The position numbers were made by a program, and so were the translations under genes. This document shows positions 1 to 35,678 of a DNA stretch of 35,678 nucleotides, in pieces. Each line of letters begins with the position of its first letter. Position 1 is the first letter of the stretch. The stretch lies in the NCBI GenBank assembly GCA_002269645.1, contig NIVC01004762.1, forward strand, positions 1 through 35,678. Reading direction: 5' to 3'. This DNA is from Macrostomum lignano (lineage: Eukaryota). Below the pieces are notes generated by a model, which worked only from the letters and a program-made list of their open reading frames with translations, was not told where the DNA came from and ran no database searches.

Positions 1-300
1 TCCCTAGATTTCATAACCATACGTTATAACTTATATGACCCAGAATTAAATAGTCTACTGATAAGCATGATGTCTAGTGTGGACTGTGGTATCTTTGACT
101 TTATGTAATAGTTAAAACATTGTAGAATTATTATCCTTATTTGATCTGATGGGCAATGTATCTTTTAGAGTTATTACTGGTTTGAAGATGATACATCTAG
201 GTATTTGAATTCATTGATTTACTTTTTTAATCTGTTGCTTTTATAGAAGATATTAGGATTGTTATGCATTTGCTTGTTCTTTCCCTTATAGGCTAAAAAG
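1..300 (-). mobile_element. Degraded non-LTR retrotransposon (RTE-like LINE) reverse transcriptase C-terminal region, heavily mutated; the AT-rich relic probably extends to ~1200
   Basis: Minus-strand translation gives KNKQM...RLKK*INEFKYLDV (NEFKYLDV at 192-215; cf. KTKxM...LExVxEFKYLG), RLFNS (42-56) and TYGYEI* (4-24; cf. LLYGCETW), in the expected order and spacing. Stops and frameshifts are present. Confidence 0.7.
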
Positions 301-1212
301 CAATATAGAAGTAATATAATTAGAAATAGAAGTTATATAATATAGAAGTAATATAAACTAAAAAGAAAAGGAAAAAAGTTTTTATAAATATATCTAGCTT
401 TTTGCCTTTATTACAATAAAAAACTATATTATCTTTTTCATTAAAGAGACAAATAAATATAAAAAGAACTAGGCCTAAAAGTAATACTTACAAAAATTAA
501 AGGCTCCTATATTTTTAAAATTAAACAAAAATGATTTTTTAATTACTTTATCATTAGACCTATAAGATAAAAACCCAATATTTTATATCTTAGCCTAACC
601 TTTCAAACTATATTAGATTTTTTATCAATAAATAAAATAGGCTTTAAAAAGCTACAAAATGACCATATTGGACTTAGAAATTAGTTAAATAAAATTGTTA
701 TATTATATTAGTTAAAATATTAGTAAAAAGTCAAGTTTTTCCTACTTTTATTTTATATTAGTTTTAATTTAATAGCTTTTATTTTTATGTTTATTTTTAT
801 AGTATATTGACATTGTATTGTAGGCTCCTTAGTCCCTATCTTATTTCTAGCCATGTATATATTTTAATCTGTATATTAGGCCTATGTGTTAAATGTGTAC
901 AAAGTTTGCAGTAGAGATCAATTAAATTTTTAGTTTAGCCTTAGGAGACAACTGTCTCTAAGAGTGCATTTTTATCAAACAAAGCACTAGGCCTACTAAG
1001 CCTAGTAAAGTGAGTAGTGCTATTAGCTAGTAGGCCTAGGCAATTTATTAGGCCTAAGCCTAGGCCTAAGGCTATATATTCCTAAATTACTTATCTTAAT
1101 TTTTGGCTTTGCCTTTGCCAAAGGCTTTAGCATTGGCCTAAAATTAAAATAGAATATCTTGATTTTTTAGTATAATATTTATGTAGGCTTATGGTTTTGT
1201 ATGACCTTTTAC

Positions 1213-1408
1213 ACTTTGTCCAACTCAGAATATTCCGACCATTATTCCAGCTCGTAATGCGGTTATTCTAGAAATAGTCTAAGTATCATCCAATCATTGC
1301 AATGTATTTAATAATCAGTCAAAATAAGAGTCGGAATGATATTTAGACTTGCAATGTATTTAATAATCAGTCGGAATAACGGTTGGGATATTCCGAGTTG
1401 GACAAAGT
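1213..1408. mobile_element. MITE, 196 bp, 36-bp TIRs, 4-bp TSD (TTAC)
   Basis: 1213-1248 is the reverse complement of 1373-1408 at 32/36 positions. TTAC lies directly on both sides (1209-1212, 1409-1412). There is an internal direct repeat TTGCAATGTATTTAATAATCAGTC. Confidence 0.8.
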
Positions 1409-1745
1409 TTACAAGATGCTAGAGGCATTTCATTTTCAATTAGGTCTTATTAGATTTAATTTTTGATAAGCAACCTGACAAAAGCGAAACCCTGACAATA
1501 ATACTATTTAAATATATATGCAAAAATAGTTACAATCATTTAATGTAAATGATCTTAGCTATAATATAAACTATGTATTAGAAATCATGTGTTATTGTAG
1601 TGTAAGCCGACACGAACGTCAGTTCTAATATAAAATCTTCCGATTCCCAGCCAAATTTTTGAAGAACTTAAACTTTCGAAGAAATAAAAATTCACTCGTT
1701 TACGAGTGAAGGCTTTTCACGAAGATCGGTTCTAGAACCAGAATA

Positions 1746-1840
1746 ATTCCGATTCCAGAACCAGAACACGGTTCTGGAACCGATTCTGAAAATGGAACTA
1801 TGAAAAGCTTCGAACCGATTCTAGTTCTGGAATCGGTAAT
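1746..1840. repeat. Small fold-back (about 21-bp inverted repeats)
   Basis: ATTCCGATTCCAGAACCAGAA (1746-1766) versus the reverse complement of 1819-1840, ATTACCGATTCCAGAACTAGAA. Confidence 0.55.
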
Positions 1841-1918
1841 AAAGCCAAGTGGAGGCTGCTGGATGTTCACGACGGTAGATTTCAAAACTTGAAAGTGTCG
1901 AATATATAGGCGCGCTTT

Positions 1919-2060
1919 TCTACGCTTTTGTCTGTTTATTCCATTTACTGTACATTGGGTCTTATTTCCCCTTGTCTGTTTTACGCCGGGTGGCAGATCA
2001 GCCCGAGATGCTGATGTCTGAAAAGCTACAGCCAGCACAGTTTACCGCCCGATGTATTCG
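1919..2060. pseudogene. Rearranged relic of a paralog of the 8226-9653 transporter gene
   Basis: 1983-2016 matches 9317-9354 in the same orientation (4-bp indel), with weaker similarity to ~2050. 1919-1986 matches the reverse complement of ~9250-9316 (FYAFVWMFHPLYMGLIVPCLFY coding segment). Confidence 0.7.
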
Positions 2061-2726
2061 GCTGCGGTTCGCGCTAGGCTTGCACTTGAGTAAACCGGCT
2101 TTAGTGCCCAAGTACGCTCTTTCTGTGCACCCCAGCCGCGTATGTACGCTCTGTCTCGTTTTGGTTGGGTGGCGCCCACCGCTCCACCGGTGAGAGGAGG
2201 CCGCCTATTTTATTCCAGCAAACGCGCTGCTGAGCAGGCAGTTTTTATTATTTACTTCAGTTTTCCAATCTCGTATGTAGCCAAGGTGAAATAGTGGCAC
2301 TTTAATTGTGCTGCCCCATTCGTGATCTACTCGTAATTTTAAATTCCTCTCACAGTGATGAATCTTCAATCAGGTCTTGAACCTCAAAACCTTACCTGCA
2401 CGTCAATGCCACGGTAAAAAAATTGCCAAATTTTTCCTGCTTCTTTTTCTGCCGTGGTTTTCATGGTAAGAAAAACAATTGCATTGAAAGGGGTTGAAAG
2501 CTAATTAGTGAGACTCAAAATTGTTGAGAATCTACTAGCAGCGGCTAGAGCTGGCCCTTCAAGAAGATGCGATATGCACACAGTTTGTTGAAAATTGTAA
2601 GAAATCTTCGACTTAATTGGCTTTTGCAGCAGTTAATTGTATGACGACTGGTCAGACTTGTGATGACGCCCGATTAGTGCGCCAGCAAGCCGCCGCGAGG
2701 CGAACACCCATTTAGCACCTTTTTAA

Positions 2727-4580
2727 CTGATTTCTTCTTTCATGTCTAGAGCCTCTTCTTGGCTAACCAGAATCCATAATTTGTCTGTTCCCGACTGCTT
2801 GGTAAGCAGTGCTTACCATAGATATTTTCTGGCATAGCATGTCACTTCCATTCCTGCCGGCTAGGCATACTGATCCAGCTTGGTTCAAACTGACGTGCTA
2901 GATGGGAAGGAAATGAACAGCACTACTGATTTAGCCAATAAAACAGTTTCACTTGCTGCCTGCTTGGTATGCGCTGCTTACCATAGAAATCTGTGCTCAG
3001 ACAGCAAGTCCCCTTTGTAGTAAAATAGCTTTCTTACAGTAACACTCTTACCATCTTGTTTGTTAGCCTTTTCTCGCTAAATTTGACACAGTATTTACTC
3101 ACTGATATCCTAAAGTACGTGGCTTCTGCCTCTGAGATCGACTACATGACCTCTGATAGTGAAGCAAGCCTCGACTCCTACTTAACAATAGACGAGGAGC
3201 CTGGCGAGGAGGTTGGCGAAGAAACACTGGATGGCAATCCTCCAACCATAGAAGGGCCTGACGGCGAGGAAGAACAGGAGTTTGCAGATGGCGATACTGC
3301 TGAAGTTGAGAATTTATGGCGACTTGTCGAGCCTGGGTCCGATGAAGGGACAGAATGTTTTGAATTTACCGGAACTGCTGGCCTCAATCCGAACTTTTTA
3401 ATTCCTGAGGATGTTGAGAAGGATAAGTCTTTATTTTTACATTTGTTTCTTTCTGAAGAGCTTTTCCAACGCCTCGCTGAATGGACAAACGCCAAGGTGG
3501 CCACCATGCTGATGGAACTGGATCCTGAGACGGATGTCCTTCCGTCCATTGTATCTAGCTGGCGGGACTGCACCGCAAGCGAGATGAAAAAGCTAGTCGG
3601 CATGCACCTGTACATGGGCCTGAACAAAAAGTCCGAGCTACATGACTACTGGAGCACAGACGATGCACAGCGGTGGAGTGGACACGCTGGACGGCACCCC
3701 TGCAGCCCTATGATGCCAGCAGAAAGACAACAAAATGGTTCCACAAGCTGGGTTTGCATATGTGCCTTTAAATGGTGCGCAACGCTTGGGTTCTGTACTG
3801 CAAGTGTGGTGGCCAGAATACTTTTATCAGATATCTCGAAGCCAGCATCCGTGATTTGGTAGAGCGAACTGGAAATGGCAGGAAGCGACCGGCTTCCATG
3901 CTGCAAACAGTTGCAGTCCCTGAGCAGCATTTTCCAGAGAAAATCCCAGGTCGTCCTACCCAGCCCAGACCTACGAAAAGGTGCAGAATGTGCTACAGTT
4001 CTGCCAGTTCCCGGCGCACAGTTTATTTCTGCAGCCGATGTCCAGGATGCCCGGGACTTTGTTTGTTAGATTGCTTTCAACGCTGGCATTCGCAGCGTTG
4101 AAGTACGAGCATCGGCAGAATGGACTCACTTTCCGCTAAAACTAAAGTTTTCATCCATTCTGTTTACTGTTTTTGCCTTTTGTCTTTAGCTCAAATTAGT
4201 TCACAACTCTTGATAATTTATATTAGTTTCACTAGTTATAGTTTCTGTAGTGCACGAGCCGTACGTTCTGTATGCGCAGTAAGTTTGATCAGCCAGAATA
4301 TTATCAGGTTTTTCATTCTCGTTTTTGTTGTTTAACTCTGTTATTAGTAAATTTGATTTCAAACTTTAATGAAGCCTCTTCGAACAAAAGTTGTGTTTTT
4401 GAACCAAAGCACTAAGGAACGTTACTGACGAAACAATTAAGAATGTAGAATGCAACGCCTATAATTGTCAGAAAACAAGAAAACCTAGAATACTCATGGT
4501 AAGCAGTGCTTACCTTATCCGGCAAGAACGGATACTACCAATTTAGCCATGGAATTTGATTTACTCTGGCCGGCAGAAAG
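2727..4580 (+). mobile_element. Internally deleted, non-autonomous piggyBac element (ends approximate)
   Basis: Contains piggyBac transposase fragments. A 17-bp palindrome GGTAAGCAGTGCTTACC occurs near both ends (2801-2817, 4498-4514) with inverted similarity in the flanks, and a variant copy at 2966-2982. TTAA at 2723-2726 and TTGA at 4581-4584 are candidate target sites. Confidence 0.7.
3146..4101 (+). pseudogene. piggyBac (PGBD-type) transposase pseudogene: acidic N-terminus, then C-terminal part and cysteine-rich domain; catalytic core deleted
   Basis: WRDCTASEMKKLVGMHLYMGL...LHDYWSTD is joined at ~3662 directly to GGVDTLD, then (+1 frameshift) YDASRKTTKWFHKLGLH, a stop at 3769-3771, and the C-terminal RCRMC...TVYFCSRC...LCLLDCFQRWH. 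Confidence 0.88.
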
Positions 4581-5699
4581 TTGAGTTGGGCCATCAGTCT
4601 TCTCGTGGCTAGAGGAAAATGCTGCTAGCCGCTGGTAATGATTGGCTTTATATCACAGCAGCGATCTGGTTTGCTGATCGCGTACTTTGTTGCATAGGAA
4701 CTTCTGATCATACATTTGCCAGACTAGTAGTAGTATATAGTGTTAGAAGTGTGTAGTTGTATTCATGACGTTAAATGACATTTGAAAATTTAAATAGAAT
4801 TTGGAACCTTAATTTGTAATATAAAATGATTCTTCTAAGGGTAGCGCTACAAAGCGCGAGTTTAGCGCAAACAGCAGGAAACTCTGTGTGTGACTTGAAC
4901 ACAGATAGATTGTTACGGCTAAAGCAAGTTCAAGAAGTCAAAGACTACTAGATAGTGCATCAAAATTATACTACTCTTTTAGTAGTGTCTCCTGCGCGTG
5001 GGTTAAATATTGAGCGCGCATGATGGCGCACACTGCACAAGAGCTGGGTGGATTGAGGCGGTCAAACGGAAGCCCTGCCCTTGAAAAACGTCCCGGACGC
5101 AGAAATGCAGGAGTAAATCTACGTTCAGGTTGATGAAAATCCCAATCCTATGCTGAAGCAACCAAACTCCCTCTTGCACCAGCATTATCTTATCCAGAAG
5201 CCACACTCAGGGACAAGACCGTCGCTGTAAACTTAAAGTAGCTCTCTTCACCACTAAGGGTGTTTTTAACTGTCCAGCATTTTGGATGCCCCGCAATAGA
5301 TGACTTTCAGGTCTTTCGACCATTAGACAAGTTGCAACTATCTAAAATGCAACGTCTGTTTAAAAAGGTACTTGAATTTGATGTAGTTAATTGAATTTCT
5401 GGACGTCAACGTTGCTGGTCGCATTCGATTGGTGCAATTCAAGTCTTAGTACATGTACTACATATCAAATCTGTTCCCCCCGTTGGGGAGGCAACAAAGA
5501 AAATAATGGAAGCTTTTCAATAAACTACATGTAGGCTTTGCCATTGTTAACAGTCACTATTCTCAATTTCTTATGGAAAATGATGTTAAAAGCAGCATCC
5601 ACCCTGAAAGCAAGCTATCTAACCTAGATAAGGTGTCTGATCACCATGAGCTTTGGATCAAAGCATCTGAGCTGCCCCGACGAGCCACAGCATTTCAAC

Positions 5700-5997
5700 A
5701 ATCCCCCATGAGCCTTGACATCTCAGAATTTTTCCACATAATTTTTGACAACTCAGCAATATATCCCCCCCATGAATCTTGACATTAGAATAGAATCTCA
5801 GAGATGTAAATTCAGATATTTCAAAGATCAGAGATTCTGGAATTTCATTTCAGAGATTCCCCCTGCTGAGCCACAGAACTTTAACAATATCCCTCATGCA
5901 TTACTAAATGCATCTCAACAACAAAAATTCCCCCATGAGCCTAGACATCTGAATAATTTCCTATGAGCTAGACATATTAACAATCCCCCCATGAATT
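5700..5997. repeat. Degenerate tandem repeat with core CCCCATGA(G/A)xCxxGACAT
   Basis: The motif recurs about five times at irregular spacing. Confidence 0.5.
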
Positions 5998-6557
5998 TTT
6001 AATGGTCGACAGGACGATTGACTATGTATTACTCAGAATTCCAATGAATTAGTAACGAATGTAGCGAGTGGGATGCGTAATTAAAGACCAGTTTGAGTAG
6101 TACATAAGCAATGGCTTGTTTAGATGCAAGAAAGCAATTCCCCGAGTTACATGAGAATGCATACCGGTATGACATGTGTAAAAAATGGGGTTTTCTGTAC
6201 AATACCAGCGTAACGGGCTAGTTTAGGTCAAATATTGAATACCGATTGGTACTTTGGTAAAAGTGACTGCAAAGTGCAAATAACAATCTTATTGTTGCAG
6301 AAAGAGTTTAGCTTTTGTTAGTTTTTCAACTAGCTAAAAAGGTGGTTCTTTCAAGACAAAGTTCAACAAGATCGATGTGTTCTTTTCATGCATTGTGATA
6401 TACAGTACACGTATAGTTATGGATATAGTTATTGGTATGACTAACCATTGAAATATTAGTAGCATTAAATAGAAAAGCTTCAAGCAGGAAAAAAATTCTG
6501 CTATTTCGAGTTCACTGTGTTATAATGCAAAGATTTACCTTCCAATCATTTGTTCAT

Positions 6558-7893
6558 TAGCTACATTATGAGTGTGCTTTTACGAGTGCATTCGCTACAT
6601 TATGAGTGTGCTTTTACGAGTGCATTAGCTACATTATGGGTGTGCTTTTACGAGTGCATTCGCTACAATTGGAGCGTGCTTTTACGAGTGCATTCGCTAC
6701 ATTATGAGTGTGCTTTTACGAGTGCATTCGCTACATTATGAGTGTGCTTTTACGAGTGCATTCGCTACAATTGGAGCGTGCTTTTACGAGTGCATTCGCT
6801 ACATTATGAGTGTGCTTTTACGAGTGCATTCGCTACATTATGAGTGTGCTTTTACGAGTGCATTCGCTACAATTGGAGCGTGCTTTTACGAGTGCATTCG
6901 CTACATATGAGTGTGCTTTTACGAGTGCATTAGCTACATTATGGGTGTGCTTTTACGAGTGCATTAGCTACATTATGAGTGTGCTTTTACGAGTGCATTC
7001 GCTACATTATGTGTGCTTTTACGAGTGCATTCGCTACATTATGAGTGTGCTTTTACGAGTGCATTCGCTACATTATGAGTGTGCTTTTACGAGTGCATTA
7101 GCTACATTATGAGTGTGCTTTTACGAGTGCATTCGCTACATTATGGGTGTGCTTTTACGAGTGCATTAGCTTCAATTATGGGTGTGCTTTTACGAGTGCA
7201 TTCGCTACATTATGGGTGTGCTTTTACGAGTGCATTCGCTACAATTGGAGCGTGCTTTTACGAGTGCATTCGCTACATTATGAGTGTGCTTTTACGAGTG
7301 CATTAGCTTCAATTATGGGTGTGCTTTTACGAGTGCATTCGCTACATTATGGGTGTGCTTTTACGAGTGCATTCGCTACAATTGGAGCGTGCTTTTACGA
7401 GTGCATTCGCTACATTATGAGTGTGCTTTTACGAGTGCATTCGCTACATTATGAGTGTGCTTTTACGAGTGCATTAGCTACATTATGAGTGTGCTTTTAC
7501 GAGTGCATTCGCTACATTATGAGTGTGCTTTTACGAGTGCATTCGCTACATTATGAGTGTGCTTTTACGAGTGCATTCGCTACATTATGAGTGTGCTTTT
7601 ACGAGTGCATTCGCTACAATTGGAGCGTGCTTTTACGAGTGCATTCGCTTCAATTATGGGTGTGCTTTTACGAGTGCATTCGCTACAATTGGAGCGTGCT
7701 TTTACGAGTGCATTCGCTACATTATGAGTGTGCTTTTACGAGTGCATTAGCTTCAATTATGGGTGTGCTTTTACGAGTGCATTCGCTACATTATGGGTGT
7801 GCTTTTACGAGTGCATTCGCTACATTATGAGTGTGCTTTTACGAGTGCATTCGCTACATTATGAGTGTGCTTTTACGAGTGCATTAGCTACAT
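6558..7893. repeat. 34-bp minisatellite, about 39 copies (TTATGAGTGTGCTTTTACGAGTGCATTCGCTACA)
   Basis: Period 34 (TTATG at 6600 and 6634). A few recurring variants (ATTGGAGCGTG, GGGTGTG, ATTAGCTTCA) are interspersed; there are no spacers. Confidence 0.97.
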
Positions 7894-8225
7894 TTAAATT
7901 GAAAATTTTGGCAAACTTACCGAGACTAGTGCGAGACTAGACTGATTTTGTACCGAGAAAAAATTATTATTTAAGTGCTTTCTGAGGAGAACAAAGACTA
8001 CGCTTTGACTTATTGAATGGGAAATATAGGATTATTAAAACACTGGAGATATTACACCAGCTTCACAAGTTTCTTTAGGAGTTTTTTGAGTCACATCGGT
8101 CCCAAATCCCAACGGGTCACGAACAAGAAATATCTCTCAGTCAAACAAGTCTGAAAGAGAATTGCAGCAAAACTCTCAAATAATCAATTTGACAGGAGAT
8201 CAGGACTCGCATGTATTCTCGGGTA

Positions 8226-9653
8226 TTAGCCACTTCCATCATCCTGCTCTGCTGGCAATTGGAGTGGCGCACGTTCAGCATTTGCTTCATCCTCAGCCTC
8301 TGGCTCCGGATACTGGTCCGTCTGGATGAGGGGAAAGGCCAACGGGAAAGCCACGCACCGGGTGTACGTGAGACAGATGACCAGCAGAATCAAATTAAGA
8401 GCATGGTTCACGCAGTAGAAATAGTTCATGTCGCTAGTCAGAAGAGGCATTACGACATGAAACGTGAAGTTTTGTATTAAATATCTGGCAAAGTAAGCCA
8501 GAGTCCAAACGCTGAAGGCGACGCCGAAAAGCACGAGCTTGTGGTCTCTCGTGCCAATCATATCGATGAACTCGTACACACCGACCATCACGACAATCTC
8601 CGACGCTCCATCCAGAAACGACGCTGTACAAAATAAGGCAGTGGTCAGAATGGGACTTGCTGGGCCCAGTTTTGCTAGAAGAAGATCTGCAGAACAACAA
8701 AATAGAGCAGCAGTTGCTGCAGTCAAGATTCCGACCTGAATTCTGATCTCGTGCGATATGAAAGACGTTTGCCTGCTGATTCCTAATAGAATCAGGAGCG
8801 CGGATGTGCCCAGCTTCGAGGCCATGTTCACGTACCGCGGCAAATCATTAGCTTGCATTTCTGCCAGAAGGTTGGACTCAAACAGCGAATTACTTGTCGA
8901 GTTTCTCGAGTAGAGAATGGCTTCCCTCTGGTACCCGTCAACGTGTTCGTCGTACAACTGGATAGAAAACATCGTGAAGGCACTGAGAATGCGAAAAAAC
9001 CGAACGAGACGTTTCATGGTTGGAACTTCCATAGAGCTTGGCTCCTCATCTTCTTTTAGTGTTGTTGAAAGCGACAGAAAAATCAGGCTCAAGCACACGC
9101 CGCCAACCATTATGCTGTAGTAGGTATTCCAGTATGATGTCACAATGGGAGCGACAAAAACTTCCAGCCACGTGGAGGCTTCAGCGCTGTAATAGTACAA
9201 GGCTACCAGCACCATGCGGCTCTTCCTCCCCCAGCTGAGGCGAACGAATCCGTAGAACAGGCAAGGTACAATTAAACCCATGTACAGAGGATGGAACATC
9301 CACACAAAAGCGTAGAACGCCGGGTGGCAGATCAGCCCGAGCGAGATGCTGATGGCCAGAAGAGCCGCAGCCACCGCAGTCACCGCTCCGCCGATAATCA
9401 GAACCGGCCGGAATCCGAGGTAGCTGTTCGCCATGAGACCACCGACCACGGACAGGGTGTATCCAAAGTGAAAGGTATACATCATTGGAGCATTTGTGTA
9501 ATTCACCAACCCTGACGGGTCTTTCAGCTGGCAGGTGCCGTTAACTTTGTGGTACAAATTACTGTTGTAGAGTAGGTACTCAAAGGTGACGTACTGGTTA
9601 ATTGCTTTCATGACGATCACCGCCACCAGACTTTTCCAACAGAACTGGGACAT
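8226..9653 (-). CDS. Intronless multi-pass MFS-type transporter, divergent POT/SLC15-like, 475 aa
   Basis: Uninterrupted ORF; the first ATG is at 9653 (the track starts at TTG 9662). About 12 hydrophobic segments. VGGLMANSYLGFR resembles POT TM2-3 (GGxLADxxLG), EIRIQVG resembles TM9, DGASEIVVMVGVYEF resembles TM10 (GISExFxxxxGLEF). N-glycosylation sequons follow TM1. Clear paralogy with 10974-12491. Confidence 0.8.
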   Translation of the reverse strand: MSQFCWKSLVAVIVMKAINQYVTFEYLLYNSNLYHKVNGTCQLKDPSGLVNYTNAPMMYTFHFGYTLSVVGGLMANSYLGFRPVLIIGGAVTAVAAALLAISISLGLICHPAFYAFVWMFHPLYMGLIVPCLFYGFVRLSWGRKSRMVLVALYYYSAEASTWLEVFVAPIVTSYWNTYYSIMVGGVCLSLIFLSLSTTLKEDEEPSSMEVPTMKRLVRFFRILSAFTMFSIQLYDEHVDGYQREAILYSRNSTSNSLFESNLLAEMQANDLPRYVNMASKLGTSALLILLGISRQTSFISHEIRIQVGILTAATAALFCCSADLLLAKLGPASPILTTALFCTASFLDGASEIVVMVGVYEFIDMIGTRDHKLVLFGVAFSVWTLAYFARYLIQNFTFHVVMPLLTSDMNYFYCVNHALNLILLVICLTYTRCVAFPLAFPLIQTDQYPEPEAEDEANAERAPLQLPAEQDDGSG

Positions 9654-10116
9654 ATTTGACAATGCAAGATTCGATATTTGTTCGCATTTCTATCTGAAAT
9701 TCCGTAATGTTTTATGTTACATTACCTGTGCCATGCAGCAGATTTCGGTTTTTGTACAGTTAGAACGCGCAACCCCAGAGGCTCTCAGCACGAAAGCAAG
9801 CCATCAAGCGTTCCATGTTTACCATGGACAGCTGCGAAAGATGGTAAGGTGTGCTTCTCAAAAAGGAAATGTTCAACTGCGAAAGACGCACGCGCTTGTC
9901 TTCACTGGCCACTGTACATTTGCTTAAAATACAGTTAATGTGCAAGAATCTCTGTGAATGCCTTCCTTAGCATAAATCTTTTCAAACATTTCAGGCATGC
10001 AGCGACAAACATCTGACTTGTGTCGCACAGTCTGAACACTTTCTTGGCCCTAGCCAAATAAACCTAAAATGACGATACTGGCTGGCCTTGCGTACATGCA
10101 CTGAAAAAGGACAACT

Positions 10117-10182
10117 AGTCAGTCAGTCAGTCAGTCAGTCAGTCAGTCAGTCAGTCAGTCACTCAGTCAGTCACTCAGTCAG
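10117..10182. repeat. (AGTC)n microsatellite
   Basis: Direct read, with two ACTC interruptions. Confidence 0.97.
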
Positions 10183-10973
10183 CAGCATATTTTTATTAAC
10201 AAAGAATCTGAGAAATAACTCGTCACATCGATAAACGCTCCAGATACAAGTAGACCTCAGATGGATTTACAGTAGTCGTCGTTGAACTGATGACTAATGC
10301 AACGTGATAAATCATAGTACAAGAAAAGATAAGCGCATACCTCCTAAATTTAGACTATGAAGTTAACTGGCTATTTTAATTAACGTGACTGAGAATGGAG
10401 TGCTTTCGTGATGTGACTAAACTTGATCAACTCCAAATACTACTTTTGCAATTATTGAATAATTGTTGCCCTCGTTATAAACTACATTTCGAGTCAAATA
10501 AATATGGATTTTCGATGAAGTCTACCCAATTGAAAGTCACCGAAACGCCTGTCTCTGCTAGTCAGCACGTTTGTGTTTACAAAATGCCCTAAAAATATAA
10601 TAAGCTTTCAAAGCAGCTCATAATTTTTGACAAGCAATGTTGAAAACTAAGGAATTTTCTGATAGAACCCAAAGACTTAAACATATGCATAGTAGTAGTA
10701 GTCCGTGGTTCTGAAATCGCCGTGTGTAAAAAAATTGAATGAAGTTTTTCAGTCTCGTGCAAACAATTGGCGCTTTCTGCTTCAGTGGAAGTCAAAGCGA
10801 ACAACATGGACTTTCACCCCTTAGCCTCACCATTAGAACACATCGTATAAGTCCTCAGGACAACGAAAACAGTGTATTTCAGAAATCGCAGCTAAACAGC
10901 TGTGAACGTGCCGAAACTTGCACAAAGTTGAAGTGGTTCCATAGAAAATCATACTTTTCCGTCTTCCATCATG

Positions 10974-12491
10974 TCAGCGGCTAGAGCGATGCAGATTGTC
11001 GCTGTCAATTGGTTCGTCACTGCTCGGCTCTTGGAACGAGCCAGGCGTTACTTCCTTTTGCTGAACGGAGCCCGACAGTTCACCCTGGCCCGATGGAATC
11101 AGCGGCTCCTGCTGGTCAGCGAGTCCCCACGGGTCCGGCTGCTCCAGGGTGGAAGCCAGCGGAAACGCCAGCCAGTGCGCGTAGGCCAGACAGGAGATCG
11201 ACAGGCCGAAGTCGATGACGTGATCGAGACGCGCGACCTGCAGCACGGTGCCTTCGCCAGTCGCGCCACCGCTAGCGATTCGATGGACGGCGAGGCCAAC
11301 ACAGTACCTGAATAAACCGGACAGAGCGCTGGCGGTGAAGCTGATGCCGAACAGCAGCAGCTTGTTCTGACTAAAGGAGATCGCGTCCGCCAGTTCGTAC
11401 AGGGCCACAATGCTGAGCATCTCAGAGACGCCATCGAAAAACGCGGCGTTACCAAAAACGCTGAATGCGGCTACCGGACCCCACGATCCGGCACTGCAGC
11501 CGAGTACCAGGTAGGCTGCAAGACAGCCTAATGAAGCTGCAGCCGCTAAGGCAACGCCCAACTTTAGTCTCATCTTGTGGGACATGAAGCGAATGTGGGG
11601 CGAGGCTGCCATGGCTACCAGAGCGCAAGCGGCGGCGAGAATTCCGGCAGTGTTGGCGTGCCGAGTGAAGTTGACATCCCACGCCCACTGCTCCCAGCTG
11701 GGCTTGGCTTCAGTGCGATTGAAAATAGGGGCCAAGTGCCGGATTTCTATGCGGTAATTCGATACGTGACCGTCGTTCATCTGGGCTACGAATACTATAA
11801 AAGCTGCGAAGATGCGCGCGTACCGCATCAGGCGCCTGACTGTCAGCTGTTCAAACTGGCGCCGGCTTGGCTCGGCTGCCAGCCCCAATGACAGAGCCAT
11901 GAACAGCAGGCACAGGGAAACCCCCGTTGCCGACACGACTGCACTATGCTGCCGGTAGGCGTAGAGCTGAATGCCTGACAAGGATGCTGAGCTGGATTCC
12001 AGAATGGGAGGAAGTTCAGTCACCAAGTAGTACAGCACCGCCAGCAGCATGCGGCTCTTAGGCCCGGAGCTCCAGCTAATCAGACTGTAGAACATGGTGG
12101 GAAGAAGCAGGCCATTGTACAGAGGATACGGGATCCAGGCCAGATAGTACAGCGCCGGCGTGCAAACCAGGCCGAACTGCGTGACAAGAGTAATCAGACA
12201 GACTCCAACGGACATTATCGCTCCCCCGAAGAACAGGATGCTGCGGTACTCCAGGGCACGGCCGAGCAGGCCGCCAACAATCGATAGGCTGCATCTCAAC
12301 ACGTGGCCTTTGGTTAGAAGGCCAATAAAACTACCTTTGTTTGGTTGCGTCGAGTTCAGCAATGTGCAAGTGTCATTGATCAAGGCAAATTCGTCTTTAT
12401 CGAAGCCCGAATACTCGATGTTGGCAAGCTGAACAATGAGCTTCATGCAGACAAGCAGCAGCAGGTTGACTGCCACCGTCTTGCAGGCCAT
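10974..12491 (-). CDS. Intronless multi-pass MFS-type transporter, divergent POT/SLC15-like, 505 aa; tandem paralog of 8226-9653
   Basis: Uninterrupted ORF with gccATGG start context. Blocks shared with the paralog: LSIVGGLL, GLVCTPALY, PLYNGL, KSRMLLAVLYY, TVRRLMRYARI, SHKMRLKLG, FFDGVSE, AFPLA. Confidence 0.82.
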   Translation of the reverse strand: MACKTVAVNLLLLVCMKLIVQLANIEYSGFDKDEFALINDTCTLLNSTQPNKGSFIGLLTKGHVLRCSLSIVGGLLGRALEYRSILFFGGAIMSVGVCLITLVTQFGLVCTPALYYLAWIPYPLYNGLLLPTMFYSLISWSSGPKSRMLLAVLYYLVTELPPILESSSASLSGIQLYAYRQHSAVVSATGVSLCLLFMALSLGLAAEPSRRQFEQLTVRRLMRYARIFAAFIVFVAQMNDGHVSNYRIEIRHLAPIFNRTEAKPSWEQWAWDVNFTRHANTAGILAAACALVAMAASPHIRFMSHKMRLKLGVALAAAASLGCLAAYLVLGCSAGSWGPVAAFSVFGNAAFFDGVSEMLSIVALYELADAISFSQNKLLLFGISFTASALSGLFRYCVGLAVHRIASGGATGEGTVLQVARLDHVIDFGLSISCLAYAHWLAFPLASTLEQPDPWGLADQQEPLIPSGQGELSGSVQQKEVTPGSFQEPSSDEPIDSDNLHRSSR

Positions 12492-12730
12492 GGCAAAATA
12501 TTCTCACACACTCTGATCGGCCTTATGTGCTGAGATACCAGAAGGGTTTAAATACATTGATGCATTCCTTACATTTATTATCATTATCAGAGAGCCGCAG
12601 CTTTGCTCCATCAGCAGTCTGCACGTGATTACAGAATGACCATTTCAGTTTTTGCTATTCGCAGCTTTAGTTATCTGAGTGCATTCAGATTCTCCTACAA
12701 GAGCTTCGATACGATCCGAGAGACTAAATG

Positions 12731-12942
12731 CACCGTTTCCCAGTCTATTGCAACAAAACTGATATGCAAGTCAGACATCTCCATTTGCAATTTTGTCATT
12801 ACATTTTTAGAGCGCCACTCGTATTTCGACAAGGCAGCTTGGAATTCAAACACCGGCTGTACAATTTAGCTAGCGGCAATCTACCATGTGCAATTCAACA
12901 GAACTGCATATCAGTTTTGTTGAACTAGACTGGGAAACGGTG
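12731..12942. mobile_element. MITE with 38-bp TIRs, CAC...GTG ends, possible 2-bp TSD (TG)
   Basis: 12731-12768 versus the reverse complement of 12905-12942 is identical at 36/38 positions. TG lies at 12729-12730 and 12943-12944. Confidence 0.72.
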
Positions 12943-13143
12943 TGAGTTCCCCAAGCCAACTGTACATTAAACTGTGCAATTCAACAGAACTGCATATCAG
13001 CTTTGTTGAACTAGACTGGGAGACGGTGTGAGTTCCACAAGCAAACTGTACATTAAACTGTGCAATTCAACAGAACTGCATATCAGTTTTGTTGAACTAG
13101 ACTGGGAAACGGTGTGAGTTCCACAAGCAAACTGTACATTAAC
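12887..13143. repeat. 86-bp tandem repeat x3 covering the MITE right end and its flank
   Basis: Units start at 12887, 12973 and 13059. Each holds a 13-bp-stem hairpin TTCAACAGAACTG-CATAT-CAGTTTTGTTGAA. Confidence 0.95.
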
Positions 13144-13440
13144 TACTAGCTAGAAAAGGCCATGACTTCAAAAATGAACTGTGCAGTAGAATTTGTACCG
13201 ATGGATGAAGGAGCACATTGGGAGGGACCAAAAGCAGCCAAAGCATTGTGTACTCGACAGAGCTACGCATGCTTGCAAACCGATTCGCTGATGAAGGGTT
13301 GGGTTGCTTTGAGTACGCATGAGTCCGAATTATTAGGCGCAGTTGCGGGCATTCAGTTTCGTTAGCCGTTACTCAATGGTTCACAAAGTTTATCGAGCAG
13401 CGAGTTCCTGTATTGCTTAGGCAGTCCAAGAAACTCAACG

Positions 13441-16400
13441 TCAGAGATGCTGCGCCTCCTTCCTGTCAGGAGAATCATCCGCATCATTGCCGCCGCGCCT
13501 CTCCAGAGCAGCGGGCTGCTGCATCTCCAGGGTGCAGCGGCGCGAGCTGGACATGTCGGCGAACCTCGGATGGCGGACGGTGAAGTACCAGGCCAAGAAG
13601 AAGAAGGCGCACGCTGGCACCAGGGCGGCGGTGGTGAAGCCCACAAAGGAGTAGCGGAAGCGCTGGGTGTCGAAGAACAGGCAGGTCCGCTTGTAGCTCG
13701 GCCTCGGGTCGTAGAACAGGCAGGCTCGGTCGAAAAGGTGGCCCACAAATGGCGGCACCCAGATGCCTGTTGAGGGAGATTAAGTGCGAGTTTCGGCGAG
13801 ATACCCGCGATGACAGCTGCTTTCTGTAGAAGCAACACGATAGCTTCATTCATTAAGGGATTTTCTATAATATTTTCTGACCTCCAAGGCTGAACATGAA
13901 TGACGTCACACCAAGGCCCAGCGCCTTGTCTCGCGGCCGCACGCAGCGCAGCTGCAACACCGCCTCCTGGGAGCGGGCGCTGAGGCGCACCAGCTTGAGG
14001 AGGGTGAACAGCGCCACGAAAGTGTACACACTGGAGCTGCATTCGTCAGAGCAGAGCAGGTTGGTGCGCATTCGCAGCTGCGCCAGAGGGAAGCTGGCCA
14101 CCACGCCGGTGCTCAGGCCGGCGGTGCTGTTGTACATGCACTCACAGGACACGTTGCCGCCCCTCTGTGCGAGATGTATCGATATATTCAGCCAGATAGA
14201 AGGTGATTCATTTGACTGCAAAAAATTCACTCAGAACAGGCCGCTTACCGCGTGGCAGTTGGCGGCACACGGGCTGAAGAAGTTCCTCCCGTCGATGCAG
14301 ATCGGCTTGAAGGCGGCGGCGCTGCAGTTGCAGCCGGACGCGAAGGGCGACAGCTGAGGTGCCCCGGGGCCGCCGCTGGCCGAGCAGTCGGGGATGAAGC
14401 TGCCGCCGCTGATAAATTTGATAAAAAAGGATTGTTGGAGCCCTGCTGCACCCAAGTACAATTTGTCACTAGGCCGGCAGGCAAATAGGCTATCTGCGCA
14501 CACAAAGTCTGGCACTCACTGGCCACCAGCCGCAAATCCGCCCACCAGATCCACGCGCGGACAGACGAACAGGAACCCGGTCGCGGCCGCCAGCACTCCG
14601 AAGCAGTTGACGCAGGCGTGGAACTTGGCCAGCTGCGGCACCCGCCATTTGACGCAGGCGGCCACGCAGCTGCTGATGAGGATGCCGAGCACGTTGGCCC
14701 CCGGCCCGGCGATGCCGGCCAGGACTGCCGCCTTCCCGCTGCCGATGCGAAAGTGCAGGTTCAGGTACTTCACCATGTAGGCTATGATGCAGTTGATCTC
14801 CATGAACTCGAACATGTTGCCGCACAGCAGGCACACGTACACCGGGTTGCTTAGCAACCGTTTGAGCGAGCCGACAAAGCCGAGCAGGCTGTTGGGCTTT
14901 GCCTCTCCGGCGGCGGTTGCCTCCAATTGGCTTTTCCGACGCCTAGAGGAGCGCTTGCCGCCCAGGCGGAGGGCGACACGGCACAGGAGGCCGCCGCCCT
15001 CGCCCGCCGCCCGGCGCCGGTACTTCTCGGCATTGAAGCCGGGCCGGGAGGGGAACAGCAGCATCGGCAGGCCGAGCAGCAGCGACAGCAGGCCGACGAT
15101 GGCGAAGCCGAGCCACCAGGCAGGGATGTAGGTAGGGCTGGCGCGCTCGCGCGGTTCGGACGGAATCAGCTGGTCGCTGAGGCGGACAAAAACCTTGAAC
15201 GGTGAGAGGGGGGGTCAGAATTAGCTTCGCTTACTGGCATAACTAATTCAGCGAGGGGACGTGGATCGACTCAGAGCTCAGAACTACTAAGAGAGCCAAT
15301 TCCTGACACTGTGAAATTGACGCTCTGGCACCCTACCGGAGAGGAGAGGCACTCACTCGGCGTTTCGTCGAAGGCCTTCTGGCAGGCCTTGAGGAGCACT
15401 CTTGAGAAGCCCCCCAAATCCCTCAAACCCCCTTGATTTCCGAGCCTCTCCACTCGAACCTTTCCGTACAGCTGGTAGCCGAGAGTCGGCGACAAAATCT
15501 TCGCGGCGATGACGAGGCCGATGAAGACGCCAGAGAAGTCGCCCGTGATGTCGTCGATGAAAGCGACGCCCAGGTTGAAGTACGGCGCCACCGACAGGCC
15601 CTCGACGAAGCCGGAGATGAGGAACAGGCCCAGCGCCACGGACGATTCCAGTCCAGCGTCCTGGCCCTGCGGTATCGCGCCAGCGGGCGTGGAGTTGCGG
15701 AGCCCGGAGTCGGCCGGGCAGACGAACCCCAGCTGCTGGTTGGCCGAGGCGCCGTCTGCTGGCTGCGGCGCTGCGCCGAACAGAAAATGCGGCAGGGCGA
15801 ACAGAAGTCCGGACAGGCCGTAGCCGAAGCAGCTGAAAGCCAGCAGACGCGGCCGGTGACCTGCAGAATGGTTTGATGGCCAGCAGTGAAGCAGCTCGGT
15901 AATTCCACCCACTGCCTGGAGCCAAGGGCTGCAGGCCAAATTTGAGTGATCTCACAGCTTGAGTATCAGCTTGCCTCGCTTTGCACATCAGTTTTGTGGT
16001 TTGGTGCCTCCATTTTACACCAAAATTGTGAAATTTGTGTTCGAGCCTTTTGACTACTTAACTGCTCAGCTACTCAACTACTCAGCTACTACTCAGCTAC
16101 TCAGCTACTCAGCTACTACTCAACTACTCAGCTACTCAACTACTCAGCTACTACTCAGCTACTACTCAACTACTCAGCTACTCAACTACTCAGCTACTCA
16201 ACTACTCAGCTACTACTCAACTACTCAGCTACTACTCAACTACTCAGCTACTACTCAACTACTCAGCTACTACTCAACTATTCAGCTACTCAACTACTCA
16301 GCTACTCAACTACTCAGCTACTACTCAACTACTCAGCTACTACTCAACTACTCAGCTACTACTCAACTATTCAGCTACTACTCAACTACTCAGCTACTAC

Positions 16401-18941
16401 TCAACTACTCAGCTACTACTCAACTACTCAGCTACTACTCAACTACTCAGCTACTCAACTACTCAGCTACTACTCAACTACTCAGCTACTCAACTACTCA
16501 GCTACTACTCAACTACTCACCTACCCAGCTACTCCGCTACTTAACGACTCAGCTACTCAACTACTCCGATACTCAGCTACTCAGCTACTCAGCTACGGCC
16601 CCTTAAATCGCATTCACTCCTCTCATAAATGACTAAGTTGGATGCCAGGGTATTTAATCTTCACTGGCTTAGCAACTGTTAATAAAAAATCGCATTACAA
16701 GTTTTTGAGACTGAGTTGATCAAATCAGAATTGGATCATGCTGTCAATGAGGATGGTAGTTAAACAGTTGTTAAGTTGAACCAGCCGGTTAAGAAGAGTC
16801 ACTCAGCCATACCCAGCCGGTTGAGAAGAGTCACTCAGCCATACCCAGTCAGTTGGGAAGATTCACTCAGCCATACCCAGCCGGTTGAGAAGATTCACTC
16901 AGCCATACCCAGCCAGTTGGGAAGATTCACTCAGCCATACCCAGCTGGTTGAGAAAAGTCACTCAGCCATACCCAGCCGGTTGAGAAGAGTCACTCAGCC
17001 ATACCCAGCTGGTTGAGAAGAGTCACTCAGCCATACCCAGCGAGCCGAAGTAGGAGACGAGCAGCACGCTGGGCAGGTAGACCATATCGTTGGCCATGAG
17101 CACCAGGGCGGACGTGGCCGAGTTAAAGTTGAAGCGCTTCTCCAGCTTGGTGAGGCTGGCCGACTTCAGCGCGCTCTGCAGGCCGCCGCACAGGCCGAAC
17201 AGAGTCAGCAGCAGCAGGAACAGCTCGAACTGGTTCAACCGGCGCAGGCAGCGGCAGCGCAGGCCCCAGCAGCCGCATTCGTTCGACTCACCAGCCTCAT
17301 CGCTCGGCGAGTCATGCGAAATGTCTGGGGATGTTTTGGTCGACGGTTCGGTTCTGCTCAACTCTCAAATTTGTTGATTCCGTGTGAAAATCTGTGAAAG
17401 AGCTGGAAGGGGGCCACCGCTTTGGTGTGCAGGGAGGGGGTGCTGGAAGTCGCAAAGATCTTCAGGCTGGTGGTTGGTGTGCAGGGAGGGGGTGCTTGGA
17501 AGTCGCAAAGATCTTCAGGCTGGTGGTTGGTGTGCAGGGAGGGGGTGCTGGAAGTCATTTAATCATTGTTGTGAATCGCCATCTCCGCAAGCAGTTAAAC
17601 ATCCCGGATACAAAAGTCGAGTTCAAGGTGAAAAATTTTAAGTTAATTTGAATTTTTCAAAGCGGCGCACGGTTGCACCGAATCATTGCGGAATTATTGC
17701 TGTCGGAGTGCCTGATGCAGCGGCATTCAACATGCGGACAGAGGTGGGTTCGCGATTTGGACATGATGGAGCGGATCGAGAACAGCCGGTAGCGGCAGCC
17801 CACCTGGGATGCTGGGAATGATGAAGAGCCAGCGGGAAGAGGCGGCACAGAGGCCGACCGGGGCCCAGCAAAGAAAGTTCGCCCCGCACGGCCTCGACAG
17901 AAGTGCATTCGGGCCGGCACGATTATCCAGATGAAGAGTTTTCTCTGCCCCCCCCCAGGTAACCAGGTCACGCTAGTTGGGATCCCGCAGCTTCCCTGCC
18001 CCAGAATCTCCTTAGCAACAAATTGCGAAGTTGTAAAAAACCGAAGCTTCCCACTTCATTCCGACACCACATTGTGCCGGGGGGGAGGGGGGGCTGTTTG
18101 GAGCTTTGGAGTTTTTCAACTAAAAAGTGTGAATCCTCCAGGTAAGCAGGGTGTGGAAATTAGCGCAGATGCGCAGATGCGGCTCGGAACCCCTGCTGCC
18201 CGCTCCCTCGCTTTCAGTTTTGCAGAGCCTTGACCGAAAATGAGAATTAGGTGCATGATAGGCCGTTCCCTACTCATGTCTGCCTCAGCCATCAGAGAGC
18301 GGCTCACCCGTTCCCTACTCATGTCTGCCTCAGCCATTAGAGAGCGGCTCACCCGTTCCCTACTCATGTCTGCCTCAGCCATCAGAGAGCGGCTCACCTG
18401 CTCCCTACTCATGTCTGCCTCAGCCATCAGAGAGCGGCTCACCTGCTCCCTACTCATGTCTGCCTCAGCCATCAGAGAGCGGCTCACCTGCTCCCTACTC
18501 ATGTCTGCCTCAGCCATCAGAGAGCGGCTCACCCGTTCCCTACTCATGTCTGCCTCAGCCATCAGAGAGCGGCTCACCCGTTCCCTACTCATGTCTGCCT
18601 CAGCCATCAGAGAGCGGCTCACCCGTTCCCTACTCATGTCTGCCTCAGCCATCAGAGAGCGGCTCACCCGTTCCCTACTCATGTCTGCCTCAGCCATCAG
18701 AGAGCGGCTCACCTGCTCCCTACTCATGTCTGCCTCAGCCATCAGAGAGCGGCTCACCTGCTCCCTACTCATGTCTGCCTCAGTCAGCTGACTCACCAAC
18801 CAGCACCACCTCAGTGTTGACCTGGCCAGCTTCTTCTTCCGAGTCAGCGTCGATATCTTCGAATTTGTCAGCCGCATTCAGGAAGCTGACGAGCTCCTCG
18901 TCCTTCGCCTTCTCGGCCTTGGACTCGCGGCGGCTGCTCAT
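13441..18941 (-). CDS. SLCO: Organic anion transporting polypeptide (OATP/SLCO family), 7 coding exons, ~771 aa: 18941-18797, 17363-17037, 15860-15460, 15193-14520, 14408-14249, 14164-13882, 13766-13441
   Basis: The symbol is family-level only. Motifs: LTKLEKRF...VSYFG, HRPRLL, LPHFLFG, AWWLGF, Kazal-like GCNC...KPIC.DG.NFFSPCAANC, KALGLG, LFDRAC. All junctions are GT-AG and phase-compatible (2316 nt including stop). The first exon and the acceptor at 17364 (GAG) are the least certain. Confidence 0.9.
16061..16590. repeat. Low-complexity CTACT(CAG/CAA) 8-11-bp repeat in an SLCO intron
   Basis: Direct read; it produces the spurious ORF 15959-16606. Confidence 0.95.
16781..17040. repeat. 32-bp minisatellite x8 overlapping an SLCO splice donor
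   Basis: Unit ACTCAGCCATACCCAGCCGGTTGAGAAGAGTC (starts at 16801, 16833...). The last unit contains the real donor at 17036. Confidence 0.95.
17422..17557. repeat. 52-53-bp tandem repeat x2.5
   Basis: TTGGTGTGCAGGGAGGGGGTGCT at 17422, 17474 and 17527. Confidence 0.9.
18263..18784. repeat. 45-bp minisatellite, about 11.5 copies, at the 5' end of SLCO intron 1
   Basis: Unit CCCTACTCATGTCTGCCTCAGCCATCAGAGAGCGGCTCACCCGTT, with two variants (CCGTT and CTGCT). Confidence 0.97.
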
Positions 18942-20779
18942 TTTGCCTGTCCGGTTCTTTGGCAGGTCGGGAGCTTCACTGGCGCTCTCGCCGAGGGGAA
19001 CGAGCGACCTTAAAATTCATTCCGCAGACCTCTGTAAGGTCGTAGGCGAGCTGGCCAATGGCGGTAAGAATAGAAAAATAGCGATGGGGGAACAGCGAGA
19101 GGAACGGAGAAAACACGCCAGGCCTGAGAGACAAGAAAGCAGTGTTGGCTCGGACAGAAACCTACCTCAGCGCGAGGGGCGGCAGTGTGTTGCGTAGTGC
19201 ACTCGAATTCATGAGCGCGCAGTTGGGGTTGGCAAACAATCAAGCGATGGCGCAGGCCACTGGGAGGCTGGGGCGGCATCGGTGGGCGGGTAGGAAGAGG
19301 TCTCGCGGAGAGCAGGAAGTGCAGCCTGACTCAAACTGTTTTCAGCTCGCAATTGCACTCGCGATGCTCGGTCTTATCCGGTGAAGTGCGCGGGCCGCAG
19401 CCCAGAGCCACCCAGCTACATTCAAGAACATGGCTAAGAGATTGGTCCAAACACTTCTTCAGGCAGAAATTGGAGACTCTCTTGCAGACCGGCAGACACC
19501 CCAGTCGAGTTAGAGTTAGCCCGAATGCTTATCTTATATTAGCCAGGTTTAACCGACTAATCTACCGAATTAGCTGTGCTTTAGTCTGAGTAATTTTAAT
19601 GCAACACAGGTTTGGGCTCAGAACAGGCCCGAGGCCCGTGTAGTTACGATATTGTTGCGTCAGTCATCATGTTATCTATTAACCAAACAACTGCGTTCTG
19701 GTGAAATTGGAAACTTTGCAAATGGAACTTCATAGTGATAGCAATTGACAGAATTTGTCTATGGTGAAACCGCTTTTAGCGCTATGCGTTTCTAAGAAAA
19801 TAATGTGCATGGCCTTCTACTTCAGCTGTCCATGAAGTCGGTCTGCTCGGCTACTGAGTGGGCAAAGTGAAATAAAAGCACGGCTACATCATTAATGCAG
19901 CCTACTGACAAGTAGGATGGATAGCGCAGCTGGTGGAAGAAAATCGCATGGTGATCGAAGCGGCAGCAGGCGGAAATTCTCGCGATTCCGCAGCGGAAGG
20001 GGAATCTCATCCCCGCTTCCTCAGCTTTCGCAGTTGAGAAGGAAGGGGAAGCGGGCGGCTTCCGCGTTCTCCACTGCTCCCCCCCCCCTGACCCCTCCAC
20101 TGCCTTCCCAGCAAACTGCTCACTCTGCTGCGGTCGAGGCAGCAGATTTGTGTTTTATTAATCCTTTTAGACTGGCCGTTCCGCCCAGGCACCTCCCTCC
20201 CAGTTTGAGCTTCTCTCCCGGCTGCAGAGCAGCTGCTGAACGGCGGGCATCCGAGGGCAGGGGGGGGGGCAGCAGCGGTAATTTGCACCGGAGGTAGCGG
20301 CCGCGTGGCCCGAGGGCTGCTCCCGAATCCTGTGCATCCGGCTGGGGCCGCGCGAGACAGAGGCAGCGCTACAGAAGAGAGGCGGGCCGGGTTGTGAAGG
20401 ACAGACAGCTCGAGAGGGTATTCGAGAGGGTGTTCGAGCAGCAACAGGCCCGGCTGTCCCTCCCCTGTGCAACCTGCTCTACTGAGATTTTCTCTTGGGT
20501 TTCAAAGAAATTAAAGCAAAGACAAATCCGTTTATTTGACTCTTAAAACAAATTTTCTTGTTTGAGTTTTTTTTTAAATCGGAATGGACAGCCAGTGGTA
20601 GGTGTAGCCTAAAAGGAGACAGAGAGCGGCAGGGGGGCCTCGGTCGCTGCCGCGCAGTCCATCGCCGAAGTACACACAGGTGCAAAATATGGGAAGTTAA
20701 TTATTTACGACGTATTTAGTTTGGATAAGTTCGCTTTAAAAGTGCAATAAATAAAAAAACCGGTCGAGTATGCAGTATA

Positions 20780-20965
20780 GAGAAATGCTGCACCAACAAG
20801 GGAATCAACGAATGAATGTTCTTTTGTACATGCACTTCAACTATTAATATTTCAGAGCTCTTGATGCTAAGGGGGCTGTCGTTGGTGAGAAATATTGCCA
20901 TAAAAGTAAAAGTGCACGCACAAGAACTTTTCTTTGTTAATTCCTTTGTGGGTGCAGCATTTCTC
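20780..20965. repeat. Fold-back element (long imperfect inverted repeat)
   Basis: GAGAAATGCTGCACCAACAAGGGAATCAACG...CATGCACTT pairs with AAGTGCACGCAC...TTAATTCCTTTGTGGGTGCAGCATTTCTC. There is also an inner pair AATATTTC/GAAATATT. Confidence 0.8.
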
Positions 20966-21615
20966 GACGACCCTATGGTTACGAGATCGTGGCAACCGCG
21001 ACTGAAACGCGTGGATATCAAGTCCGTCCTCTGAACTATTAACAATTCTCTTACCGGCACAGTCCGCACTGAGTCTGCAGCGGTGGCGTGAGAGCAGGAA
21101 CATAAGTGCTGTGCGGAGCGAGTCTGGTAATGCGCTGAAATCTGGCTCTGAAAAGTTTTACTTGGCTTTCATTCCAAGACTTCTAAGCTGGAATTCTGTG
21201 CAAAGCTTTGCAAACAGTGCGAACTCAATGGACCTGGTGGCGTGGACCCACAGGAAAAGTGCAGACCAAAACCGCATGCAGGCACAACTCTGCAGGGCTC
21301 CGGTCCCTGTTTGCCAATGCAAGGTTGCATGCGGTGCCTTCAAGAGTGGACCATTGCATTGCGCTGATCAACTCTGCACATTCCGGAGAAGCAGTTCGAG
21401 TTCTACTTAGAATCTCCGTGATTCTCAAAACTAGTTTTGGCAGTGCTTCTGGAGTAATGATCAAGCTGACGCAGTCTTCGGTTAGATATGAATGAAAATT
21501 CTGCTGAATTCGGACATTAGTTATTACAGGGTCGAATTTAAATAGCAAATAGCAAATAGCCAGTTCTCCATGGCAGCGGCCTGAGCTCTGGCTGGCGTTG
21601 TGCGGGCAGGTTGCG

Positions 21616-24600
21616 TCACTTGCGCGCCTGCGACGGCATCAGCCGGTGCCACCGCGCCGAGGCCCCCTTGGACTTGAGCATGTTCCACCAGTGCCGGTAC
21701 TCCTGGCCGCCCGTGTCCGGGCCCAGGTACACCCGGCCGACCTCCGTGCTGCTGAGGACACCCTCGTGGCAGACGGAGATCTCCAGGCAGCCGGAGCGCA
21801 GGTCCTCCTCTGGCACGCCGTTGAAGATGAGGGCCTCCTCCCAGACCGGGTTGCCGGCCATCTTGCAGTTGGAGCTCTTCTTCCGCTTGATCTTCTTGCC
21901 GCCCTGCATCGACAGGGTCGCGCGGACGGTGGCGTCTGCGGAGTCGCGGATTCGGGGGACTCTCAAGGGTACCGTGAGCAGCACTCGCGGTTTCAGGGTG
22001 ACTGTCAGAGAGAAGCGCAACTGCCTACATTGCTGGCGTGAGCTATTGGTTCCCAGAACTCACCACTGAGCGGTCTGTCCTTGGCCGGGTCGCGCAGGTT
22101 ACGAGCCTTGATGACGGAGATGCTGAGCCGTTTGGCTGCTGGCAGGTAGGACAGGGAGAACATCAGGTCGCCGATCTTGTGCTCCTGGGAAGCGGAATAG
22201 GTTTTCTAGTTCTCACCGGAGCTCAGCAGCTACTCTCTAGAATTTCTGAGGCTTTAATCCCCACAAGCAATCGAACCTTGTTGAGCTTTACGTTTGTCAT
22301 CACGAAATCTCAAGCCCGCAATTTTTCAGGCTACGCGAAATGTGTCGAATGGCGATGTTTTATTCAGGATGGCTCGTCTCCCCAGAGCCCCCCAGCTGCA
22401 CGAAAGCCAGTTCAATTTGCCCATCCCGACTCGAAGTCATTCTTCAAATACGGCCTCGTGTTTGTATTGCCCCGGTCCCCGCACTTGGACCTGACGTCCC
22501 CGCTGTCTGAGTGATGGAGTCGGGCTCGCATGGACTGAATTTCAGCGCACTGGCTGCTCCGAATGCTTTTTGGTCGGGCATCAAAAAGAAACTGGGCAGT
22601 TTTTAGGGCTGCCTGCGGCCTGTTTATCTTAACCACTGAGAACCTCCTTCCCAGCTGCAGCTGAGCATTTGAGTTGTTTTGGTTCAAGCGAGTTCACTTT
22701 ACCGGGTCCGGGTCCTTCTCAGTTGCGGACAGGCCCTTCCACAGCAGTTGCCGCTCGCTGAACTCCGCCTCGGACAGCGGCAGTTTCACCTGGCCGAGGC
22801 AGTCATCGAGCGAGCAGGGGTCATAGTCGAACACGGTGATCTCGAGCACGCTCCAGTTCAGGTCCTGTGGCTTCACCTCGAAGATGAACTCTTCCTCGAT
22901 TTCGGGGTTGAGCGTCTTCTTCTTCTTCTTCAGTCCTTTTCTCGCCTCGCGGCGTGGACGCTCTGCCGCCGACTCACTGGCAGGGGTTGAGCGTCTTCTT
23001 GTGTATCTTGGTTGTCGTCTGCGTCTTGCGGTTGGGCAGCACGGCCACGCGGCAGTACGGGTTGGCGAGGCCGCAGGAGCTGTCCTTGGGCTGCAGCTCA
23101 ATGGCCTGGATGATGCGCACCGTCAGGATGCCAGTCTCCTCCTTGTAGGCGACGGAGAAGTTCAGCTGGCCGAGATTCTCCTCCTGGATGCTCTGGATGG
23201 TGGCGTTGGCCTGATTGTACTGCGGGTGACGGCGGTGGGTGGTTCGGGTGCGACACCTGCTTTCGGCTCAAGTGGAACTTCAACCCCACAGTCCAGCCCC
23301 AACCCCACAGTCCAGCCCCAACCCCACAGTGCAGCCCCAACCCCACAGTGCAGCCCCTACTCCAGAGTCCAGCCCCAACCCCACAGTCCAGCCCCTACTC
23401 CACAGTCCAGCCCCAACCCCACAGTGCAGCTCCAAGCCCACAGTGCAGCTCCAAGCCCACAGTCCAGCCCCAACCCCACAGTCCAGCCCCTACTCCACAG
23501 TCCAGCCCCAACCCCACAGTGCAGCCCCAACCCCACAGTGCAGCCCCAACCCCACAGTGCAGCCCCAACCCCACAGTGCAGCTCCAAGCCCACAGTGCAG
23601 CCCCTACTCCACAGTCCAGCCCCTACTCCACAGTCCAGCCCCAACCCCACAGTGCAGCCCCTACTCCACAGTCCAGCCCCAACCTCACAGTCCAGCCCCA
23701 ACCCCACAGTGCAGCCCCTACTCCACAGTCCAGCCCCAACCCCACAGTGCAGCTCCAAGCCCACAGTCCAGCCCCTACTCCACAGTCCAGCCCCAACCCC
23801 ACAGTCCAGCCCCTACTCCACAGTCCAGCCCCAACCCCACAGTCCAGCCCCAACCCCACAGTCCAGCCCCAACCCCACAGTGCAGCTCCAAGCCCCCACA
23901 GTCCAACACAAACCCCCACAGTCCAACACAAACCCCCACAGTCCAGCACAAAGCCCCACAGTCCAACACAAACCCCCACAGTCCAGCACAAACCCCCACA
24001 GTCCAACACAAACCCCCACAGTCCAACACAAACCCCCACAGTCCAACACAAACCCCCACAGTCCAACACAAACCCCCACAGTCCAACACAAACCCCCACA
24101 GTCCAACACAAACCCCCACAGTCCAACACAAACCCCCACAGTCCAACACAAACCCCCACAGTCCAACACAAACCCCCACAGTCCAACACAAACCCCCACA
24201 GTCCAACACAAACCCCCACAGTCCAACACAAACCCCCACAGTCCAACACAAACCCCCACAGTCCAACACAAACCCCCTCAGTCCAGCTCCAACCCCCACA
24301 GTCCAGCTCCAACCCCCACAGTCCAGCTCCAACCCCCACAGTCAAACTCCAACCCTTGCAGTCCAACTAAAATCCAACTCCAACTGCTCAGAGAGTTTGC
24401 TGGGATCAGCTGTCTACTAGGAGCAGAATTTTCCAGACTGCCGGAAGACGCTTCTGGAGGCTGAACCCAAATCCTGGAAGTCACTCTGCTAACTTTATGT
24501 CAACAATAAATTTGCTGTCTCGACGTGACGATGAGGCCGTGTCTCAGCTGCGGTCCAGCTGCCAGACCCACCTCCCGTCTCCTTCTCAGAGTCGTCGGTG

Positions 24601-25617
24601 AGCTACGCAAATGTTTGACCGCGGAGACTGAGCTGGCGGCGCCGAGTTTTCTGTGGCCGCCGCATCCGCTGTCAGCGCAGCCTCCTGATCTAATTATACT
24701 AATTGTGCCCGCCGCGCTCCCCTACGCCTTCGCAACCCTTCTTTTGCCTCACTTTCACCCTTCCTCTACTCACCTTTGACGCACCTAGCATCCCTTTCAG
24801 CGAGTAATCCCTCCCATCTCCCACTCGCTCCCTATGCTGCCCCTGTCTGCGCTTCTTCCGCCCTAATCCTAACCTTTTTTGCAGCTCTCCCCTCCCCGCC
24901 ATCTGTCTCCGGCTGCCTCTCGTTATTTAAGCTTTCCCAAGGCTTACTTTTCATTGGCTTTCATCGCAGCCCTAGCATATGAGGGACATCCTGTCTCCCA
25001 GCCAGCAGTTCCTGTCTCCCAGCTCAGCAGTTCCTGTCTCCCAGCCAGCAGTTCCTGTCTTCCAGCCAGCAGTTCCTGTCTCCCAGCCAGCAGTTCCTGT
25101 CTCCCAGCCAGCAGTTCCTGTCTCCCAGCCAGCAGTTCCTGTCTCCCAGCTCAGCAGTTCCTGTCTCCCAGCCAGCAGTTCCTGTCTTCCAGCCAGCAGT
25201 TCCTGTCTCCCAGCCAGCAGTTCCTGTCTCCCAGCTCAGCAGTTCCTGTCTGCTGGGGGTACCAGCTGGGGTACCAGATCAGCAGTTCCAGTTTGCTGGG
25301 GTACCAGCTGAGGTACCAGCTCAGCAGTTCCAGTCTGCTGGGGTACCAGCTGAGGTACCAGCTCAGCAGTTCCAGTCTGCTGGGGGTACCAGCTGAGTTA
25401 CCAGCTCAGCAACTCACCAGTTTGCTGTAAAGGTCGGCGTTGATCTTGGAAGCGTCGATGGCGTCCTGCATGCTGGCCCGCCGGCGCTCGCGTCGAAACT
25501 CGCCGCCGGGACTGGCGACCTTCGCCCGACCGCTGCCGCCGCCGCCGCCACCGCCGCCGCCGTCGGCCGCTGACATGCCGGTGGCCGGAGATTTCTCAGC
25601 TTCGTGCAGCGAGGACA
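21616..25617 (-). CDS. Synaptotagmin-like tandem C2A-C2B protein, core exons: 25617-25418, 23219-22978, 22940-22703, 22184-22064, 21935-21616
   Basis: C2A: NLGQLNFSVAY...LTVRIIQA...ANPYCRV...KKTLNP...FIF...TVFDYD...LGQV. C2B: GDLMFSLSYLPAAKRLSISVIKARNL...NPVWEEALIF...VGRVYLG...HWWNML...WHRL. Junctions are GT-AG and phase-compatible. The C2A exon is split by an insertion (see findings), so the 22941-22977 intron is hypothetical. Confidence 0.85.
22922..22982 (-). mobile_element. 61-bp insertion with 18-bp target-site duplication and (AAG)n tail; probable 5'-truncated non-LTR element
   Basis: GGGGTTGAGCGTCTTCTT is present exactly at 22904-22921 and 22983-23000, duplicating the KKTLNP codons. 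On the minus strand the insert ends ...GGACTG(AAG)3. Confidence 0.7.
23279..24365. repeat. Compound minisatellite: 19-bp unit (CCCCACAGTCCAGCCCCAA) changing to a 20-bp unit (CCCCACAGTCCAACACAAAC)
   Basis: Direct read; the unit switches near 23890. It is intronic and generates several spurious ORFs. Confidence 0.97.
24985..25410. repeat. 21-bp repeat (CCTGTCTCCCAGCCAGCAGTT) followed by a ~42-bp repeat next to a splice donor
   Basis: Direct read; the array ends next to the donor at 25417. Confidence 0.92.
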
Positions 25618-26502
25618 CTGAACTCTGGCCGGAGCCTGGAAGACAGCGGGCAGAGCAAAGTGATGAGGCTTGGGAAGCTGGACTGAGCAGCCGGAACTGC
25701 TAACAGCTTTTAGAGGAGACTGGGCATTTTGATGCAGCCAATGAGAAGGCGAGCAGCATTTTCCTCCTCTCCGTCCCTCCTCTGCTCCGTCTGTCCCTCC
25801 AAACTACCCGCGGCGGGCCGAAAGTCCTTTGCTGCTGCCGCGCCCGCTCGGTGAAAGAGGTTTTGAAGGCAGGGATTAGGAGGCGCGATGCTCTACGGCC
25901 AGAGATTTGCCAGATCAAAGACAGGCGGCGGGTCGGCCCGCGCCAATTCGATCTGGGGCGGCGGGGGGGCAGGGCGGACAAGTGACTTCCCGTTGGCATC
26001 AATCATGCATGGGGCAGCGGGCCGGCTCAAGCCCCCCAAGCTCTAAACTTCACTCCCGCCCGTCTCCTACTGATGAGGCGCCTTCCCCCCCCCCCTCTAG
26101 CCGCCTCCAAGCTTCTCCCGTGCCGCTCCTGTCGCCACAAAGGCGGACGTTGGGTCGGCTCGCTTCTTGAGTTGCTTCCCCGGGAAGGTGAGGCGCCTGC
26201 CGCCTACTCCGGCTTCCCCCACGGCGCCGGTTGGCCCGAGAGAAGATTATCAGTAATCCGCCCGCGGAGAAACTCGAGCTTGGGCGGACCTGGCCAAGCT
26301 CTCCATTTGCAGTTCTCAGTTGCAGTCCCCTGGCGACTGCACCGCGCCCGGCACTTCTCTATCCCTGTTTGACCTGCATTGCCAGTGCTGGGGTTTCCAC
26401 CGCCAAGGCCTCCACAAGTGGTGAGGAGTTGAAAAGCATTTTTCTCACCCTGTCCGGCGTTTCATAACCCACGGCAGCTGCAATTTCTCCTGTGAAGCTC
26501 AC

Positions 26503-26651
26503 CTAGAATCTCCGGCATGCCCAGGACAGCGTTGGCAAGGCTGAGGGCCCGCTTTCTGAGGCCCAGCGGCACCGGGCTGCTGCCGCGAGGCTCTGCGACT
26601 CCGGCACCGGCGAAGAGGCATTGCGCGGGCTCGGCGAGCTGTTGCTGAGGC
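26503..26651 (-). CDS. Probable upstream exon of the synaptotagmin-like gene (GLSNSSPSPRNASSPVPESQSL / GSSPVPLGLRKRALSLANAVLGMPEIL), with one apparent 1-bp deletion
   Basis: CCCAG acceptor and GTGAGC donor. It becomes a symmetric phase-1 exon if one base is restored near 26586. Confidence 0.55.
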
Positions 26652-26781
26652 CTGGGTTGCAGTGGGTGTTTATTACTGAGGACTGGGTTGCAGTGGGTGT
26701 TTATTACTGAGGACTGGGTTGCAGTGGGTGTTTATTACTGAGGCCTGGGTTGCAGTGGGTGTTTATTACTAAGAACTGGGT
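26646..26781. repeat. 31-bp minisatellite x4 overlapping a splice acceptor
   Basis: Unit TGAGG(C/A)CTGGGTTGCAGTGGGTGTTTATTAC (starts at 26646, 26677...). Confidence 0.93.
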
Positions 26782-28449
26782 TTATGCATAGAAAATTTCC
26801 GGCCGGGAGCACAAAAGCATTCGGGGTCAAATACCAGCAATAAGCAAGCCAATCTCTAATTTTCATCCCGCAGAGTCTAAACAGATGCACGAATGCTTTT
26901 CACCTACTCATAGTAGTTGCAGTACTGACAGAATTCTCGCTAATGAGTCAGTTTTGTAACAGTTTGAATGCCAAATGCGAGCGACTCAAAGTCTCAGCTG
27001 TTAGCCTCGGTGAAACCCGACCCAGATGAAGGCGGATCGATATCTGTGGAGGCTGGGATGAGCGAGTCGAGCAGGCATCAGCGAATCAATCAGGTGTGCG
27101 ACTTCTGCACGAGAGTCTTGAGAGCCATCTGAGTTCCTGCTGCACTTTTAAGCAGCGCGGCAGGAGCTGTTGGGCAGGTGATTAATCCCGGGCAGAACTG
27201 CTCGGCTATGAATCCCATTATCCGCACTCAGCTCTGCTATCCCCCGCTTACAGTGAGCTGGGCAGCCGGCCGGCTCACTCTACGTGACATCCTGACGGCC
27301 CGGAGCACCGCCTCGGCTCCGAGCTGCTTCTATATAAGAGGGCCGGACGGCCGCCAGCCTGCTGCAACACGCAGACAAAACAGAGCCCCATTGATATTGC
27401 CAATCAACCAGCAGGATGCGGTAATTACCAGCCTCCCTGCTCCGCCTTACGTTTCCCTTTTCCCACGGACTCAAGTCCCAACGGGGCATCGGGGCTTGCA
27501 GCTTCTCGGCCTCCTCTCCCTCCTTGCCGAGTCCCCCCGGCTCGCGTGCGTCTCTGCAGCCTTCCAGCGCAGAAATTAATCAAAAGCCGCTTTGCAAGTT
27601 TGCCGCCTGCTGGCAACAGTTGGCCTTGCCGCCAGCCTCCTCATTGTCAACATCCTCTCTCACGACTCCCATTGTCAGTTGCTTGTTTCTCCTCAGCGCA
27701 CCTGGATGCACTTCAGCACCAGCAGCTGCTGTGTGTCTATTTTGCTGAATCCCAGAAATTGATGCACATGGACAGGAAAACTGCTCTCTGCTTTCCCATC
27801 TTTTGCAAGTTGTTGCAATTCTCTGCTTTGTGGGCGAAATGTCGATCCAAACTTGCTCTTGCAGTGCTCTCCTACCTGCTGCTCTGCCGCTCCGCCCCTG
27901 ACTGACGCCAGCCATGGCTAGCAGAGCTTAGTGCCCGGTTCAGTCAGGGCCACTTTATCTGATTAATTATTTGTCTTTTTGATATTCAATTCTTCTTAAA
28001 CTTCCGGTTGCTCGTTCGGCCGGGATCGCCGAGAGGAGAGGCTTAGGGCGCTGGCTTTCCCTCGCATTTCTTCAAAGCAAAAATGCAAAGCATCCGACCT
28101 GAAAATAAGCAGATAGGGAACTTCAGCGCTCGTAGCTCTTGTGAGCCTCAATACTGCACCGCGGAATCGAACCCGGGACCCTCAGCCACTGCACCGCAAA
28201 AAAATGGTCGATTGTCTTGATAACTACAGATCGGGTGAGGCCTGCACCTGCTGTTGCCCGCCCGGCCAGCCTCTGCTCCTCATCCAGCCCGAGGCAGATA
28301 AAGAGTAGCTGATAAAAAGCCGGAGCAAAAAGAAGAAGCAAATCCACAAACGGGACGCCTCTCTCAAAGTAGCAGCTTGAATTCCACTTGCCGATGCGCT
28401 TTCAAGTGTCTTTTATCGGACTTGAAGTCGGGCGGTAAACTGCTACAGG

Positions 28450-28748
<299 letters not shown>

Positions 28749-28803
28749 AACATGGAGCTTTCTTCGTATTCTATGGGAATTCACATTGCCAATGATTCGA
28801 GAT

Positions 28804-29046
28804 CCTCACATTCCCGAATCTTCACATTCCTGAATCTTCACATTCCCGAATCTTCACATTCCCGAATCTTCACATTCCCCAATCTTTACATTCCCAAATC
28901 CTCACATTCCCCAATCTTCACATTCTCCAATCTTCACATTCCCGAATCTTCACATTCCCCAATCTTTACATTCCCAAATCCTCACATTCCCCAATCTTCA
29001 CATTCTCCAATCTTCACATTCCCGAATCTTCACATTCCCCGAATTT
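28804..29046. repeat. 16-bp degenerate repeat CACATTCCCGAATCTT
   Basis: Direct read. Confidence 0.92.
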
Positions 29047-29440
29047 CACTCCCCTGGAGCAGCAGCCCGTCATGACAGCAGAAGTGAGCAGTTCTGCAAG
29101 TGCTCAGCGCTTTGGGAAATGATAAAGTGCGTCACTTATCTTCAAGCAGACGAAGTGAAAATTTGGGAGCACGAGAGCCACCAGAATGAGTAGACGATAA
29201 TTTTAGTTTTCTAGTTTGAGAGGATCAAGCTAGGCTGGTTGCTCAAATTGATGTAGAAATTTTCAGCAAAAAGTTTTTGAAACTTGAGAGCGGCTGCTCG
29301 CAGCGGGGGTCCCTACGGTGCCGCTGGGGTGGCGGAGTTTCCAGGACTCAGGCTGAGGGCTGCTTGCCGCCGCCCAGTGCATCAGGGTGAGCCAGACACG
29401 GCTGGTCTGTCAGCTGGGTCAGAGCGGGTGCCTGCCGGAT

Positions 29441-30285
29441 ATCAGCTGGGGTCACTTTAGGGTGTCAGCTGGGGTCACTTCAGGATGTCATCTGGGGTCA
29501 CTTCAGAGTGTCAGCTGGGGTCACTTCAGGGTGTCAGCTGAGGGCACTTCAGAGTGCCAGCTGGGGGGGCACTTCACGGTGTCATTGGGGTCACTTTGGG
29601 TGTCAGCTGGAGTCACTTTAGGGTGTCAGCTGGGGTCACTTCAGAGTATCAGATAGAGATGTCAGTAGAAATGTCAGTAGAAATATCAGTAGAAATGCCG
29701 GTAGAAATTTCAGTAGACATGTCAGAAGAAATGTCAGTAGAAGTGTCAGTAGACATGTCAGAAGAAATGTCAGTAGACATGTCAGTAGAAATGTCAGCAG
29801 AGATGCCGGAACTCGCCCCGCAGAGGCCGCTGTGCAGTCACTGCTGGTGTGCGAGAAGTCAGCGGCTGAGCTGAGCTGCCCGGCGGGCGCCATCCAGACG
29901 GAGTTCGCCATGTTCGGCAAGTCGGACGAGTTCAGCACGGCCTGCACCAGGACAACCAGCAGCCTGAACAACTGCTGGAGCCCGAACTCCCTGAGCTTCG
30001 TGCGGGCGCAGTGCGACGCTCGGCAGAGCTGCAGCTTCGTGGCCAGCAACGACAACTTCGGCGGCGACCCGTGCCCTGGCAACTACAAGTACCTGTTCGC
30101 CAACTACACCTGCCAAGGTGAGGCAGCAGCTTGATTGATTGACAGGAGGTGAATCACTCAGAGTGTCAGATAGGGTCACTTCAGGGTGTCAGCTGGGGGC
30201 ACTGCAGGGTGTCAGCTATGGGGCACTGCAGGATGTCAGCTGGGGTCACTTCAGGGTGTCAGCTGGGGGGGCACTGCAGGGTTGA
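29441..30285. repeat. ~23-bp minisatellite (GTCAGCTGGGGTCACTTCAGGGT), split in two by a 501-bp lectin-exon insertion
   Basis: The same unit occupies 29441-29656 and 30158-30285. Confidence 0.88.
29824..30134 (+). CDS. Intact copy of a SUEL-type (D-galactoside/L-rhamnose-binding) lectin exon; no matching signal-peptide exon found upstream (partial duplicate)
   Basis: VCEKSAAELSCPAGAIQTEFAMFGK...C...C...V...CDARQSCSFVASNDNFGGDPCPGNYKYLFANYTC matches the SUEL eight-Cys pattern with FGxDPCxGxxKYL. Acceptor CCCCGCAG at 29823. Confidence 0.75.
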
Positions 30286-31050
30286 ACACTTGAGGTGTGA
30301 ATTCGAAATGCTACTTAAGCGTGCTCAAGAGCGCACTCTATTATAAAATTACACGCGCTGTTTATTCACCAATTTGCCTTCTTAAAAAGCATCTCATAAA
30401 ATATTAGAACTGTTGTAAAACAATGCTGGGCAGGTGGAGACCCTCGGCAGCAGAGGCGCAGGGAAGGCCCGGGCAGCTGGACTTTCTCTTGGACTCACCG
30501 CAGCCGAAGCAACAAATTAAAAAATTCCCTTTGCGTTTTTGACATTTCCTTTAGGCTCGGCGGGCTGTCGGCGCCGGCTTGACCCCCCCCCCCCGGCCCC
30601 CCGGCCGAGTTCATCAACTCTTATGAGAGCTGGGGGTCTTCGGGTTGCTAATTTGGGAAGTTCTCCTGGGCCCGGCCGCTCTCAAGAATCCTTCATCATT
30701 TCTGCGTCGCTCGCTGCTGAGAGGACCGGCCGGGGCTGCCCGGTTCAACAGCCGATTTCGACCTCTAATTAGGCGGCGAGGGAGTTGCTACCCGGAAAGG
30801 CGAAACTCGCCAACTTCGCGACATCAAATCTCGCTTTTAACTGCGCTGTCGAAGTTGTCAAGCTCTGGCCTTTGGGACCCTGCGCCCTGTAGGAAATGTG
30901 CAGGACAAGCAGGACAACAGCAGGATGTCGGGGGGACTGCTGGCTTTTGCGTCTTCATCAATGCAGGACCGGACGGAGATACACAGAGACAGGGGCGTGA
31001 CAGAGCTGATGCCCAGAAAGAGAAAGACAACACAGAGACGCGACAGAAGA

Positions 31051-31380
31051 GGACAGATCAGTAACACGGTGGACAGGACAGATCAGTGCGCAGTAGACAG
31101 GACAGGAAGGACAGGACAGATCAGCACACGGTGGACAGGACAGATCAGTGCACGGTGGACAGGACAGGACAGGACAGGAAAGATCAGCACACGGTGGACA
31201 GGACAGATCAGTGCACGGTGGACAGGACAAAACAGGACAGATCAGCACATGGTGGACAGGACAGAACAGGGCAGGTCAGCACACGGTGGACAGGACGGAA
31301 CAGGGCAGATTAGCACACGGTGGACAGGACAGAACAGGACAGATCAGCATATGGTGGACAGGACGGAACAGGGCAGGTCA
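31051..31380. repeat. Degenerate purine-rich repeat (GGACAGGACAGATCAGCACACGGT family)
   Basis: Direct read. Confidence 0.9.
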
Positions 31381-31393
31381 GGCCAACCTAAAC

Positions 31394-31720
31394 TGTAAAA
31401 CAGGCGGCCTGTGCCAGAGAGCACGGGTAGCCGGCTGAATTCCTGCTGTAAACAGGCGGCCTGTGCCAGAGAGCACGGGTAGCCGGCTGAATTCCTGCTG
31501 TAAACAGGCGGCCTGTGCCGGAGAGCACGGGTAGCCGGCTGAATTCCAGCTGTAAACAGGCGGCCTGTGCCGGAGAGCACGGGTAGCCGGCTGAATTCCT
31601 GCTGTAAACAGGCGGCCTGTGCCGGAGAGCACGGGTAGCCGGCTGAATTCCAGCTGTAAACAGGCGGCCTGTGCCGGAGAGCACGGGTAGCCGGCTGAAT
31701 TCCAGCTGTAAACAGGCGGC
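31394..31720. repeat. 52-bp minisatellite, six copies plus a partial one
   Basis: Unit TGTAAACAGGCGGCCTGTGCCGGAGAGCACGGGTAGCCGGCTGAATTCCTGC (starts at 31447, 31499...). Confidence 0.96.
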
Positions 31721-32218
31721 CCTCCTCCCAAGCAATTTTCGGCCTTTGTGAGCCGCCCTCCTCCCTGAGGGGCCTCCGGCGCAGGGAATTGAAGGGGAGC
31801 GGCCAGGCGTGTCCCCCGGGCTTCTCGGTGCCCCCCGCGGCAGTTTCAAGCAGCTCAGCTTATCCAGCCGAGACCCACTGAAAAAAAGCGAACTTTCATA
31901 TTTTTAGTGGGAATTTCTTCTCTTGAGTGTTGCTCAGGGGCCGCTTGCGGTGCCCGGCTCAATTAGCTTAGCTAGTTTGCCAGGCTGTTGGCAAGGAGAC
32001 TGCGGCTCCTCATTGTCAGATGCCTCAACTGTTGATGCGGGGCGCAGATTACTGCTCGCCCTGAGTAGGCCCTGGCGATGGATGCTGCCCCTCATTATTT
32101 CCCTCTGTGGCGGGCGAATCTCCAGCACAGCACGGGCCTCTAGTTTGCCACTCCTCCTCCTCATCCCTGCTACTCAGCAATTAAAAGTACAAGCTGGCAG
32201 GCAGGTGCCCCGACTCAC

Positions 32219-32554
32219 CGGGCGGCGGCTGCCGGGCCAGGCGGGCCTGCATGACGCGGAGGTCCCGCAGCGAGTCCTCCAGGCGCTTGTCGAACACCTC
32301 CGACTCGCCCGGCGCCGGGTGGCGAATCGGCGCCTTCGCGACGGCGACAGCGAGGCGGCGTCGGAGAAGCTCGACCGCTTCGGCGCCAATCGGGTCGGGT
32401 CGCAGCCGTCAACTGCCGAGCCGCCGCCAGCGCCACCGCCGCCGACACCGGTGCCGTTGTCTCCGCCGAGGCCGGAATCCGCGGCGCTGTGCGTGCCGAC
32501 GCCGCGGAAGCTGGAGCAGCGCCGGGCGCCGACGCCGCTGGTCAGTTGGTGCAT
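32219..32554 (-). CDS. Probable first coding exon of the synaptotagmin-like gene, with one apparent 1-bp deletion near 32405
   Basis: gccATG start and GTGAGT donor. Restoring one base gives ...GSAVDGLRPDPIGAEAVELLRRRLAVAVAK...EVFDKRLEDSLRDLRVMQARLARQPPP with GC3-rich codons, ending in phase 1, compatible with the downstream exons. Confidence 0.55.
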
Positions 32555-33163
32555 GGCGCCGGTCCAAATTAGCAGTTGGCGCGGCCTCAATCAATTCTTG
32601 CTTATCTTCATCCGCCGCCGCAATTAGCGAGCCGGAGGCAGGCAGTGGCCGGCCCGGCCAGTTGCTGGCTGTGTTTTTGAGCCTCCCTGCTCAGCCCCTC
32701 ATTGGCTGCCAGCGGGGAGGCGCGCCGGAGACGAGAGCCACAGTAGAGACGGGGGGAGAAGAAGCAGCAAGATATCGGCTGAGGGAAGTTGTCCCACCCT
32801 CTTCTTTGCCTGGAGTTTTAGCGCGCTTTTCCCGTACTCTCGAGTCTTCCCGTGCTGTCTTCCCGCAGACGCGGCTGTCTTGTTTGTCTCTCCCGCCCTC
32901 CGGCGCTGCCGCGGGAAGCATAAGGCTGAGCCTGCTGTTTTCGATCCTGAGCTGTCATTCAAAATTCAGCGGCTTGGGGATATTTTACCCTTTCTTTAGG
33001 GGATGCATTTCAGCCCCGCCTCTCTGCCGAACTCAGACCTGATCGAGAAAGTCGTTAGGGATCTTTTTGTTACCTGAGCTGGGCAGGTCGATTTCTGTAC
33101 TGAGAATTATCATGAGAATGATAATTATCCACTAATATAGATGAGCCCCTTCTCATGTTGATA

Positions 33164-33459
33164 TGATGAGTGACAGTCATTGTCAAGCTGAGGTGATGAG
33201 TGACAGTCATTGTCAAGCTGAGGTGATGAGTGACAGTCATTGTCAGTCTGAGGTGATGAGTGACAGTCATTGTCAGTCTGAGGTGATGAGTGACAGTCAT
33301 TGTCAAGCTGAGGTGATGAGTGAGAGTCATTGTCAAGCTGAGGTGATGAGTGACAGTCATTGTCAAGCTGAGGTGATGAGTGACAGTCATTGTCAAGCTG
33401 AGGTGATGGGTGACAGTCATTGTGAAGCTGAGGTGATGGGTGACAGTCATTGTGAAGCT
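33164..33459. repeat. 30-bp minisatellite, about 10 copies, with an internal TGACA/TGTCA hairpin
   Basis: Unit TGATGAGTGACAGTCATTGTCAAGCTGAGG. Confidence 0.96.
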
Positions 33460-33696
33460 ATGGAATGACAATTAGCGCTATGGCTTTCTCAAACACGCTC
33501 GTATTAAAAATGAGGTATTTAATATTCGAATGAGGAAATGAGGAATTCAAAGAGCATTCAGTTTCGAAGTAAAAGTTCCAACTAAATCTGCTCATGTATT
33601 TTCATTTCTGCTCAAAAGGCACCGGGCAGAAGCTGGCAGTGAAGCGGAACTTACCGGATGACAAACCTGTCGAGTGATTCACCTCCTGTCAATCAA

Positions 33697-35447
33697 TCAA
33701 GCTGCTGCCTCACCTTGGCAGGTGTAGTTGGCGAACAGGTACTTGTAGTTGCCAGGGCACGGGTCGCCGCCGAAGTTGTCGTTGCTGGCCACGAAGCTGC
33801 AGCTCTGCCGAGCGTCGCACTGCGCCCGCACGAAGCTCAGGGAGTTCGGGCTCCAGCAGTTGTTCAGGCTGCTGGTTGTCCTGGTGCAGGCCGTGCTGAA
33901 CTCGTCCGACTTGCCGAACATGGCGAACTCCGTCTGGATGGCGCCCGCAGGCAGCTCAGCTCAGCCGCTGACTTCTCGCACACCACCAGTGACTGCACAG
34001 CGGCCTCTGCGGGGCGAGTTCCGGCATCTCTGCTGACATTTGTACTGACATTTCTGCTAAAATGTCTACTGACACTTCTACTGACATTTTTACTCACACT
34101 TCTCCTGATATTTCTACTGACATGTCTACTGATATTTCTACTGACATGTCTACTGATATTTCTACTGACATGTCTACTGATATTTCTACTGACAAACTAG
34201 TAGTGCGGTAGGGATATGCGCGGACGCGGTTCTATGGCTGCATTTTGGCTCAGCTAATCCAAGGAGCCCTAGAAACAGAGCCTGGACAGAAACCTGAACG
34301 ATCTGCGGGATGCTGCCATCAAACACCTCTTGCGACAGATGAAGAGGCGAGTGTGTTTGGTTTAATTACAGAGGCTGAAATTCCTGCCTGCCCAGTGACA
34401 AGGACACAGTGAACTTGATGGCCACTCCAAAACTATTTGGCCCGAGACGAGGGTCGATCGCGAAATTTGCATGCCATCATTTCTGGACACGGCTCAGACC
34501 AAATAAATGCATTAAAACAGATGAAAGTTCAGTAATTAGAAAATTTTTCTGCTACAAGTTGAGGCAGCTTCTCGGTGCTGAAATTGCTTTCGGTTTTTCA
34601 TGCATGGCTGTTTCCATATGCTTTTTGCTGTTGCATCTGCTTTCCCGCTGTTCCCTCCCGCTGTTCCCTCCCGCTGTTCCCTCCACTGTTCCCTCCCACT
34701 GTTCCCTCCCGCTGTTCCCTCCCGCTGTTCCCTCCTGCTGTTCCCTCCCGCTGTTCCCTCCCGCTGTTCCCTCCGCTGTTCCCTCCCGCTGTTCCCTCCT
34801 GCTGTTCCCTCCGCTGTTCCCTCCCGCTGTTCCCTCCGGCTGTTCCCTCCCGCTGTTCCCTCCCGCTGTTCCCTCCCGCTGTTCCCTCCCGCTGTTCCCT
34901 CCGGCTGTTCCCTCCCGCTGTTCCCTCCCGCTGTTCCCTCCCGCTGTTCCCTCCCGCTGTTCCCTCCCACTGTTCCCTCCCACTGTTCCTCCGCTGTTCC
35001 CTCCCGCTGTTCCCTCCCGCTGTTCCCTCCCGCTGTTCCTCGCGCTGTTCCCTCGCGCTGTTCCCTCCGGCTGTTCCCTCCCGCTGTTCCCTCCCGCTGT
35101 TCCCTCCCGCTGTTCCCTCCCGCTGTTCCCTCCGCTGTTCCCTCCCGCTGTTCCCTCCGCTGTTTCCTCCCGCTGTTCCCTCCCGCTGTTCCCTCCCGCT
35201 GTTCCCTCCGCTGTTCCCTCCCGCTGTTCCCTCCCGCTGTTCCCTCCCGCTGTTCCCTCCCGCTGTTCCCACCCGCTGTTCCCTCCCGCTGTTCCCGCTG
35301 TTCTCCCCTTACCGCTGTTCCTCCCGCTGTTCCTACCGCTGCTCCAGCCCTTCGCATGAGCTCACCTTCAGTCTGTCCTCCGAAGAAACTGGCGAAGAAC
35401 AGTATGGCTGCTGCCACTTCAGTGCTCAGATGTTTCTTAGCTGGCAT
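33697..35447 (-). CDS. Secreted single-domain SUEL/rhamnose-binding-type lectin, 2 exons (35447-35366 signal peptide; 34006-33697 lectin domain); 1-bp deletion near 33950
   Basis: Exon 1 MPAKKHLSTEVAAAILFFASFFGGQTE ends at a phase-1 GTGAGC donor that fits the phase-1 acceptor at 34007. The domain is nearly identical to 29824-30134 but 1 nt shorter. Confidence 0.75.
34025..34195. repeat. 12-bp repeat (GTCAGTAGAAAT on the lectin sense strand) upstream of the lectin exon; homologous array at 29657-29800
   Basis: Direct read in both copies; the order of variants differs between them. Confidence 0.92.
34643..35340. repeat. 13-bp minisatellite (CTGTTCCCTCCCG) in lectin intron 1
   Basis: Direct read; it generates six spurious ORFs. 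Confidence 0.97.
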
Positions 35448-35642
35448 GGCTTCTGCTTAATAGCTGGTATATCATTCAGTGGACTCTGACCCTTACAGAA
35501 GGCTTCTGTTGGGGTTTTATTGCGTAGTTATTACCCAAAGGACGGATAGAATTCTTGAATTAACTCCACCCAATGCAACTGGCGACTGTGATCACCAGCA
35601 ATTTGATTGGCTCATTGCTTGCTGTGCGCAGAAGCTGGCTGA

Positions 35643-35678
35643 GCTAAACTGAACTAAACTGAACTGAACTGAACTAAC
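35643..35678. repeat. (CTGAA/CTAAA)n pentamer run at the window edge
   Basis: Direct read. Confidence 0.8.

Follow-up and report, generated by a model that had tools for sequence, protein, structure and literature searches.

Non-LTR retroelements that integrate by target-primed reverse transcription leave target-site duplications (TSDs) that vary in length and usually span some 7-20 nt or more. Their copies end in a poly(A) or short tandem-repeat 3' tail, which abuts the 3' TSD and often shares microhomology with the target. Introners are transposable elements whose insertion gives rise to introns. They insert into coding exons, are flanked by TSDs and carry a splice donor. Their families have many copies, from 5 to more than 2000, their TSDs measure 3-9 bp, and their splicing is documented by gene models (Gozashti et al. 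2022, PMC9860276). Some also add codons to the host gene, such as an Aureococcus Introner that contributes 12 nt (4 amino acids); no flatworm is mentioned in this work (PMC9860276). Flatworms have a class of microintrons, which are shorter than 75 nt; in Opisthorchis felineus, the most common length is about 37 nt (Ershov et al. 2019, PMC6530080).

The locus described here lies in the genome of the flatworm Macrostomum lignano. This hidden polyploid has undergone a whole-genome duplication in the recent past, and its duplicated blocks of at least 95% identity add up to 180 Mb (PMC5730564; PMC10468722). LINEs account for 1.66% and SINEs for 0.39% of this genome. In the stretch of 35,678 nt that was analysed as a whole (the window), a coding exon of a synaptotagmin-like gene is interrupted by an insertion that shares several properties with Introners, namely the location in a coding exon, the TSD and a splice donor of its own. 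The predicted spliced product would likewise retain extra codons. In contrast to the Introner families, the insert has one copy in 35.7 kb, an 18-bp TSD and a poor acceptor. On balance we consider it fairly probable that this is a young, copy-specific insertion (61 nt of foreign sequence and an 18-nt target duplication), probably target-primed, which inactivates or weakens one of several synaptotagmin-like copies in the polyploid M. lignano.

A 79-nt insertion in the C2A exon of a synaptotagmin-like gene

The host gene is encoded on the minus strand, and its product of about 345-359 amino acids is synaptotagmin-like, with tandem C2A and C2B domains. The Pfam C2 model matches two stretches of the protein (E 1e-37), and the nearest solved structure is the C2AB fragment of synaptotagmin-1 (E 2e-47 over residues 67-339). 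The relatives found in the protein database (5 of 5) are all from M. lignano. The definable introns of the gene measure 2198, 518 and 128 nt (5' to 3'), and the longest contains a minisatellite with 55 units of 19 nt. Splice donors are CTG/GTGAGT, CCG/GTAAAG and GTG/GTGAGT, and the three real acceptors, CACCCGCAG, CTTCCCAG and ACTCCGCAG, are all pyrimidine-rich and end in CAG. Outside the insertion site all exons are intact and error-free, and the exon halves that flank the insert translate into one continuous C2 domain. Elsewhere in the window, an open reading frame of 505 codons for amino acids (10974-12491) has no protein match at E <= 1e-20.

Within the C2A exon, the 18-nt segment AAGAAGACGCTCAACCCC (gene sense), which encodes KKTLNP (AAG AAG ACG CTC AAC CCC), is present twice. 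The two copies are identical in all 18 positions, their starts are 79 nt apart, and they are the only occurrences in the window. No third site is found there even when up to two mismatches are allowed, with a chance expectation of 0.01 matches. When tandem arrays are left out, only three direct repeats in the entire 35.7-kb window are exact over 13 nt or more at a spacing of at most 400 nt. The duplication can be extended to 27 nt at 85% identity, but this merely reflects the AAG-richness of the region.

On the minus strand, the order of elements is ACC AAG ATA CAC, AAGAAGACGCTCAACCCC, the filler TGCCAGTGAGTCGGCGGCAGAGCGTCCACGCCGCGAGGCGAGAAAAGGACTGAAGAAGAAG, AAGAAGACGCTCAACCCC and GAA ATC GAG (Table 1). 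The filler of 61 nt begins with TGCCA-GTGAGT and ends with (AAG)3, and neither a second copy nor a local template for it is present on either strand of the 35.7-kb window. The 79-nt structure of 18-nt duplication and unique filler is real. An earlier reading of the same DNA, made from the sequence only, had described the KKTLNP codons as doubled around a 61-bp insert (79 bp net), with GTGAGT five bases into the insert, and the repeat, the hexamer and the coordinates were all found as described. The insertion point lies directly after KTLNP and aligns with KTLNP/VFNE in synaptotagmin-1, in the loop that connects strands 4 and 5. In the C2 fold, this loop after beta4 of C2A lies on the calcium- and membrane-binding side of the domain.

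Table 1. Features of the synaptotagmin-like gene and of the insertion in its C2A exon (positions in the window).
Feature	Position	Strand	Remarks
Upstream coding exon (MSAADG9SGRAKV...RRERRRASMQDAIDASKINADLYSKL)	25418..25576	-	Donor CTG/GTGAGT; true start maybe further upstream
C2A exon with insertion	22703..23219	-	Without one 79-nt unit, 146 aa identical to A0A1I8HQQ0
Upstream TSD copy AAGAAGACGCTCAACCCC (KKTLNP)	22983..23000	-	Repeat search
Inserted filler TGCCAGTGAGTCGGCGGCAGAGCGTCCACGCCGCGAGGCGAGAAAAGGACTGAAGAAGAAG, 61 nt	22922..22982	-	Unique in the window; no Rfam or adapter match
GTGAGT donor-like hexamer within the insert	22972..22977	-	TGA at 22976-22974 is an in-frame premature stop
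Candidate 37-nt GT-AG microintron	22941..22977	-	Acceptor gcgAG followed by AAAAGG, without pyrimidine tract
(AAG)5 run across the insert/TSD junction	22916..22930	-	Direct reading; (AAG)3 insert tail and AAGAAG start of the TSD
Downstream TSD copy, 18 nt	22904..22921	-	Repeat search
Exon with linker and start of C2B (EHKIGDLMFSLSYLPAAKRLSISVIKARNLRDPAKDRPLS)	22064..22184	-	
Last coding exon, remainder of C2B, end ...MPSQARK*	21616..21935	-	Intact

Insert-free copies and the origin of the insert

Two annotated M. lignano proteins, A0A1I8HQQ0 (P0001) and A0A1I8ID16 (P0006), have a single KKTLNP and read KIHKKTLNPEIEEEF. For the comparison with these proteins, one 79-nt unit was deleted from the C2A exon, and the exons were joined and translated. 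The product is identical to A0A1I8HQQ0 in 231 of 231 residues, and agrees with A0A1I8ID16 in 291 of 292 residues, with one T/I difference. Both gene models start with 12 residues that derive from the intron just 5' of the C2A exon and are identical to the window. It therefore appears that the models represent this locus or copies of it that arose very recently by duplication. In all 19 registers of a 79-nt excision, the ends are neither GT/GC-AG nor AT-AC, which agrees with the previous observation that no sliding GT/GC-AG pair removes the full 79 bp. A gene model based on splice sites could thus not skip the insert, and the two models imply that insert-free DNA exists. The sequence-only reading had proposed a true insertion with an 18-bp TSD inside the C2A exon, and had pointed to a copy with a single KKTLNP as a check. 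The proposal is borne out by the exact duplication and by the empty site in the two proteins, which match the window exactly or in all but one residue.

A more diverged paralogue is also annotated, which is 84% identical in the portion of C2A that could be aligned. A cluster look-up for the insert-free copies and the paralogues gave no more than two UniRef members. The paralogue model P0003 lacks 19 residues that end at the insertion site, and its other anomalies suggest assembly indels that were bridged by spurious introns, so that this model was left aside. Since insert-free copies exist, the insertion should be copy- or allele-specific. The identity of the two TSD copies, the intactness of every other exon and the existence of insert-free copies all indicate that it is young. 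Judging from these comparisons, the insertion is recent and specific to one copy or allele.

The insertion probably arose by target-primed reverse transcription. The TSD is exact over 18 nt, a length that exceeds the TSDs of known DNA transposons and LTR elements and is characteristic of target-primed reverse transcription. The filler ends in a repeat tail next to the 3' TSD, with a microhomology between tail and target of 6 nt, although a tail of three repeat units would be a weak indication by itself. The source may have been a severely 5'-truncated retroelement or another RNA. A nick in the bottom strand would have generated a ...CTTCTT-3' end that could pair with the (AAG)n tail of the RNA, and the duplication of the target would have followed from another nick at a distance of 18 nt. 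The likeness to 5'-truncated LINE or SINE insertions extends from the TSD, the adjoining tail and the microhomology to the very short insert body, as expected for severe 5' truncation, and to the sense orientation. Differences are the single copy in the window, the absence of a reverse-transcriptase open reading frame nearby, and the failure to find a parent element. The sequence-only reading had described long TSDs with short tandem tails such as (GAA)n as typical of RTE-type LINEs, and we treat the assignment of the insert to the RTE clade as an assumption.

Frame 3 of the filler encodes PVSRRQSVHAARREKD and then a stop that closely precedes the (AAG) tail, an arrangement expected of an element whose 3' UTR is very short. 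A protein search with a 46-aa read-through query that included PVSRRQSVHAARREKD gave no candidate, and exact-match scans for the insert in metagenome and prokaryotic contigs gave 0 matches. Rfam identified nothing in the insertion region or in the whole window, and the predicted RNA structure around the insert is not notable (z = -1.5). The filler has no similarity to the sequencing adapters that were compared or to the M. lignano spliced leader.

The insert could also have been acquired in the repair of a double-strand break with captured filler, and not by retrotransposition. The 61-mer would then be an isolated fragment of another genomic region, with the same consequence for the reading frame. 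Such an origin would account for the lack of a parent element in the window and in the protein search, and for the GC-rich filler, which resembles ordinary M. lignano genic sequence. It would also have a parallel in Daphnia, where Li et al., in 2009, reportedly attributed new introns flanked by short direct repeats to break repair. However, an exact duplication of 18 nt requires strand cuts with a long stagger. Such cuts are characteristic of the endonucleases of mobile elements, not of end joining, and the repeat tail, with its microhomology to the target, is a signature of target-primed reverse transcription. Templated insertions made by polymerase theta usually copy nearby sequence, whereas the window holds no template for the filler on either strand. 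Filler capture thus appears rather unlikely.

An assembly artefact, with the 79 nt absent from every real chromosome copy, is a good deal less credible still. The two annotated gene models without the insert would be consistent with it, and the genome is repeat-rich and redundant, with indel errors in an earlier assembly and garbled paralogue models (P0003-P0005). Yet errors do not make 61 nt of novel, non-repetitive sequence between perfect 18-nt duplicates, the filler does not resemble the adapters compared, and the surrounding exons are free of errors. The 79 nt might, finally, be an old tandem duplication of which the first 61 nt have diverged. Aligned in register with the 61 nt that precede the first copy, the filler agrees in 25 of 61 positions, which is in the top 1% of 61-mers from the same gene (p about 0.01). 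With gaps allowed, however, the score is not unusual and is reached by 5.6% of same-gene controls. Moreover, 18 perfect bases beside 59% divergence are incompatible with neutral decay, and near-identical insert-free copies exist. Old tandem duplication is therefore extremely improbable and was rejected; in view of the gapped score and the perfect 18-mer, the likeness in 25 of 61 positions is taken as chance.

Reading frame and candidate splicing of the insert

When the insert is translated unspliced, the frame reads KKTLNPCQ*, with the stop two codons into the insert, at the TGA inside GTGAGT. The protein would be truncated in mid-C2A, and since the stop is upstream of two exon junctions, nonsense-mediated decay would be expected. 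The insertion is thus predicted most likely to knock out the host copy and to create a null or strongly hypomorphic allele.

In the search for a possible rescue, every GT/GC-AG pair in the C2A exon that leaves an open frame was enumerated. Only two of these pairs keep all original residues, a 37-nt GT-AG pair and a 52-nt GC-AG pair. Excision of the 37-nt segment leaves 42 nt of the insertion, restores the frame and adds 14 residues, so that the product would read KKTLNP-CQKGLKKKKKTLNP-EIEEEF. Translation confirmed this product, which had been anticipated from the sequence. The 52-nt segment (22992-22941), which would add nine residues, was discarded for its poor donor, GAC/GCTCAA, and the remaining in-frame pairs were discarded because they delete or rewrite C2A residues. 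Joining of the GTGAGT donor to the acceptor of the next exon was likewise dismissed, as it shifts the frame according to the intron phases. By hand count, the AG dinucleotides in the insert and the adjoining (AAG) run end at intron lengths of 15, 17, 32, 37, 42, 50, 53, 56, 59 and 62 nt from the GTGAGT donor, and 37 nt alone is in frame.

It is conceivable that splicing between the GTGAGT of the insert and the GAG at 22941 makes the segment a nascent 37-nt microintron, and that the copy is functional with a polybasic CQKGLKKKKKTLNP of 14 residues. The segment is the sole GT-AG pair that both restores the frame and keeps all residues, and it has a candidate branch A (TCCAC) at intron position 23, 14 nt from the acceptor. 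A (GAA)n run just 3' of the acceptor could serve as a splicing enhancer. In vertebrates and Drosophila, purine-rich (GAA)n runs that directly follow a weak acceptor are well established as splicing enhancers. The alignment with the loop after KTLNP of synaptotagmin-1 places the added residues where an insertion may be tolerated, and added codons have a precedent in some Introners (PMC9860276). The donor, CCA/GTGAGT, agrees with the M. lignano motif GT[G/A]AG (PMC8629364). The length of 37 nt equals the mode in O. felineus, and M. lignano also has microintrons; like many flatworm microintrons, the candidate has no pyrimidine tract (PMC6530080).

The acceptor is the main difficulty. With gcgAG, it has a G at -3 and a purine-rich upstream region, in contrast to the three pyrimidine-rich CAG acceptors of the gene, and CAG is also the acceptor motif that is enriched in M. 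lignano (PMC8629364). Microintrons reportedly need splice sites nearer to the consensus (PMC6530080), and in the candidate the donor fits but the acceptor, GAG instead of CAG, does not. Out-of-frame AGs compete at intron lengths of 32, 42 and 50-62 nt (hand count), and the predicted junction is absent from the proteins among the five database matches. Conservation offers no support, as the event is too young. The sequence-only reading had raised both the length and the acceptor as caveats. The first has lost weight, since flatworm microintrons peak at about 37 nt (PMC6530080), and the accompanying statement that other introns measure 84 nt and up was not borne out in the synaptotagmin-like gene, where no 84-nt intron was found and the shortest defined one has 128 nt. 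The second stands and is even stronger than stated, because the acceptors of the gene are all CAG.

A functional copy with a nascent intron is therefore unlikely, and so is appreciable in-frame splicing of the 37-nt segment, as far as this can be predicted from the sequence. In-frame rescue via the GT-AG segment might concern a minority of transcripts at best. We are equally doubtful that a retroelement tail is becoming a spliceosomal microintron in an animal, with a weak GAG acceptor boosted by (GAA)n and a 14-residue polylysine loop insertion in C2A.

A probably disrupted gene copy in a duplicated genome

A young insertion that inactivates or weakens one gene copy is thus the reading that we prefer. 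The persistence of the disrupted allele could be explained by the near-identical and the more diverged copies, which would supply the function; a null or weak allele may be tolerated because these other copies exist. The locus resembles a young pseudogene, or a loss-of-function indel after whole-genome duplication, in that the copy is intact apart from one disabling lesion, and in that near-identical intact copies are present. It differs in that the lesion brings along a donor and a single GT-AG pair that restores the frame, and full loss of function is therefore not certain.

If the preferred reading is correct, the locus would be an ordinary case of redundant copies gaining disabling insertions in a recently duplicated genome. 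The insertion would then serve chiefly to mark one specific copy, and would warn annotators of the M. lignano genome and designers of knockouts that near-identical copies differ in integrity. Should the 37-nt segment be spliced, the locus would instead represent a rare and datable animal intron created by an insertion, within a lineage where microintrons are already in use, and a natural experiment in which a polybasic loop has been added to a synaptotagmin C2A domain.

Paralogue models and the intron upstream of the C2A exon

The annotated M. lignano paralogue models of the synaptotagmin-like gene that lie outside the window (P0003, P0004 and P0005) are garbled. P0003 is without 19 residues, VLPNRKTQTTTKIHKRTLS, and the end of this gap coincides with the exact site at which the C2A exon in the window carries its insertion. 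The likeliest explanation is that assembly indels have been bridged by spurious introns. Alternatively, the paralogue itself, which is known here from its protein model, may carry a lesion at the same site as the insertion in the window.

Half of the 2.2-kb intron immediately upstream of the C2A exon is occupied by a minisatellite (unit CAACCCCACAGTCCAGCCC). Both insert-free gene models, P0001 and P0006, begin shortly downstream of this array, a position that would suit a break in an earlier assembly or in the gene modelling.

Repeats in the window

Tandem repeats account for 44 TRF rows in the entire window, some of which are listed among the features in the table. With 29.5% GC, the first 2000 nt are far richer in AT than the remainder of the window, where GC is 40-62%. 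This AT-rich region contains two exact direct copies of TTGCAATGTATTTAATAATCAGTC at a spacing of 52 nt. Besides the 18-nt duplication in the C2A exon, this is the sole long direct repeat with closely spaced copies outside tandem arrays. The arms of a perfect inverted repeat (100% complementary) are 3.5 kb apart, and their flanks match at 89%. A SUEL-type galactose/rhamnose-binding lectin domain is encoded in an arm, and the lectin exon is therefore duplicated in inverted orientation.

Further features of the window
Feature	Position	Strand	Detail
24-nt direct repeat	1297-1372
piggyBac-type transposase ORF, N-terminal part	3056-3862	(+)	DDE_Tnp_1_7, E 2e-11
Tandem repeat	6555-7894		34 nt x 39
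Intronless ORF	8226-9662	(-)	478 aa
Intronless ORF	10974-12491	(-)	505 aa
OATP/SLCO exons	about 13360-17360	(-)	PF03137
Minisatellite	23281-24355		19 nt x 55
Tandem repeat	28450-28748		(GGCA)75
Inverted repeat	29880-30159 / 33672-33951		280 nt
Its flanks	29654-29880 / 33950-34176
SUEL-type lectin domain	29832-30134	(+)	Pfam, E 4.6e-19
Tandem repeat	34643-35345		13 nt x 55

Other genes

Two exon ORFs of the organic anion transporter family gene match PF03137 (E 2e-22 and 2e-18). The transposase ORF aligns to profile positions 5-69 of 349; because only this N-terminal part of the domain is matched, it represents a transposase fragment or a domesticated piece. The two long intronless ORFs are mutual paralogues (31% identity, E 3e-65), and their products are hydrophobic and probably multi-pass membrane proteins. 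Pfam gives no match for either of them, and at E <= 1e-20 the 505-aa ORF has no database relative. The two ORFs may constitute a lineage-specific tandem gene pair.
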